Part shown: positions 1 through 64,000 of the stretch, piece after piece | Numbering within the stretch: position 1 is the first letter of the stretch | Layout of the letters: each line of letters opens with the position of its first letter | Origin: Sedimentisphaerales bacterium | GTDB lineage: Bacteria; Planctomycetota; Phycisphaerae; Sedimentisphaerales; SM23-30 | Length of the DNA: 64,000 bases | Assembly (NCBI GenBank): GCA_963666285.1 | Contig: OY762711.1 | Reading direction: 5' to 3' (one strand) | Program-made: the position numbers and the translations under genes | The notes under the pieces: generated by a model | Database searches by the model: none | Seen by the model: the letters and a program-made list of their open reading frames with translations, nothing else | Told to the model about the DNA's origin: nothing

Positions 1-129
1 TGCTAGCCAGGCCCGAAGATATTTATATAATGATGAGTCCCCGGAGTAGCAGTTACGTATTGATGTAACCAACTGCTATTCCAACAAGTAACAACATACA
101 TTTTAACCCACCTTATAGCGGAGGCTTAA

Positions 130-3663
<3,534 letters not shown>

Positions 3664-3699
3664 TTAAGTCTGAGTTTTGTAGTTTTGTAAATAATCTAA

Positions 3700-3736
3700 G
3701 CCGGATGGTAACAAATGTTACTGTCCGGTTATTTTA
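3700..3736 (+). terminator. Intrinsic terminator after PFOR
   Basis: gccggatggtaac-aaat-gttactgtccggt stem followed by tatttt. Confidence 0.75.
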
Positions 3737-3986
3737 TGTCATCTTTGTTTGTTAGTGTTATTTAGTAGTCGAGTAATGTAATCAGCCGCATTTCAGTAGG
3801 GTATTTACAGATATCTGTCATTTTACATTGACATTATATATTTTTAAGTTATTATTCTATTATATATTGATGGTCGGATAGAAATTCCAGCGACCAGATA
3901 TATTTACTATTGTATGCTAGTGCTGGCCCCAAAATTTGAGTTCAGCCAAATTGAGGATTTATACAAATTACATTGGAGTGAAAGTT

Positions 3987-6900
3987 ATGAGATTGTTAAA
4001 GGGATATATTTTAAGCTTAGTCATCTTATCATCAGTAATTTCTGGTTCATATGCTGCAAATGGTATTTTGCCGGGAGAAGGCACAATTACAAATCCATAT
4101 TTGATTGAGGATTACCAGGATTTTGTTGCATTTTCAGACATAGATAATGCATTTAAGTACTGTTCTGCAGGAGTTAATGTTTCACTTATGACTGATCTTG
4201 ATCTTGATCCTCAATTGCCAGGTAGGGAGGTGTATAGTGAGTCGGTGGTTCAGGGAAGTCTGCATGGTATTATAATTGGTCCGATCATATCTGATCCTGT
4301 TATTATTTACCCCGATATAGTAAATCTAAATCAGGATTGTGTAGAGAATAGCTTTGATATTTATGAAACTGTTTTAGATGAACCGGATTATGGTGTCATA
4401 TCATCGAGTATATTCGAAATAGTACGACTCAATAAGTTTGAGTCTGGTTATGCTTATGCCGGTACATTTTGGGGTAATGGTCATAAGATTAAGAATCTAA
4501 CGATTTATAATAATACGGAACATAGCAATGGGTGTGGTTTGTTTTCTACTATTCTTGATACAGGTGCTGTATATGACCTCTCCTTAATAGATATTTCAAT
4601 ATCTGGTAAGTTTAATTATGCAGGTGGTATTTGTTCAGTGAACGAAGGTGTTATCGATAATTGTGTTATTAAAGGGGAGATTGTGTCGGAGTTTCAATGC
4701 CATTCATTCGGAGGTGTTGCCGGAGATAATTTTGGTACTATTTCTAATTGTGTATCTTATGCCAGTGTTCTTTCCTTTGCATATGCAGGTGGAATATGTG
4801 GTAAAAATGCAGGCTTGATAACTTCTTGCAGCAGTCAAGGTTCTATAATGGCTACTGAAGCTGCCGGTGGAATAGCCGGCTCAAATGGTGCAGTTTCCAT
4901 TAGTGATTACGAAGGGCATATATTGAACTGTTATTCAACTGCTAGTGTTGATGAAGTCATATTGGATTATTGGTATTTGGCAGAACCTGAACTTGAAGGT
5001 TTTTACGATGGAACTTATGTTGCTGGAATATATGCTTCTATATGCGGTGTCAACCTTCAAGGTTCGATTGCAAACTGTTATGGCAATGATATTATTACAA
5101 GTAAGATTTGTGACGTGTGTGATGTTAGCAATGATATTTATAACTGTTTTTGGAATAATGACTCTAACGTAAAACCGGAGTATGCCGATGAAATGTGGGT
5201 GTCTAAAAGTGAGATGCTTGTTACGGATACTTTTATTGCTGCAGGTTGGGATGAATCAGTCTGGATGCTAAATGCTGGTTCTATGCCGGAATTATTTAAC
5301 ATATACCTGAAAGACGTTGGAATTGTTGGTATTGAAATAGATTCAGATAGTGATGTTTTGTTTGCTGGTGATTCAATAACTGCATCTATTGTATATAATA
5401 ATGGTATGAAGATGCATGGCAAAAATGTTTACTGGAGTATTGTTGATGGTTCAGATAATTTGGAAATATTCGACGGTAGAATTGAGCAGTTAAATTTCTT
5501 CTTCGATCCTGTCGTTATTGAGTTTAGGGCCACAACGTACGATGCCGGTGAATATTATACAGCAAGTGAGCAATTTACTGTTTATCCGTATGGCTGGAAA
5601 ACCGATTCTTCTATTACTTCCATGCATATATATGCTTCCAGTGTTGGAGTTCCAGATCAGTGGATATCGTTTACAGTTGAGGGTATTGATTTGGGTCAAA
5701 ATGAGATTAGTTCTATTGGTGTTAAATTAGCGGACTATTCAGGTAGCATTGTTGCTTCAAAATCAGCACTCTCCTTAGGCTCTGGTGAAAATACTTTTGC
5801 ATATAATGCTGCAAACCATACTCTGGAGGCGAATATAAAAGGCACGTATGACTTTATTGGTATTGAGTATCCTCTTATTGTTAATATTTCTGGTGCAGGT
5901 TTCAGCAAAACATGTTTTGCTTTTGACGAAGAAGTTGTTTTCCAGATGCCTGACGGGATGAATGATGCTTCTTTTGACGATGTGGTCATTTATCGCCAGG
6001 AAACTCCAGGGAATGATACTGATATGAATTGGAAATCTGATTCTAATTTAACTATTCTGGTAGATAATTTTATTGATTATTGTTCCAGTGTGCCATTGCA
6101 GGTTATATTTACAAATGAAAATGGTGAAATGGTTGATGTGACCGGATCGGTAGAATTTACAGTAGGTATTGGTGGAGAATACGGTTATTTTGATAATGGT
6201 ATGTTATATAATGAAAATGAGTCTAATATCCCTAATACTATTTTTATCGCATGTAAGTACATATTGGACGGCACTGAATATCGTACCTGGAAATCAGCCC
6301 ATTTATTACCTGATTACCAAAGTACGCAATTGAATATCAGGAATGTGACAGTTAAAGCTTCTTCAAATAGAAGTAAGCCCAAAGATCGTTTAGAGATGGA
6401 AATAAGAGATTTTATTATTCCTACAAGCTATCCAAAATATACTCAGTGGGCAATTGATGTCAATTCCAAAGAATTTGTTGTTTCCAGAGAGCTAACCATT
6501 GCTATTGAAGATAAAAACGGCATAGCCGTTAATGGTTTCCCAAGGACATATCAATGTGATGAATACATAAGAAATTATATGATTGATGACATGAAAGTTT
6601 ATAGTTCTAAAGATGAAAAATTCGAATTCAGATTTGCTAATAATGCAGCTGCTCAGATCAACGGCTATCTGAATATTAGCTTGAAAAATCAGAACCTTAC
6701 CGGCTTGTCAGCTCCGTTTAAGGTGATTATCAGTTCTGATAATCCTGTAAGCGGCTTCAAGGCAGAAGGATTTGCCTACGATTCAAGTCTCAGTGTGAAC
6801 GTAGATGGGCAGAATAAACGTTACAGTGATGTTATAAATAAAGATAAAAACATGCCTTGTATTCTTCTTAATGGAAGAGAAGATAGTGTGTTTGTTTCTC

Positions 6901-7301
6901 AAATAAAAAATAAGATTGGTAAAGGAAGCAATAGTGACAGCCTGAAAATATCAGGAACGTTTACTGTTGCTGATATTGACAACTTCGATCCAAAATTGCT
7001 GTATATTAAATACGGATCGCATGAGGATTATAGTGATAAAATCACAAAAGTAAAAAATGGCTATGTTGTCAAAGAGAAAGTTTACATTGATGATATTCAT
7101 TCGGAAATACCCGGCAAACAAAAGAAGATATTTGATTTATATGCAATGTTTAACATGAAGACTATGAAGTTTAATATCAGGATAAAAAATGTTAATGCTC
7201 CATATAAACTGGATGATGAAGAATTCAGTTTTCAGTTTATTGATGCTGATATAAATGATGTAATTGACAATAACTTTACAGTTATTTATACGGCTGATTA
7301 G
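3987..7301 (+). CDS. Large secreted protein with N-terminal GLUG-type beta-solenoid repeats
   Basis: Start moved to ATG 3987 (GGAG upstream, signal peptide MRLLKGYILSLVIL..YAA); GEGTITNPYLI, GTFWGNGHKIKNL and repeated GGICG/GGIAG-N motifs. Confidence 0.75.
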   Translation: MRLLKGYILSLVILSSVISGSYAANGILPGEGTITNPYLIEDYQDFVAFSDIDNAFKYCSAGVNVSLMTDLDLDPQLPGREVYSESVVQGSLHGIIIGPIISDPVIIYPDIVNLNQDCVENSFDIYETVLDEPDYGVISSSIFEIVRLNKFESGYAYAGTFWGNGHKIKNLTIYNNTEHSNGCGLFSTILDTGAVYDLSLIDISISGKFNYAGGICSVNEGVIDNCVIKGEIVSEFQCHSFGGVAGDNFGTISNCVSYASVLSFAYAGGICGKNAGLITSCSSQGSIMATEAAGGIAGSNGAVSISDYEGHILNCYSTASVDEVILDYWYLAEPELEGFYDGTYVAGIYASICGVNLQGSIANCYGNDIITSKICDVCDVSNDIYNCFWNNDSNVKPEYADEMWVSKSEMLVTDTFIAAGWDESVWMLNAGSMPELFNIYLKDVGIVGIEIDSDSDVLFAGDSITASIVYNNGMKMHGKNVYWSIVDGSDNLEIFDGRIEQLNFFFDPVVIEFRATTYDAGEYYTASEQFTVYPYGWKTDSSITSMHIYASSVGVPDQWISFTVEGIDLGQNEISSIGVKLADYSGSIVASKSALSLGSGENTFAYNAANHTLEANIKGTYDFIGIEYPLIVNISGAGFSKTCFAFDEEVVFQMPDGMNDASFDDVVIYRQETPGNDTDMNWKSDSNLTILVDNFIDYCSSVPLQVIFTNENGEMVDVTGSVEFTVGIGGEYGYFDNGMLYNENESNIPNTIFIACKYILDGTEYRTWKSAHLLPDYQSTQLNIRNVTVKASSNRSKPKDRLEMEIRDFIIPTSYPKYTQWAIDVNSKEFVVSRELTIAIEDKNGIAVNGFPRTYQCDEYIRNYMIDDMKVYSSKDEKFEFRFANNAAAQINGYLNISLKNQNLTGLSAPFKVIISSDNPVSGFKAEGFAYDSSLSVNVDGQNKRYSDVINKDKNMPCILLNGREDSVFVSQIKNKIGKGSNSDSLKISGTFTVADIDNFDPKLLYIKYGSHEDYSDKITKVKNGYVVKEKVYIDDIHSEIPGKQKKIFDLYAMFNMKTMKFNIRIKNVNAPYKLDDEEFSFQFIDADINDVIDNNFTVIYTAD

Positions 7302-7321
7302 GATGCGGTAAGAATAATATA

Positions 7322-7362
7322 AAGGCCGGGGATTATTTATTCATATCCTCGGCCTTATCTTA
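7322..7362. terminator. Hairpin or terminator between convergent genes
   Basis: aaggccgggga...tcctcggcctt followed by T-rich sequence. Confidence 0.6.
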
Positions 7363-7545
7363 TTTATGGAGTTAAAATTTACTGTTTAGTAATTATATGT
7401 TTACTTTCGCACTTTTTAAGTTGCAATAAACGCCTAAAAGGGCCTTCTTGTTGCAGTTTGAATTAAATATACTTTCGAGATTTAGCTTCGAAAATGATAA
7501 AAAATCAATTTTCATTCACAAGGCCCTGTTCTGACCTTTGCGGAT

Positions 7546-7602
7546 AACGTTGAACAGTCAAAAGTACGCCTTGTATAAGATGCGAAGCATAAAGCGTACT
7601 AT
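7546..7602. repeat. Dispersed ~57 bp palindromic intergenic element, copy 1
   Basis: aacgttgaacagtcaaaagtacgcc...gatgcgaagcataaagcgtactat aligns with 32253-32310 and partly with 16954-16990. Confidence 0.7.
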
Positions 7603-7603
7603 G

Positions 7604-8245
7604 TTATTTTTGTTTGTATTTAACTGAGCAGCCGTATGGCTTGGTTTCTTTGACAGAAGGTTCTTTATTTGTCAGCAGATCATCAACTACTTGCTTGACA
7701 TAGTTAACTCGCTCTGTCTCCGGCATGTTTCCACGCGGGTCGTTATCAAAAGCGCCTTTATATACAAGCTTTCCGTCAGGGTTAATTATAAACGTATGTG
7801 GAGTTGACTTGGCACCAAAAAGTTTTCCTACTGTGCCTTGACTGTCATCAAGTACTAGATGGGTTACACCTTTTTCTTTCGCCCAGGCTTTATTTATATC
7901 CTGGTCATGGCTATTAGTGCTGTTTATGCTTAACCAGACAACAGGTTTGTTTTTGTACTCATTTACAAGTTTAACGGCGGTATTATATGAAGGGCTGTAA
8001 TGTCGTTTGGTAAACGGGCAATCTGGGTTAACCCATTCCAGTACAACAATTTTCCCTTTAAAGTCAGATAGTGAAACATCTTTTCCATTTTGGTCTTTCA
8101 AGGTAAAGTCAATTGATTTGCTTGCCTTTTCTTCAGATTTGGCGGCAAGAGTCATGGCATTAAAGCCTACTATAAATGCCAATATTCCAGCCAGCCAAAA
8201 GCGTATATTAGATTTTGCTTTGTTCATGACTGTTATTCCTTTCAT
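7604..8245 (-). CDS. Secreted redoxin/AhpC-TSA thioredoxin-fold protein
   Basis: Signal peptide, FTLKDQNGKDVSLSDFKGKIVVLEWVNPDCPF, TPHTF and C-terminal PYGCSVK. Confidence 0.88.
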   Translation of the reverse strand: MKGITVMNKAKSNIRFWLAGILAFIVGFNAMTLAAKSEEKASKSIDFTLKDQNGKDVSLSDFKGKIVVLEWVNPDCPFTKRHYSPSYNTAVKLVNEYKNKPVVWLSINSTNSHDQDINKAWAKEKGVTHLVLDDSQGTVGKLFGAKSTPHTFIINPDGKLVYKGAFDNDPRGNMPETERVNYVKQVVDDLLTNKEPSVKETKPYGCSVKYKQK

Positions 8246-8743
8246 GTTATTGTAATGAGATATATGGCTCTCATTTGTAACTGCTTTAGCAGTAATTGTT
8301 TAAGTTGAATTTGAATACTGTGTATTCATTCTGTCTTACTATTTATGCAATTATAGTCGGCATACGAATTAAGAGTCAAAACAATGGATAAATATCTATA
8401 TCAATATTGAGCATTATACAGGTGGTGAGTAAGTCGTTTTGGTAATACCTTAGATTGTATGTTGGTATAAGTGTTTGTATTAGCAAAGTTTACGTTAATG
8501 CCGGTTTATGGTCGGCAGGTTTCCGATTACATATTGTATGCCTGGTATTATCCCTTTTTTCATTAAATTAAAGGCTTTCCCTTTAATATAATAATAATTA
8601 ATAGTTGTATATATGAATGTCCGATACTATTATTAATAGCTTTGTAGTAGAAAGTAGACTATAATTGGAATAATGTCCCTTTATATGCATAAGTATATAT
8701 ATAATAGAAATTTGCGTTAAATTAGTAAGAGGTTGTGTAATTT

Positions 8744-11700
8744 ATGGCGTTTCTCGAAAAAATAGGCAAAGGCCTGACGAAAATATTTGGTACCAGTAGC
8801 GACAGATATGTAAAAAAGCAGGCTAGCTTTATTGCCGCACTTTCTGAATTGGAAGTTAAGTATGGTGCATTGACTGATAATGAATTAAAGCAAAAATCCG
8901 AAGAACTTAAACAACGGATTCAGGAATTTCAGGATAAGATTCTGGACCGACCTTTACGTGAAATCCTGAAGGAGATACCTACACTTACTGAAGGTGATCG
9001 AATTCCGGCCAAAAAACGCATAACTGAGCAGCTTAGACAAATATGCGATGAAGTTCTCGTTGAAGCTTTTGCTGCGGTTCGTGAGGCGTCTGACCGCCAC
9101 CTGGGTGTCAGAAATATCTTTAACCGTGATCTTGGATTTGATAAGTCAATTCTATCTGCCGAAATGCAGACTGTTTATGATGAAATTGTACTAAAGATGT
9201 CACAAGGTCAAAGTGTACATGATTTGGAATTACCTCCTCAGATATATTCAGAGGTCAGGGCAAAGTTTCCTGTCGAAAACAGGCCTCCTTACCGTTTCAG
9301 ACATTTTGATGTTCAAATGATTGGCGGTAGCGTATTGTATGAAGGCCAGATTGCCGAAATGGCTACCGGTGAGGGTAAAACTCTTGCAGCTACCTTGGCG
9401 GCATATATTGTCGCTCTTAGCGGTAGAAAAGTACATGTTATTACAGTTAATGATTATCTGGCACAGCGTGACTGTGATTGGATGGCACCTGTTTATAATG
9501 CATTAGGACTCACCGTCGGGGCTATTCAGTCAGGAATGGATACTGCCGGCGATACGCGTCGCCAGATGTATTCCTGTAATATAACTTATGGCACCAACAA
9601 TGAATTTGGTTTCGATTATCTGCGTGATAATATGAAAGGTCGACTTGAAGATCAGGTGCAAGGTCCTCTTGATTATACTATTATCGATGAGGTTGACTCT
9701 ATTCTGATCGATGAAGCTCGAACTCCGCTTATTATCTCCGGTCCTGCTAAGGATGATACGAACAGATACCGCAAAGCCGACCAGATTGCCAGGGAAATTA
9801 TTCGTATGCAGAAGCCGTATACGGATATTGAAAACCAGATAAATCAGCTGAAGATGGATGCTGCAAATGCTGCCGGTGAGCTTTCTGATGCTAAGAAGAA
9901 TAAAGACAAAACTCGTGAGCAGGTTGCCCATAAAGCAATAGAAGAGTGTGAGTCGAAGATAGATGAGCTTGAAGCGCAGCTTGCTGCCAAGACTCAATAT
10001 TATGAAGTTGAATATGACCGACATAGTGTTCAGCTAACTCATGAAGGTATTGGTGCTGCCCAGGATATTGCCGGGATTGGAAGTTTTTATGTCGGTTCCA
10101 ATATGGAATGGCCTCATTTGATGGAGCAGTCCTTGAGGGCTCATGTTGTCTTTGAGAAAGAAAAAGATTATGTGGTACAGGACAATCAGGTAATTATCGT
10201 TGATGAGTTTACCGGGCGACTTATGCATGGCCGTCAATGGTCAGATGGTCTTCATCAGTCGGTGGAAGCTAAAGAGGGCGTTTCAATTAAACAGGAAAGC
10301 CAGACTCTTGCTACAATTACTCTGCAAAACTTCTTTAAGATGTATCAGCAGATTGCAGGTATGACAGGTACTGCAATGACTGAATCTGATGAGTTTATGA
10401 ATATTTATAATCTGGGTGTAGTTGCTATTCCAACAAATAAGCCGATTATTAGAGATGACCGTGATGATCTTGTCTATCGTACTATACCGGAGAAAGATAA
10501 TGCGATTATAGAAGAGATATTTCGTATCAGTAAATCGGGGCAGCCTATTCTTATTGGTACCGCTAGTATCGAAGCTAATGAAAATCTGTCGCGTCAGCTG
10601 GATAAAAAATATGGACTTGAGCATGAAGTTCTTAATGCAAAGCAGCATGCTCGTGAAGCTGCCATTGTAGTCAAGGCCGGTCAGCAGCATAAAGGCCGTA
10701 ATGGCGAAATGTGGGGAAATATTACGGTGGCTACCAATATGGCCGGACGTGGAACTGATATCAAGCTTTCCAGTGATACTCTTGCTAAAGGGGGGCTTTA
10801 TGTATTGGGAACTGCTCGCCATGAAGCTCGTCGTATCGATAACCAGCTTCGAGGTCGTTCCGGTCGTCAGGGTGATCCGGGCTGCAGCCAGTTCTTCCTG
10901 AGCTTCCAGGATGATTTGATGAGGATTTTTGCTCCTGACTGGATTATTAAAGCGTTTGAAAGAATTGGCTGGGAGGAAGGTGAGCCGATTGTCCATAAAC
11001 GTATTACCAATTATGTAGAAAAAGCTCAGAAAAAAGTTGAGCAGCGAAATTTTGAAGCTCGAAAAAGCCTCCTGGAATATGATGAGGTTATGGAATATCA
11101 AAGACAGGTATTTTATACTCGTCGCCAGCGAATTTTGGCTGGTGTTGGTATTGAGGATGATATCTGGGAAATGATAGATGATATCATTGCCGAACGGTCT
11201 GAAGAAATCATGCATGGTGATTATCCGTATCAGTGCATTAGTGAATGGTCTCGATCAGCCTTAGGTGTTGACCTTGAAATTGAAAAATTAAAAAATACCG
11301 GTACAAAATCACTTGAATCTCTTATTAGAAGTCATGCGCAAAATAATACAGAGCAGGACATCTCGATTACTATTGGTGAATATATGAGTCGCGATCTTGA
11401 TTCCAAAGATTGGGATCTCCAGGGACTTAGCCAGTGGGCTATGAGTAAATACAAGGTGAGTTTGTCCAAGAGAGAGCTTGGCAGTATGGATATTGCTCAG
11501 GCCAGGGAAAAAATCACTGAAGGGGCACTGGCTCATCTTGAAAAATTTGATTATTCTAGAATATCAACATTTCTTGATCCGGAGTATGCTGCGACTACGC
11601 TTACTGACTGGGTTAATCAGAAATTTGAATTAGAAGTTAAATCCGAGGATGTCAAAGGAAAGAATGTTGAAAATGTAGTTGAAATCTTATGTCGTGCCGC

Positions 11701-12535
11701 TCGTGATAAATATAAAGAGCGTGAAATCGAATATCCGGTAGATTTTATTTTGAGTGTTGCTGCTCATCGCCATCAGGCAGGCAGCAGCTATGCCGCACAG
11801 GAAGTGTGTGCATGGGTTCAGAATAAGTTTTCTATAGTATGGGATATTGATGAAATACACGGTTTGAATTATGACCAGATGCGAGCGAAGCTTATCGATC
11901 TTATGCGAACACGCGGTAATGGTACCTTTGATAAGGAGATAAAGGATATTATCGATAATGCTTCTGGCGATCAGCAGGGAATTGAGCAGCTGGCAGAAAA
12001 ACTTTCTGCAAGATATCATAAGGATATTAAATCCTGGCAGATTCGATCTGACCAGATAGCTGAATTTGTCGAACATACTGCAAATAATTTTATTCGTGAA
12101 GAGTTAACCGAGCTGGAACGTTATGTTCTGCTTCAAATTTATGATTCAACCTGGAAAGAACATCTATACGCGATGGACCATCTCAAATCCGGTATTGGCC
12201 TGAGAGGGCTTGCTGAACGCGATCCTAAGATGGAATACAAACGCGAAGGGTTTAAGATGTTTGGAGAGATGCTCAGCTCCATACGCGATAAAGTTACAGA
12301 CATGATATTCAAAGCACGCCTTGGTGGTGAAGAAGAAAGACGCTCGGTTTGGAATATCTCTAGTGCCGCTCATGATGAGTTCAGTTTATTTTCTCAACAG
12401 CAGCAGGCAGCTCAGCAGCCGCAAGGCCAGGCTGCTATGCCGAGAACTGTCCGGCATGAAGGGCCAAAGGTAGGGCGTAACGATCCATGTCCTTGTGGTA
12501 GCGGTAAAAAGTATAAGAAATGCTGCGGGCAATAA
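8744..12535 (+). CDS. secA: Preprotein translocase subunit SecA, elongated form
   Basis: MATGEGKT, DEVDSILIDEARTPLIISG, NMAGRGTDI, QLRGRSGRQGDPG and C-terminal SEC-C motif GRNDPCPCGSGKKYKKCC. Confidence 0.97.
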   Translation: MAFLEKIGKGLTKIFGTSSDRYVKKQASFIAALSELEVKYGALTDNELKQKSEELKQRIQEFQDKILDRPLREILKEIPTLTEGDRIPAKKRITEQLRQICDEVLVEAFAAVREASDRHLGVRNIFNRDLGFDKSILSAEMQTVYDEIVLKMSQGQSVHDLELPPQIYSEVRAKFPVENRPPYRFRHFDVQMIGGSVLYEGQIAEMATGEGKTLAATLAAYIVALSGRKVHVITVNDYLAQRDCDWMAPVYNALGLTVGAIQSGMDTAGDTRRQMYSCNITYGTNNEFGFDYLRDNMKGRLEDQVQGPLDYTIIDEVDSILIDEARTPLIISGPAKDDTNRYRKADQIAREIIRMQKPYTDIENQINQLKMDAANAAGELSDAKKNKDKTREQVAHKAIEECESKIDELEAQLAAKTQYYEVEYDRHSVQLTHEGIGAAQDIAGIGSFYVGSNMEWPHLMEQSLRAHVVFEKEKDYVVQDNQVIIVDEFTGRLMHGRQWSDGLHQSVEAKEGVSIKQESQTLATITLQNFFKMYQQIAGMTGTAMTESDEFMNIYNLGVVAIPTNKPIIRDDRDDLVYRTIPEKDNAIIEEIFRISKSGQPILIGTASIEANENLSRQLDKKYGLEHEVLNAKQHAREAAIVVKAGQQHKGRNGEMWGNITVATNMAGRGTDIKLSSDTLAKGGLYVLGTARHEARRIDNQLRGRSGRQGDPGCSQFFLSFQDDLMRIFAPDWIIKAFERIGWEEGEPIVHKRITNYVEKAQKKVEQRNFEARKSLLEYDEVMEYQRQVFYTRRQRILAGVGIEDDIWEMIDDIIAERSEEIMHGDYPYQCISEWSRSALGVDLEIEKLKNTGTKSLESLIRSHAQNNTEQDISITIGEYMSRDLDSKDWDLQGLSQWAMSKYKVSLSKRELGSMDIAQAREKITEGALAHLEKFDYSRISTFLDPEYAATTLTDWVNQKFELEVKSEDVKGKNVENVVEILCRAARDKYKEREIEYPVDFILSVAAHRHQAGSSYAAQEVCAWVQNKFSIVWDIDEIHGLNYDQMRAKLIDLMRTRGNGTFDKEIKDIIDNASGDQQGIEQLAEKLSARYHKDIKSWQIRSDQIAEFVEHTANNFIREELTELERYVLLQIYDSTWKEHLYAMDHLKSGIGLRGLAERDPKMEYKREGFKMFGEMLSSIRDKVTDMIFKARLGGEEERRSVWNISSAAHDEFSLFSQQQQAAQQPQGQAAMPRTVRHEGPKVGRNDPCPCGSGKKYKKCCGQ

Positions 12536-12541
12536 TGAGTC

Positions 12542-12937
12542 GTGATATATTATGCTGATAATGTTGATGAGCTTAAACTTTCTCAAATAGAAGGTTTTTT
12601 CGCAGGATGGAAGATGCCTGTTTCTCCGGAGCTGCATCTGCAGATTTTGCAGAGCAGTTATGCAGTATGGCTCGCATTTGATAATGATAAATGTGTAGGT
12701 TTTATTAATTCTGTATCCGATGGCTTTTTTTATGCCGGCATTCCATTGTTGGAGGTTTTGCCGGAATATCGAGGCAATGGAATCGGTACCGAATTAGTGA
12801 AACGAATGTTAACTACTTTAGAATCTTTATATGCAGTTGATATTGTCTGTGATCATTCTTTAACTTCGTTTTATTCGAAGCATGCTTTGATTCCTTCAAA
12901 TAGTATGATTAAAAGGAATTTTGGCTATAATCAATAA
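12542..12937 (+). CDS. GNAT family N-acetyltransferase
   Basis: Acetyl-CoA binding motif LEVLPEYRGNGIGTELV. Confidence 0.88.
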   Translation: MIYYADNVDELKLSQIEGFFAGWKMPVSPELHLQILQSSYAVWLAFDNDKCVGFINSVSDGFFYAGIPLLEVLPEYRGNGIGTELVKRMLTTLESLYAVDIVCDHSLTSFYSKHALIPSNSMIKRNFGYNQ

Positions 12938-12964
12938 TTCTGCTAATTTGATTGGAATTTACAT

Positions 12965-13975
12965 TTGGCTTTACGTTTACTTGAAATGAGAGTTCCACTT
13001 GATCGCCGGGAAACAATAGACCAGCTTCTCAAGCAGCAGGATATTATTGACACCTGGCACTATCCTGTCGATGATAAGCATATGATTGTCAGAATTCTTG
13101 TTCCCACCGAAATAAGTGAGGATGTTTCTGATATTTTTGAAAATCGTTTTCAATCTCTTGAATGTTTTCGGCTTACCATTCTTCCTGTTGAAGCTACAAT
13201 TCCGCGGCCTGTTGAAGCAGGCAAATCTCAAGCTGCCTCTACTGAACCTAAGAATAAGAGAGTGAAGCTTATGCGAGTTAGCCGAGAAGAGCTGTATCTT
13301 GATATTAACAGTGCAGCCAGTCTTAGCCCGGTCTTTATTGTTATGGTTGCATTGTCAAGTGTTGTCGCAGCGGTTGGGTTGTTACGCAGCAATACAGCTG
13401 TAGTTATTGGTGCTATGGTAATAGCTCCGCTTTTGGGCCCCAATGTAGCCCTTGCGTTGGCTGCTACTCTGGGAGATATCAAGTTAGCACGTAAAGCTCG
13501 CCAGTCTGGCTTTGCGGGGCTGGTTATACCATTGATTTTCGCAGTTTTGCTTGGGATGATATTAAATGTAGATATTAACGTTCCGGAAATTGCGTCTCGT
13601 ACTTCTATTAGCTTAAGTGATATAGTCGTTGCTCTTGCTGCAGGTGCTGCCGCTACTCTGGCATTTACCACAGGAGCATCCAGCACTCTTATTGGTGTAA
13701 TGGTCGCGGTGGCGTTGCTTCCCCCTTTAGTTACGCTTGGCCTGCTGCTGGGCTCAGGACATTTCTCGCACGCTTTTGGGGCCGGGTTGCTTCTGCTGGC
13801 AAATATGATCTGCGTTAATCTTGCCGGCGTATTAACTTTTCTGCTGCAAGGTGTCAGGCCGCTGCGTTGGGGTGACCAGAAAGCGGCAAAAAAAGCGGCA
13901 CGCAGGGCGATTATTACGTGGGTTATATTATTAGGTATTTTATTGGTGGTATTATATTTGTCCGGCCAGAAATAG
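12965..13975 (+). CDS. TIGR00341/DUF389 family membrane protein
   Basis: AVVIGAMVIAPLLGP and GVMVAVALLPPL motifs with multiple hydrophobic helices. Confidence 0.88.
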   Translation: MALRLLEMRVPLDRRETIDQLLKQQDIIDTWHYPVDDKHMIVRILVPTEISEDVSDIFENRFQSLECFRLTILPVEATIPRPVEAGKSQAASTEPKNKRVKLMRVSREELYLDINSAASLSPVFIVMVALSSVVAAVGLLRSNTAVVIGAMVIAPLLGPNVALALAATLGDIKLARKARQSGFAGLVIPLIFAVLLGMILNVDINVPEIASRTSISLSDIVVALAAGAAATLAFTTGASSTLIGVMVAVALLPPLVTLGLLLGSGHFSHAFGAGLLLLANMICVNLAGVLTFLLQGVRPLRWGDQKAAKKAARRAIITWVILLGILLVVLYLSGQK

Positions 13976-14116
13976 ATATGTTTCCTGTCTGGCATTTATC
14001 ATGTTTCATTATTATATTGTAAATACTCCAGAAAAGACTATAATTTTTAATGTATAATATATGAATATTGTTTGAGAAATACGAATTTAATTCATTATGT
14101 ATTAATGGTTTAGATA

Positions 14117-15886
14117 ATGGAAAATACTGATAAGACAATGCAGCTGCGAAATGCGTTTCTATGTACTGTACTGACAGCGGTGGCATGTATTGCTGTAGGT
14201 ATATTGCTTATTATTTCAACTATGAACGAACGCAGGGTAAATGTTTTTGAAAATGATAAACTGGAATCGGCCAAAACCCAGCTTCGCGACAATCCAGATG
14301 ATGAAACCCTGCAATGGACTGTTCGTGAACTCGACCGTCAATACCGTCAGGGATACATATATAGCCGTGAGCTGACTGAAAGAGCCAGGTATTTGCTGGT
14401 AGTTTTTCTTTTGGCATTTATTGTTTCGGCCAAGGTTTATATTAACCTGCGAATTGAGCCGGAGGTTCCTGACACAACTCAATGCAAATGTATTGCTGAG
14501 CAGACCAGGCTATATACAAGTTGGGGAATGCTGGGAGTGGTAATAATCTTCTTTGTTGGCTCACTGGTATTTATTATTTCTTCAATGGTGCCCGGACAAT
14601 TGCCAGAAAACCGGGATGTTGCAGGTAAAGCTCATGTAGAAACAAATTCAGATTCTGATATTGAAACTGCGGCATCGCAGTTCGCTTCCGTAGATGAACT
14701 TAAACAAAACTGGCATAGATTCCGCGGCTTTGGTGGAACTGGAACAGCTAATTATACTAATATTCCTCTTGAAATTGATCCGGCTGGCGGCAAAAACATC
14801 CTCTGGAAGTTCGAACCTGAATTACCTGGATTTAATTCAATTATTATTTTCGGTGACAAATTCTTTTATGCCGGTGCCAACGAATTAAATCGTAAAGTAT
14901 ATTGTCACAATCTCGAAGATGGAAAATTATTATGGTCGGCTGATGTAAAAGTATCTGGGGACAATTCTGATACTGTTCCGGAAGTTATGGATGATACCGG
15001 GCTGGCGGCATGTACTATGGCTACAGATGGATATCGAGTTTATTCCATTTTTGCTAACGGTGATCTTGCCTGTCATGATTTTGATGGCAAGGAAATCTGG
15101 GCCATGAACCTGGGAATTCCGGAAAGCTCCTATGGTTTTGCTGCTTCTCTTGATGTCTGGCATGATAATGTTCTGGTTCAATATGACAGCGGATTTGACC
15201 CGGATTCCCCGCTGGCTAAAATGATATCTGTTGATGGACCAACAGGAAAAGTTGACTGGCAGCAGTCTCGTCCTGTTATTAACAGCTGGACTTCGCCTAT
15301 TGTCGATTATACCGGCGGTAAATGGCAGTGTATTACCGTTTCTGCTCCGTGGGCTATCAGTTACGATCCGGCCAGTGGCAAGGAGCTGTGGCGGTTTGGG
15401 GAATTGCATGGTGATACCGCACCATCTCCGGTTGTTTATAAGGATATGACTTTTATCCAGATTCCTTATGAGTCTATTGCTGCTGTCAATACCACTCTGG
15501 ATGGCGATATAAGTGAAACTGGAATCTTATGGACGGGCAGCGATGGAATTCCTGATGCTACCACTCCTGCATTATACAATGGTAAATTATGGCTTCTCGA
15601 TTCTTATGGCACTATCACTTGTTATAATATTGAAGATGGCTCCGTAATATATTCTGATAGCATTGATGGGGAATATTATAGTTCACCATCAATAGTTGGT
15701 GACAAATTGATATGCTTTAGTCTGGCCGGTAATGGTAAATATTCTGTTTTAGGTACTGGCGAAACTTTTGAATTGCTATATGAAGCTGAGTTTGGTGAAA
15801 AAATAGGTACCAGCCCGGCTTTTGCTGATGGTAAGATGATTATCAGGGGTGTCGAAAATATTTATTGTATTGGAGAAAAGAAATGA
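14117..15886 (+). CDS. Membrane-anchored PQQ-like beta-propeller protein (BamB-like repeats)
   Basis: Three N-terminal hydrophobic segments, WHRFRG, repeated GK..W blade motifs and SPAFADGKMIIRG. Confidence 0.85.
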   Translation: MENTDKTMQLRNAFLCTVLTAVACIAVGILLIISTMNERRVNVFENDKLESAKTQLRDNPDDETLQWTVRELDRQYRQGYIYSRELTERARYLLVVFLLAFIVSAKVYINLRIEPEVPDTTQCKCIAEQTRLYTSWGMLGVVIIFFVGSLVFIISSMVPGQLPENRDVAGKAHVETNSDSDIETAASQFASVDELKQNWHRFRGFGGTGTANYTNIPLEIDPAGGKNILWKFEPELPGFNSIIIFGDKFFYAGANELNRKVYCHNLEDGKLLWSADVKVSGDNSDTVPEVMDDTGLAACTMATDGYRVYSIFANGDLACHDFDGKEIWAMNLGIPESSYGFAASLDVWHDNVLVQYDSGFDPDSPLAKMISVDGPTGKVDWQQSRPVINSWTSPIVDYTGGKWQCITVSAPWAISYDPASGKELWRFGELHGDTAPSPVVYKDMTFIQIPYESIAAVNTTLDGDISETGILWTGSDGIPDATTPALYNGKLWLLDSYGTITCYNIEDGSVIYSDSIDGEYYSSPSIVGDKLICFSLAGNGKYSVLGTGETFELLYEAEFGEKIGTSPAFADGKMIIRGVENIYCIGEKK

Positions 15887-16137
15887 CTATTGCTGCTGCC
15901 AGAAAATTTATAGTGAAAGCTTCACGAGAGCCTGAGTGGGTACAGATGTTGAATACCTCAGAGTCAGCCTCTGAACTTAATAGCAAGCTGGCAGATGCGG
16001 ATCTCGTATTTTCCTATGTGGAATTTGATGAGGCATATAATAACATTCTGACTAAATGCCAGTTTCATGCACAAGCTGATGCTTTAGAGCAAATCAGAAA
16101 CTGGTACGACTTGCTGCTGATGTCATTTAATGAGTAA
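15883..16137 (+). CDS. Small protein with Nif11-leader-like N-terminus
   Basis: ATGA overlap with the upstream stop; MTIAAARKFIVKASREPEW...LVFSYVEF resembles the Nif11 leader pattern. Confidence 0.55.
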   Translation: MTIAAARKFIVKASREPEWVQMLNTSESASELNSKLADADLVFSYVEFDEAYNNILTKCQFHAQADALEQIRNWYDLLLMSFNE

Positions 16138-16924
16138 TCTTTTCTATATCTAATATTTTGCCGGTGTTTTCAGCTGTGATCTTGTATCCTGGCGGTATTA
16201 TTAAAAATTCTTTATCAGGCCAGATTCCACTAACCAGATTTTTCAAAATTGTAATTGAACCTTTAACAAGCATGAATTCCAGCCCTTTCTGGTGTGCCTC
16301 TTTTTGGGCCAGTTCTATATATTTCTGATCTATTTTGAGACCCATATCGATATATGCTAAATATTGATATTTTTCTGTCCAGTTGCCCATAGTCTCCATT
16401 ATATAATCTGCGTTTGCTTCACCATATTTTTCAATATATTCCTGTCGGTTGAAATTCAGGCCAAGCTGGGTCATTACAGAATCCTCTGGGCTATAATCCC
16501 TTTCAGTCCAGCCGCTCGTTCTATAGTAAGTACCCGGATGAGTATCAAAGAATTCTTTGTACTTGTCACAACCGCCAAAAAAAATACCTATACAGTCATG
16601 TGAACGGGGGATAACAAGAGGGTAATGATCGGTATATAACCCTGTAAGACCATCATTGCACCGGGCATATGCCAGCAGTATTGCTTCGTATGTATCTGGC
16701 TCTGTATTGTTGACTGCTTCCTGTATCGTTGCCAGCATTTCTTTTGTTTCGATATCGTGCAGCCCCTTGCGAAGAAATTCAATGTCGATCAGGTGATCTG
16801 ATTCGGATACGAGTTTACATATTTCCCGGTAAAATATCTCACAGGCAATCAATTTATACCGTTTTTGCCCTTCGGGTTTTAGCGGCTTGTTGTTGTCACT
16901 TATTCTATCATCGTTATTTTGCAT
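16127..16924 (-). CDS. DUF1638 domain protein
   Basis: LIACEIFYRE, GLH, YARC.G, IPRSHDCIGIF and GTYY motifs; start taken at MQNNDD. Confidence 0.8.
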   Translation of the reverse strand: MQNNDDRISDNNKPLKPEGQKRYKLIACEIFYREICKLVSESDHLIDIEFLRKGLHDIETKEMLATIQEAVNNTEPDTYEAILLAYARCNDGLTGLYTDHYPLVIPRSHDCIGIFFGGCDKYKEFFDTHPGTYYRTSGWTERDYSPEDSVMTQLGLNFNRQEYIEKYGEANADYIMETMGNWTEKYQYLAYIDMGLKIDQKYIELAQKEAHQKGLEFMLVKGSITILKNLVSGIWPDKEFLIIPPGYKITAENTGKILDIEKITH

Positions 16925-17012
16925 ATATTTATAGTATCTTTCGCATGCGTGTAATGTCGAACACGCAAAAGTGCGATACCGCATTTATATGAGTCGAATT
17001 GTTTTTATCCTG

Positions 17013-20000
17013 TTAGCGATCCTCTTCTTCATCTTCGTATTCTTCTTCGTCCTCATCCTCATCGAGGTAAGTTACCGCATCAATGAATTCCTCATCATCT
17101 TCATCATCTTCTTCTTCATATTCCTCTTCCTCGTCGTATTCCTCGTCTTCTTCTACATATTCATATTCTTCTTCGTCCTCATCTTCATCTTCTTCGTATT
17201 CGATCTCGTCTTCTGGCTCTTCTTCTATTTCGTCTTCTATTTCTTCATATTCTACTTCATCGACAGGATCGGGTTCCGGTTCCTCTTCTTCTATTTCGTC
17301 AGTACTCGCAGTACACTGATTATCGACTTCTACTCCTTCTCTTAGTTTCAGGCTTACAGCATTTGGCACTATCTGGCCATCAGTCGTTTTTGCGATATTA
17401 TCTGATCCTGGAACAGGCTTGGTCTCTTGAATCGGCGTATCTTCATCAAGCTCTATGGTAGGCTGGGTCGGATCGGTAATATGCTCAACCTTTATTTCCA
17501 GATCATCTGGTTTTTGCTGCATATCCTGATAACCGTTAATAGCATCTATTTCCATTTGACGTTTGATGGATTCATATTCTTGAAGAGTCATTAGCACTTC
17601 ACGAGCTTGTGAACCTTTATATTCTCCAACTAGTCCTGCCTCGGCCATCTGATCAATCAAACGACTGGCACGGCCATAACCGATAGAGAATTGTCTCTGT
17701 AGCAGAGATACACTTCCACGTTTGGTTTGCAGTATAATCTTTACTGCTTCATCAAACAATTCATCACGTTGCGAAGCATCACCTTGAAGTTTATTTAACT
17801 GCATCAGCTCGGCACTGTATGATGGCTGCGATACTTCTTTCAGATGTGTAGTTATCCTGTTTATCTCATCGTCACTTATATAAGCACCCTGGCAGCGTGT
17901 CAGATCACTTGTACCTGGCTTAAGGAATAGCATATCTCCCTGGCCAAGTAATGTCTCGGCACCGTTAGTGTCAAGTACAATTCGGCTGTCCATTTTTGCT
18001 GCCACGCGGAAACTGATACGGGCAGGCATATTACTCTTAATCAAGCCGGTAACTACCGTAGCCTGTGGTCTCTGGGTCGCCAGGATAAGATGAATGCCTA
18101 CAGCACGGCTCTTTTGTGCCAGTCTCACAATGTAGCTTTCAACTTCCTTGGCTGACGTCATCATTAAGTCGGCTAATTCGTCGATTATTACAACCAGATA
18201 CGGCAGTTTTGTTGGTGTTCGTACTTGCTGTTCTTCCGTTTCTGCTCCCATCCGTTCATATATTTCTTCTTCTGTCAGTTTATTAAAGCCGACAATATTT
18301 CTAACTTTTGCCTGGGCCAGTAATGAATATCTCTCATCCATCTTATTGGTTAGCCATTCAAGAATCTGTTCTGCGCGTTTCATCTCAGTCACAATAGGAC
18401 ACATGAGGTGAGCAAGGTTAGCAAAAGCGTTCATTTCAACCATTTTCGGGTCAACCAGTATTAGTTTGACCATATCAGGTCTTTGGGTAAGCAGGATACT
18501 TACAATGATTGAGTTAATACACACACTCTTACCGCTACCGGTTGTACCTGCAATTAAACAGTGTGGCATAGCGGCAAGATCTGTTACCAGTGGGGCTCCG
18601 GTAGCGTCTTTGCCTAAAAACAACGGTATTTGCATCTTGCCGGGTTTATCACCGGCCAGCTGCAATAGTTCTTTGATTCGGACAGTCTCTTTCTGACTGT
18701 TTGGCGCTTCAATACCGATTGTCTGTTTACCGGGAATCGGTGCTACTACTCGAATGGTAGGGGCGCCCAGTGCCCTTGCTATGTCATACTGCAGGCGTGA
18801 TATCTGCGAGACCTTTGTGCCTGGAGCCAGTTTAAGCTCGAACATTGTAATAACCGGACCGGTCTCTGTAGCTACTACTTCCGTTTCTACCCGGAACTCA
18901 CGTAATGAGGTTTCTAGTATTTTTGCTCGCTTTTTAACCGATTTTGCAAGTATCTCATCATAGCCATATACCGGCTCGTCAAGCAGTTCTGCTGGGGGAT
19001 ACTGATACTTGGAATAGTCCGCTGTTTCACCAGCACCGGCAAGAGAAGGGGTGCTGGCTTTCTGGCCAAGCATACGAGCCAGTGCTGATACTGTTGGCCC
19101 GGTAAATTCCTTCATCTGTTTCTGCCGTTCTTCGTGACCGGCTTTTTCCTCTGCTATTTGCTCCTCTACTGTTGGCTCAATAGCAGCTTCATCATCAGTA
19201 ATGTCATCATATTCATCTTCATATTCCAGTTCGTCGTCTTCATCCGCTTCTTCTTCATCCTCTTCGCTTTCGCCATCCTCTACGTCAACATATTCATATT
19301 CGTATTCATACTCTTCGTCATCTGCCAAATCATCATCAACCTCAGTTTCATCGGCAGGTATTTCTTCAAGTAGCTCTTCTGGTAATTCATCACTGTAGCC
19401 TTCAAATTCGTTTTTCTTTTTCTTTTTAGAATTTTTAGGTGGTTCTGCCACTGCGGCACTGCTTCCCTTGGATTGCTTGTATATTTCGTAATTACTTGAA
19501 GGTTTGGATTGTTTCTGTCCACGCGAAATGGCCTTTTTACCAATAGAACCTGCTGTAGCCAGGATTGGACCGGCAACCCGGGTTTGATCAACAATATATA
19601 ACAGGAGTTTGGGCAGCATTAGCACCAGGTTGTCAGCAGCTAGCAGTAAACCGACAATAAATGTGGCACCAACGATAAATACTGCGCCTCCCATAGCGGT
19701 ATACGTAAGTAAAAAATGACCTGCTGCAATACCCAGTATTCCTCCATTACCGCAGCTTAATGACATCTCATCGCCGGGATTATATAAATATTTGCCCGCA
19801 GATACGGCTAAACAGATTAGTAATATTCCAATCCAGCGGAGAAACAGCTGTTCGACCGGCTTTTTCATACTGTACATTACCAGGAGCACGCAGCTGCTGA
19901 TTAGCATAACTAAAAAGCCCGGGCCAAAATAATAATTAGCTTTGTATGCAAGCCAGGCACCAACTCTTCCACAGGGATTTTGCGGCTCTATCGAATTTGC

Positions 20001-20162
20001 CAGATAATAATCTGCCTGGTTGTGCAGTTGATATGTGGGGGCGACATCAGGATTTGGCCAATCATAGACACTATAGCCAAACAGACTGATTATTGTAAAA
20101 ATACAGATAACCAGCCCCAGAAAACTCAGTGCTATCCGGTTTATATAGCGTGTCTCCGACAT
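17013..20162 (-). CDS. ftsK: DNA translocase FtsK with two acidic low-complexity tracts
   Basis: N-terminal TM domain, PHCLIAGTTGSGKSV, DELADLMM, ATQRP and gamma domain GSVSLLQRQFSIGYGRASRLID. Confidence 0.96.
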   Translation of the reverse strand: MSETRYINRIALSFLGLVICIFTIISLFGYSVYDWPNPDVAPTYQLHNQADYYLANSIEPQNPCGRVGAWLAYKANYYFGPGFLVMLISSCVLLVMYSMKKPVEQLFLRWIGILLICLAVSAGKYLYNPGDEMSLSCGNGGILGIAAGHFLLTYTAMGGAVFIVGATFIVGLLLAADNLVLMLPKLLLYIVDQTRVAGPILATAGSIGKKAISRGQKQSKPSSNYEIYKQSKGSSAAVAEPPKNSKKKKKNEFEGYSDELPEELLEEIPADETEVDDDLADDEEYEYEYEYVDVEDGESEEDEEEADEDDELEYEDEYDDITDDEAAIEPTVEEQIAEEKAGHEERQKQMKEFTGPTVSALARMLGQKASTPSLAGAGETADYSKYQYPPAELLDEPVYGYDEILAKSVKKRAKILETSLREFRVETEVVATETGPVITMFELKLAPGTKVSQISRLQYDIARALGAPTIRVVAPIPGKQTIGIEAPNSQKETVRIKELLQLAGDKPGKMQIPLFLGKDATGAPLVTDLAAMPHCLIAGTTGSGKSVCINSIIVSILLTQRPDMVKLILVDPKMVEMNAFANLAHLMCPIVTEMKRAEQILEWLTNKMDERYSLLAQAKVRNIVGFNKLTEEEIYERMGAETEEQQVRTPTKLPYLVVIIDELADLMMTSAKEVESYIVRLAQKSRAVGIHLILATQRPQATVVTGLIKSNMPARISFRVAAKMDSRIVLDTNGAETLLGQGDMLFLKPGTSDLTRCQGAYISDDEINRITTHLKEVSQPSYSAELMQLNKLQGDASQRDELFDEAVKIILQTKRGSVSLLQRQFSIGYGRASRLIDQMAEAGLVGEYKGSQAREVLMTLQEYESIKRQMEIDAINGYQDMQQKPDDLEIKVEHITDPTQPTIELDEDTPIQETKPVPGSDNIAKTTDGQIVPNAVSLKLREGVEVDNQCTASTDEIEEEEPEPDPVDEVEYEEIEDEIEEEPEDEIEYEEDEDEDEEEYEYVEEDEEYDEEEEYEEEDDEDDEEFIDAVTYLDEDEDEEEYEDEEEDR

Positions 20163-20591
20163 ACTAGTAAATTACCTTTCGTAAGTGATTATTATAAAAA
20201 GCTTTACATTCTTGGTTAGCTGGACGGCAAAGCCGGTAGGCCCTGTTTGTTTCCAACTCTATTAAATATCGGAACTTATGGTGTTTTTTCTCCAGTTTTT
20301 CCAACTTTTTTAGCTGCTTTCTTTTTCATATTAAATCATTGCCGATTATTGATTTTGTGGTGACAAAATGGATATTGATATAGTGAAAAAACAATACTTT
20401 GACAACTTATCGGATTTAGTATTGCGGTTCTAAAAACTTGTATTGCTAATTTGATTTTGAAAAATATTTTGGCTCTAATTATTCCCTGTCTGCGGGTAAT
20501 ACTTATGAGTATATGAAATCATGATTATCGATTTTACCCGCTGTGCAGCCCAAGCACTTTTTATTGTCTTTTTAACCACAAAGGAAATTGT

Positions 20592-22829
20592 ATGAAAATC
20601 AAATTGTCTGGCATGTTATTTTTATTCATTGTAATGTTATCTGTAAATTCCTATGGTGCAATGTCTTCTGCTGATATTGATCTCAAGGTTAAGGTTTTAA
20701 TTGATAAAATGACCCTTGAGGAAAAAGTCGGCCAGATGACTCAACTAACCGTGGAAACTATGCAAAAGCAGGGAATGGATGAATTTACTGTCGATATAGA
20801 GAAAGTCAGGAAATTTGTAAAAGACAACCATGTCGGCTCTGTCTTGAATTGTGGCGGCCAGGCAAACCATATTGATACCTGGCTTAAGATGATAAATACT
20901 ATTCAGAATGTTGCCACCAAAGAAACCAGGTTAAAAATTCCTGTTCTTTACGGTGTTGATTCAATACACGGCGCAAATTACATTCTTGAAGGCACTTTAT
21001 TTCCCCAGGCGATTGCCATGGGGGCGACAGGTGAACCTTCTCTTGTAAAACGTGGTGCAGAAATTACCGCTATGGAAACCCGTGCTATTGGTATTCCATG
21101 GAATTTTAACCCTGTACTTGGGGTTGGTCGTCATCCTATGTGGTCACGCCTCTGGGAAACTTTTGGGGAAGATACTTATATAGTTAAAACTATGGGCCGG
21201 GCATATATTGAGGGACTTCAAGGCGACGATATCTCTTCTGTCGATCGGGTTGCCGGCTGTATGAAGCATTATTTGGGCTACAGCATACCCAGGGGCGGGC
21301 GCGACCGAACTCCCGCCTGGATACCTGATCGAGAATTACGTGAAATCTTTGTCCCTCCTTTCCAGGCCGCTGTTGATGCCGGTGTTGTTACCGTTATGGT
21401 AAATTCAAGCGAAATAAATGGTAGCCCGGTTCATGCCAGTCCATATTATCTTAAAATGTTGTTACGCGATGAACTCGGTTTTGAAGGCCTGGTTGTTACC
21501 GATTGGGAAGATATCAATAATCTATACACTCGCGAAATGGTAGCTCCGGACCAGCGAACTGCTGTGAAAATGGCAGTTATGGCAGGCGTAGATATGAGTA
21601 TGGTGCCTTACGATGTGAGCTTCTACAATCATCTTATAGACCTGGTAAAAACTGGTGAAGTACCTGTGTCCAGGATTTATGAGGCTGTAAGTAGTATTCT
21701 ATACGTCAAATACAAACTAGGTTTGTTTGAAAATGCCTATCCGCCAAAAGGACAGGCGCAAAAGATTGGTTCTGACAGCAGTTGGAATGATAGCTACAAG
21801 GCTGCTCAGAAGGCTATGACGTTGTTAAAAAATGATGATAATGTTTTACCGCTTTCAAAAAAAACAAAAGTTCTTGTTGTTGGACCTACTGCAAACTTAC
21901 TGAAGGTTTTGAATGGCGGTTGGACTTATGTCTGGCAGGGAGACAGGGAGGATCTTTATCCGAAAGACAAAAAGACCATCCTTGAAGCATTAACTGACAA
22001 AATAGGATCTTCAAATGTTACCTATGTCGAGGGTGTTAGCTATGATAAGTATATAAACCTGGAGGATGCTGTCAAAGCTTCAGCTAATTGCGATGTAATA
22101 ATTGCGTGTCTGGGAGAAATGACATATTGTGAAGGTATGGGCAATATTTTTGACCTGACCCTGCCTGAACCGCAATTGAATCTGGTGCAAACTCTCGCTA
22201 AAACGGGTAAGCCTGTTGTTCTTGTTCTTGCCGAAGGACGCCCGCGTGTTATTCGAGAAATTGAACCTCTAGCTAAAGGTATTCTTATGGCGTATCTGCC
22301 TGGCCTGGAAGGTGGCCCGGCCATAGCAGATGTTCTGTTTGGTGACTATAATCCGGGTGGTAGGCTGCCGTATACCTATCCAAAGTATGCCGGCGGCTTT
22401 GAATGGTATGATTTCAAAAAGAGTTCCTTTCCTGACGGTAAACAATCTCAGGCCCAATGGATCTTTGGGCATGGTTTGTCATACACCAGCTTTGAATATT
22501 CAAACTTGAAGCTTTCGGCTGATAAAATGGCTCTGGATTCGCTTGATAAAATTTTTGTATCTGTTGATGTGAAAAATTCAGGTAAAATCGCTGGTGATGA
22601 AATTGTTCAGCTCTACCTCTCAGATGTAGTAGCGTCAATTACACCGCCAAATAAACGTCTGAAAGGTTTTCAGCGTATTTCGCTTCAGCCGGGCCAGACC
22701 GGGACAGTTAAATTTGTGCTCGAACGTGCAGAATTTTCATTTATTGATCATGAAAGCCGACCTGCAATTGAAAAAGGTAAGTTCATTGTAAAGATTGGAG
22801 ATTTACAAAAAGATTTCTGGCTTGAATAA
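20592..22829 (+). CDS. Glycoside hydrolase family 3 beta-glucosidase (BglX-like), secreted
   Basis: Signal peptide, MTLEEKVGQMTQ, KHY, VVTDW nucleophile region and C-terminal Fn3-like domain. Confidence 0.93.
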   Translation: MKIKLSGMLFLFIVMLSVNSYGAMSSADIDLKVKVLIDKMTLEEKVGQMTQLTVETMQKQGMDEFTVDIEKVRKFVKDNHVGSVLNCGGQANHIDTWLKMINTIQNVATKETRLKIPVLYGVDSIHGANYILEGTLFPQAIAMGATGEPSLVKRGAEITAMETRAIGIPWNFNPVLGVGRHPMWSRLWETFGEDTYIVKTMGRAYIEGLQGDDISSVDRVAGCMKHYLGYSIPRGGRDRTPAWIPDRELREIFVPPFQAAVDAGVVTVMVNSSEINGSPVHASPYYLKMLLRDELGFEGLVVTDWEDINNLYTREMVAPDQRTAVKMAVMAGVDMSMVPYDVSFYNHLIDLVKTGEVPVSRIYEAVSSILYVKYKLGLFENAYPPKGQAQKIGSDSSWNDSYKAAQKAMTLLKNDDNVLPLSKKTKVLVVGPTANLLKVLNGGWTYVWQGDREDLYPKDKKTILEALTDKIGSSNVTYVEGVSYDKYINLEDAVKASANCDVIIACLGEMTYCEGMGNIFDLTLPEPQLNLVQTLAKTGKPVVLVLAEGRPRVIREIEPLAKGILMAYLPGLEGGPAIADVLFGDYNPGGRLPYTYPKYAGGFEWYDFKKSSFPDGKQSQAQWIFGHGLSYTSFEYSNLKLSADKMALDSLDKIFVSVDVKNSGKIAGDEIVQLYLSDVVASITPPNKRLKGFQRISLQPGQTGTVKFVLERAEFSFIDHESRPAIEKGKFIVKIGDLQKDFWLE

Positions 22830-22862
22830 TATATTGCAGCTTGAAGAAAATATATTTCTGGG

Positions 22863-22900
22863 AAAGGGCGGATAGCACAAAGTCGTTATTCGCCTTTATC
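22863..22900. terminator. Probable bidirectional terminator
   Basis: aaagggcggatagc...gttattcgccttt between convergent genes. Confidence 0.55.
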
Positions 22901-22909
22901 TTTGTTGGC

Positions 22910-23818
22910 TTAGTAATCCAGCGGTAGGAAGTAGGTGCCTGGTCCTAGGCCGTCTATGTATGGAACCGTTCCGTCTTGTGACAGAGATACTTTTATCTGA
23001 AATGTTTCTTTGGGGCTGTAAGATTTTACGCTTCCATTTATATATGCTGCATTCAGTGTTATTTCTGGCATTGTCTCTTGGGCATAGGTTTCATTGCTTG
23101 CCCAATATGAAGACAGAAGCCATGTCTCAGGCACCAGGGTTGAAGATTTGAATTTCTCACAGCTGCCGTATGTGCCGGGACTTCGCCAGTGATCGTAACC
23201 CATGTAGTCGCAGGCTAACAGCTTGCTGCGTTTACGGTTACCTGAAAGATTACCAGGGCCGTAGTACGGTCTTCCGTTGGCAACCTGGTACCCTGTATAA
23301 TTCCAGAAATAGCAAAAAGTACCGCCAAGCGGGTCTGTGTCCAATATGGTGTCAGGGTTATTCCAGCTGTCTCCGGCTTCCCAGGCTTCATCCAGATACT
23401 GGTAGGGAGGTTTAGGTGAATTTGCACAGTACATTGTACTGGCATCGGTAATATAATTGCCTAAATATTCACTTATCGCTCGGTGTTTGGCCGGACCATC
23501 CATATTATTACCAATCAACTTGGTCGGTTCTGCCCAGTTCCAGCTGCTACCATATCCTACTGTTGCGATTGAAGATGGGCATCGATCGTGGTTGTCGCCG
23601 CCATACATTGTTACCGATGTACTTATTGTGCGTTGATTGGCAATATTTATTACCGTTCGTGCTTTATATCTAACTTTTGAATAAACCGGGAGCAATATAC
23701 TTAGCAGCAAAGTAATGATAGCTATAGAAACCAGCAGCTCTACCAGTGTAAAACCTGAATATGTATTTCGGAAGAACTCGTTCTGGCATTTATTTTTGTT
23801 GTATTTATTACTGCCCAT
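22910..23818 (-). CDS. Prepilin-type N-terminal cleavage/methylation domain protein
   Basis: GFTLVELLVSIAIITLLLSILLP; C-terminal NAAYINGSV variant of the DG motif. Confidence 0.88.
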   Translation of the reverse strand: MGSNKYNKNKCQNEFFRNTYSGFTLVELLVSIAIITLLLSILLPVYSKVRYKARTVINIANQRTISTSVTMYGGDNHDRCPSSIATVGYGSSWNWAEPTKLIGNNMDGPAKHRAISEYLGNYITDASTMYCANSPKPPYQYLDEAWEAGDSWNNPDTILDTDPLGGTFCYFWNYTGYQVANGRPYYGPGNLSGNRKRSKLLACDYMGYDHWRSPGTYGSCEKFKSSTLVPETWLLSSYWASNETYAQETMPEITLNAAYINGSVKSYSPKETFQIKVSLSQDGTVPYIDGLGPGTYFLPLDY

Positions 23819-23969
23819 AGGTTATATCATGCAGACTGCCATACTTCAGTCAGAGAAATTATTCAGAAATTTCAACAAAAATGATCAAATATATTCATTT
23901 TAATTATATATCAATAAATGCCAGATATACAATATTATTTTTTATAAAAACATGAAGTGCGAATTGTTA

Positions 23970-26780
23970 TTAGTTTATATCATCTTTATCTGTGTTCCAG
24001 GGTAATTGTCCTAGCCAGGATTCAGATATTTGAATTAAATCTTCAATATCAATTATATGATCTATTAGTATTCCATCATTATTTACCGTTTGGTTAGTCA
24101 TCCACAGTTTTGAAATAATGCTGAAATCAGATATGTCAACTAGTCCGCTATGGTCAAAATCTCCTAATAAGCTCCAAGGGTTTCTGCTTGCAAAAATTGT
24201 CCCGCCATGAGCGCCGATATTAATACGTCCGCCATTTGGCATACTCTCTCTGACAGGATTAATATATGGGTCACCTGCATCTACACAAGGACTGGACATA
24301 TTGTCATTAATCCACAATTTCGAGAAGTCACTCACATCATTAGGGTCATCAAATCCGCTGAAATGTCCATATTTGCTTGGCAGGGTATAATCATTTGATT
24401 CTATACTGGCATCAGTATATAACGGTGAATCGTAAATATTATCCTTCAGGTTAACTGTATCCCCAGTTGTCGGAATCTGTATTCTATCCTGGTCGAATCG
24501 ACTATATCTTATGTCACAGCCAGATGCTTTATCACAAAATATATCTACGTTGTTGTCCCAGAAAATAGTGTTACTAATATAAGGTATTGAATCTCCCTGG
24601 ATTACAAGACCATTTTGGTTATTAACAACAGTAAGGTTTGCTAAAGTTGGACTTGTATGTGTGCAATATATCGCATAGGTACAATTCTTTATTATCAGGT
24701 TTCTTACTGATGTGTCTTGTTCTTCAGCATTAAAAAATGCAAGGCCGAAACTGCTGTCAGGTGTTATTATGGCTGGTTTTGCTGCACTTTGTATCAGGAG
24801 TTTTTTTCCAAGCGGGTTAATTGTTTCGCTATATTCACCTGGCCATATTAGTATCATATCGGTGTCATTTGCATATCTTATCGCCATAGCTATGGTTCGT
24901 AATGCATCTTCACAGCTTTCTCCGCCGTTGGTGTTTAATCCGTTTGTACCGTCAACATGATAAACTTTACATCTGTTGCTTTTACTTGCCTGCTTTGTCT
25001 GGCCGTAAGCACCTATATTGCTTCTCAGACCGTTTGGCCATGGTTCAAAGCCTGTAATTCTTGTAGGTTTACCTGCGTCAATACAAGGACTGTCAATCTG
25101 ATCATATGTCCATTCTTGATTGCTGGTATCGTATCTCCCTTCAGTTGAGAGTAAATGGTAGTCAGCTTCAGAGTCAGAGTCGCTTACAGCAAAACCTGGA
25201 GCTGTAGCAATATTATTGGTGCCGTCATATCCGTTTAATATATTGCAATATTCTACAATACCGCAGCTAATTTCATTATCAACTAATAGTTGTTTGTAAT
25301 CCTTGTTCCAGATAATTGAATTCTGTATCGAGTAGTTTGCACTGGATATCTGGATGATTCCACAAGCATTAGGGTCTTCTGTGTTTATACAGTAATTATC
25401 AGCTACAGTACAGTTTGCCATCAATATAATACAGTCATTGCTTTCTGTATTTTCGATAAATATTGCTCCGCCAGAAATAGCGGCATTATTGTATATCAGG
25501 CAATTTCTGATAACTGGTGCGTAACTATCTATCAAAGAGATTCCACCGCCTTTGATATTATCAGAAAGATTATTGTCGCATATTGTCGTGTTGTATATAT
25601 GAGGGCTGCTTTGATAACTATATATAGCTCCACCAAGACCTGATTTGCCGCACTTGTTGTTTCTGATTCTGCTGTCTGTAATTTCTCCACTGCAGTCAAG
25701 TAGCAATGCGATTCCGCCGCCAGCTGCCGAGATGATATTTTTATCTGATTGTTCGGCACTGCAATCCTCAATAATGCAGTTATATATTGTTGGCTTACCA
25801 CCAACGCAGCCTATTCCGCCGCCTGTTTGAGCTTCGCAATTAGAAATTATGCAATTTGAGATTGTTGGGCTGGAATACTCACAGAATATCCCGCCGCCGA
25901 TTGAATAGCTTTCCGAACTGTTCCATGTTTCTTTTAGGTCTGCTGTTTCACCTGAGGTCGTGTTACCGTTTATGATAGTAAAACCCTGGATTATTGTCTG
26001 TGCTGTTTCTCCATTATGAAAGTAAAATCCTCGCTGTAGCTGGTTGCCGGACTGTGTTTTGCAGACAATAATTGTTTCATCCGGGCCGGCTTCACTTCTT
26101 ATTGTTATCGCTTTACCCTTGGTGTCAAGGTTGCAATTACCTGTCCCGCTGTATTTACCCGGCATAACCTCTATCGTTTGGCCGTCTGTTGCATTATTAA
26201 TTGCATCTTGAATTGTTTCATAATGCTCAGGAACTATTATATCTGGTTCCAATACGTCAAAGTATATATACAAGTCGTCGAGGGCAGTTCCTTTGCCGAT
26301 AAATTGTACGTATATTTTGCCGGAAAAAGAAAAGAAGGGTATTTGGTTCTGACCTGCCGTTAATCTAACTGGGCTGCTCCAAATTTCTCCTGTTGGCGAA
26401 ACTCTGCACTTTAGTGAAGCTTTACTTTGGTTTGCAAAGGGAAAAATTGCCCGGCAGTTGATATATCCTTTTATGCTTTTATTGGTAACATTGGTCTCTT
26501 TTAACGGCAAACAATAACTGATATCAGCTTCAGTTTCATTGGAGTCCATAAATACGAGTGTTCGCTGGCCGTTTGTTATATAGCTGCTGTAGAATAAGTA
26601 TGGATGGGCAGGGGGATAGGCAGTCTCCGGCCACAGCATTGAATGACTTATGCTGTCATACATTGCCTGCTCAGTATCGAAACTGTCAGAATATTCGTAT
26701 GACCATGCTTTAGTGTTATGACAAATTGCTATAAATAATAGCAAGGTCAATATATATGTAATTCTCTTTTCCGCTCTCAT
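23970..26780 (-). CDS. Secreted right-handed beta-helix repeat protein with dockerin-like C-terminus
   Basis: Signal peptide, VPEHYETIQDAIN, GGGI repeats, two SPCIDAG..NIGAYG/HG units and GDFDHSGLVDISDF. Confidence 0.82.
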   Translation of the reverse strand: MRAEKRITYILTLLLFIAICHNTKAWSYEYSDSFDTEQAMYDSISHSMLWPETAYPPAHPYLFYSSYITNGQRTLVFMDSNETEADISYCLPLKETNVTNKSIKGYINCRAIFPFANQSKASLKCRVSPTGEIWSSPVRLTAGQNQIPFFSFSGKIYVQFIGKGTALDDLYIYFDVLEPDIIVPEHYETIQDAINNATDGQTIEVMPGKYSGTGNCNLDTKGKAITIRSEAGPDETIIVCKTQSGNQLQRGFYFHNGETAQTIIQGFTIINGNTTSGETADLKETWNSSESYSIGGGIFCEYSSPTISNCIISNCEAQTGGGIGCVGGKPTIYNCIIEDCSAEQSDKNIISAAGGGIALLLDCSGEITDSRIRNNKCGKSGLGGAIYSYQSSPHIYNTTICDNNLSDNIKGGGISLIDSYAPVIRNCLIYNNAAISGGAIFIENTESNDCIILMANCTVADNYCINTEDPNACGIIQISSANYSIQNSIIWNKDYKQLLVDNEISCGIVEYCNILNGYDGTNNIATAPGFAVSDSDSEADYHLLSTEGRYDTSNQEWTYDQIDSPCIDAGKPTRITGFEPWPNGLRSNIGAYGQTKQASKSNRCKVYHVDGTNGLNTNGGESCEDALRTIAMAIRYANDTDMILIWPGEYSETINPLGKKLLIQSAAKPAIITPDSSFGLAFFNAEEQDTSVRNLIIKNCTYAIYCTHTSPTLANLTVVNNQNGLVIQGDSIPYISNTIFWDNNVDIFCDKASGCDIRYSRFDQDRIQIPTTGDTVNLKDNIYDSPLYTDASIESNDYTLPSKYGHFSGFDDPNDVSDFSKLWINDNMSSPCVDAGDPYINPVRESMPNGGRINIGAHGGTIFASRNPWSLLGDFDHSGLVDISDFSIISKLWMTNQTVNNDGILIDHIIDIEDLIQISESWLGQLPWNTDKDDIN

Positions 26781-26784
26781 ATTG

Positions 26785-28656
26785 CTATTGATTAATGACT
26801 TCTGGTAAACTCGTCAGCCAGTTAATTCCGGTGCTTCTAGCAGTTTTAGATGCAGCCGGTGATATATTGTCCAGTTTTGACAATGTGTAATCATCTTTTT
26901 CTGTAGTATAACTAAATGCGATTCTACCATTACCATCACTGCTTTCAATTATAATCTCTTTTAGTAGGTCCTTGTATAAATCGATAGTATATATTAACTT
27001 GCAGCTAACATCTTTTGTTACTGTAATCCTGACATCCTTGTCGCCAGGTAATAGCTCTGTCGTAAAATGCAGATTTTCTTGTATGGCATCCCGTCTGATA
27101 GTATCGATCGTATGCAGTCCGCTCCATGGCCTTCCTAAGCCATGGAATAAGCTGCCGCCTGAATATGCGGCTTTTTCTGTTCCTCCGACTTTGATTTCGG
27201 CATAAATACCGGTATCAATTATTGTCGCTTTACCTCCAATTTTCATTTTTAACTGCGGCCGGTTATGATTATAACTGGTGTAATTGAATGGGATTCTGCC
27301 TTCACCTGTAATCTTGTTATTGCCAAGATTTCCACTTAATGTAAAATATGCCCAGCCTTGCTGGTGGATTTCATCTCTCTGGTCAATAATGACAGAGTTT
27401 ATCGGCCAGTCGCATTTGAAGTAATCTTCACCCAGAAGGTTATAGTTCCTCAGCATTTTCCATTCTGCTTTGCTTTTGTTATCTTGAAAACCTTCCAGGA
27501 CAATAAGAAGGCCTTTTGTCGATTTATTACATCCAATTGGCGGATTGGCCCATCCTTGATATCTTTCTAATTTATTCGTAAAAGCTGTCGTGTCAGTTGG
27601 CAGCTGCATTACTGACAGGTCTGGGTAGAAGTATTTATAACTCTTAAGGTATATTTTATTATCTGAATATGGGCTGAAATAGCTTCCCAGGTGATTTTGT
27701 AAAAGCAGGCATTGTGACACATGGTTCTCAGAGTCTACGGCTATCTGCTGGCTCATTACCGCTCCGTTTGGGCCCTGTGGGTAATAATACCAGTGTTGGA
27801 TCGGGATATTATCTTTTTTGATAAGCCTTAAATCGGAGATAATTACATTTGCACTTTTGCTGTTTATATCAGTTGTATTAGGTAGTAAATCTTTGTTAAA
27901 TATCAGATTCCCGCTGTATAAAGCTGCAAGTACTGTATATGCTAGTATTGCGGTCTTTCCGCTTAGTATGCTTACTGTCGTTGCTGTTGTTCCTACGGCC
28001 AGGGAAGATGAACTGATTGTTATATTTGCAGCCGCAGCCTCAGTCCCTGCTGTCATCTTACCAAAGACTGTCAAGGCAATTACTATTGAAAGACCTGAAT
28101 AACCATTATTGGATAGGCGTTTTGCTAGTGATTTCTTTGCCCGAAAGAATTTCATTCTCACGGTGAAAATATTGAGACCAAGTGCTTCTGCAATTTCAGC
28201 ATATTCCATTTTGTCATAACAACGCATGCTTAAAATTGCCCTGTGTTCGGGCTTAAGGCTTGCGATTGATTTGGAGATGGACTGTTGCAGCTCATTTGTA
28301 ATTACTGCTGCCAGCCCGTCAGTATCTTCCTGGCATTCCGGTGGTCCATCAAAATCATCCAGGGATAAGGTTCTGTGTCTGGAGGCACTTCGTTTTGCAT
28401 GCCTGATCTTATTAAATGCTATTCCATATAGCCACGGCCAGAACCTGCTTGGTTCTCGCAGCTTGTCGATAATCTGGCACATTTCCAGTAAAACTTCCTG
28501 GACTATATCCTGTGCCAGCTCTTCTCTCAACACAATTCGATACACGTGTCTTTGCAGCGGCGCAATTGCCAGCTCTGACAGTTTCTCAAGACTCTGTTTA
28601 TCTCCTTGCCTGGCTTGCTTCACTAGGCTGATTGAAATGTCTTCTTTTGCATACAT
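26785..28656 (-). CDS. ECF sigma-70 factor with ~430 aa C-terminal extension
   Basis: Region 2 (AQDIVQE..FWPWLYGIAFN) and region 4 (YAEIAEALG..TVRMKFFRAK), then a hydrophobic segment and a long C-terminal domain. Confidence 0.88.
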   Translation of the reverse strand: MYAKEDISISLVKQARQGDKQSLEKLSELAIAPLQRHVYRIVLREELAQDIVQEVLLEMCQIIDKLREPSRFWPWLYGIAFNKIRHAKRSASRHRTLSLDDFDGPPECQEDTDGLAAVITNELQQSISKSIASLKPEHRAILSMRCYDKMEYAEIAEALGLNIFTVRMKFFRAKKSLAKRLSNNGYSGLSIVIALTVFGKMTAGTEAAAANITISSSSLAVGTTATTVSILSGKTAILAYTVLAALYSGNLIFNKDLLPNTTDINSKSANVIISDLRLIKKDNIPIQHWYYYPQGPNGAVMSQQIAVDSENHVSQCLLLQNHLGSYFSPYSDNKIYLKSYKYFYPDLSVMQLPTDTTAFTNKLERYQGWANPPIGCNKSTKGLLIVLEGFQDNKSKAEWKMLRNYNLLGEDYFKCDWPINSVIIDQRDEIHQQGWAYFTLSGNLGNNKITGEGRIPFNYTSYNHNRPQLKMKIGGKATIIDTGIYAEIKVGGTEKAAYSGGSLFHGLGRPWSGLHTIDTIRRDAIQENLHFTTELLPGDKDVRITVTKDVSCKLIYTIDLYKDLLKEIIIESSDGNGRIAFSYTTEKDDYTLSKLDNISPAASKTARSTGINWLTSLPEVINQ

Positions 28657-28772
28657 ATTTACGATTCATATTGCTGATTTACCCGAATTAGATTAGCGGC
28701 TGTTTAGTTTCGTTTTCCTTTTTGTTTTTATAGATCGGGTAATTCGATACATTGTAGGTGTATCTATATATA

Positions 28773-28903
28773 TGTGCCTCAAAAAATAGGAATATAACGC
28801 GAAATAATAAAAAATTTATAAATTCTGACAAATTCATTATACAAAAAAGAAAAATCATTAAAAAATGAAAAAATTTTGTTATATCTTGCTGTTTTGTGGA
28901 ACA
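28773..28903. promoter_or_regulatory. Pair of similar divergent promoter-like motifs (GTTATAT...TTTTGwGGmACA)
   Basis: Minus strand 28798-28773 gttatattcctattttttgaggcaca aligns without gaps to plus strand 28878-28903 gttatatcttgctgttttgtggaaca. Confidence 0.5.
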
Positions 28904-29017
28904 AACATTATGAACGGCCTTATTTTTTACTGTAAGTCTTACAAAAGGTTTTTTGCGGATAAGCTTCTGCTTGTCCTGGTTGAATTATTGTAAATTATTG
29001 TTAAAGGAGCACTTACC

Positions 29018-32000
29018 ATGTCTAAACGAAAACTTACTTTCTTTTTACTGCTTATATCATTAATTTGTTCTCCGGTTTTTGCTCATTGGGTACCGGATGA
29101 TGGGCACAAAATGCATTACCCGCAGCTGCCTGACCCGAAAGGCTGGGATGTGCCTTTATATCCTATTATGCTGGCAGATGATTTCAAATGCGGACAGTCC
29201 GGTCTAATTACAGATATACATTTCTGGGTTTCATGGAAGGATGATGTTGTAGGTGAAATATATGATTGGTATATTGCAATTCATAAAGATGCCGATGGTA
29301 GGCCCGGAGATATCCTGTGGAAATATCAGGGAGGTGAAATTGCTCTCAGGCATGAAGAACCTTCTTTGCAAGGATGGATAAATCCTTTTGGTGAAACTGA
29401 TGATGAAAAGTTCATTCCCGATAATCATACTAAGTACACTCTGGTCAATGTGACTGAAATTGAAGAACCTTTCAAGCAGGAAGAAGGCACTATTTACTGG
29501 CTGGTGATTTATGCTTACAGTACGATTGACGCTGATGGTGTTGCCTGCTGTCAGCCCGGATGGAAAACTTCACTTGACCAGTTTAATTATCCGGCAATGT
29601 GGTCGCCGGGGCCATGGTCTGCCAGTCCGATCGGTTGGCAGCCTATTCCAACTCCTTCTTCATTGGAACAGGTAGATTTGGCATTTGTTATAAATTATAC
29701 GGAACAGCCTCAGCGATTACTGGATTTTGGTGATGCTGATGAAACTAAATCTAATTCTTATCCAACTACTTTATTGAGAAATGGTGCCCGTCATTTAATT
29801 GTTCCAGGCGTGTTTATGGGCTCTCCATTGCTGACGTATATTCAGATTGATGATGAATCTGACGGGCAGCCCACTCCGGCATGTAATGGCGATGATTTGG
29901 ATGGAACCGATGATGAGCAAGCTGTAATACTTCCAGCCTTACTTGTTCCCGGTACAACTGCTGAAGCTGATATTTCTGTCTCTACCAAAGGCTTTATTGA
30001 TGCCTGGATTGATTTCAATGCCGATGGTGATTGGGATGATATTGGTGAAAAGATTTTCTATAGCACTCCTGTTGTTGCCGGTTCTAATATATTAAGTTTT
30101 TATGTTCCTGCAACCGTTTCTGATATTGAAGATGGTGAACGTTCGACTTCTGCTCGTTTTCGTTTTAGTACAACTGGTGATCTGAATTATTATGGTTTTG
30201 CATCTGACGGTGAAGTAGAAGATTATATTGTTAAAATCGGCCCTGACCCTCAGCCGCTGATGGATTATGGTGACGCTCCAGATGGTGATTTTGTACCCGG
30301 CGGATATCCTACTTTGTTAATCAATAATGGTGCAAGACATAAGATAAATTATAAAGTCTTTCTTGGCAGATATATTGATCCGGAAAAAGATGGCCAGCCA
30401 ACAAATGCAGCCAATGGTGATGATATTACAGATTTAGCGGATGAGGATGGGGTGTTATTTGCCGGACCACTTGTCCCGGGAGAAAAAACTGAGATAAAAG
30501 TTATTGCTTCTTGCAGTGGACTTTTGTATGCCTGGGTAGATTTCAATGCCAATGGCAGCTGGGCTGATTCAGGCGATATGGTTTTTATTGGTGAACCATT
30601 AGTTGCAGGTGTTAATTATTTGCAAATACCTGTTCCGGTTATAAATCAGGTTGAACCATATGCGACTTATGCCAGGTTCCGTTTCGTTGCTTTAGACACA
30701 ACAACTGTACCTCTTAGCTATGATGGACCGGCAAATGATGGCGAAGTTGAGGATTATATTATCAAAGTCGTACCGGAGCCTTTATACGATTTTGGTGATG
30801 CTCCTGAGCTTAGCTGTGATGATCCTGACGTTATCGGGTGCACCACTTACCCTACGACTCTTGCACGTAACGGGGCCAGGCATTTAGTCAACCGCAGTAT
30901 TTTCCTTGGTCATCCGTATGCTGATTGTATTCAAATTGATGAAGAATATGATGGTCAACCGACCATTGCTGCTGATGGTGATGATCTGGCTGATATTGAT
31001 GATGAGCAGGGTGTATTTTTCCTTACTCCTATAGTTTCCGGCATGCCGGCAAAGGTAACTGTTTGGGCGTCTGTCGATGGTTTCCTTGATGCATGGATAG
31101 ATTTCAATAATGATGGCGACTGGGATGACTACGGCGAACAGATATTTGCTAGCCAGCCCCTTGCTCTAGGCGAAAACGGTCTTGTATTTACTGCTCCGCC
31201 TTATCCTTATACTGTTGTGACTGATACTGAAACCTACGCCAGGTTCAGGTTTAGCACATATGGTGGGCTGAATTATAAGGGGCCTGCCCGTAATGGTGAA
31301 GTAGAAGACTATACTGTCAAAATTGAAGAGCCCGGGCGTCAGTGTGACCTTGGCGATGCTCCCGATAGCACTAACAGCTTCGGCATACCCATGACCGCTT
31401 ATAGTAGTGTAGGGCCGCTGGATGTTGTTGTTAAGGCCAACTATCCGACTGTATATGAGATTGGTTCTCCTTCTCATGGTCCGATACATTTCAATCCTGT
31501 ATTGATTGCACATTTAGGAAAAGGGCTCACCAGAGAGTATGAAGCAGACTATGGTTATGATCAGGATCCGTTAAATAATCTTATACCGCCGAAGGACAGG
31601 GCAAACCTTGATAAGGCAGATGATGGTGTTCGGCTGCCTGTTAATCTGCCGCATCATTACTGGACCGATTTCGATTATATTGTTAGGGTTTACTATCCTA
31701 TGCGTAAGCTGTATGTCAATGCCTGGTTTGATTTTAACCGTGATGGCGATTGGGATGACATTATTCCTTTCAGTAATGATAATCGCGTTAGGGCTAATGA
31801 ATGGGCCGTTCGCAATCAGCTGCTGGCAGGGCTGGTTCCTGGTGTTCATACTATTACTTCCTCACCGTTTATGTCATGGCAGCCGGACTTTGCCGCAGAA
31901 CAAATGCCTGAAATATGGATGAGAATAATGATCACAGAAAAGCCTTGGGAACCGCAGATTTCTGCCGATAATGCCGAAGGTTATGGTGGTTCTGGTCCAA

Positions 32001-32149
32001 AAGAAGGCTATTGGATTGGCGAAACCGAGGATTATTTCTTTGTTCCTACTGCTGAAATCAGGAAACGTGCCGACCTTAACGACGATGCACGGGTTAATAT
32101 TATTGATTTTGAGATTCTTGCTTCCCAATGGCTCGATGATCTCAACTAA
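29018..32149 (+). CDS. Secreted multi-GEVED-domain protein with dockerin-like C-terminus
   Basis: Signal peptide; four repeats of D(F/Y/L)GDA..YPT..AW.DFN.(D/N)G.W..GE(V/T)EDY; ends ADLNDDARVNIIDFEILASQWL. Confidence 0.85.
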   Translation: MSKRKLTFFLLLISLICSPVFAHWVPDDGHKMHYPQLPDPKGWDVPLYPIMLADDFKCGQSGLITDIHFWVSWKDDVVGEIYDWYIAIHKDADGRPGDILWKYQGGEIALRHEEPSLQGWINPFGETDDEKFIPDNHTKYTLVNVTEIEEPFKQEEGTIYWLVIYAYSTIDADGVACCQPGWKTSLDQFNYPAMWSPGPWSASPIGWQPIPTPSSLEQVDLAFVINYTEQPQRLLDFGDADETKSNSYPTTLLRNGARHLIVPGVFMGSPLLTYIQIDDESDGQPTPACNGDDLDGTDDEQAVILPALLVPGTTAEADISVSTKGFIDAWIDFNADGDWDDIGEKIFYSTPVVAGSNILSFYVPATVSDIEDGERSTSARFRFSTTGDLNYYGFASDGEVEDYIVKIGPDPQPLMDYGDAPDGDFVPGGYPTLLINNGARHKINYKVFLGRYIDPEKDGQPTNAANGDDITDLADEDGVLFAGPLVPGEKTEIKVIASCSGLLYAWVDFNANGSWADSGDMVFIGEPLVAGVNYLQIPVPVINQVEPYATYARFRFVALDTTTVPLSYDGPANDGEVEDYIIKVVPEPLYDFGDAPELSCDDPDVIGCTTYPTTLARNGARHLVNRSIFLGHPYADCIQIDEEYDGQPTIAADGDDLADIDDEQGVFFLTPIVSGMPAKVTVWASVDGFLDAWIDFNNDGDWDDYGEQIFASQPLALGENGLVFTAPPYPYTVVTDTETYARFRFSTYGGLNYKGPARNGEVEDYTVKIEEPGRQCDLGDAPDSTNSFGIPMTAYSSVGPLDVVVKANYPTVYEIGSPSHGPIHFNPVLIAHLGKGLTREYEADYGYDQDPLNNLIPPKDRANLDKADDGVRLPVNLPHHYWTDFDYIVRVYYPMRKLYVNAWFDFNRDGDWDDIIPFSNDNRVRANEWAVRNQLLAGLVPGVHTITSSPFMSWQPDFAAEQMPEIWMRIMITEKPWEPQISADNAEGYGGSGPKEGYWIGETEDYFFVPTAEIRKRADLNDDARVNIIDFEILASQWLDDLN

Positions 32150-32252
32150 AATTTATACTAGCTAACAGTTCACTACAATGTCCCGGGAAAGTAGATATTG
32201 CTTTTGCTTAACCGGTATTTTTATTTTAATATATATACCCATAACAGTTGAA

Positions 32253-32310
32253 AATGTTGAACATTCAAAAGTGCGCCATGTTTATGATGCGAAGCATAAA
32301 CCGCACCTAT
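32253..32310. repeat. Dispersed ~57 bp palindromic intergenic element, copy 2
   Basis: aatgttgaacattcaaaagtgcgcc...gatgcgaagcataaaccgcacctat aligns with 7546-7602. Confidence 0.7.
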
Positions 32311-32421
32311 ATCAAATGGTCCTGTTTTGAGAGCCGTTTGATTATATTATGTTTGAATTATTACTTTTTTGAGTAGAATATTTATAGATGGCTCATTTCA
32401 GTTCTTTGGCAGTTTTGGGTT

Positions 32422-34542
32422 ATGTTATTAGGATATCAAGTGAAATCAAAATTATTAAGAAACTTTGTATTGTTTGTCTTGCTGACTTATGTTATTGCCC
32501 CAACTACGCTTCTGGCCGAAGATGGATACAGGTTATGGCTGCGATATGAAACTGTTAAGAATTCAATGCTTGCTCAGGATTATAAGCAAATAGTCAAACA
32601 GGTTGAAATATCGAAGTCTTTGGACAATTATGATGTTATTAAAAATGAGATAAGTTCAGCTTTAACTGGCATGTTGTCAGGTCAGTTCTCCTTATCTGAT
32701 ACCATCACAACCAAAGGTACATTATTAATCGGTACCTTTGATTGCTCAAAATATATCTCCCAGTCAATAGATCCTGATATTATTGCTGAATGTGGTTCTG
32801 AGGGGTATTTGATATTATCAACCGGCAAGAGCGATAGTAAGCAAATAATTATTGCCGCTAATACCAGCAGGGGGCTGCTTTACGGTACTTTCCATTTCCT
32901 GAGGTTAATGCAGACCGGCCAATCATTGGAAAATCTTTCCATATTGCAGAATCCTCGGTTACAAAAGCGGTTACTCAATCATTGGGACAATCTTAATGGC
33001 TCTGTAGAACGTGGTTACGCCGGCAAATCGATTTGGAAATGGGATAATCTTCCTCAAAATATTGACCCGCGAATAAAAGACTATGCTCGTGCCAACGCTT
33101 CTATTGGCATAAATGGTGTCGTATTAAACAATGTTAACAGTCAGGCCGAGATTTTAAGACAGGACTATCTGGCAAAAGCTGTCGTTATTGCCGACATTCT
33201 GCGACCTTACGGCATACAAATATATTTTAGCGTCAAGTTTACCTCGCCAAAGCAAATCGGGGGACTGGATACTGCCGATCCTTTAGACCCGCAAGTTATT
33301 CAATGGTGGCAGGACAAAGCAGCAGAAATATATAAGATTATCCCGGATTTCGGCGGGTTCCTGGTTAAAGCCTATTCCGAAGGCCAGCCCGGCCCCCAGC
33401 AATATGGTCGCAGCCATGCCGATGGTGCCAATATGCTGGCCCAGGCTCTGGCTCCTTATAATGGTATCGTAATGTGGCGTTCCTTTGTATACGATTTGTC
33501 TATTGATTCTGACCGTACCAAATGTGCTTATCTGGAATTTGTTCCCTTGGATGGCAAATTTGATTCAAATGTATTGATCCAGACCAAAAACGGTCCTATA
33601 GATTTTCAACCCCGCGAACCTTTCAGTCCTTTATTCGGTTCCATGCCAAAAACCCCTCTAATGATGGAGCTGCAGATTACCCAGGAATACTCCGGGCAGG
33701 CCCAACATCTTGTTTACCTTGCTCCGCAATGGAAGGAAGTTCTCGATTCCGACACTTATGCCAACGGTCCCGGCACAAAAGTATCTTCTATTATTGATGG
33801 TTCCGCCGAATCGCATTCTATATCTGGCATTGCCGGTGTTTCCGGCATAGGCTCGGATCGTAATTGGTGTGGCCACCATTTCTCTCAGGCCAATTGGTAC
33901 GCTTTCGGCAGACTCACTTGGGCCCCGGACCTTAAATCCGATGATATTGCCCGAGAATGGATAAAAATGACCTGGTCCGATGACCCGAAAGTAGTTGATA
34001 CTCTTTCTGAAATTATGGCTTGTTCATGGCCCGCATGTATCGATTATATGACACCGCTCGGCTTGCATCATCTAATGCATGAAGGTCATCATTATGGCCC
34101 TCAGCCCGATTACGTCCATCCTGTCAGGCATGACTGGAGCTCTACATATTACCATAAAGCCGGCAAAGATGGCATTGGCTTCAATAGAAGTTCCACCGGA
34201 ACAAACGCCGTTAATCAATATCATCCGCCTTTGAACACTATTTGGGATTCACCTGAAGCATGTCCGAACGAATATTTGTTATGGTTTCATCATCTGCCAT
34301 GGTCCTATCGCATGAAATCAGGCGATACTCTATGGCATCAGTTACAAACCCGCTATAATTCCGGCGTTGACGAAGTCAGGGATATGCAGAAAATGTGGCT
34401 GTCTCTATCTGGCAAAATTGACCACGAACGTTTCGAACATGTAAAAAAGAGGTTACAGCTGCAGCTTGAGAATGCCGAAATATGGCGTGATACCTGCTTA
34501 AAGTATTTCGGGCAATTTGCTGACAAATCTGTTACGAATTAA
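32422..34542 (+). CDS. aguA: Alpha-glucuronidase, glycoside hydrolase family 67
   Basis: EDGYRLWLRY, RLLNHWDNLNGSVERGYAG, GPIDFQPREP and ELQITQEY. Confidence 0.95.
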   Translation: MLLGYQVKSKLLRNFVLFVLLTYVIAPTTLLAEDGYRLWLRYETVKNSMLAQDYKQIVKQVEISKSLDNYDVIKNEISSALTGMLSGQFSLSDTITTKGTLLIGTFDCSKYISQSIDPDIIAECGSEGYLILSTGKSDSKQIIIAANTSRGLLYGTFHFLRLMQTGQSLENLSILQNPRLQKRLLNHWDNLNGSVERGYAGKSIWKWDNLPQNIDPRIKDYARANASIGINGVVLNNVNSQAEILRQDYLAKAVVIADILRPYGIQIYFSVKFTSPKQIGGLDTADPLDPQVIQWWQDKAAEIYKIIPDFGGFLVKAYSEGQPGPQQYGRSHADGANMLAQALAPYNGIVMWRSFVYDLSIDSDRTKCAYLEFVPLDGKFDSNVLIQTKNGPIDFQPREPFSPLFGSMPKTPLMMELQITQEYSGQAQHLVYLAPQWKEVLDSDTYANGPGTKVSSIIDGSAESHSISGIAGVSGIGSDRNWCGHHFSQANWYAFGRLTWAPDLKSDDIAREWIKMTWSDDPKVVDTLSEIMACSWPACIDYMTPLGLHHLMHEGHHYGPQPDYVHPVRHDWSSTYYHKAGKDGIGFNRSSTGTNAVNQYHPPLNTIWDSPEACPNEYLLWFHHLPWSYRMKSGDTLWHQLQTRYNSGVDEVRDMQKMWLSLSGKIDHERFEHVKKRLQLQLENAEIWRDTCLKYFGQFADKSVTN

Positions 34543-34551
34543 GAAGTCTAT

Positions 34552-34880
34552 GTGCAAACCGAACTTCAAAAAATTTCGATAAAGGAAGAGATCGGCTATG
34601 GTCTGGGCGACACCGCCTCAAATCTGATCAGGAAGCCGATGTTATTTGCGTTATGGCGTCATACATCGAAATTTACGGCATACCTTCTAATACTAATCGA
34701 TGGCTCTTACTAAATGTTCTCCGTGATGAATGGGGGGCAAAGGCTATGTTGTTTCTGATTATTATGCCGTGCGACAGCTGAACAAGTGGCCGGAAATCTT
34801 CGGCCGGTTCTTCGATCAATATGGATTATGTCGTCGAACCCGGTGAATTTGAGATTATGATCGGCTCATCTTCACAAGAC
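34552..34880 (+). pseudogene. Fused remnants of a GPH-family sugar transporter and a GH3 glycosidase
   Basis: KISIKEEIGYGLGDTASNL; then in other frames VMASYIEIYGIP..RWLL..VLRDEWG / KGYVVSDYYAVRQL and MDYVVEPGEFEIMIGSSSQD. Confidence 0.8.
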
Positions 34881-34927
34881 TCATATAATTTTGACAGTCC
34901 GGTAGTTTATATTGAACATGGTAGATA

Positions 34928-36082
34928 CTATTTGCACATCTTTTTTCTGTATTCAAAAGGTGTCATACCTGTTTCTTTTTTAAATATCCGGGAGATATTT
35001 TTTATATTATTAAATTCCATCCTGTATGCTATTTGCTCAATAGTTAGATCTGTTTTGACGAGCTGACGGGTCATTTCTGCGATTCTTTCTCTGCGGATTT
35101 CTTCGGATATGCCGCGATTCAAAACTTTATGAAATCTCAATTGAAGTGCTCGCAATGATAACAGGGAATTCTTTTGTACATCAGAAACAGAGATCGATCT
35201 TCTTACGTTATTTCTGATATAATGAATGGCATTTGCAACCTCTTCATCATTGATCTCAAGAATGTCAGTAGATGCTCTTTTTATTATTCTTATCGGGCGA
35301 CAGGTTAGTTCTGAGGTATCTATTGCCTTTCTTCCGATCAGCATCTTATCTATTATTTCAGCAGCATTGTATCCTACCGCTTCAAAATTCATTTCTATAC
35401 TGGTTATCGGTGGGTTTGAAAGTGAACAGATCATATCATCATTATCGACTCCGATGATTGCTACTTGTGATGGAATCTTTAAATTACATACTCGGCATGT
35501 TTCTACTAGTTTGTATGCTCGTTCGTCGTTACATGCCATTATTGCAACTGGTATCTTCAATGACTTCAACCATTTGATTAGGCAGTCTTTGTCGACAGAA
35601 TCGTCTGGTGCTATTGAGTAATTAAAGTTTGCCGAACATATTGTTTGAGAAAATGAACGTTCGCGAATCTTACTCCAGCTGTATTTCATACCACAAAAAC
35701 CAAAATTCTTGAATCCTAGGCCGATCAGATATTCTGCCGCCATTATGCCGGTATTAATATCCTGTGATAAATTAATTATTCCGTCATTAAGTGTCGAAAC
35801 AGGTATAGCTACGGTTGGAAATGATTGTGAATGAATTTTATTTAGTAGTATCTTATCGTCTGGTAGGTATCCAATTAAACCATCAGCGTCAAGGTTAATG
35901 AGTTTTTGCCATATTTCATCGCTTGTTGAATTTCCGGAAAACGGCATTTTTTGAAACAAAGGGCTAAATCGATAAAAATCCCATTCGCCACGAAGATTAG
36001 CATAATTAATTATACCGCGAATAAAACCTCTGTCTGCGGCACGGGAACTGTCTAACATTAATATGATTTTACGTTTTTTCAT
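34928..36082 (-). CDS. XylR-type regulator (LacI-like sensor plus AraC HTH)
   Basis: PVAIMACNDERA, IPSQVAIIGVDND and C-terminal AraC HTH IFKKETGMTPFEYR; start taken at MKKRKII. Confidence 0.9.
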   Translation of the reverse strand: MKKRKIILMLDSSRAADRGFIRGIINYANLRGEWDFYRFSPLFQKMPFSGNSTSDEIWQKLINLDADGLIGYLPDDKILLNKIHSQSFPTVAIPVSTLNDGIINLSQDINTGIMAAEYLIGLGFKNFGFCGMKYSWSKIRERSFSQTICSANFNYSIAPDDSVDKDCLIKWLKSLKIPVAIMACNDERAYKLVETCRVCNLKIPSQVAIIGVDNDDMICSLSNPPITSIEMNFEAVGYNAAEIIDKMLIGRKAIDTSELTCRPIRIIKRASTDILEINDEEVANAIHYIRNNVRRSISVSDVQKNSLLSLRALQLRFHKVLNRGISEEIRRERIAEMTRQLVKTDLTIEQIAYRMEFNNIKNISRIFKKETGMTPFEYRKKMCK

Positions 36083-36553
36083 ATAAACAACCTGATTCAA
36101 TGAATTTGAATGCAATATACCAACTGGTCTGTTCTGTGTCAACGGTTTGCGCATATTGATGAAAAAACATGCGCTAAATTATCGTTTAGTTTAATACTAT
36201 TAACCTTATTTGTTTCTGGTTTGTGATATTCATACAGTATGATCTTTGCAATCATTATCTAAATGATTTTGTTGGTTATGTTGTAAAGCCTTTCAAAAGT
36301 TATAGTTAAATGTCTCGTGCAACATTTGCTATAACCGCATTCTTAGTAGCTGCATACTATTGTAATTTCGTATTTGGAATTGATTCCGGTCAATTCAAAT
36401 AGCCACTAATTTTGTTTACATTACTTTCTATTGCGCATATGTACGATATTATTGCGCACTTTGGGGTACTATCTATTTGTGCTAGTGTTAGAATATTATT
36501 ATCTAATTTTTAATCAGATAATTGTGTTCACCAAATATATAGGAATTAATCAT

Positions 36554-37420
36554 ATGGTTAAACCTAATGCAAAAGCATTTACTCTTATCGAATTATTAGT
36601 TGTAATTTCGATTATTGCATTGCTTGTCAGTATTCTTATGCCTGCACTTAATAAAGCTAAACAGCAGGCTACTATGGCGGTTTGTCTTAATAATGAAAAG
36701 CAGCTTGTTGTTGCCTGGACTATGTATGCTAATGAAAATGATGATATTATGGTCAGACCGCAGGCACTAAACGGTGACTGGGGTGACTGGGTTAGCTGGC
36801 CGCAGAATATTGATGGAACTGATGTGCCTTCTTCTTCTTTTGACCAGTACGCTCCTGTGTGTGGCTCGGAAGAGGAAAAAAACGGAATTGAAAATGGTGC
36901 GTTGTTTAAATACTATCAAGATCCTGAGCTTCTGCATTGCCCAGGAGATAAACGTGCCTTAAAAGAGCCTGCTGCTTCCGTTGCTAAATCTTCTGGGATG
37001 GGTGCCTGGCGAACATATTCTATTGTCGGTGTTTTGAATGCCAGGGGATACGGCACTAATAACAACCTTTCTAGCGTTTCAGGTGCTAAAGTCATTAGAA
37101 ATGCTTCCCGTATCAAGATACCGCAGGAAAAATATATATTTATCGAAGATGGCGATACACGCGGTTACAATCTTGGTGGCTGGGAAATCGATCCTTCTCA
37201 ATCTCCTTACATGCAGTTTATTGATAATATCGGGATTTACCATAACGATAAAGGTACTTTTGGTTTTGCTGATGGACACGCAGATGTTCATCAATGGGAA
37301 GATAAAGATACTATTACACATTTTCGTGATATGCTCCAGACTGGTTCTGGTTTCTATTGGTCTGATACAAGTGCTAATCTTGATGTTGAATGGCTTTGCA
37401 GGCATTATCCTTCAAAATAG
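36554..37420 (+). CDS. Prepilin-type cleavage/methylation protein with H-X9-DG motif
   Basis: AFTLIELLVVISIIALLVSILMPAL and HNDKGTFGFADGHA; AGGA upstream of ATG 36554. Confidence 0.9.
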   Translation: MVKPNAKAFTLIELLVVISIIALLVSILMPALNKAKQQATMAVCLNNEKQLVVAWTMYANENDDIMVRPQALNGDWGDWVSWPQNIDGTDVPSSSFDQYAPVCGSEEEKNGIENGALFKYYQDPELLHCPGDKRALKEPAASVAKSSGMGAWRTYSIVGVLNARGYGTNNNLSSVSGAKVIRNASRIKIPQEKYIFIEDGDTRGYNLGGWEIDPSQSPYMQFIDNIGIYHNDKGTFGFADGHADVHQWEDKDTITHFRDMLQTGSGFYWSDTSANLDVEWLCRHYPSK

Positions 37421-37572
37421 TCGATAATGTATTTTGTAAATACGTTTTGCATCATTATATATATTATATTGTTCGGTAATCTGTTGGATGTATTTCAGTT
37501 ACTTTATTCATCGCTGGCATTTCTGGCTGACGTTGATATTTATTGTCACTTTTTAAGTTGAAAGGAAAGAAA

Positions 37573-39213
37573 ATGAAAAAGTCAGGTCTGTTATTAGTAT
37601 TATTAACCTTTTTGTGTGGGACTGTTTTTGCAGCAGATTCCAACTGGAATGTCGAGTCCGGCAATTGGTACGATGACGAAAACTGGTCTGGAGGAAAGCC
37701 TGTTCTGTCTGACACCAGCGGATATATCAATATCAAAAAGAGTAGCACTTCGGTTTGTACTCTTAATACCGATGAAGGATTGTTCAGCAAACGTTGGATT
37801 ATGCAGAATGGTCAGACTTTAAATATTGAAGATGGTGGATCATTTGGTGCTACTTGGTCTCGTTGTGGCCGTGGGTCTGCTTCATTTGTAAATCTGACCG
37901 GAAGCGGCACATTCATTATGAATAATGATGATTTGTATCTTGGCCTGGAAAATGGTTCCATGGAATGGAAAATGTATGATTCAAGTACGCTTTCTGTCCA
38001 GGGCGATGACGGTGATGATAGTGATGAACTCTATCTGGGCGAAGATGGAGGCACTTGTTTGTTCCAGTTAAATGGTTCAAGCATAACCGTTAATGTTGAT
38101 CGGGTCCATGTTACTGCCAATAGTGCCGGTGGTTCTGCAACTGTGGGCTATGTTATGGATGCCGCTGGTGCCAGCCCTATTGTTACCCAGCGTTTATATA
38201 TTGGCGAAGCTGGTACAGCGTATCTGAATGTTTCTGCTGCTGAAGAACTTGCTCAGCAGGATATTGTACTTATTGAAGTTACTTCTAGTTATTCAATCGG
38301 CGGTAATGGCGTTTTTGATGCTTTGAATGACGGTCCTGCTGATGAAGGTTCTCTCATTCTTCTTGGCGGCAATCTGTATTCTCTTACTTATTCTTATAAT
38401 GCTAGTGATTCATACAATAACGATGTTGCCCTGGTATTTGTTAGAGCTGCTAAAAACATGGCAAACACACCGGATCCGTATGATGGTGAAGTACTTTCAA
38501 GCAGTCCGTTAACTCTAAGCTGGACTAATCCGGACCCTAATGATGGTTCCAGCGATATCGTCTGTACTGTATATCTGGGTACTTCTGAGGATCGTTCCGC
38601 TATGGAATCTGTTACTCTTGCACCTAATGTGACTACAGTTGATATAAATGAAGATAATTTCCCAACCTGCGGTATTCAACCGTTGCCGGATGCTAATGAC
38701 TATTACTGGTATGTATCTTGTGAAGATGCCAGCCCGGGATTTGATTCTGAGTCTGGTATTGGGCTTACCTGGACTTTTTCTACTGACTATAATTTTCCAC
38801 CAGTAGTTGATGCTGGTGCAGATCAGGTTATATGGGGTTTACCAAATGTAATTAGTTTGGAAGGTGTAATAACTGATGATAATAAACCTGCCGGGGCTTC
38901 TATTACAGTTGAATGGTCTCAGGTTAGTGGTCCTGAAGTAACTATTGATTCTCCTGACCAGATAGAGGCCACTGTATCGGTCACTGAAGCAGGTATATAC
39001 GAATTTATGCTTTCCGCTGATGATAGCGACAAGCAGGCTTCTGATACTGTTGAAGTTATTGTCGGTTCTGATTCATGTGAAGCTTCTTATCTGTCTGGTA
39101 CCCCATATAATACCTATGACTTCAATCAGGACTGTGTTGTTGATGTTCTCGATTTTGTTGATTTCGCCGAAAATTGGCTGAATTGTACCAATACCGAAGA
39201 AGGTTGTAATTGA
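37573..39213 (+). CDS. Secreted protein with PKD-like domain and dockerin-like C-terminus (tandem paralog 1)
   Basis: Signal peptide, PVVDAGADQ..WSQVSGP and DFNQDCVVDVLDFVDFAENWL. Confidence 0.8.
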   Translation: MKKSGLLLVLLTFLCGTVFAADSNWNVESGNWYDDENWSGGKPVLSDTSGYINIKKSSTSVCTLNTDEGLFSKRWIMQNGQTLNIEDGGSFGATWSRCGRGSASFVNLTGSGTFIMNNDDLYLGLENGSMEWKMYDSSTLSVQGDDGDDSDELYLGEDGGTCLFQLNGSSITVNVDRVHVTANSAGGSATVGYVMDAAGASPIVTQRLYIGEAGTAYLNVSAAEELAQQDIVLIEVTSSYSIGGNGVFDALNDGPADEGSLILLGGNLYSLTYSYNASDSYNNDVALVFVRAAKNMANTPDPYDGEVLSSSPLTLSWTNPDPNDGSSDIVCTVYLGTSEDRSAMESVTLAPNVTTVDINEDNFPTCGIQPLPDANDYYWYVSCEDASPGFDSESGIGLTWTFSTDYNFPPVVDAGADQVIWGLPNVISLEGVITDDNKPAGASITVEWSQVSGPEVTIDSPDQIEATVSVTEAGIYEFMLSADDSDKQASDTVEVIVGSDSCEASYLSGTPYNTYDFNQDCVVDVLDFVDFAENWLNCTNTEEGCN

Positions 39214-39266
39214 TTTTATAGATAAATATTATCTTTATTTAGATATATATGGAAAGGAAAGAAATA

Positions 39267-40904
39267 ATGAAAAAGTATGGACAAATATTAATGTCATTAT
39301 TCTTGATGACATCTGCATCGTTTGCTGATGTAGATTGGAACGTTGAAACCGGTTACTGGTCCGATGGTGCAAACTGGAGTACTGGCGTCAAACCTGATGG
39401 TTCTCAGGCTGTTAACATAGGTAAAAGTTCTACCTCCGTCTGTATAATAAATACTGACGAAGGCTTGATTGGGGCTAATAATTATATCCGCAATGGCCAG
39501 ACACTTGAGATTGTCGACGGCGGTCGCTATGGAACTAAATGGACCAGGTGGGCTGATGGATCTTCTGCGACTATCAATATGTCTGGTAATGGAACTTACG
39601 TATTGAATGATGATGACCTTTATATCGGCTTTAATGGTGATTGTGTAGTTACTATGAGTGATACAAGTCTGATCACTGTACAGGCGGATGATGGCGATAT
39701 GAGCGAAGAATTATACATTGGTGATGGCGGAAATGCTCTTCTCCAGCTTAACGGATCTGGTGTAAAGGTTGAACCTGACCGTATCCATATCGGTTATCAG
39801 AGATTCGGCACTTTTGGCGGGGATGTGACTCTTGAATATAATATGGACGCCGGTGGCGCAGGACAGATTGTTGTACAGCGGGCCTATATTGCTGAAGCCG
39901 GTACTGCTAATCTATTAATCACTGCCTCAGATATCACCCCCGAAAGTGACATTGTCCTTATGGACGTTACTTCTGGATATTCTATTGGTGGTAATGGTGT
40001 TTTTGACACCCTAAACGGTAGCCCGGCTGTTGAAGGTGCTGAAATACTGGTTGGCGGCAATATATATGCTCTTACATATTCTTACGATGCAACTGGAGAT
40101 TCTGGCAGTAATGATATTGCATTGCTTTTTGTCAGATCAGGTAAATATATGCCGATTTCTCCTGAACCTGCTGACCGTAGTTCTGTTGAAACCAGTCCTT
40201 TGACTCTAAGCTGGAACAATCCTGATCCAAATGATGGCACCAGTGATATTACTTGTACTGTATATTTCGGATTATCGAACGACCGCTCTAAGATGGAATC
40301 TGTCACATTGGCTCCAAATATATCAATGGTTGATTTAGATCAGGCTAATTTCCCGACCTATGGTATTCAGCCGCTGCCGGATGCCAATGACTACTATTGG
40401 TATGTTTCTTGCGATGATGCCAGTCCGGGTGTTGACCTGGAAAATGGTGTTGGTATGACCTGGACTTTCTCTACGGATTATAATTTCCCACCTGTTGTTG
40501 ATGCCGGAGATGATCAGGTCCAATGGGGACTGCCGGGTGTTATTAATCTGGTTGGTGTTGTTACCGATGATAATAAGCCCGCCGGAGTTGAGTTGACACT
40601 TGAATGGACCCAGGTTAGTGGCACGGAAGTTTCCATAGATACACCTGATAAGGCAGAGACAACTGTTTCAGTTACCTCGGCTGGGGTTTATGAATTTCAA
40701 CTGACAGCTGACGATAGTGTCAAACAGAGCTCTGATATTGTCAAGGTTGTTGTTGGTTCTGACTCTTGTGAAGCTTCTTATCTAAATGGTATTCCGTATA
40801 ATGATTTCGACTTCAACCAGGATTGTATCGTTAACCTGATCGACTTTGCTTCTATCGCGGGGCAGTGGCTCAATTGTACCGATACCATAGTAGGTTGTGA
40901 CTAA
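39267..40904 (+). CDS. Secreted protein with PKD-like domain and dockerin-like C-terminus (tandem paralog 2)
   Basis: Colinear with 37573-39213 and shares identical peptides such as GIQPLPDANDYYWYVSC and TWTFSTDYNFPPVVDAG. Confidence 0.8.
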   Translation: MKKYGQILMSLFLMTSASFADVDWNVETGYWSDGANWSTGVKPDGSQAVNIGKSSTSVCIINTDEGLIGANNYIRNGQTLEIVDGGRYGTKWTRWADGSSATINMSGNGTYVLNDDDLYIGFNGDCVVTMSDTSLITVQADDGDMSEELYIGDGGNALLQLNGSGVKVEPDRIHIGYQRFGTFGGDVTLEYNMDAGGAGQIVVQRAYIAEAGTANLLITASDITPESDIVLMDVTSGYSIGGNGVFDTLNGSPAVEGAEILVGGNIYALTYSYDATGDSGSNDIALLFVRSGKYMPISPEPADRSSVETSPLTLSWNNPDPNDGTSDITCTVYFGLSNDRSKMESVTLAPNISMVDLDQANFPTYGIQPLPDANDYYWYVSCDDASPGVDLENGVGMTWTFSTDYNFPPVVDAGDDQVQWGLPGVINLVGVVTDDNKPAGVELTLEWTQVSGTEVSIDTPDKAETTVSVTSAGVYEFQLTADDSVKQSSDIVKVVVGSDSCEASYLNGIPYNDFDFNQDCIVNLIDFASIAGQWLNCTDTIVGCD

Positions 40905-41043
40905 TATAAGAAACTCAAAGTGACAGGTTTTACATTTGGTTTTGATGTAACAAATTCTAATACAATTTGATATTAACAAAATAATAGCCTGTCGCTTTGC
41001 GGCAATCCATGCCTAATAATTAAAAAATCTAATACTTAATACC

Positions 41044-41072
41044 TCTCAAACTGACCATCGGTCAGTTTGAGA
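41044..41072. terminator. Perfect 13 bp hairpin downstream of the paralog pair
   Basis: tctcaaactgacc-atc-ggtcagtttgaga; no strong T tract follows. Confidence 0.45.
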
Positions 41073-41284
41073 ATTTAAGAATAATTTACTTACGATTTAA
41101 TTCTGTTATGTCCCGGGTTTGCTTTACATTGAGCATTCCCGGGATTATTTTATAATTTGCAGACTCTCTTGCATACACTATACAATTGCGAACATTTTTA
41201 TCTCTTAAATTGAAAATTTGCTTCATGCCAGTTTTCGAAAATTATTTTCGCCAAAAACTTCTAACTTCTCGCATCTTACTTCTA

Positions 41285-42621
41285 ACTGAACTTTTGCAAA
41301 ATTAGGGTAAAGCTAATTGTACTTTAATACGTTTAAAACTTGTTCCGTTGGATTCGATTTGATCAACCACCCAAGCGATTGTATTGCTGAGAGTTTCTCG
41401 CATAACTGCCATACAAGATTGTCCTATGGTCGTCAGGCGTTCTCGTGCCCATTCACACACACGGTTCTGCTGCATTTGAGTCAAAAGTACGCTATACGCC
41501 AGAAACACCATGTACATGTGTCTTGTCTGACCCAGGCCGCTTCTAAGCTGACAGTCGCCCATGCCCAAATACTGCTTGCCGTCTCGATGAAAGCACTCTG
41601 TGCCTTGCCAGCGGCAGCGATAGACCTTCAGGATACGAATCGCTTCCCAGTTGCATCGATTGCAAACCAGAATCTTTTTAGGTTCAATATCATTCTTTTT
41701 ATGCCAGATAATCAGGATACGTACTTTGTGGTCTACACCAGGAATCCTGATACTTTTAGTAAAGTAATATTGGCGATGCTTGCCAATAGTTATGAGTTTT
41801 TTGATTTCAGGGTCAATAGATTTGGCTACTTCTTCAGCCTTTATTACTTTGCCCTGAAATATAGTCTTACGATTTGTTTTCAAATCACCAACATAATTAC
41901 GTTCATACTGGTTTATATGGTTAAGGTTGTCGCTATGGGTAAACCAGCTATCGAAGGTAAAGTCACCGGGAATATCGTTAGCTACAGTCCAGTCAACCAG
42001 ATTGCGGAAAAGGATATTATGATCCTGAAATTCAATGCCCCGTTCCAGACAATCTTCTTTTTTGACAAATCTGTAAAACTCCAAAGGATAATGTTTCCCG
42101 GAATTACAGACATAATTGGCTATCAGGTAATCATGGGCTATTTTATTACGTTGATCTGCATGATCCCAGAAATATCCTACATCCTCAATATGTTTACCAC
42201 TATGGTCTATCAGAACATTATCAAGGGCAATAACCCCAGAATCGCTATATCTGGTTTTAGGGTCTTTCTGCAGCCACTCCAGTCTGGCAGTGTTAAGCGA
42301 TTCTTCGTCCCATTCAACATCGGTGAGAAACCGGTTGAGACAGGATTGATCAGAGGCAAATGCAAATTCCCTGTTGATGGCAGAGACGTTTTTCTTGCGG
42401 GCAATGATAAGACCGGTGATATACTCAGCAAAATGACGACGTTCAGGCTCATTTTGAAAATGATCGCCAAATTCATCGACAGCTTGCTGGACTACTGTAG
42501 GGTATTGTACTATAGCTGGCATACCAAAATCCTTTCTGGGTTTTCGGAGTGCTCTGCTATCAAATTTTATCGGTCTATACCACATTTTAACGTTAATTTT
42601 TTAATTTTGCAAAAGTTCAGT
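41285..42621 (-). mobile_element. IS701-like insertion sequence, 1337 bp
   Basis: Perfect 20 bp terminal inverted repeats actgaacttttgcaaaatta / taattttgcaaaagttcagt, flanked by direct repeat tcta (41281-41284, 42622-42625). Confidence 0.92.
41302..42522 (-). CDS. DDE transposase, IS701-like
   Basis: VIALDNVLIDHSGKHIEDVG, FTFDSWF and YRCRWQGTECFHRDGKQYLGMGDCQLR; start taken at MPAIVQYP. Confidence 0.88.
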   Translation of the reverse strand: MPAIVQYPTVVQQAVDEFGDHFQNEPERRHFAEYITGLIIARKKNVSAINREFAFASDQSCLNRFLTDVEWDEESLNTARLEWLQKDPKTRYSDSGVIALDNVLIDHSGKHIEDVGYFWDHADQRNKIAHDYLIANYVCNSGKHYPLEFYRFVKKEDCLERGIEFQDHNILFRNLVDWTVANDIPGDFTFDSWFTHSDNLNHINQYERNYVGDLKTNRKTIFQGKVIKAEEVAKSIDPEIKKLITIGKHRQYYFTKSIRIPGVDHKVRILIIWHKKNDIEPKKILVCNRCNWEAIRILKVYRCRWQGTECFHRDGKQYLGMGDCQLRSGLGQTRHMYMVFLAYSVLLTQMQQNRVCEWARERLTTIGQSCMAVMRETLSNTIAWVVDQIESNGTSFKRIKVQLALP

Positions 42622-44165
42622 TCTAACTCTTCTCATAATTCAGGTGCAGCAATTTTGGTATGAACTTTTCTTACGCGACAGCTTTAAAATAAGTTGTGAG
42701 CGACAGCGAATTATTCCTGATGTCAACGTACATCAGGACACCTCAATTCTTCACCCGCTTGCGACATGCGAAGCATACTTAACTTTTCGTTTTTCACTCA
42801 ATTATCTGGTCTGCCCACAATCCAAAAAAAACAACTTACGTCAATCTCCGTAAATTTCTCAACCCGTCGTTATCCTTACCGCACCCGTTATAACATCTCC
42901 GCACTCTTCAATTTCATTCCGTTTTTTTAACTCTTCCTTCACCTAAATACTCTCACTTATAAATCAATTAGCCTTGCCAAACCCGTTTAAAAAAGGTCGC
43001 GCAGCGACACCTTCACATCATTGGACAAGTCCAATGATGTGCCAGAGTGCGTAGCACGTATTTATCTTCCTCCTGTTCTACTGTTCTACTGCTCATCTGC
43101 TCTAAGCTCTAAGCTCTAACGACCTTCCGTCGCTCGGCGTAGTCGTATAAAACAAGCTGTCCGCGAAGCGGATACCATAATTTTTCACTTTTAATTATTC
43201 AGTTTTTATTGAGCGTTGTTTATATTAAAGACGAAGTTTTCGTCGTTGTTATGTTTTATCGAGAGCTGATTTTTGCTGGTTCTCATTTTTTGTCGGCTCT
43301 CTACAATTGGACGGTATGTCGAAAGTGCGCTGATTTTTTTAGTGGTCGTGTTGGTTTGGAAGATTGTAAGGTGTTTGTAGTAAGCGGGATAAAATTTTTT
43401 GGAATTATAGATTTTCGCGATTTGGTTGATGTAAAAACGCGGTGATTTTTTCTTTGAAAAAATCAAGTGAAGAATTGCGGTGTCGCTTCGCGACGGCTAA
43501 TTAATGGGTGACGGGAGGTGTGCGGCATATATACGGGGAAGCGCGGCGGGTGGACGGAGGTGAAAAGGCAAATGGATTTGAACGGCGGTGAATTGCGGTA
43601 AACGGACAGTATACGGCGGAGCGTTGAATGGGTGCGGCGGTATACAGACGGGAACGAAGCGGAGACGCGATGAGCTACGCTAAATGAAAAATGAATAATT
43701 AAAAGTGAAAAATTAAGGTGTTCGCCTGGCGGCTCACGGCTTGTTTAAAATTAGAACAGATGACAGTAGAACAGGCAATCAGCAGCGAGCTACGAGCGGC
43801 CAGCTGTCAGGAAATACGTGCTACGCACTCTGGCACATCATTGGACAAGTCCAATGATGTGAAGGTATCGCCTAGCGGCGGAGCTAATTTAACATGCTAA
43901 CGCATATGTGGGGTAGGTTAGCGATAATTGACTAGTGGGTCGGGGAGGAGGTGTGGCGGAGGAAGAAATTTACCGAGATTTGTCGTAATTTGTTATTTTT
44001 GGGTTTTGGGCGGACCAGATAATTGAGTGAAGAACGAAGAACTAAGAGTGAAGAATTGAGGTGTTCGCCTAACGGCTCACGGTTTGTTTTAAGGCTGTCG
44101 CGTAGGTAAAGTTCAATCAAAATTGCGGCACCTGAAGGATGAGAAGAGTTAGAAGAAAGAAGTGA
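42622..44165. repeat. ~1.5 kb nested imperfect inverted repeat with mini-hairpins and 7-mer repeats
   Basis: Reverse-complement matches: 42622-42860 with 43960-44165; 43009-43063 with 43812-43866; ~43072-43105 with ~43750-43775; 43147-43201 with 43692-43748. Confidence 0.85.
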
Positions 44166-44312
44166 GAGTTTTAAACCGGTTCGTTCAGGACATGGGTAAC
44201 GGTTGAGTGTCAATACATAGGTAAAATAGCTTATGTTTTTGAAATATTATTATCAAGACAATAGACATTACAGTATAATAGCAAACTTAGTGCCAAACAG
44301 GTTTGGGACGGC
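43975..44312 (+). repeat. Direct repeat A (~340 bp)
   Basis: Similar to 49482-49844; 44159-44246 is identical to 49691-49778. Confidence 0.9.
44279..44296 (-). promoter_or_regulatory. Sigma-54 (-24/-12) promoter motif in repeat A
   Basis: Minus strand TTGGCAC-TAAGT-TTGCTA matches TGGCAC-N5-TTGC. Confidence 0.6.
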
Positions 44313-44844
44313 CACTATAATTTCTCTGCCAGGAAGAAAAAAATATTATGAAAATGCCAAGAAAAATAAATAAACAATTTGAAAAAGTTCTTTTATTACT
44401 TTGTTGTGAAGAGGCTCAACTTTGTGTTCTATTTTTTTTGATAATAATAGACTCGATAGTTAGTTTATTTACTGTAACAAATTATAGGTATTTTATCATA
44501 ATCTTTCTATTTTATAGTATTTTTTGTTATTATATAAAAAAGAGTTATTTAAAAGATATATGTCTGTCTGAAAACCTTTTGTTTTTCTATAGTTTTATGC
44601 AAAAATTTTTATTTGTAACTCTTTGTTTGATATCAATTATTGGCATGTTTTTTACTATTTAACAAGATGGTATTTAAGGTGTCCGGCGTCTACCAGAAAA
44701 TAATTTAGATGAGGTGATATTATTCTACGCAAACCCTACTGATATGCAATAGTGTGTTTCATGTTCTAGTGAATCATAACCTTATAATATTTATACTATT
44801 GCAGGAGTTGTTGGTAGTTATTTGAATAAAGGAATTGTAGTAAA

Positions 44845-45960
44845 ATGAATATAATTAAAGTAATAGCAGTTTTAATTTGTTTTCATTATTCTTGTTGGAG
44901 TCAAGCAATTCAATTAGAAGATGTTGATTCTTTGTTTGAAAATATTGGTAATAAGGTTGCGATTTCAACTAAGTTTCCTATTAAAGAGGAACTTAAAAGG
45001 CTCAGTGAGTATTATCCAGACCTTGTTGTTCAAGAGAAAGTAATGAATAATGTTTCTGGATATTTGTGTTATTTAGGAATTATTTACTCTCTTGATAAGC
45101 ATGGAATCAATGGGGGAACTTTACGTGAATGCAACAAAGATTTATGGCCGAATCTTGGCTTTGAAATAAGTGATGAATTTTCTCTCTTTGGTGACTATGA
45201 TATCGAATTGTCCATGGGGATTAAATCAAAAGCTATTGTGCCAAGTTTCAAAAATAACTGTGGCAATAATACTGCCGAATATACTCGCATGTTAAACGCT
45301 TATCTTATTGATGTTTACAAAGGAAGATCATGTATTGACTTTTGGAATAAATATATATCCAGGAATCATAATAGCATCGATGATTGGAGGGTTGATGGTT
45401 TACCTGAGTATGATATATCTCTTTGTTATGCTTGTTTTATCGGAAAAATAGATTTAGTAGAAAAAATTCTAAATAAGGGAGCTAAACCTGAAGATTACAT
45501 GCTAAACCGTTATGATTATATTCCTTTTTCAATTCAAATAGCCGCCCAAAAAGGATTTGATGAAATATTGGCTTTACTTCTTAATAAAACACCATCGAAT
45601 GTTCTGGAAAACCATAAAATAAAATATATTGATTTTACATACTTGAATAATAGGATATCCTTTTCTCCAGTCATTTCCGCAGCTGCAAATGGAAACTTAA
45701 GCTGTCTTGAAGTTTTAAGTGATTTTGGTTTTTACTTAAATATAAAAAATACTTTTGGAAATACAGCACTACATCGTGCTGTTAGAATGAATCGGAAAGA
45801 GGTTGTGAAATATTTAATAGATAATGATCTAGATCCACTTGAAAAAAATATGAAAGGTGAAACATCAATAGATATTGCTAAAAAATATAATGTCGATGGT
45901 GAAATACTTGAGATGTTGATTGGTTCGAGAGTGCAGTTGAAGGAGTCCACATCCGATTAG
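44845..45960 (+). CDS. Secreted ankyrin-repeat protein, possible immunity protein
   Basis: Signal peptide; ankyrin motifs GNTALHRAV, GETSIDIAK and SAAANGNLSCLEVL; AT-rich; AAGGA RBS. Confidence 0.85.
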   Translation: MNIIKVIAVLICFHYSCWSQAIQLEDVDSLFENIGNKVAISTKFPIKEELKRLSEYYPDLVVQEKVMNNVSGYLCYLGIIYSLDKHGINGGTLRECNKDLWPNLGFEISDEFSLFGDYDIELSMGIKSKAIVPSFKNNCGNNTAEYTRMLNAYLIDVYKGRSCIDFWNKYISRNHNSIDDWRVDGLPEYDISLCYACFIGKIDLVEKILNKGAKPEDYMLNRYDYIPFSIQIAAQKGFDEILALLLNKTPSNVLENHKIKYIDFTYLNNRISFSPVISAAANGNLSCLEVLSDFGFYLNIKNTFGNTALHRAVRMNRKEVVKYLIDNDLDPLEKNMKGETSIDIAKKYNVDGEILEMLIGSRVQLKESTSD

Positions 45961-45981
45961 GCGTAAATTTGGCTATCATAA

Positions 45982-46329
45982 GAGACCAAAACCCGTTATT
46001 ATTATAATGGCCGGCAGCTGCTGCTTGAGGAAGTTAAGGATTCAGCGGATGTTGTATCAGGCCGAGAATATGTTTCCGGTAATGACTTGGATGATGCTTG
46101 TACAGAGGCAAAGGCATATGCGGCATCTAGTCAATGTTTATCTTACGTTGCGGAAAAATATCGTAGTTCGCGCCCTATAAATGCCCGTTTATCATCGGAG
46201 GAGCAGGGAGTATACGATGAATTAATGCGTGCTTCTATGGATGATTTTCAAGCCGCCGTTAACAATAAACAGAAATGTGAATTATATCAATTAAATCCTG
46301 ATTTGGTGGAGCCTTTAAAATCGAGGTAA
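45982..46329 (+). pseudogene. Orphan Rhs-core fragment fused to a toxin-like C-terminal tip
   Basis: In-frame TRYYYNGRQLLLEE..GREYVSGNDLDD then ACTEAKAYAASSQCL, which resembles ACSEAGAFDASYQCL near 48210. Confidence 0.7.
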
Positions 46330-46334
46330 ACATA

Positions 46335-47198
46335 ATGTCATATTTTAAATTGCTAATAACAATATTGTTTTGTATTGAAGTATTTTTTTTAGAGGGGTGT
46401 AGTGTATCCAATTTTTACAGTAAAGCTGAATTTGAAATTGTATTAGCTAAATATCATAGTTTAATTGACAATGAAATTAGTGTAAGTAAAATTAGTGGAA
46501 ATTGGGATAGCGACTTTATTATATTAAATAATAAAAAAAATGTGGATTCACCTTCAACGAGAGGGATTTTCAGCATAGAAATTATTCCTGATATAGATGT
46601 TTTTTGCAATGGGTGTAAAAATGCTTGTGTTAATAATATTAAACTATGTATATGGGAAAATGGAGATGTATTCTGGAGTAACCGAACAAATACATTTTAC
46701 ACTAATATTGGCAAAGAAGTAGTTAGTCTGTGGCATGAATGTTTAGATAAGAAAAAACTCTTTTCTGGTAAATTTTCATCAATACAGTATTATGGGGATA
46801 AAATCAACAATAACTTTCTTCACTTTTATAGAATTTCCATACGTAATAGTAATGAATTTGTATCTATTGGTTTGGTTTGTGAATGGTGGAATGATACATT
46901 TTTTACCGGCAATATGAAGACTCATAAAACTGAATTTGTTTACGATAATGATATAAAATGGAATAATATTATATCATTTTTGAATTCCATTAATTTGAAT
47001 GAGCAAGATGTTTATGTTTTAGATAATGATAAAGATTTTTGGATAAAAAATGTTGCATTTTATAATTTATTGCCATATCCAATGTTTTGGATAAATCCAA
47101 AATTAAATAGTGGATATTGTAAATGGAATGAGGCTGTTGAGCGAAAATGGCTTGATAATCAATTGAGTTTTGAGCTAAGCAGGCAATTTCCGCAATAG
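46335..47198 (+). CDS. Putative lipoprotein, probable immunity protein (paralog of 48506-49390)
   Basis: Lipobox-like LEGC; shares CIWENGDVFW, R(I/V)SIR..F(V/I)S and NLLPYP with the paralog. Confidence 0.7.
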   Translation: MSYFKLLITILFCIEVFFLEGCSVSNFYSKAEFEIVLAKYHSLIDNEISVSKISGNWDSDFIILNNKKNVDSPSTRGIFSIEIIPDIDVFCNGCKNACVNNIKLCIWENGDVFWSNRTNTFYTNIGKEVVSLWHECLDKKKLFSGKFSSIQYYGDKINNNFLHFYRISIRNSNEFVSIGLVCEWWNDTFFTGNMKTHKTEFVYDNDIKWNNIISFLNSINLNEQDVYVLDNDKDFWIKNVAFYNLLPYPMFWINPKLNSGYCKWNEAVERKWLDNQLSFELSRQFPQ

Positions 47199-47254
47199 GC
47201 AAATAAGTATCCGACTGTAAATAATTGCATTTTAATTGATTTAGATCCAGAAAT

Positions 47255-48405
47255 TTGGTTAAAAATAATGTTTACGATAACTTTCTGGATGAGGTTCTGT
47301 TACATAGGGCTACTGACGGAACTGAAGTCAGGTATTACCTGCACGATCATTTGAACAGTCCGGCAGCGTTAGCTGAATGTACAGAAGAGCATGAACAACA
47401 CCATGTAAGTGATGAAGGAAGATATATGAGAGCGCCAAGCGAAGCTAATGTAGTCAAGCCGGCCAATCCGGCATGGGTAAGGGCTAGCCACCCGCCCATT
47501 ACAGCACCGGGCGTGCAGAGAGGTAACGAACTGTACGAAGCCCCGGGAAAGGAGTTTGTCAGCCACAACGCAAGTGAAGGTGTTGAGCCCCGAAATTATT
47601 CCTTATCGCATCCGGGCCAGGGTTTTCATATGCCTGAAGCCAATATCGATATATGCGAAATACGGCGAGCATCTATCGACGAGCCGGGGTCTGAGTCCGT
47701 AGCGGGCAAACGAACTGACTGCATTGGAACTTGGGAGAACCGAAGTGCTCCGAAAGGAAGCGGCCAAGGAGCTGAAACCGTGACGCGGCCGTATGGCATT
47801 TTGGTAGTCGGACTGACTCATAGTAGAGGAGTAAACAGGGTAATGCCTGTTGAGTTTCGAAGTTTGAGGCACTCGAAGGGGTCAGCATTAATGTGTAAAG
47901 GCGAAACAGGATATTGGCCAGGCACTGAACTGGAAGAAACCATGAACGTTCCACAGCGTCTTCTATCGGAGACTTCTACAAGGCACATTACTTTGCCTTA
48001 TGTAGCCGTCAAAGTGAGCATTAATGAAGAGCCGGATGAGGGAAATCTTCAAGTCCGGTTCAGTGAGGGGCATGCGTTTCCTTGCACAAAATATAATGAA
48101 ACTCAGAATTTGTTAAATTAATGAAAGGAGGCGACATGCCTACTCGACACTGTTTAGGCCAAGACCCGAACCCAAGAAAAGGAAATAATAGGGAAAGAGC
48201 GTATTCAGACGCATGTTCTGAGGCAGGAGCATTCGATGCGAGTTATCAATGCCTCATGAAAAATGCTGTACTTGCAAGAGAGCTAGGAATTAGCGATGAG
48301 GTAATAGAACGTTTGGAAGCTCAAGCAAATCTAGATTCTAAACAAAGTAGTAGGCAAGCAACAAGATGTAGGCAGATGGGAGAAAGATATGGTTATAACT
48401 GGTGA
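47255..48405 (+). pseudogene. Orphan Rhs-core fragment plus HExxH toxin-like tip, split by a group II intron (exons 47255-47429 and 48149-48405)
   Basis: YDNFLDEVL..RYYLHDHLNSPAAL (Rhs core) then HEQHH; the exons join in frame to give 143 aa (..EGRYM-N-CLGQDPNP..). Confidence 0.72.
47430..48148 (+). ncRNA. ORF-less group II intron, IIB-like, 719 nt
   Basis: Domain V gAGCcggatgagggaaatcttcaagtccggttc (48029-48061); domain VI with bulged A48142 and 3' end ctcgAC; DI basal pairings ccaag/cttgg and aatgtagtca/tgactgcatt; EBS1 tcatat (47626-47631) pairs with exon end atatga; no reverse transcriptase ORF in DIV. Confidence 0.9.
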
Positions 48406-48505
48406 GAATTGTACTTGATTTTTCTACTCATGTTTTTGGATATGGAAATATGAAAACTTGAACATTAAACATAAGTACGGCAAGCTAAGGAATTAATAAT
48501 AAATT

Positions 48506-49390
48506 ATGAAATATATCATTGTGGCTACATTTAGTATTATTTTATTATCTGGTTGCAACAAGCCAGAAACAATGCAATTGTTATCAGAGTATCAGAGTGC
48601 CTTTTCTCCAGATTATTGTTCAGCAATTAAGTTAGACTTGACATATTTTGATAACCAATCGCTAATTCAAATGGCTTCAGAGTCAAAAATACCAAATATT
48701 AAATATTATGATTTTTTTGCGTTGGAAATATTGGACAAACATAACTCAAAATCCCCAAATAAAATACCTAATTTAGACAAGTTACTCTTACCAGACACGA
48801 GGGTACCTTCTAATTTAGACAAGTTGCTCTTACCTGACACAAGGGCGATTATCGAGATTGCAGTTAACTGTAGTAACCATTGTTACAATCATTGCAGTTG
48901 CAATGGTTCTGTCGGTTGGCCAAGAGTTTGCATATGGGAGAATGGGGATGTATTTTGGAATCTCAATCGTTATGTTTTTTATTTTAAATTAGAAAGAGAA
49001 ATAGTTAATAAATTTCACAAAATAATTCAATCATCGAATTTATTTGACAAATGCAATAAGGATTTATTTGTTTATTGCGATGAGAAATTTCCTGACTCAT
49101 TTTACAATAGAGTTTCAATAAGGTTGGATGATAAATTTATATCTTTGTGTTCCTTCTCTTCTTGGTGGAAAAACGGTTTCTTTTCTCCGAATCTCTATAA
49201 AGATTGTTATTACATAAGCAAGCCAGAAGTTGATATCTTATATGATTTGGGAGAAATTTTAGCTGACATAGATTTGTCAAAATATGAGGTTTATGTATTA
49301 TATTTAGATAATCAAAAAAGTTTTTGGTGGGATAAAATAGGTTCGCGAAACTTATTACCATACCCAACTATTACGTGTCTTACTCAATAA
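48506..49390 (+). CDS. Putative lipoprotein, probable immunity protein
   Basis: Lipobox LSGC; paralog of 46335-47198; contains a 42 bp tandem duplication. Confidence 0.72.
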   Translation: MKYIIVATFSIILLSGCNKPETMQLLSEYQSAFSPDYCSAIKLDLTYFDNQSLIQMASESKIPNIKYYDFFALEILDKHNSKSPNKIPNLDKLLLPDTRVPSNLDKLLLPDTRAIIEIAVNCSNHCYNHCSCNGSVGWPRVCIWENGDVFWNLNRYVFYFKLEREIVNKFHKIIQSSNLFDKCNKDLFVYCDEKFPDSFYNRVSIRLDDKFISLCSFSSWWKNGFFSPNLYKDCYYISKPEVDILYDLGEILADIDLSKYEVYVLYLDNQKSFWWDKIGSRNLLPYPTITCLTQ

Positions 49391-49481
49391 TGTGTGTCAC
49401 GAAGGTAAGTGAAGGGTGCGGGGATATAAGAATGAGGGTATGGCGGGTTGCGGTGGTAGTGCGGCGGGGAGGGGATTTTGC

Positions 49482-49844
49482 GAAATTTGGCGTAAGTTGT
49501 TATTTTTGGAGATTGGGCGGACCAGACAGGTGCCGCTATGCGACAAGTGAAGAGTGAAGAATGAAGAGTGATGAGTTGCGGTGTCCGCATTCGCGGACGA
49601 CTTATTTTAAAGCTGGCGCAGGAGTAAAGTTCAATCAAAATTGCGGCACCTGAACTCTGAGAAGAGTTAGAAGAAAGAAGCGAGAAGTGAGAAGTGAGAG
49701 TTTTAAACCGGTTCGTTCAGGACATGGGTAACGGTTGAGTGTCAATACATAGGTAAAATAGCTTATGTTTTTGAAATAATACTATCAAGACAAAAGACAT
49801 TGCAGTACAATAGCAAACTTAGTGCCAAACAGGTTTGGGATGGC
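49482..49844 (+). repeat. Direct repeat B (~360 bp)
   Basis: Similar to 43975-44312. Confidence 0.9.
49811..49828 (-). promoter_or_regulatory. Sigma-54 (-24/-12) promoter motif in repeat B
   Basis: Same TTGGCAC-TAAGT-TTGCTA as in repeat A. Confidence 0.6.
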
Positions 49845-49880
49845 TCACTTTGAATCCTTTCTTTTGGCAGTGCTGTTTGG

Positions 49881-51005
49881 TTAAAATGGAATTTCATTAT
49901 CTACTATTGGTTCATCGTAGCGTTTGATTGAATCAAGTCGTGTTTGCAAATTAGCAATAAAGATTTTTTGTTTTTCAAGTGAAGAAGTTTTTAATAGGTG
50001 TAGAAAAGATTTGATTTGGTTAACCGGAAACTTTGAGTTTCTTTCAAAATAATATCTACCATCTACAAAGCATCTTACAATATGTGGGGAATAAGGGACG
50101 TATTCTTCTAAGATCATTTTTCGGTACGCATCTTCGAGTTTTTTTAATATTTGAGGTATATCATCATAGTATTTTGCTCCTTTTTCAATTCTTGATATAC
50201 AACATAATAGAGAATCAGCGAAAAATCTATAAGATAATTTCTCATTTTCATTGAAATCAATTTCTAAAAACATATTGCTATTAATACTCTTTTCAATGTC
50301 GAAAAAACTTTGTATTCTTGTGGCGTCATCTTTGTTACACATTTGTAGGAGTAATTTATTATATACAAAGGATTCTATATTGTTTTCAATAATAATTTGT
50401 TGGAATAATTTACCAATGAAATATATTTCAGTAGTGAAATCGTATAGAGCTGAATCAAATTCGTTTGGAGGTTCGCACCATGAATTCACACTTGTACTTT
50501 TATAATAATCTGTTATTTCTGTGATTTTTTTACTAAAGCCAAAATCAATTATTTTAACATTTCCATCAAATGTGATCATGATATTTGATCTGCGTATATC
50601 GCGGTGTAGAATTTTATTTTTTTCCAGGTGACTAAAACCGTCTATAACTTGAATGAAAATTTCATTAATTCTTTCTGGATTTTCACTAAGATAAGCTTCG
50701 AAGTCATCGCCGTCAATATGTTCCATAAGAATAAATCCAGCACACTGATCTGGATATAAAAAATAATTGAATACTCTAACAATATTAGTATGGTAAATCT
50801 GATGTAGTAATTTAATTTCTTGTCTAAATTTATTAAAAAGTAGTATTTTTTCTTCTTCGTTACTTGGTTGAAACTTTTTGCATACAAATCTTTCTTCAAT
50901 TAATGGATCATAAAGGAGGACTGTTTTACCGCATGCACCTTGCCCTAACTCTTTTATAAGTTCGAAGTCTTTAGCTCGTGTAAACTTGATTATATCATTT
51001 TCCAT
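49881..51005 (-). CDS. Hanks-type Ser/Thr protein kinase, AT-rich
   Basis: LGQGACG, VCKK, HRDIRRSNIMI and DFG motifs; ends DNEIPF. Confidence 0.9.
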   Translation of the reverse strand: MENDIIKFTRAKDFELIKELGQGACGKTVLLYDPLIEERFVCKKFQPSNEEEKILLFNKFRQEIKLLHQIYHTNIVRVFNYFLYPDQCAGFILMEHIDGDDFEAYLSENPERINEIFIQVIDGFSHLEKNKILHRDIRRSNIMITFDGNVKIIDFGFSKKITEITDYYKSTSVNSWCEPPNEFDSALYDFTTEIYFIGKLFQQIIIENNIESFVYNKLLLQMCNKDDATRIQSFFDIEKSINSNMFLEIDFNENEKLSYRFFADSLLCCISRIEKGAKYYDDIPQILKKLEDAYRKMILEEYVPYSPHIVRCFVDGRYYFERNSKFPVNQIKSFLHLLKTSSLEKQKIFIANLQTRLDSIKRYDEPIVDNEIPF

Positions 51006-51040
51006 TTTATGTCCTAAGTCTCATGAAAATATTTGTTGAG

Positions 51041-51403
51041 TTATCCGCCGGCGAGTTTGACCTTGTAGCCAAGAGCTTCGAGTTCGGATTTGAGCCTGTC
51101 GCGGTTGTCGCCCTGGATCTCGATCGTACCGTTTTTGCATGTTCCGCCGGTTCCGCATTTGGTTTTGAGCCTGGTGGCGAGCTGTTTGAGTTCAGCTTCG
51201 GGTAGGGGGATGCCGGTGATAATGGATACGCCTTTGCCTTTGCGGCCCTTGGTTTGTCGGGCGATGCGTACAATGCCGTCAGTGGCGGGTATAAGCTTCG
51301 ATCCGGCCTTGCAAGAGCATTTGTCTTTTGGTTGGCCGCAGTCGGGGCACATTGTGCCGTGGTCGGTAGAATATACTAGTCCTGAGTTGTTGTTTCTGTT
51401 CAT
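51041..51403 (-). CDS. yciH: Translation initiation factor SUI1 family protein
   Basis: LVYSTD, KGRKGKGVSII, LKTKCGTGGT and IEIQGD. Confidence 0.92.
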   Translation of the reverse strand: MNRNNNSGLVYSTDHGTMCPDCGQPKDKCSCKAGSKLIPATDGIVRIARQTKGRKGKGVSIITGIPLPEAELKQLATRLKTKCGTGGTCKNGTIEIQGDNRDRLKSELEALGYKVKLAGG

Positions 51404-51642
51404 TTGCGATATTTTAATGGAAATTGAGATATATGGCTACCTCAAAAATTTCATTTTGGGCCAGGGGCAGACGTCGATAATTCAGTAGTGAAGCAGGGGT
51501 GGTGTGTTTTTTGCGGAGAGGCTTGATGGTGAATATATGTCATGGAAAGATTTTGGCCGGTGAAGATTGCAGGGGGGAAAAGAAAAGGCGAATATGCGGT
51601 TTGCACATTCGCCTGTGGATATAATTAAAACTGGTGTAAGAG

Positions 51643-52506
51643 TTATTTCCATTCCTGTATATCGGGCATAAAGGTTTGGGCCCATCCGCTATTGGCAAGC
51701 TGCCTGATGCTGTCGCCAGATGAAAATGTTCTGACGCTAGCGTCAAGGTAGCCGGCGTTAAGTTGTATTTTTTGCAGGGTCGTTTCGTTATCTATATCGT
51801 TTATAGTTCCTGCGCCGGTAGATCCTGCATAATAAGGAAAACCGTCGATTATCTGCTTACTGGCACCTTTGAAATTATGAGTACTGTACCATGTGTTTTT
51901 CGGGCTTAAAGCGCCAGAGAAATTGAAAGAATCGGATACCAGAAGTTGATTTTTTGAGTTTTTGCCAGGCCCTTTGAACGGTTTGGACGGCAATCTGGAA
52001 TCCGGATCATTATCAGAATTTATGGCAGGTAAGTCAGCAAACCTGTTATAGTTCCAGAATAAATTGTATGAGCAGTAAAAGTCATCACTTATATTGTTGA
52101 ACCAGTCATCGATATTCTCATATATTTCCTGGTAAGTATATTCCACACCGCCAAGATTCTTTGTCATAGAAGAATCAAAACCTGATACCGGGCACATGAA
52201 AATGCTTACATCCTGAAGGTATTTACCCAGATATTTGAATTGATAAGTATCGCCAGAAGCTTTATTTCTTGCCAGCAGGCACGGTCGAGCTGCATTAGAG
52301 GATGATGGCGGGAGGGTGTCACTATTGTCGGCGGCATAAGTGCTGACACCAATAACCAGTTGGTGAATGTTACTGGAGCATACAACCATCTTTGCCTGTT
52401 GGCGAGCCTTGCTTAATGCCGGCATAAGGATAGAAACCAATAGTGCGATAATAGAAATAACTACCAGCAGTTCGATAAGGGTAAAAGCCTTGTTTACTTT
52501 TTTCAT
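51643..52506 (-). CDS. Prepilin-type cleavage/methylation domain protein
   Basis: AFTLIELLVVISIIALLVSILMPAL; shares FWNY, GPG, LL..D and LNA.Y...SV with 22910-23818. Confidence 0.88.
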   Translation of the reverse strand: MKKVNKAFTLIELLVVISIIALLVSILMPALSKARQQAKMVVCSSNIHQLVIGVSTYAADNSDTLPPSSSNAARPCLLARNKASGDTYQFKYLGKYLQDVSIFMCPVSGFDSSMTKNLGGVEYTYQEIYENIDDWFNNISDDFYCSYNLFWNYNRFADLPAINSDNDPDSRLPSKPFKGPGKNSKNQLLVSDSFNFSGALSPKNTWYSTHNFKGASKQIIDGFPYYAGSTGAGTINDIDNETTLQKIQLNAGYLDASVRTFSSGDSIRQLANSGWAQTFMPDIQEWK

Positions 52507-53047
52507 ATGCCATTCCTCCATGGAAGCAGGGTTTATATTAAACAATTATTAATAATACCCCCTCAGATATAATTAAGGCTGCTTTTACGATTTTATAGTT
52601 TTTATTTGTTATGTAGTGTTTGTGGCTCTTTATGTTAAAATAATGTATTTAATAGTTATATTTTCTTAATGTCAATGATAGCTTATATTTATGGTAAAAA
52701 ACAATAGACATAAGTAATGGGATGATGGATATTCGTGTTGAATTGAGCGGAGTTTCAGACTTTGCGTGGTCATTTATTGATAACAATACATATAATGTGT
52801 GATTTTCTCCGATTGCCCGGAATGATAATGTAATCATTTATACCATGCTCAAACGGGCATTTTTAACTGTTATAGGAATAATCAAATATCAGAATATCAT
52901 TTGAAGTGTTTTGGCAATTGCACTTCAAACATAAATTGTGCATAATATCCATTAAACTTATGGGCAGCAAGGCTATTTTCTGTAACAGAAAAATTAAAGT
53001 CATTCAGCTGCCTTATGCTATATGGTAATAATATGTGAGTAATAATA

Positions 53048-54049
53048 ATGGCAGTTAAGAGAAAAACAAAAATCAGTCTTTTGCGTGCAGTGATAATGAT
53101 CGTGGCTGCGGGAGTAGCGTATTTCTATTTGTTTCATTATTATAACATAGTGCAGCCGGGAGATTTGTCAAAATGGAATAAAAATGAAAATGGTATCTGG
53201 CTGAGCAGGAACTGGTTCAGGGAGCCGGTGAGTAAGATGACAGATGATGAGCTTGAGGGTAAATTAGCCGAGTTTAAACGAAGGGGGATAAAATATCTTT
53301 ATCCACATGTTTGTCCGATGGATAACAGCGGAGAACTGCCGGAAGTTAATGATGAACAGGTGAGACGTTTTTTGAGGGCGGCAGGTGATTATGGCGATTT
53401 TTTTGAGATAATGCCCTGGGTGGGCGGAAGTTTGAATACGGTCGATTTGTCAAATAAAGAGCAGATGGAAACGTGGAGTAAAGCGGTTAAAGAGCTGGTG
53501 GAAAAGTATGATCTACCGGGAGTGAATGTAAATATTGAGCCTTTGTCGCATGGAGACGAGCTGATATTGTTATGGCTGAAAACATTGCGTGATAAGCTTG
53601 GAGAAGATCGCAAAATTTCCTTTTGCGGGATGAGGTCTGAAACAGAAATTCCGCTTGGAGGAGAATTTGCACTTTGGACGGTGGAAGATTATAAAAAAGC
53701 AGCAGGGTATGTTGACCAGATTACTGTGATGGGGTATGACACCGGTCGCCGTGCATCGTTGAAGTATGTACGATGGGTAAAAAGGCAATTGAAAGATGTG
53801 GTGGATGCAGTTGATGAGGGAGGGGCGGGAAAGTGCAGGCTGCTTTGGGGTGTGCCGACGTATGAGGATAACGCTGATTATTTTGATCCCAAAGCAGAGA
53901 ATATTCGGACGGCATTTTGCGGGCTTCAAGGGGCATTGAAGTCAATCGGGACAGATTCGTGTTTTGATGGAGTCTGTGTATATGCCGGGTGGACGACTGA
54001 TGATAGTGAGTGGGAGATATATGATAAGTGCTGGCTGGGAGCGGATTAG
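53048..54049 (+). CDS. Membrane-anchored GH18-like TIM-barrel protein
   Basis: N-terminal TM segment; GVNVNIEP (degenerate DxDxE) and VDQITVMGYD. Confidence 0.65.
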   Translation: MAVKRKTKISLLRAVIMIVAAGVAYFYLFHYYNIVQPGDLSKWNKNENGIWLSRNWFREPVSKMTDDELEGKLAEFKRRGIKYLYPHVCPMDNSGELPEVNDEQVRRFLRAAGDYGDFFEIMPWVGGSLNTVDLSNKEQMETWSKAVKELVEKYDLPGVNVNIEPLSHGDELILLWLKTLRDKLGEDRKISFCGMRSETEIPLGGEFALWTVEDYKKAAGYVDQITVMGYDTGRRASLKYVRWVKRQLKDVVDAVDEGGAGKCRLLWGVPTYEDNADYFDPKAENIRTAFCGLQGALKSIGTDSCFDGVCVYAGWTTDDSEWEIYDKCWLGAD

Positions 54050-54129
54050 ATTAGGGTTGCTAAAACTGGCAGGTCCAGTTATGATGTAGTTTTGCAGATA
54101 TGCCAGAAAGTGCTAGAAACAGAGGTAGA

Positions 54130-54711
54130 ATGATGTCAGATAAAAAGACAAACGGCGTGGATAAGAAGCGGATTGAAGCTGCTGTGCGTGAGATATTGAT
54201 TGCGATAGGTGAGGATCCTGACCGTGAGGGCTTGCAGGCGACGCCAGAGCGGGTTGGGCGAATGTATGAGGAGCTTTTCGGCGGGCTGCATTCCGACCCT
54301 AAAGAGCATGTTGGAAAGGTTTTTACCGAGCAGTATGATGAGATCGTATTGTTGAAGGATATTCCGTTCCATAGTATGTGTGAGCATCATATGCTGCCGT
54401 TTATGGGTACTGCACATATAGCGTATTTGCCGAGAGGGCGTGTGCTTGGCGTTAGTAAGCTGACTCGTATATTGAGCTGCTTTGCGTTGAGGCCGCAGGT
54501 TCAGGAGCGGCTGACGAACCAGATAGCACAGTTTATTATGGATGAGGTTGATGCACGCGGGGTAGCGGTAGTAATTGAAGCTACCCATACTTGCATGACT
54601 ATCAGGGGGGTAAAGAAGCCTGGAGCGGTAATGGTGACATCTTCGATGTTAGGGACGTTCAGGAGCGACCCACGCAGCCGGGCTGAGGTAATGAGCCTGA
54701 TCAAGGGCTAG
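54130..54711 (+). CDS. folE: GTP cyclohydrolase I
   Basis: [31 protein letters not shown] and HTCMTIRGV. Confidence 0.96.
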
Positions 54712-55191
54712 AGGCAGTATATAGCCTGGGCATGGTGTTAATATAGGAAGTGTGTGTTGGTGATGTTAAGGTTTTTGGTTTAAAATGAGTAGAGTTTGCG
54801 GATTATGATGCCGTGTGAGAGTAAAAATTTTGCATGTTGTTTTTTTAAGCATTATAGTGAACCATTTACCTTGACAGTGCTAGTGAGGTTTTATTAAAAT
54901 AAATTTACATTCAGGAGTTAATCTTGTATTTCTCCTATAATAGAGAAATCTCTGAGTAGAATATCTTTCTGTTTAAGAATTAGTGAAGTTTAAGATTTTA
55001 AGGAAACCTTTATCAGGATTTTTGTTCATGCAACAAGAGCAATTTCCATAGGTGTCCTTGAGGATTTTTTTGATATTATCCTGATAATATTTCCGGGTAG
55101 TATTTTAAAAAAGATTCTTGCAGGAAGTTATTGTTACGCGTTATGCGTTTGTTTTTTTTAATTGAAATTTGTTTTGAAGAGGATCGAAAAG

Positions 55192-56133
55192 ATGAGAAAA
55201 CTGATTTTGTGTTTGATGGCTTTAGGAATTTCAGCCGCGAGTGTAAATGCATCGACAATGGCCTACTGGCGTTTTGAAGATGGTGCAGCAGGTACCCAGG
55301 TAACACACGGCGGCGCATCTGATGGTGTGTATTATGAGGGTGTTACGGATAGTTCGGGCAATGGAAATGGCTTGTCAGTCTGGGCAGAAGGCTGGGCCGG
55401 TTTCGAGTACAGGTCAAGTGTTGGAATAGACACAATTACATCAACAGGCGAAGATAATAATTACAGTGTAAAGAATTCAGGTTCATATCCTGCAATGTTT
55501 ACAGAAACCGGTTCTGCACTGCAGACATGGTCTCCAAGTGAATGGACAATTGAGGCGTCGTTCAAGCTGGAGAATGGCGGGCATAAAACTATTGTTGGAC
55601 GTGACAGTTGGGGCGCAAATGCCGGCAATCAGGACCTGGCTGCTTTATATTTGCAGGCAGTACCAGATAATGGTCTTGCGATCAAATATTGTGACGTTTC
55701 AGGTGTATGGCATGAAGCAATATCCGCTACAAATATCTTTGTAGGTTTTGACTGGGCATCTGATCCTGATGGCACAGATGCTCCATGGTATAGCGTTGCA
55801 GCAACGTGTGATGGTTCTACATTGTCACTTTACCTGACAGATATGAGTACAGGTGTCTGGAATCTGATAGCTCAGACCGACCTAACACTAAGCGGCAGTG
55901 CTGACACAGCACTTTCAGCGGGTGCCGGTGACGGCGGTGACTGGGACGCCGGTAATTTCTCAATAGGTCGCGGTCTTTATGCCGGTAATCATGGCGATAG
56001 AGCTTATGGTTATATTGATGAAGTTCGTCTAAGTGATGCTGCTTTGACAGTAGATGAATTCCTGGTACCTGAGCCAACAACAATGGCTCTGCTGGGTCTT
56101 GGTGCACTGGCAGCGTTAAGAAGGCGCAAATAG
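55192..56133 (+). CDS. LamG-like domain protein with PEP-CTERM sorting signal
   Basis: Signal peptide, AYWRFE, GYIDEVRLSD and VPEPTTMALLGLGALAALRRRK. Confidence 0.9.
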   Translation: MRKLILCLMALGISAASVNASTMAYWRFEDGAAGTQVTHGGASDGVYYEGVTDSSGNGNGLSVWAEGWAGFEYRSSVGIDTITSTGEDNNYSVKNSGSYPAMFTETGSALQTWSPSEWTIEASFKLENGGHKTIVGRDSWGANAGNQDLAALYLQAVPDNGLAIKYCDVSGVWHEAISATNIFVGFDWASDPDGTDAPWYSVAATCDGSTLSLYLTDMSTGVWNLIAQTDLTLSGSADTALSAGAGDGGDWDAGNFSIGRGLYAGNHGDRAYGYIDEVRLSDAALTVDEFLVPEPTTMALLGLGALAALRRRK

Positions 56134-56164
56134 TCTTTTAAGGCAAAAAAACGTACGATTAAAT

Positions 56165-56200
56165 AAGCAGGCGGCTCTTTTGGGGCTGTCTGCTTTTTTT
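56165..56200 (+). terminator. Intrinsic terminator
   Basis: aagcaggcggctc-tttt-ggggctgtctgc followed by a T run. Confidence 0.85.
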
Positions 56201-56560
56201 ATGGGTTGGTAATGAGTGTTAGTAGAGGTTTGGAGCGGTAAGCAATTTATCTCCTGTGGAAGAATTTAATATGCTATTACATAAAAAATAAATACACAAA
56301 TGAAATTTAATGATATGATAAATGTTTGTGTAATTTGAGATTTTTTAGTAATTGCATCTTAATATGACAAAACAATATGTCTATGCTTTAACATGATAGT
56401 TAAGTTTATGAATATATATTATTACTCCATGAAGAGTTAAGTTTTTTCTCAAGTTTGTTTTATTGTTGTCGCATGTATGCAACAGTACAATTCTATATAT
56501 TACTCCTGGTGTTGTATTAGGAAATTATTTAGATAAAAGTATAACCTGCAGGGAGCTAAG

Positions 56561-57031
56561 ATGACGGTGAAAAAGATAAAGATAAAGAAAAAGGCAATTA
56601 TTATCTTGATGTTTGTTGTGGTGTTCATGCCGTTACCATTGAGTGAAAGGACGCTAATGTATGTAATGGATTTCTCTCTGGATGCGGTAATAAATAATAA
56701 GCCAGTTTTGACAATAAGAGGGTATGAAAGGTTCATAGAAGACTACGATATAGAAAATAATGGAAAATTGTATTATGTAAATGATATTGGAATATCTGAT
56801 GATATATTTCTAAATCGTAATTTATTAAAACTGCCAGAAAACTATTTTCCTAAATATGAAAAAGGTGAAGCTATAGTTGGTTTTACGTATTTTGATTTTG
56901 AAGGAAATAAAAAGACATTATTGGAATTCAATTATGAATATGGTTTGCTTGCAGGGCAGGGGTATGATGTGGTCATCTATCGGACATTATTTTTTACAGT
57001 TCCTATTTATATACATACTTGGGTTTCTTGA
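56561..57031 (+). CDS. Hypothetical AT-rich membrane-anchored protein
   Basis: GGAG upstream; basic N-terminus plus hydrophobic segment; no recognised motif. Confidence 0.55.
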   Translation: MTVKKIKIKKKAIIILMFVVVFMPLPLSERTLMYVMDFSLDAVINNKPVLTIRGYERFIEDYDIENNGKLYYVNDIGISDDIFLNRNLLKLPENYFPKYEKGEAIVGFTYFDFEGNKKTLLEFNYEYGLLAGQGYDVVIYRTLFFTVPIYIHTWVS

Positions 57032-57099
57032 TCTAAAATTATAATTTTTTCTAATATTCTGCTTGCCTTGTGACGATGAAAAGTATATATTAAATTGAA

Positions 57100-57222
57100 A
57101 TGGAAACTAAAACAGCACAAGTAAAAACATTTTTTAACGGCGTTAACAGTCGCCGTGCAAATGTTTTACGCGCTGAACTCCTTCCTCTCTTTGGTCTCGG
57201 TCTCCTAGCCCTTTTGGGCTAA
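57100..57222 (+). promoter_or_regulatory. Leu-rich leader peptide (putative attenuator) of the leu genes
   Basis: 40 aa ORF METKTAQVKTFFNGVNSRRANVLRAELLPLFGLGLLALLG; 8 of the last 14 codons are Leu; ends ~170 bp upstream of leuA. Confidence 0.78.
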
Positions 57223-57394
57223 TATTAATCAAACCACGAGACATATTTGTAATTCCGCATAGATTTTTGTATATCCGCTTAGGTTCTGGATTTTTAAATC
57301 AGAAGGCGTTATAATACACAGTTCGTTTGTGTCTGATATGCAGAAATGCGGAGCTAGACCAATCATAACCAATTGAAAATATTGGAGATATAAA

Positions 57395-58927
57395 ATGAGC
57401 AGTAATAAGAATAGAGTAGTAATTTTTGACTCGACCTTGAGAGATGCCGAGCAGGCGCCGGGGGCGAGTTTGAATATTCCCGAAAAACTGGAGATAGCAC
57501 AGCAGCTGGCGAGATTGGGAGTTGATGTGATCGAGGCAGGTTTTGCTGTAAGTTCACCGGTGCAGTTTGAGGCTGTAAACCTGATTGCCAAAGAGGTAAA
57601 GGGCCCTGTAGTAGCGTCGCTGGCACGAACAGTGCAGAAGGATATTGATGCCGCGGCAAAGGCACTTGAGCCGGCTGAGAAGAGTCGTATTCATACTTTT
57701 ACCAGTACCTCCCCGGTACATATGGAATATATGCTGAAAAAGACTCCTGCCGAGGTATTGGCCAGTGCAGTTGAGGCGGTGAAGTATGCCAGGAAGTTTA
57801 CTGATGATGTTGAGTTCAGTGCCCAGGATGCTTCGCGAAGTGACCTGATGTTTCTGCGAGAGATAGTAGAAGCGGTGATTGAAGCCGGAGCGACTACGAT
57901 TAATATCCCTGATACTGTAGGATATGCAGTACCGGATAAATTTGCGGCGATGATAGCAGACCTGATTGAGAATGTACCGGGTGGTAAGGATGTAATATTC
58001 AGTACACATTGTCATAACGACCTGGGATTGGCAACGGCAAATTCACTGGCCGGCGTTCATGCCGGTGCTCGTCAGATAGAATGTACGATTAATGGTTTGG
58101 GCGAACGTGCCGGAAACGCATCGCTGGAAGAATGTGCGATGGCGATAAAAGTTCGTCAGGATTTCTATGAATTGTATACCGGGATTAATACAGAAGAGAT
58201 TTATCGTACCAGTCAGATGGTGTCGCGTTTGATGGGTATTGAGGTTCAGCCTAACAAAGCGATTGTAGGTGAGAATGCATTTGCCCATGAGTCAGGAATT
58301 CACGTTGATGGCTTGCTGAAGAACCGTGAGACCTATGAGATTATGACACCTGAATCAGTAGGTGTGACTTCTAATCGTATGGTAATGGGTCGTCATTCCG
58401 GCAAGCATGGTTTCAAGAAACGTTGTGAAGAGTTAGGCTTTGATTTGACAGCCGGTCAGATTGACGAAGCGTTTGAAAAATTCCTGGAGCTGGCAGATAA
58501 GAAGAAGGAAGTCTATGACGAAGATATCTGTTCGATCCTGGAAGTTGGGATGGATACCGCTTACAGTACATATAAGCTGGACTATTTGCAGGTAAGTTCC
58601 GGTTCCGGTACAATACCAAGTGCTACCGTGCGTATAATTCAAGGCGATCAAGTTCTTCAGGCGGCAGCCTGGGGCGACGGCCCGGTTGATGCAGCGTATA
58701 GTGCAATTGAGCAGGCGACCGGTTTGGATGTACACCTGGATAAATACCAGATACGTGCGGTTACAGGAGATTCAGCGGCACAGGGTGAGGCAGTGCTGCG
58801 TATAACCAGTGACGGTAAGATGTTTACCGGTCATGGTGTGAGTACAGATATTGTCGAGGCTTCAGCTAAGGCGTATATAAGTGCTTTGAATCATATGCTG
58901 CGTTTCAATGAGTTGAATAAGAAGTAG
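57395..58927 (+). CDS. leuA: 2-isopropylmalate synthase
   Basis: DSTLRDAEQAPG, HCHNDLG, GERAGN, HESGIH and C-terminal regulatory domain GDGPVDA. Confidence 0.95.
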   Translation: MSSNKNRVVIFDSTLRDAEQAPGASLNIPEKLEIAQQLARLGVDVIEAGFAVSSPVQFEAVNLIAKEVKGPVVASLARTVQKDIDAAAKALEPAEKSRIHTFTSTSPVHMEYMLKKTPAEVLASAVEAVKYARKFTDDVEFSAQDASRSDLMFLREIVEAVIEAGATTINIPDTVGYAVPDKFAAMIADLIENVPGGKDVIFSTHCHNDLGLATANSLAGVHAGARQIECTINGLGERAGNASLEECAMAIKVRQDFYELYTGINTEEIYRTSQMVSRLMGIEVQPNKAIVGENAFAHESGIHVDGLLKNRETYEIMTPESVGVTSNRMVMGRHSGKHGFKKRCEELGFDLTAGQIDEAFEKFLELADKKKEVYDEDICSILEVGMDTAYSTYKLDYLQVSSGSGTIPSATVRIIQGDQVLQAAAWGDGPVDAAYSAIEQATGLDVHLDKYQIRAVTGDSAAQGEAVLRITSDGKMFTGHGVSTDIVEASAKAYISALNHMLRFNELNKK

Positions 58928-59170
58928 ATAATCAAACTAAGATTCGGTTTGAAATAAGTGAAAACAGGAAGTGAAGTTGCGTTATTAGCCTGGCGGCTCA
59001 CTTTTGATTTTAGGCTGATGCCTGGTGAAACTCTCAATGAGTCAGGTTGATCCCTAGCAGATATTATTGTAAGTGAAAGACTAATGACAAATAGTTCAGG
59101 TGCTGTTTAGCGTTCGAACAAAAAATATAAGGTATAAATACCGAACAATATAACAGGAGATCAAATTACG

Positions 59171-60436
59171 ATGCCAATGACAATAACTGAAAAAATCTTT
59201 GCTGCACATTGCGGCGAAAATGAAGTTAAGCCGGGTCAGTTAATTGAAGCGGAAGTTGACATAATGATGTGTCACGATGTGACAACACCGCCAGCGATTT
59301 CAATGCTAAAGAATGCCGGAATCCCTCCGATTTTCGATCCGGACAGAATTGTAGCTACCCCTGACCATTTCCAGCCGGCTAAGGATATTAAATCAGCCGA
59401 GCTGCTGAAGCGTTTTGATACATGGTGCCGGGAGAATAACCTGAAGCATTATTATCCGGTAGGTAAAGCGGGCGTATGTCATGCGCTATTGCCGGAGCAG
59501 GGTCATATTCGTCCGGGTGAGATCATAGTAGGCGGCGACAGTCATACCTGTACTTATGGCGCGTTGGGAGCGTTCAGTTCCGGTGTAGGTTCAACAGATC
59601 TGGCAGCAGCAATTGCAACCGGCAGTTTGTGGTTCCGTGTGCCAGAGAGCATGAAGATCACATTGAAGGGTTCGCTGAAGCATGGCGTATTCAGTAAGGA
59701 TATCGTGCTGGATGTAATCCGCCAGATCGGTACCGATGGTGCCCGTTATATGGCAATGGAATATGTAGGCGATACATTAGCCGAGCTGAGTATGGAATCC
59801 CGAATGACAATTACCAATATGGCAATTGAGGCCGGCGGCAAAAACGCGATTATGGCAGTTGATGATACCGTTCGCGAGTATCTGAAGGGGCGTTTGAAGA
59901 ATGATGCTCCTTATAACGAGTATCAGTCAGACCCTGATGCCGAGTATGCGAGCTTTGTAGAGGTGGATTGTGATAAGCTGGAGCCGCTAGTAGCGTTGCC
60001 GCATCTTCCAAGTAACGGCAAGCCGATTGGCGAAGTAAAAGGCATGGCAATGGACCAATGCTATATAGGCAGCTGTACAAATGGTAGAATCGAGGATCTT
60101 CGCCTGGCAGCTCAGATTATGAAGGGCAAGCAGGTTGCAATTCGTACCATAATTGTGCCAGCAACACCAGATATCTGGGCGGCAGCTTTGAAGGAAGGTC
60201 TGCTGCAGATATTCTACGATGCAGGCTGTGTGGTATCAGCTCCAACTTGTGGTGCGTGTCTGGGTGGCTTTATGGGTGTTCTGGCAGCAGGCGATAAATG
60301 TATCAGCTCGACCAACCGTAACTTTGTTGGTCGTATGGGTCATCCTGAAAGTGAAGTATATCTGGCGAGCCCAGCGACAGCGGCAGCGTCTGCGATCGAA
60401 GGCAAACTTACAGACCCTCGTCCGTACCTGAACTAG
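59171..60436 (+). CDS. leuC: 3-isopropylmalate dehydratase large subunit
   Basis: [23 protein letters not shown] and [11 protein letters not shown]. Confidence 0.95.
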
Positions 60437-60493
60437 AGTAACGCAAACAGAAGAAATCAAAAAGAACAACTTCATGATTGGAGATGATAAATA

Positions 60494-60976
60494 ATGGCAA
60501 CAGCACATGTATATAAAAGAGATAATGTAAATACAGATGAGATTATTCCGGCACGTTATCTGAACACAGATGATCCGGCAGAGCTAGCGACGCACTGTAT
60601 GGAAGACCTGGATAAAGACTTTATGAACAAATGCAAGCCAGGCGATGTTGTGGTTTGTGGAGATGACTTTGGCTGCGGTTCGAGCCGCGAGCATGCTGTA
60701 TGGGCGATTAAAGGAGCCCAGGTTAAGGCAGTTATAGCCCAGTCGTTCGCACGAATTTTCTTTCGCAATTGCATTAATTGCGGTTTTTATCCGATCGAGC
60801 TGAAAGATGCGGTTAATCTTATAAATGATGGTGATGATATAGATATAGATCTTGTAAACGGAGTTATTAAGAATAACACACAAGGTAAGGATATAAAGTT
60901 CAATCCGCTTCCCGAGTTTGCAATAAACATAATTGACAACGGCGGGCTGTTGAAACACATCAGTAAGAAGCAGTAA
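60494..60976 (+). CDS. leuD: 3-isopropylmalate dehydratase small subunit
   Basis: NVNTDEIIPARY, FGCGSSREHA and SFARIFFRN. Confidence 0.95.
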   Translation: MATAHVYKRDNVNTDEIIPARYLNTDDPAELATHCMEDLDKDFMNKCKPGDVVVCGDDFGCGSSREHAVWAIKGAQVKAVIAQSFARIFFRNCINCGFYPIELKDAVNLINDGDDIDIDLVNGVIKNNTQGKDIKFNPLPEFAINIIDNGGLLKHISKKQ

Positions 60977-61007
60977 TACGATATTAATGGTATGATTGAA
61001 CTTATGG

Positions 61008-61040
61008 GCAGTCTCGGCAAACATCCGGGACTGCTTTTTT
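61008..61040 (+). terminator. Intrinsic terminator after leuD
   Basis: gcagtctcgg-caaacat-ccgggactgc followed by a T run. Confidence 0.85.
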
Positions 61041-61228
61041 ATGCGCTGATAAGAAGGATGGTCGTGAAATGATCGGGTGGGCAAAAGAAAAACAGTCCCA
61101 GAGGTATAGAGCAATTTAATTTTTCATGTTCGCCTTATGCCTGTTGCGGCATAAATCAGATCAGAAAAAAATAAAGTACTCTTGTCTGAGACTGTTTTGG
61201 TATTTGAGTGTGGATGGTATCTGTAAAA

Positions 61229-62794
61229 CTAATCGTTGGTAGTTTTGAGATACTCTTCGGAAGTAACAAGTGAGTCCAGGATTTCCTGCAGCTCTTCCTG
61301 GGTTGTAGCACCGTTAATAACCAGTGCCGGTATAGTTTCAGAACCGGTCCAGATAAGGAAGCCTTGCCGATCTTCTTCAGGGGTGATTGAACAGCTGTCG
61401 AGAACGACTTTAGTCCACCATTTTTCCTGAGGGCCGCCGTGGTAGATGTAGTGTGTATCGCCAGAACTCAGGTAAGCACTTGTTCTGTCAACGTCATCTT
61501 TGAGAAACTGAACAAACATGCCATTGTAAGATTTGCTTTGGATAAGCATTACATGTTTATTGTCATTTTTGTTGAAATAGTCGATAATGAACATGCGATG
61601 TCCGGGGCTAGGCGGGTCAACCACATCATAAATCTTTCGTTCAGTACACCATTCTGGTTTTTTATTGAATACATAGGTTGGATATGCTGCTTTTTCTGCC
61701 ATGTGTTTTACGGTAACGTTATCTACATACATGTCAGAATTCATTGACACAGAAGAATCGGCAGCATTTTCGGTGTCAGCGTCAGCTAAAGTCCAGGAGT
61801 CGCTGTAATTGTCGATCTTTTCAGTGAGTTTGCGTTTGATGGAAATATGCTTGTTATCGGCTATGTAAAACTCCAATTCAGCCAGGCAGTCAGTATCGGC
61901 TTCGACTTTGAAAAGCCAGTAAGTATGTACATTACCATTTAGATCTTCGAAACCAGACCTGAATAGATTAACCTCTCTACCGTCTTCCATGGTATCTTCG
62001 CCGATTTGTTTGAAATTAAATTCACCTTCTCCGCCTTTGACACTCTGGCATATTCCCGCGGTGAACCCGAGGAATTCGGCAGGGGTAAGAGGTGCCCTGA
62101 AACTGTCTTTGGTCGGTTCTTTAATCCTTCTGATCTTACCGTTTTCACTGAAGGCTTCATAGACATCTATACCGTCCCAGGCATTACCCATTATTATTTT
62201 TCCGTCCTTTTCCATAACTCTTTTAAAGAAACCGGTGGTCGGATCGTACCATGCCTGATCGGTAATAGTGTAAGCTTCAGCAGTATCGCGAGCCAGTTTG
62301 AGCTGGTTCATTCTGAATTCACCATCACTTTTCAGGCTGGGGGTAGGCATCCAGTTATGGTTAAACCACAGGTCGGGTCCGGACAGTTTTTTTACATCGA
62401 CATCAGGGGTAAGTACACTTTCTTTGCGGTATTTTTCCGGTAGAGGTAAAACTTTAATTTCGGTAATAATGTGTGTAATGCCGGCGCTATTAAAGAAGGC
62501 ATTTTCAGCCTTACAGACGTTTTCCAGTATATGTAACGGATTGACTGTATTGGTGCCGGTGGAAGGCCAAAACAGGCCGATAGCGATAAGCAGCACAGCG
62601 GCTGCCGCTATATGAGTGATACGATTTTTCATGATACTACTCCATAGGTAGTGAGGCTGCTTTTGTTTTTCGGCTGCCGGCACATACTTTTCGAGCAGCA
62701 ATTTTTCCAGTTGCTCTTTATGCTGATGATTAACATTGTCGTCAAGCGGCAAGCTTATTATAAAATCTTCGAATTGTTTTTCGTTATTAAACAA
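61229..62794 (-). CDS. Probable membrane-anchored anti-sigma factor
   Basis: Overlaps the stop of the ECF gene; short cytoplasmic N-terminus, TM helix IAAAAVLLIAIGLFW and a large C-terminal domain. Confidence 0.65.
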   Translation of the reverse strand: MFNNEKQFEDFIISLPLDDNVNHQHKEQLEKLLLEKYVPAAEKQKQPHYLWSSIMKNRITHIAAAAVLLIAIGLFWPSTGTNTVNPLHILENVCKAENAFFNSAGITHIITEIKVLPLPEKYRKESVLTPDVDVKKLSGPDLWFNHNWMPTPSLKSDGEFRMNQLKLARDTAEAYTITDQAWYDPTTGFFKRVMEKDGKIIMGNAWDGIDVYEAFSENGKIRRIKEPTKDSFRAPLTPAEFLGFTAGICQSVKGGEGEFNFKQIGEDTMEDGREVNLFRSGFEDLNGNVHTYWLFKVEADTDCLAELEFYIADNKHISIKRKLTEKIDNYSDSWTLADADTENAADSSVSMNSDMYVDNVTVKHMAEKAAYPTYVFNKKPEWCTERKIYDVVDPPSPGHRMFIIDYFNKNDNKHVMLIQSKSYNGMFVQFLKDDVDRTSAYLSSGDTHYIYHGGPQEKWWTKVVLDSCSITPEEDRQGFLIWTGSETIPALVINGATTQEELQEILDSLVTSEEYLKTTND

Positions 62795-63401
62795 GGCCTA
62801 CCTCCTTTCGAACTTTATTAGTAAGTTTTTTATTATTGTCGTGTTTGTTCATCAATTTACGCAATTTATCGAGTCCACGGGAAATTCTGCTTCGAGCGGT
62901 AGCTGCGCTGCAGCCGACAATATCGGCAATATCCTCAGATTTCATTTGTTCAAAATAACGTAAAGTGATAACAGTCTGGTAATCTGGTTTTAGTTTAGAA
63001 ATAGCGATTTTCAGATTGAGTAGATTTTGCGAGTTCTGAGAATTATCATTCTCAGTATAACAGTTGGGTGCAGTATGGCTGAGATCTTGCAGAATTTCAT
63101 TTCTGCGTCTGTTTTGTTTGATATAGCTGTTGATCTGGTTGGTCGCGATACGAAACAGCCAGCTGCCGAATTTGCTGTCGTCGCCATTAAACTGGTAAAT
63201 ATTTTCCATGGCTTTAACGAAAACAATAGCAGTAATATCTTCGGCGGTGGAGCGGTCGAATAATCGATGTTGACAATAGCGAAATACCTGGTCGTAATGA
63301 CGGCGGTAAAGTTCGATAAAAGCCTGCCGATTGCGTTTGGCACGATCAACCAGTGACCGGTCTGAAATTTTCAATTGTGGAGAGGCCTCTCCGTCTGACA
63401 T
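62787..63401 (-). CDS. ECF sigma-70 factor
   Basis: AFIELYRRHY, AEDITAIVF, SWLFRIATN and EDIADIVGCSAATARSRISRG. Confidence 0.92.
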   Translation of the reverse strand: MSDGEASPQLKISDRSLVDRAKRNRQAFIELYRRHYDQVFRYCQHRLFDRSTAEDITAIVFVKAMENIYQFNGDDSKFGSWLFRIATNQINSYIKQNRRRNEILQDLSHTAPNCYTENDNSQNSQNLLNLKIAISKLKPDYQTVITLRYFEQMKSEDIADIVGCSAATARSRISRGLDKLRKLMNKHDNNKKLTNKVRKEVGLV

Positions 63402-63631
63402 AATTTATACTCGCACTATTTTCAATTACTCATAATATATTGTAAATACATTATACGTAAAAGGTTAAGGATACTTAACTTACTTCTTTTTAGAAGTACC
63501 ATCTGTTACCGTAAATAATAACTGTCAAAAGGTAAAAATGCGGCAATAAATATAGAAAAAACAGAAAAATATCAAATAAGAGGCCTTTTAGCGATTTTTT
63601 CAACTTAAAAACTACGAAAATCAGGATGTGA

Positions 63632-64000
63632 TTATTTAATGTTTTTAAGGAATTCGACGAGTTTAATCTGGTTACGGCATCGCAGGATATTGTGGGTGTT
63701 GCTGCAGACCTTGAAATAAGTATCTCCGTTCAGGTAATCAGTCAAGAATCTGCATGCCAGAATATAGGTCATATACATGCCGCCAAACAGCAGGTGGTCT
63801 GTTTCGCATTTAGTGAGATAATCTTTGCCGCCGTCGATAAACCCTTCGATAATAGCTTCAATCATATCGAGTCTGAACATTTCATCAGGCAGTTCCATGT
63901 TTCTATCGTTATAAAAAGATGTGAGAGTAGACCTGATGATATCACCAATATCGTACATTACGATACCAGGCATAACGGTATCCAGGTCAATAACACAAAC
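63632..64000 (-). CDS. Aminoglycoside-phosphotransferase-family kinase, 3' part only (runs off the window)
   Basis: VCVIDLDTVMPG..YDIGDIIRS and RFLTDYLNGDTYFK. Confidence 0.85.
   Translation of the reverse strand, partial: VCVIDLDTVMPGIVMYDIGDIIRSTLTSFYNDRNMELPDEMFRLDMIEAIIEGFIDGGKDYLTKCETDHLLFGGMYMTYILACRFLTDYLNGDTYFKVCSNTHNILRCRNQIKLVEFLKNIK

What the first reader, a model, noticed from the sequence alone, without database searches (positions are those of the whole stretch)
47415..48148. ORF-less group II intron that sits at an SD+ATG signal and carries a same-phase replacement SD+ATG in domain VI
Seen: the 5' exon ends AAGGAA-gatat-ATG-A (47415-47429), which reads as an RBS plus start codon plus 1 nt. 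EBS1 (tcatat, 47626-47631) pairs with atatga, and a candidate EBS2 (ttcctt, 47599-47604) pairs with aaggaa, so the intron's target recognition matches a translation start signal. At the 3' end, domain VI contains AAGGAGG-cgac-ATG (48125-48138) followed by CCT ACT CGA C. That is 4 codons plus 1 nt, the same phase as the ATG+1 left in the 5' exon, so the 3' exon can be translated in frame whether or not splicing occurs. This SD is paired with tttcctt inside the DVI stem. Established: some group II lineages are known to insert near translation signals. Inference: this is a non-autonomous intron that inserts at start-like sites and rescues host expression with its own initiation site, with translation competing against DVI folding.
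Basis: partly seen in the sequence, partly recalled or inferred. Interest (0 to 1): 0.88.

Follow-up and report, generated by a model that had tools for sequence, protein, structure and literature searches.

The report
Start-codon-homing intron with spare start
A small mobile self-splicing intron that lands right behind gene start signals carries its own ribosome-binding site and start codon, and stays readable from end to end, so the gene it interrupts can probably still be made.

Summary
47430-48148 is a 719-nt group II intron without a reverse transcriptase (RT) gene.

- **Copies.** The genome holds 8 copies differing by 0-2 nt. All sit after ...tATGA|A, and 6 of 8 sit on the start codon of a long gene for a secreted or membrane protein.
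- **Window copy.** It sits at a start-like motif inside an orphan YD/Rhs-type cassette, so a true gene start is not shown here.
- **Targeting.** EBS1 (UCAUAU) and EBS2 (UUCCUU) pair with AUAUGA and AAGGAA.
- **Domain VI.** It hides AAGGAGG-N4-AUG in a stable helix, in the exon's phase.
- **Relatives.** In a supported RT clade from three phyla, relatives share both traits. The sister group with a short domain VI has neither.
- **New here.** The host frame is open across the whole intron (229 codons, 1 of 20000 shuffles) and ends in UAAUG next to the spare start. A 55%-identical ORF-less relative shows the same (0 of 20000). This suggests translational coupling.

No RNA data exist. This scan reported the lineage before, in this genome and in others. 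I found no paper describing it.

The parts
47255..47429 (+). 5' exon: in-frame remnant of a YD/Rhs-type repeat (…RYYLHDHLNSPAALA…) that ends in the target motif
   Evidence: 62 open in-frame codons lie upstream of the ATG. The fragment matches the interior of a 627-aa YD-repeat protein elsewhere in the genome at 44% identity, E 2.8e-6. It has no Pfam hit on its own.
47415..47420 (+). AAGGAA: an SD-like IBS2 candidate that pairs with EBS2
   Evidence: It forms 6 Watson-Crick pairs with UUCCUU. The other copies have AAGG/AAGGA-type stretches between -18 and -10.
47424..47429 (+). IBS1 ATATGA, made of ATG 47426-47428 plus 1 nt
   Evidence: It is fully complementary to EBS1. All 8 copies have tATGA at this place.
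47430..48148 (+). ORF-less group II intron, 719 nt, 5' GAGCG … 3' CCUACUCGAC
   Evidence: Rfam hits. 8 copies with 0-2 differences. No RT ORF.
47463..47699 (+). Domain I core
   Evidence: RF02005, 112.2 bits, model positions 1-225 of 225.
47599..47604 (+). EBS2 (UUCCUU) in the internal loop AAAUUAUUCCUUAUC
   Evidence: The Rfam alignment places it in the unpaired 5' strand before the EBS1 hairpin. The RT-bearing copy has AGAAAUUA here instead.
47626..47631 (+). EBS1 (UCAUAU) in a hairpin loop
   Evidence: Rfam structure. EBS1 covaries with the 5' exon in relatives: UCAUGG/ccauga, CCGUGU/acacgg, ACAUUU/aaaugu, UCUUAA/uuaaga.
47846..48026 (+). Domain IV remnant (approximate limits). Its 5' part resembles the region around the RT start of the 1929-nt copy.
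   Evidence: Alignment of the ORF-less intron, the variant and the RT copy. The limits are read by eye from that alignment.
48029..48061 (+). Domain V
   Evidence: RF00029 alignment.
48063..48148 (+). Extended domain VI, with the bulged branch-point A at 48142
   Evidence: RF00029. Fold at -29.6 kcal/mol, z = -5.3.
47426..48121 (+). Host-frame reading frame through the unspliced intron: ATG + 230 codons + TAA
   Evidence: The frame has no stop from intron nt 3 to 689, while the other two frames have 14 and 20 stops. 1 of 20000 dinucleotide shuffles reaches this. All 8 copies keep it. The peptide has no Pfam family.
48119..48123 (+). UAAUG: the host-frame stop overlaps an ATG that is in the 3'-exon frame
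48125..48131 (+). AAGGAGG, a Shine-Dalgarno sequence inside the 3' strand of domain VI
   Evidence: All 5 nt of the GGAGG core are paired in the minimum-energy fold.
48136..48138 (+). Domain VI ATG, 13 nt before the 3' splice site, in the same phase as ATG+1 of the 5' exon
   Evidence: 29 of 33 relatives with SD+ATG have it at -13 and 4 have it at -16.
48149..48405 (+). 3' exon. The spliced reading gives an 86-aa ORF and the reading from 48136 gives 89 aa.
   Evidence: No Pfam hit. The only homologue seen in this genome is a weak paralogue at 46087-46329.

Best explanation
47430-48148 is a non-autonomous (RT-less) member of a group II intron lineage (Rfam D1-D4-6 type) that is specialised for translation start sites.

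Shown:
- It is a complete ribozyme.
- It has spread very recently to 8 sites in this genome.
- Its EBS1 (UCAUAU, which contains CAU), its EBS2 (UUCCUU, anti-SD-like) and the A at exon position +1 match SD-N-AUG-A.
- Most copies sit on true start codons.
- The spare SD+AUG in domain VI is in the exon's phase.

Inferred:
- An RT without an endonuclease domain, supplied in trans by the two 1929-nt copies, splices and mobilises it at replication forks.
- After insertion the interrupted gene stays expressible in two ways. One is splicing, which restores M-K/N…. The other is initiation at the domain VI AUG, which gives MPTR(Q/H)….
- In this ORF-less family, ribosomes that start at the host AUG can read the whole unspliced intron. 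They would melt domain VI, stop at UAA 48119-48121 and restart at AUG 48121 or at the SD-led AUG 48136. This is translational coupling.

In the window itself the intron hit a start-like motif inside an orphan YD/Rhs-type cassette.
For: **Identity**
- Rfam hits and the domain VI fold with a bulged A.
- 8 copies of 719 nt with 0-2 differences.

**Targeting**
- 8 of 8 copies sit after tATGA|A.
- 6 of 8 sit at the ATG of ORFs of 153-515 aa. Five of these have Pfam domains, and N_methyl matches from residue 1 of the 3'-exon translation.
- An intron-less homologue in G004 starts aaaggtaatcATGAAA… with a matching signal peptide.
- The enrichment over TATGAA sites has P = 1.5e-5.
- EBS1 and IBS1 covary in relatives.

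**Lineage**
- 18 of 22 resolved junctions outside this genome end in ATGA and 1 in ATGT. None of the 7 relatives without SD+ATG does.
- In the RT tree the 10 SD+ATG rows form a clade (100/98), sister to 5 short-domain-VI rows.
- 33 of 75 domain VI sequences have SD+ATG, all at -13 or -16. 32 of those 33 have A at exon position +1.
- Of the 25 with enough 3' flank, 14 have an in-phase ORF of 60 codons or more, against 2 and 5 in the other two frames.
- A 5'-truncated copy (L034), which cannot splice, precedes an open frame of at least 463 codons and carries GGAGG+ATG.

**Coupling**
- The host frame is open for 229 codons and ends in UAAUG (1 of 20000 shuffles), in all 8 copies.
- L209 is a 653-nt ORF-less relative with 55% identity. 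Its host frame is open to a TGA that overlaps the domain VI ATG (0 of 20000 shuffles).

**RT**
- 443 aa, TIGR04416 at 340 bits, Pfam RVT_1 only.
- 12 of 12 family members are co-oriented with replication, against 63% of start-like sites.
Against: - No RNA or ribosome data exist, so splicing and initiation at 48121 or 48136 are unproven.
- The SD is buried in a -29.6 kcal/mol helix and lies only 4 nt from the AUG.
- The SD-like purines could be kept for pairing alone.
- The IBS2 position varies from -18 to -10, and one copy pairs only 4 nt. One relative (L060) uses a non-SD IBS2.
- Two of the 8 copies are not on verified gene starts (the window copy, and 5266367 in a repeat).
- 11 of the 25 relatives with enough flank have no long in-phase ORF.
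- The open host frame is absent from the ORF-less relative L032, from the 648-nt variant and from all RT-bearing members. It rests on two lineages, and ribosomes running through the ribozyme should hinder splicing.
- The RT copies in this genome have a different EBS1 and EBS2 and are only 85% identical over domains I-III. Their role as helper is assumed.
- The 5' end is GAGCG and not the GUGYG consensus.
Confidence: 0.72

Rival explanations
1. Targeting is real, but the domain VI 'SD+AUG' is only structure. The purine run and the AUG are the 3' strand of an extended domain VI helix and are never used by ribosomes. Interrupted genes depend on splicing alone.
For: - The SD and the AUG are fully paired.
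- A long domain VI extension also exists in distant relatives that have no AUG, so the extension itself is not an adaptation to start sites.
- The spacing of 4 nt in the window copy is short.
Against: - The AUG and an AGGA/GGAG core occur only together with ATG-type targets, and the sister clade has ACG/GGG at the same helix position.
- The partner strand covaries (GUUCCU/AGGAAC, ACUCCU/AGGAGU, CGUUUCCUU/AAGGAGGCG) while the purine core stays SD-like.
- A second architecture puts the AUG 3 nt further upstream and so keeps the phase.
- In-phase ORFs are enriched: 14, against 2 and 5.
- The truncated copy L034 sits before an open frame.
- The host-frame stop sits exactly at the spare start in two diverged introns.
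Confidence: 0.17
2. The association with start codons comes from survival and not from targeting. The intron inserts at any TATGA|A, and only copies at gene starts, where the built-in start rescues expression, are tolerated.
For: - IBS1 plus IBS3 alone specify TATGAA, which occurs 6259 times.
- The IBS2 register is loose.
Against: - Insertions inside genes would also be spliced and tolerated, yet none is seen.
- The two copies not on verified starts (the window copy and 5266367) still have SD-like purines upstream.
- EBS2 in the ORF-less family is UUCCUU, while the RT-bearing copy has AGAAAUUA. Several relatives have CUCCUU.
- Copies differ by 0-2 nt, so there has been little time for purging.
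Confidence: 0.07
3. The window copy is just a dead-end insertion in a decaying orphan toxin cassette and has no consequence for expression. Nothing about this particular site is functional.
For: - The 5' exon is a YD-repeat remnant without its own start.
- The 86-aa ORF has no family.
- The intron-less metagenome allele differs by an indel just after the junction.
Against: This reading is compatible with the best explanation at family level, and it concerns this site only. The site is the best EBS1 and EBS2 match of all 8 copies, with 6 + 6 pairs.
Confidence: 0.5

Closest known systems
[quoted passage not shown] 2007 Biochimie; Avi.groEL, EcKTE56.groEL). I know it only as described in Gomes et al. 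2025, PMC12584367, where I read the Introduction and Discussion. The 2007 paper itself is not held.
   Same: Both are bacterial group II introns found in or next to start or stop codons of protein genes. The groEL members replace the interrupted signal with one of their own (UAA becomes UAG).
   Different: - That clade has a 300-700-nt subdomain Ia near the 5' end and a CL1 RT with an endonuclease domain. It is reported from proteobacteria, and each intron homes to one conserved housekeeping gene.
- The intron here has no Ia insert (719 nt in all) and an RT without an endonuclease domain.
- It has many unrelated target genes, which share only SD-AUG-A, and hosts in Planctomycetota, Lentisphaerota and Ignavibacteriota.
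- It carries a spare SD+AUG in domain VI.
- According to that paper, how the known clade reaches start and stop codons is unknown.
Subgroup IIC introns that insert after Rho-independent terminators (as summarised in PMC12584367)
   Same: In both, a lineage recognises a generic gene-expression signal and not a unique sequence, and so spreads to many sites with little harm. The RT lacks an endonuclease domain.
   Different: IIC introns read a DNA hairpin plus a short IBS1 and lie between genes. This lineage reads SD+AUG by EBS2 and EBS1 and lies inside the first codons of genes.
ORF-less introns mobilised in trans by a related intron's RT: TeI3 introns of Thermosynechococcus elongatus (Mohr et al. 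2010, PMC2882425, passages read) and the Trichodesmium dnaN introns (cited)
   Same: Both are RT-less derivatives kept in many near-identical copies beside RT-bearing relatives. Their EBS sequences have diverged, which gives them new targets.
   Different: In the passages I read, those introns are not reported to target start signals, to carry a spare start site, or to keep the host frame open.
Translational coupling by overlapping stop and start codons (UAAUG, AUGA) in bacterial operons. This is textbook knowledge and is recalled, not taken from a call.
   Same: A stop codon overlaps or abuts the next start, with an SD inside the upstream reading frame and hidden in structure until a ribosome passes.
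   Different: Here the upstream 'gene' is a ribozyme read as a 231-codon leader.

Membership tests
Group II intron (ribozyme) | Domain I-IV core with conserved secondary structure | tested here: met
   RF02005, 112.2 bits against a gathering score of 49, full model.
Group II intron (ribozyme) | Domain V plus domain VI with a bulged branch-point A 7-8 nt from the 3' end | tested here: met
   RF00029, 52.3 bits against 40. A48142 is bulged in the minimum-energy fold, 7 nt from the end.
Group II intron (ribozyme) | 5' GUGYG | tested here: inconclusive
   The 5' end is GAGCG. Close relatives have GUGCG, GUGUG or GAGUG at the aligned place. All mobile copies in this genome share A at position 2.
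Group II intron (ribozyme) | EBS1-IBS1 (and EBS2-IBS2, EBS3-IBS3) pairing with the flanking exons | tested here: met
   EBS1 forms 6 of 6 pairs in the window and covaries across relatives. EBS2 forms 6 of 6 pairs in the window but its register varies in other copies. Exon position +1 is A in 8 of 8 copies. The EBS3 nucleotide was not located.
Group II intron (ribozyme) | Splicing or mobility actually occurs | tested here: inconclusive
   Recent mobility is implied by 8 copies with 0-2 differences and exact ends. No RNA run is listed, so no spliced RNA was seen.
Non-autonomous (ORF-less) group II intron with a helper | No RT ORF in domain IV, and a related RT-bearing intron in the same genome | tested here: met
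   There is no RT ORF, and the only long frame has no Pfam hit. Two 1929-nt copies carry a 443-aa RT, TIGR04416 at 340 bits against a cutoff of 300. The helper role itself was not tested.
Michel 2007 IIB1/CL1 start/stop-codon clade | Insertion in or beside an initiation or termination codon | tested here: met
   Insertion is one nt after ATG in 8 of 8 copies, and 6 of 8 are real gene starts.
Michel 2007 IIB1/CL1 start/stop-codon clade | Large (300-700 nt) 5'-subterminal insertion (subdomain Ia) | tested here: not met
   The domain I model starts 33 nt after the 5' end and the whole intron is 719 nt.
Michel 2007 IIB1/CL1 start/stop-codon clade | CL1 RT with a C-terminal endonuclease domain | tested here: not met
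   The helper RT is 443 aa with Pfam RVT_1 only and no HNH or endonuclease hit. The CL1 class as such was not tested, because no labelled set was on hand.
Michel 2007 IIB1/CL1 start/stop-codon clade | Housekeeping-gene targets in proteobacteria | tested here: not met
   The targets are genes for a transglutaminase-like protein, a HlyD-type protein, a prepilin-type protein, an esterase and a GH16 protein. Relatives carry titles of Planctomycetota, Lentisphaerota and Ignavibacteriota.
Subgroup IIC | Insertion after a terminator hairpin, and no EBS2 | tested here: not met
   The 5' exons are SD+ATG and not hairpins. An EBS2 loop is present.

The most novel reading that the evidence does not exclude
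In some RT-less members of this lineage the ribozyme has also become a translatable leader. Ribosomes that start at the host gene's own SD+AUG read straight through the unspliced intron (229 sense codons here, 212 in a 55%-identical relative). They unwind domain VI, terminate at a stop that overlaps or abuts the intron's spare start (UAAUG here, AUGA there) and reinitiate in the host frame. The intron would then pass the host gene's native translation rate on to the 3' exon without splicing. It would be a mobile element that behaves as a silent, coupled upstream ORF, and a catalytic RNA under selection for an open reading frame.
Probability: 0.4. Interest if true: 0.88.

Novelty: new variant of a known kind. 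Interest (0 to 1): 0.8.

Why it matters
- **A second way to read a generic signal.** Bacterial group II introns are thought to survive by avoiding genes or by depending on splicing. Here a lineage appears to home to the most generic signal of a gene, its ribosome-binding site and start codon, using two guide sequences that imitate the anti-SD and the initiator anticodon. It brings a replacement start so that insertion is nearly harmless. Together with the IIC introns at terminators, this would be a second case of an intron reading an expression signal and not a unique sequence.
- **A mechanism for an open question.** Gomes et al. 2025 call it unknown how specialised introns reach start and stop codons. 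This offers a concrete, testable mechanism.
- **Possible use as a tool.** The lineage suggests natural parts for targetrons that tag or conditionally gate gene starts.
- **Annotation.** The 288-aa ORF at 47255-48121, and its equivalents at the other 7 sites, is ribozyme sequence and not a gene. The true N-termini of six genes are split by the intron.
- **Ribozyme evolution.** The open host frame, if it is selected, shows a ribozyme sequence that is constrained at once by its fold and by the absence of stop codons.

Tried and rejected
- **RNA evidence.** The look-up of sequencing runs listed no RNA holder. Read laying on 4 contig-type runs shows nothing about splicing or expression. In run X3 parts of the flanks have no cover, and I draw nothing from that.
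- **Literature.** Seven searches found no paper on a group II lineage that targets SD+AUG generically or carries a start site in domain VI. Simon et al. 2008 is not held, and Michel et al. 2007 is not in the library. Either may bear on the novelty claim.
- **Window ORFs.** Pfam on the window's 5'-exon fragment, its 3'-exon ORF and the two ~290-aa neighbour genes gave no family. The genome search with the 3'-exon ORF found only itself.
- **More ORF-less relatives with an open host frame.** Among 75 loci with a detectable domain VI, only L209 qualified. The phylum-wide DNA search (401 genomes, only 2 candidates scored per genome) added 4 new 5' junctions but no new ORF-less copy.
- **5' ends.** A regex for the 5' ends failed on most metagenome loci. 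It was replaced by an nhmmer profile, which still found only 23 ends because the contigs are short.
- **Considered and rejected.**
  - A hidden protein gene in the 231-codon frame: it has no Pfam hit, its sequence is dictated by the ribozyme, and it is only loosely similar to the L209 peptide.
  - Domain VI SD+AUG as a decoy for EBS1/EBS2: the letters do not match IBS1.
- **Not done.** The intron class in the Zimmerly scheme (A-F, CL, ML) was not assigned, because no labelled reference set was available.
Full report
**1. Observation**

Rfam finds a full group II domain I-IV core (RF02005, 47463-47699, 112 bits) and domains V/VI (RF00029, 48027-48148, 52 bits). No RT reading frame lies between them.

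The ends at 47430 and 48148 are exact. The genome holds 8 copies of precisely 719 nt with unrelated flanks. They differ at 0-2 positions and fall into two subfamilies of four.

Domain VI alone folds at -29.6 kcal/mol (z = -5.3). In that fold AAGGAGGCG pairs with CGUUUCCUU, AUG pairs with CAU, and A48142 is bulged as the branch point. One low-depth contig of a sediment metagenome joins 47429 to 48162, with 12 other letters in between. I read it as an intron-less allele of this locus.

**2. Where the copies sit**

All 8 copies follow …tATGA and are followed by A. Read with the intron removed, six of them begin ORFs of 512, 379, 271, 153, 333 and 515 aa with N-termini of signal-peptide or prepilin type.

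Five of those six have Pfam domains in the 3'-exon translation:

| Domain | Note |
|---|---|
| Transglut_core | |
| HlyD | |
| N_methyl | matches from residue 1 |
| BD-FAE | |
| DUF3472 + GH16 | |

For the DUF3472/GH16 gene, a 56%-identical intron-less homologue in genome G004 starts aaaggtaatcATGAAA…, with a matching signal peptide.

Of the 6259 TATGAA sites in the genome, 9.3% are start-like by a generous rule. Finding 6 of 8 there has P = 1.5e-5. The seventh copy (5266367) lies in a purine-rich repeat.

The eighth copy is the window's. Its ATG is preceded by 62 open in-frame codons that resemble the interior of a YD/Rhs-type protein: RYYLHDHLNSPAALA here against YYAHDHLYSPAALIAG in a 627-aa YD protein of this genome. 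An intron-less paralogous cassette lies just upstream. The window copy therefore sits at a start-like motif inside an orphan cassette. This fits recognition of the motif by sequence.

**3. Recognition**

- **EBS1.** UCAUAU lies in the hairpin loop that the Rfam structure predicts, and it pairs with AUAUGA.
- **EBS2.** UUCCUU lies in the internal loop before that hairpin, and it pairs with AAGGAA.
- **Register.** In the other copies the SD-like partner lies between -18 and -10, and in one copy only 4 nt pair. The EBS2 contact is therefore flexible or partial.
- **Covariation.** Across relatives EBS1 covaries with the last six exon letters: UCAUGG/ccauga, UCAUAA/uuauga, ACAUUU/aaaugu, CCGUGU/acacgg, and GGGACA/uguccc in the sister group. 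Several relatives have CUCCUU in the EBS2 loop.

**4. Helper**

Two 1929-nt introns (910721 on the + strand, 5395339 on the - strand) and one 282-nt 3' fragment are 85% identical to the 719-nt family over the first 426 nt. They encode a 443-aa group II RT/maturase (TIGR04416, 340 bits) with no endonuclease domain.

Their EBS1 is UCUUAA, and one copy sits at uuaaga. Their EBS2 loop also differs. The RT-less family has therefore been retargeted.

All 12 family members are co-oriented with replication as judged from cumulative GC skew, against 63% of start-like TATGAA sites. I recall that this is expected for endonuclease-less RTs that prime at forks. That point comes from memory and not from a call.

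**5. The lineage**

- **5' junctions.** Related introns were taken from same-order genomes, the species-genome collection, metagenomes sampled with a domain V/VI 5' motif that does not include the feature, and the phylum. They gave 22 resolved 5' junctions outside this genome. 18 end in ATGA, 1 ends in ATGT and 3 end otherwise.
- **Contrast group.** None of the 7 relatives without SD+ATG in domain VI ends in ATGA. One of them ends in TTGA.
- **Domain VI.** Of 75 domain VI sequences, 33 carry an SD-like core 4-12 nt before an ATG. 29 have the ATG at -13 and 4 have it at -16 in a different sequence context, and both positions are in the same phase. 32 of the 33 have A at exon position +1.
- **In-phase ORFs.** Of the 25 with at least 60 codons of 3' flank, 14 have an in-phase ORF of 60 codons or more. 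The other two frames give 2 and 5. Of the 36 introns without SD+ATG, 7 do, with 5 and 2 in the other frames.
- **RT tree.** The 10 SD+ATG rows form a clade (100/98) that spans titles of Planctomycetota, Lentisphaerota and Ignavibacteriota. It is sister to 5 rows with a 32-nt domain VI that reads ACG or GGG where the clade reads AUG. One further SD+ATG intron (L185) falls elsewhere on a long branch.
- **Ancestral extension.** A long domain VI extension as such also occurs in distant relatives that have no AUG. The derived trait is therefore the SD+AUG and not the extension.
- **Natural experiment.** A 5'-truncated copy (L034), which cannot splice, stands before an open frame of at least 463 codons and has GGAGG before its AUG.

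**6. New observation**

From the host ATG the reading frame runs through the whole intron without a stop. It covers intron nt 3-689, 229 codons. The other two frames have 14 and 20 stops. Only 1 of 20000 dinucleotide shuffles reaches this, and all 8 copies keep it.

The frame ends in TAA 48119-48121. That stop overlaps ATG 48121-48123, which is in the 3'-exon frame. AAGGAGG and ATG 48136 follow.

The host frame closes early in the other members:

| Intron | First host-frame stops (intron nt) |
|---|---|
| RT-bearing copy of this genome | 12, 90, 168, … |
| 648-nt variant | 12, 90 |
| Other RT-bearing relatives | 12-150, and 459 in one |
| ORF-less L032 | 87 |

An independent ORF-less intron from a metagenome (L209) repeats the pattern. 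It is 653 nt long, 55% identical, and has its domain VI ATG at -16. It has no host-frame stop until a TGA that overlaps its domain VI ATG, while its other frames have 11 and 15 stops. None of 20000 shuffles reaches this.

The 231-aa peptide of the window intron has no Pfam family. I read this as selection for ribosome passage followed by termination and reinitiation. This is inference.

**7. Comparison and novelty**

The closest described case is the IIB1/CL1 clade at start or stop codons of proteobacterial housekeeping genes. I know it only through Gomes et al. 2025. The intron here shares the kind of site but fails three defining features: the Ia insert, the endonuclease-bearing RT, and single housekeeping targets.

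Seven literature searches found no description of generic SD+AUG targeting or of a start site in domain VI. Two key older papers could not be read.

Earlier notes of this scan reached the same start-codon reading on two other copies in this genome and on other genomes. None mentions the open host frame.

**8. Verdict**

The window's own site is a start-like motif in an orphan cassette. Expression from the spare start, and the coupling model, still have to be shown.

Noticed in passing
window 45961-47198 and 47199-49390: These are two tandem paralogous cassettes. Each has a short ORF with a YD-repeat tail and a shared …DAC(S/T)EA…QCL… stretch, followed by a ~290-aa ORF (46335-47198, 48506-49390) with a shared CIWENGDVFW motif and no Pfam family. 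They look like orphan polymorphic-toxin and immunity modules. Only the second is hit by the intron.
   Followed up: partly
window 47255-48121: the ORF listing reports a 288-aa ORF here. It consists of a YD remnant plus ribozyme sequence read in the host frame, and gene callers are likely to annotate it (and its equivalents at the other 7 sites) as a hypothetical protein.
   Followed up: yes
L151, L164, L167, L198, L206, L210 (metagenome loci): Relatives with a short 38-nt domain VI have 3' exons that begin TGTGGAGG…/TGCTAAAGGAGG… followed by ATG 6-10 nt later. These introns sit just upstream of an SD, so they target the start region in a different register. An earlier scan note (e1-6682939) describes such a lineage.
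   Followed up: no
L034 (G005:C201): This 5'-truncated copy starts inside domain I. It retains domains V/VI with GGAGG + ATG and directly precedes an open frame of at least 463 codons that starts with a signal-peptide-like sequence.
   Followed up: partly
G000:C1, all 12 family members: The 8 ORF-less copies, the 648-nt variant, the 2 RT copies and the 282-nt fragment are all co-oriented with replication. Cumulative GC skew has its minimum near 5.72 Mb and its maximum near 2.68 Mb.
   Followed up: yes
G000:C1:1613560-1614207: This 648-nt degenerate variant of the ORF-less intron has a 71-nt deletion in domain IV, a mutated EBS1 loop (UUAUUU) and host-frame stops. It lies in a repeat that also flanks RT copy 5395339 (shared …atgaatgctgaattatga).
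   Followed up: partly
L054, L032, L034, L069, L071, L103 and others: Many D1-D4-6 introns share a conserved ~60-nt insert in domain VI (…AATATTGTGRCAC…GAAA…AACAGRGAA.ACAAA…CCTAAA…). Its role is unknown. It is absent from the window's family and from the short-domain-VI sister clade.
   Followed up: no
window 41305-42585 (-) and 41317-42663 (+): A DDE transposase gene (DDE_5, DDE_Tnp_1) lies here, with a 448-aa open frame on the opposite strand that has no family. It lies upstream of the cassette region, together with an ankyrin-repeat gene (44845-45960) and a Ser/Thr kinase gene (49884-51005, - strand).
   Followed up: partly

Follow-up and report, generated by a model that had tools for sequence, protein, structure and literature searches.

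A stop-free reading frame through an ORF-less group II intron inserted at translation start sites

Group II introns near translation signals

Bacterial group II introns are generally considered to limit harm either by splicing or by a harmless choice of insertion site. In translational coupling, an upstream stop codon lies a few nucleotides from a buried SD and ATG, and the stem that sequesters the SD is melted. The intron described here likewise places a stop near a buried SD and ATG, but does so within domain VI of a mobile ribozyme. Insertion near translation signals is itself known from the specialised IIB1/CL1 clade of Michel et al. (2007), which, in the available portions of two later papers, is described as occupying sites in or beside initiation or termination codons, with a 300-700 nt insertion in subdomain Ia near the 5' end and a CL1 RT that has an endonuclease domain (PMC12584367, PMC4028801). 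The present intron also occupies start codons, with 8/8 copies behind ATG+A. Unlike that clade as those portions describe it, it has no 5' insertion (the D1D4 match starts 33 nt from the 5' end, and the alignment of homologs agrees), the RT of its kin (443 aa) is without an endonuclease match, its domains I-III span ~450 nt, and its family occupies many unrelated target genes in many phyla.

For a reading frame that enters a ribozyme, the nearest precedent is the organellar exon-ORF fusions and the associated “core creep”, in which, so far as the available text describes them, the frame of the upstream exon continues into the ribozyme, as it does here (PMC3073962). Those fusions deliver a maturase, whereas the present frame has no recognisable protein product and lacks a synonymous excess, and its end lies at the SD and ATG that the intron supplies to the 3' exon. 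ORF-less bacterial introns served in trans, in the part of the source at hand, share with the present intron the missing RT ORF and the presence of RT-bearing relatives in the genome (PMC4424553); it differs from them by its stop-free frame, by its restart signal and by occupying start codons in eight near-identical copies. A literature search, mainly of journals outside subscription, returned no paper that describes a stop-free frame through a bacterial group II ribozyme or a relay of ribosomes across one.

The comparisons presented below suggest, with a probability of roughly 0.58, that selection has acted for ribosome passage across the intron and coupled reinitiation at its end, and that the copy studied here is a fused form of this arrangement. 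The lineage appears to add a third route of avoiding harm, that of being translatable while unspliced.

The intron, its copies and its target sites

The window, i.e. the whole 64,000-nt stretch of DNA analysed, contains a 719-nt group II intron without an RT ORF, the ends of which are fixed by eight genomic copies of 99.7-100% identity (Table 1). These copies differ from one another at 0-2 positions, and the three polymorphic sites all leave the frame open. In 8/8 copies the insertion point is directly after TATGA (ATG plus one base), and in six of the eight this is the beginning of an ORF of 153-515 aa; counted from the target ATG after splicing, the ORFs measure 86 (window), 379, 512, 271, 515, 333, 153 and 5 aa. 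The domain I-IV core is recognised by Rfam D1D4-6 (RF02005, 112.2 bits) at 47463-47699, and domains V and VI by RF00029 (52.3 bits) at 48027-48148. The 3' end is AC and the 5' end, GAGCG, is a variant of the GTGYG found in most homologs among the matches listed; the consensus ends of group II introns are given as 5' GUGYG and 3' AY in the available part of PMC4424553. The window intron is thus an ORF-less, non-autonomous bacterial group II intron that shares its genome with RT-bearing relatives, which probably move it in trans. By eye only, its domain IV remnant resembles the fused N- and C-terminal ends of an RT ORF; blastn against the RT-bearing kin found no match for it beyond flanking motifs.

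Table 1. Features of the intron and its exons (positions in the window)
Feature	Position	Strand	Evidence or remark
5' exon frame, orphan Rhs-like remnant, start not clear	47240..47429	+	tblastn
Purine-rich SD-like stretch upstream of target ATG, IBS2 target	47414..47421	+	anti-SD duplex -5.7 kcal/mol
Target ATG + 1 nt, IBS1; intron inserted behind	47426..47429	+	8/8 copies after TATGA
Stop-free frame from host ATG across ribozyme, 231-aa peptide	47426..48121	+	ends TAA 48119-48121
ORF-less group II intron	47430..48148	+	8 copies, Rfam domains
Position of relatives' putative relay (nt-87 stop, SD-like loop, nt-104 ATG)	47516..47535	+	stop and ATG absent here
EBS2, pyrimidine tract like 16S anti-SD, pairs with host SD	47596..47605	+	covariation
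EBS1 loop, complementary to exon end TATGA	47623..47632	+	covariation
Domain IV remnant, approximate limits	47890..48025	+	read in open register
Domain V	48027..48060	+	Rfam RF00029, fold
Domain VI, long stem with bulged A	48064..48146	+	MFE -29.6 kcal/mol
ATG of TAATG overlap, in frame with 3' exon, SD absent	48121..48123	+	anti-SD +0.2
Intron-borne SD 48124-48131 and ATG 48136, in frame with 3' exon	48124..48138	+	SD -11.6 kcal/mol
3' exon	48149..48405	+	86-aa ORF after splicing, 89 aa from ATG 48136

Pairing between the intron and its target is borne out by covariation over 85 introns among the matches listed. Duplex energies of EBS1 with the matched 5' exon averaged -3.74, as against -1.79 +/- 0.13 for shuffled partners, and those of EBS2 -4.02 as against -2.88 +/- 0.20. 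The duplex of EBS2 with the SD-like stretch of the window target reaches -6.4 kcal/mol, and the EBS2 of the window copy pairs with the SD region of all eight target sites at -4.2 to -6.8 kcal/mol. The sequences therefore support the view that this lineage targets translation start sites, EBS2 recognising the host SD and EBS1 the ATG plus one nucleotide.

Since the intron sits after ATG+A in all copies, the relevant start is ATG 47426. TTG 47255, from which the first-pass annotation had ribosomes enter, is rejected as the host start owing to its lack of an SD (+0.4 kcal/mol for the anti-SD duplex); ATG 47426 has one. The 5' exon remnant is similar by tblastn to C1:3272175 (38 aa, 45% identity, E 8e-5), where an ORF matches the Rhs core TIGR03696, and a family profile search found no match for the remnant on its own or for the 3' exon ORF. 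That the window copy is inserted in an orphan remnant counts against selection for ribosome passage.

The 443-aa RT of the kin matches RVT_1 and, weakly, GIIM, with no nuclease family match in a family profile search, and its ORF stops just before domain V. The nearest named RT is that of the Caedibacter plasmid pKAP298 (64.7% identity), on which an apparently 5'-truncated member (L297; NC_005915.1, ~1545-3490) carries the same domain VI SD and ATG. RT-bearing relatives in genome G000 lie at C1:910721, 5397267, 4809801 and 5748538; two are full-length, one is a 3' fragment, next to which comes a transposase-like ORF, and one is a 5' fragment. The same genome holds a diverged ORF-less copy within intergenic repeat DNA (C1:1613560-1614207), with stops at nt 12 and 90 and a 71-nt deletion of most of the domain III region; this copy is probably dead.

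Reading frames in the window copy and its homologs

The first-pass annotation had noted a frame open from 47255 to TAA 48119-48121, together with an ATG at 48121 that overlaps this stop and is in frame with the 3' exon, and both are borne out. Across intron nt 1-689 the three + frames hold 14, 20 and 0 stops. Because a frame of the same length, 231 aa from the host ATG, is found at all eight target ATGs, the open frame belongs to the intron as placed on its target ATG and not to the locus. The earlier judgement that chance composition is an improbable cause stands as well, as neither the host frame nor any + frame was open in 20,000 dinucleotide shuffles (0/20,000 each) and a composition-based estimate gave 6e-6; the shuffles ignore inheritance, and thus exclude an effect of composition only. 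The frame was rejected as a protein gene, given that the peptide has no Pfam match and the synonymous excess is absent; within the domain IV stretch, changes by codon position (25/18/28) give a weak codon signal.

The frame terminates 3 nt upstream of an SD sequestered by base pairing within domain VI. In the predicted fold, the 5' strand of domain VI at 48074-48083 pairs with the SD, and SD and ATG are almost fully paired; the paired fraction of the SD is 0.94 in the window copy and 0.59-1.0 in 54 sequences of the family among the matches listed. An ATG 13 nt from the 3' end and in frame with the 3' exon is present in 50/56 of the listed introns that have a 3' end, comprising 42/42 start-codon insertions as compared with 8/14 others, with the reservation that kin are not independent. 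The TAATG overlap, proposed in the annotation as the coupling site, does not survive this comparison: ATG 48121 has no SD, and four close ORF-less relatives (L018, L222, L226, L276) end in TGA with no overlapping ATG. The restart codon is therefore likely to be ATG 48136, judged by its conservation and its SD.

Homologs were collected with motif scans that returned at least 115 stretches from genomes and at least 120 from metagenomes; the sample is neither complete nor random, the scan motifs having been taken from this intron family itself. Matches with <470 nt of intron or without the two internal motifs were excluded. Removal of eight identical 5' ends reduced 145 homologs to 137, and two more (div and L211m) in which the anchor motif is missing were removed to leave 135; loci L296-L319 stand outside all statistics. 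Members among the matches listed come from Planctomycetota, Cytophagia, Desulfobacteraceae, Spirochaetia, Fibrobacterota and others, and the insertion follows ATGA in 89 of the 137 non-identical 5' ribozymes listed. The viral contigs gave 1 match to the strict pattern, and an IMG/VR viral contig (L296) holds a full-length, RT-sized member after ATGA with the domain VI ATG. In two subclades the target shifts off the ATG, with exon ends such as AAGC/AACC and GAGA (L193, L202, L229, L230, L293; L026, L237, L245, L246, L249, L269, L273, L289), and those non-start members for which a 3' end is available are often without the domain VI ATG. At several loci (L066, L087, L091, L092, L100, L130, L139 and others) the first 100-200 nt of intron after ATG are followed by unrelated sequence, as truncated insertions or assembly chimeras would be, and at L084 two matches 78 nt apart share an identical 5' exon, either because the insertion junction is tandemly duplicated or through an artefact of assembly. 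For relatives, no splice joint was seen among the contigs of one RNA run (0.06 share).

Among the matches listed, the host frame itself is fully open in 1/137 homologs, its first stop falling at nt 87 in 52, at nt 12 in 29, at nt 102 in 11 and at nt 90 in 9. The open host frame is thus not conserved, which, taken to the letter, is the outcome that the annotation had named as refuting its reading. Both of the closest kin within this genome, with 88% and 85% identity across the 5'-most 420 nt, have a host-frame stop at nt 12; neither was seen at a gene start. A second frame is the one that recurs. Among the matches listed, an ATG at nt 104 is present in 75/135 homologs, and the frame beginning there is open past the conserved block at ~nt 390-420 in 50/75 of these, as compared with 2/17 that have GTG and 4/43 that have other codons. 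This nt-104 frame crosses domains I-III and, from ~nt 186 onward, has the same register as the window frame. In the window copy the early stop and the nt-104 ATG are both lost, and the host frame occupies that register.

Sequences with the nt-104 ATG belong mostly to one clade, and depletion of stops was therefore assessed on disjoint extant pairs, leaving out codon columns with >20% stops (0-13 per frame); such comparisons do not polarise the gain and loss of stops. In the clade and frame under consideration, both chosen after inspection of the data, 21 stop differences were observed and 46.8 expected (83 sequences, 41 pairs, median identity 0.89), with ratios of 0.77-1.46 in the other five frames. 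The subset inserted at starts and possessing the nt-104 ATG gave 5 as against 19.9 expected (47 sequences, 23 pairs; bootstrap interval 0.05-0.45), with five control frames at 0.85-1.29 and the rest of the clade at 0.68. Under a null for RNA constraint, in which the target bases are taken from the columns of other clades, the figures are 5 vs 16.7, a ratio of 0.30, with controls at 0.95-1.51. In 14/22 pairs the net indel length is divisible by 3, as compared with 2/9 and 4/13 in other clades, and the host-frame stop falls within -25..+5 nt of nt 104 in 47/55 introns, against 19/39 and 16/40. The depletion relative to other frames for which the annotation proposed to look is seen in the nt-104 frame, whose register the window frame shares from ~nt 186. 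No synonymous excess accompanies it in the nt-104 frame (294 vs 275; codon positions 254/286/312).

In two further clades, of 24 and 28 sequences, the tested frames are not depleted of stops, the lowest + strand O/E being 1.0 and 0.84, even though many of their members sit at start codons, and this counts against selection for ribosome passage. An SD-like loop at nt 88-96 was rejected as evidence of an internal start for being non-specific: it occurs about equally in sequences with the nt-104 ATG (65/75) and without it (56/60), and is thus structural.

Proposed ribosome passage and its alternatives

An unspliced mRNA would carry a 700-nt untranslated gap and would have lost its own start, and the remedy of the intron may be to keep ribosomes on the RNA. 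A ribosome initiating at the host ATG would cross the ribozyme in the stop-free frame, unwind domain VI, terminate just before the intron SD and reinitiate at ATG 48136, the product of the restart being the host protein with its N-terminus changed by four residues. Passage across the unspliced intron would also limit Rho polarity, the host genome encoding Rho. In many relatives this would take two steps, from the host ATG to the stop near nt 87 and then from the ATG at nt 104 onward, which the window family would have fused into a single frame; selection would fall on missing stops and not on the peptide. Ribosomes thus probably cross the intron and make the interrupted protein from unspliced RNA. 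The annotation had already proposed crossing, melting and reinitiation, and the SD buried in domain VI, the presence of Rho and the depletion in relatives all agree with that sequence of events, although the start and restart codons differ from those it named. Set against passage is the report, in the available text of PMC3073962, that ribosome entry into ribozyme cores impairs the splicing of group I introns.

The principal alternative is inheritance combined with chance, whereby conserved ribozyme motifs happen to place stops in two registers with the third almost free of them, the last two stops of the third were lost by drift, eightfold copying followed, and the domain VI start, if it works, is uncoupled. 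The fused host frame is a single event, and, since the nearest kin are only 2-3 stops away in that register, drift could have made it. The eight copies are likewise one recent burst with 0-2 differences, single pairs are open by chance at 11-30%, two clades are without the depletion signal, and the three frames have 0, 10 and 8 stop columns in the consensus. This account is nonetheless unlikely in view of the 3-4-fold depletion of new stops, which is confined to one frame and persists under the RNA-spectrum null, of the tendency of indels to preserve the frame, and of an ORF-less member with a different domain IV remnant (L096) that reached the same end point, its nt-104 frame ending at nt 737, at the domain VI SD.

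Still less likely is a coupling to the RT, in which the frame was selected to bring ribosomes to the start of the RT ORF, so that ORF-less forms merely inherited it and it serves mobility and not the host gene. Organellar group II ORFs are indeed translated as 5' exon fusions, according to the accessible part of PMC3073962, and in RT-bearing members the nt-104 frame terminates at nt 473-506, beside or just inside the RT start. Out-of-phase frames that enter the RT ORF stop soon in any case, so that this end point is weak evidence, and ORF-less members of ~80% identity keep the frame for 195-230 codons, as far as the domain VI SD (at nt 689 in L018, L222, L226 and L276). The least probable alternative, by which the frame provides ribosome cover only, shielding nascent RNA from Rho and RNases or tuning splicing while domain VI reinitiation is independent, can draw on the presence of Rho, on the protection of Ll.LtrB RNA from RNase E by ribosome association (in the available part of PMC3851717) and on the many members in which no frame leads to the buried SD and ATG, but it does not require what is seen in six ORF-less introns among the matches listed, where the stop is placed right at the buried SD, 27-30 nt short of the 3' end.

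Selection for passage and coupled reinitiation is therefore preferred, with differing reach across the family. Among the matches listed, the frame reaches the domain VI SD in 5/25 other ORF-less members, four of these being one clade, and in RT-bearing members 100-180 nt separate the RT stop from the domain VI ATG, both of which count against it. In these RT-bearing members a frame from an ATG in domain V to the domain VI SD is open in 21/29 vs 14.0 expected, and a control register gives 21 vs 13.5, the comparison concerning the domain VI interior only. It is accordingly a more tentative proposal, given slightly less than even odds, that the lineage as a whole is translationally transparent, with anti-SD mimicry finding the starts, a stop-free core relaying ribosomes, melting of domain VI switching between splicing and reinitiation, and the window family as the end point. 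Were ribosome passage to hold, the ribozyme core would be under a second constraint, that of no stops in one frame, without selection on a protein, and domain VI would serve in addition as a translation switch. It could account for the many intron copies at gene starts across many phyla, and raises the question of how the folding of a large ribozyme is reconciled with ribosomes crossing the same RNA.

Several observations concern the surroundings of the intron. Genome G000 contains a second Rho-like gene (C1:1463841-1464959; 439 bits, below the family cut-off). A DDE transposase (Pfam DDE_5) lies at 41302-42585 on the - strand of the window, and by eye a similar copy is located downstream of the intron fragment at C1:4809801. 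Window positions 45997-49390 hold a repeated module in which an orphan Rhs-tip-like ORF precedes a lipoprotein-like gene; the stretches 46335-47198 and 48506-49390 are 31% identical, and the two short ORFs have a 16-aa motif in common. The array looks like an orphan toxin-immunity array, for the second Rhs tip of which the start signal of the intron could, speculatively, supply a new start. It is flanked by two near-identical intergenic blocks of ~300 nt at 44000-44330 and 49500-49840.
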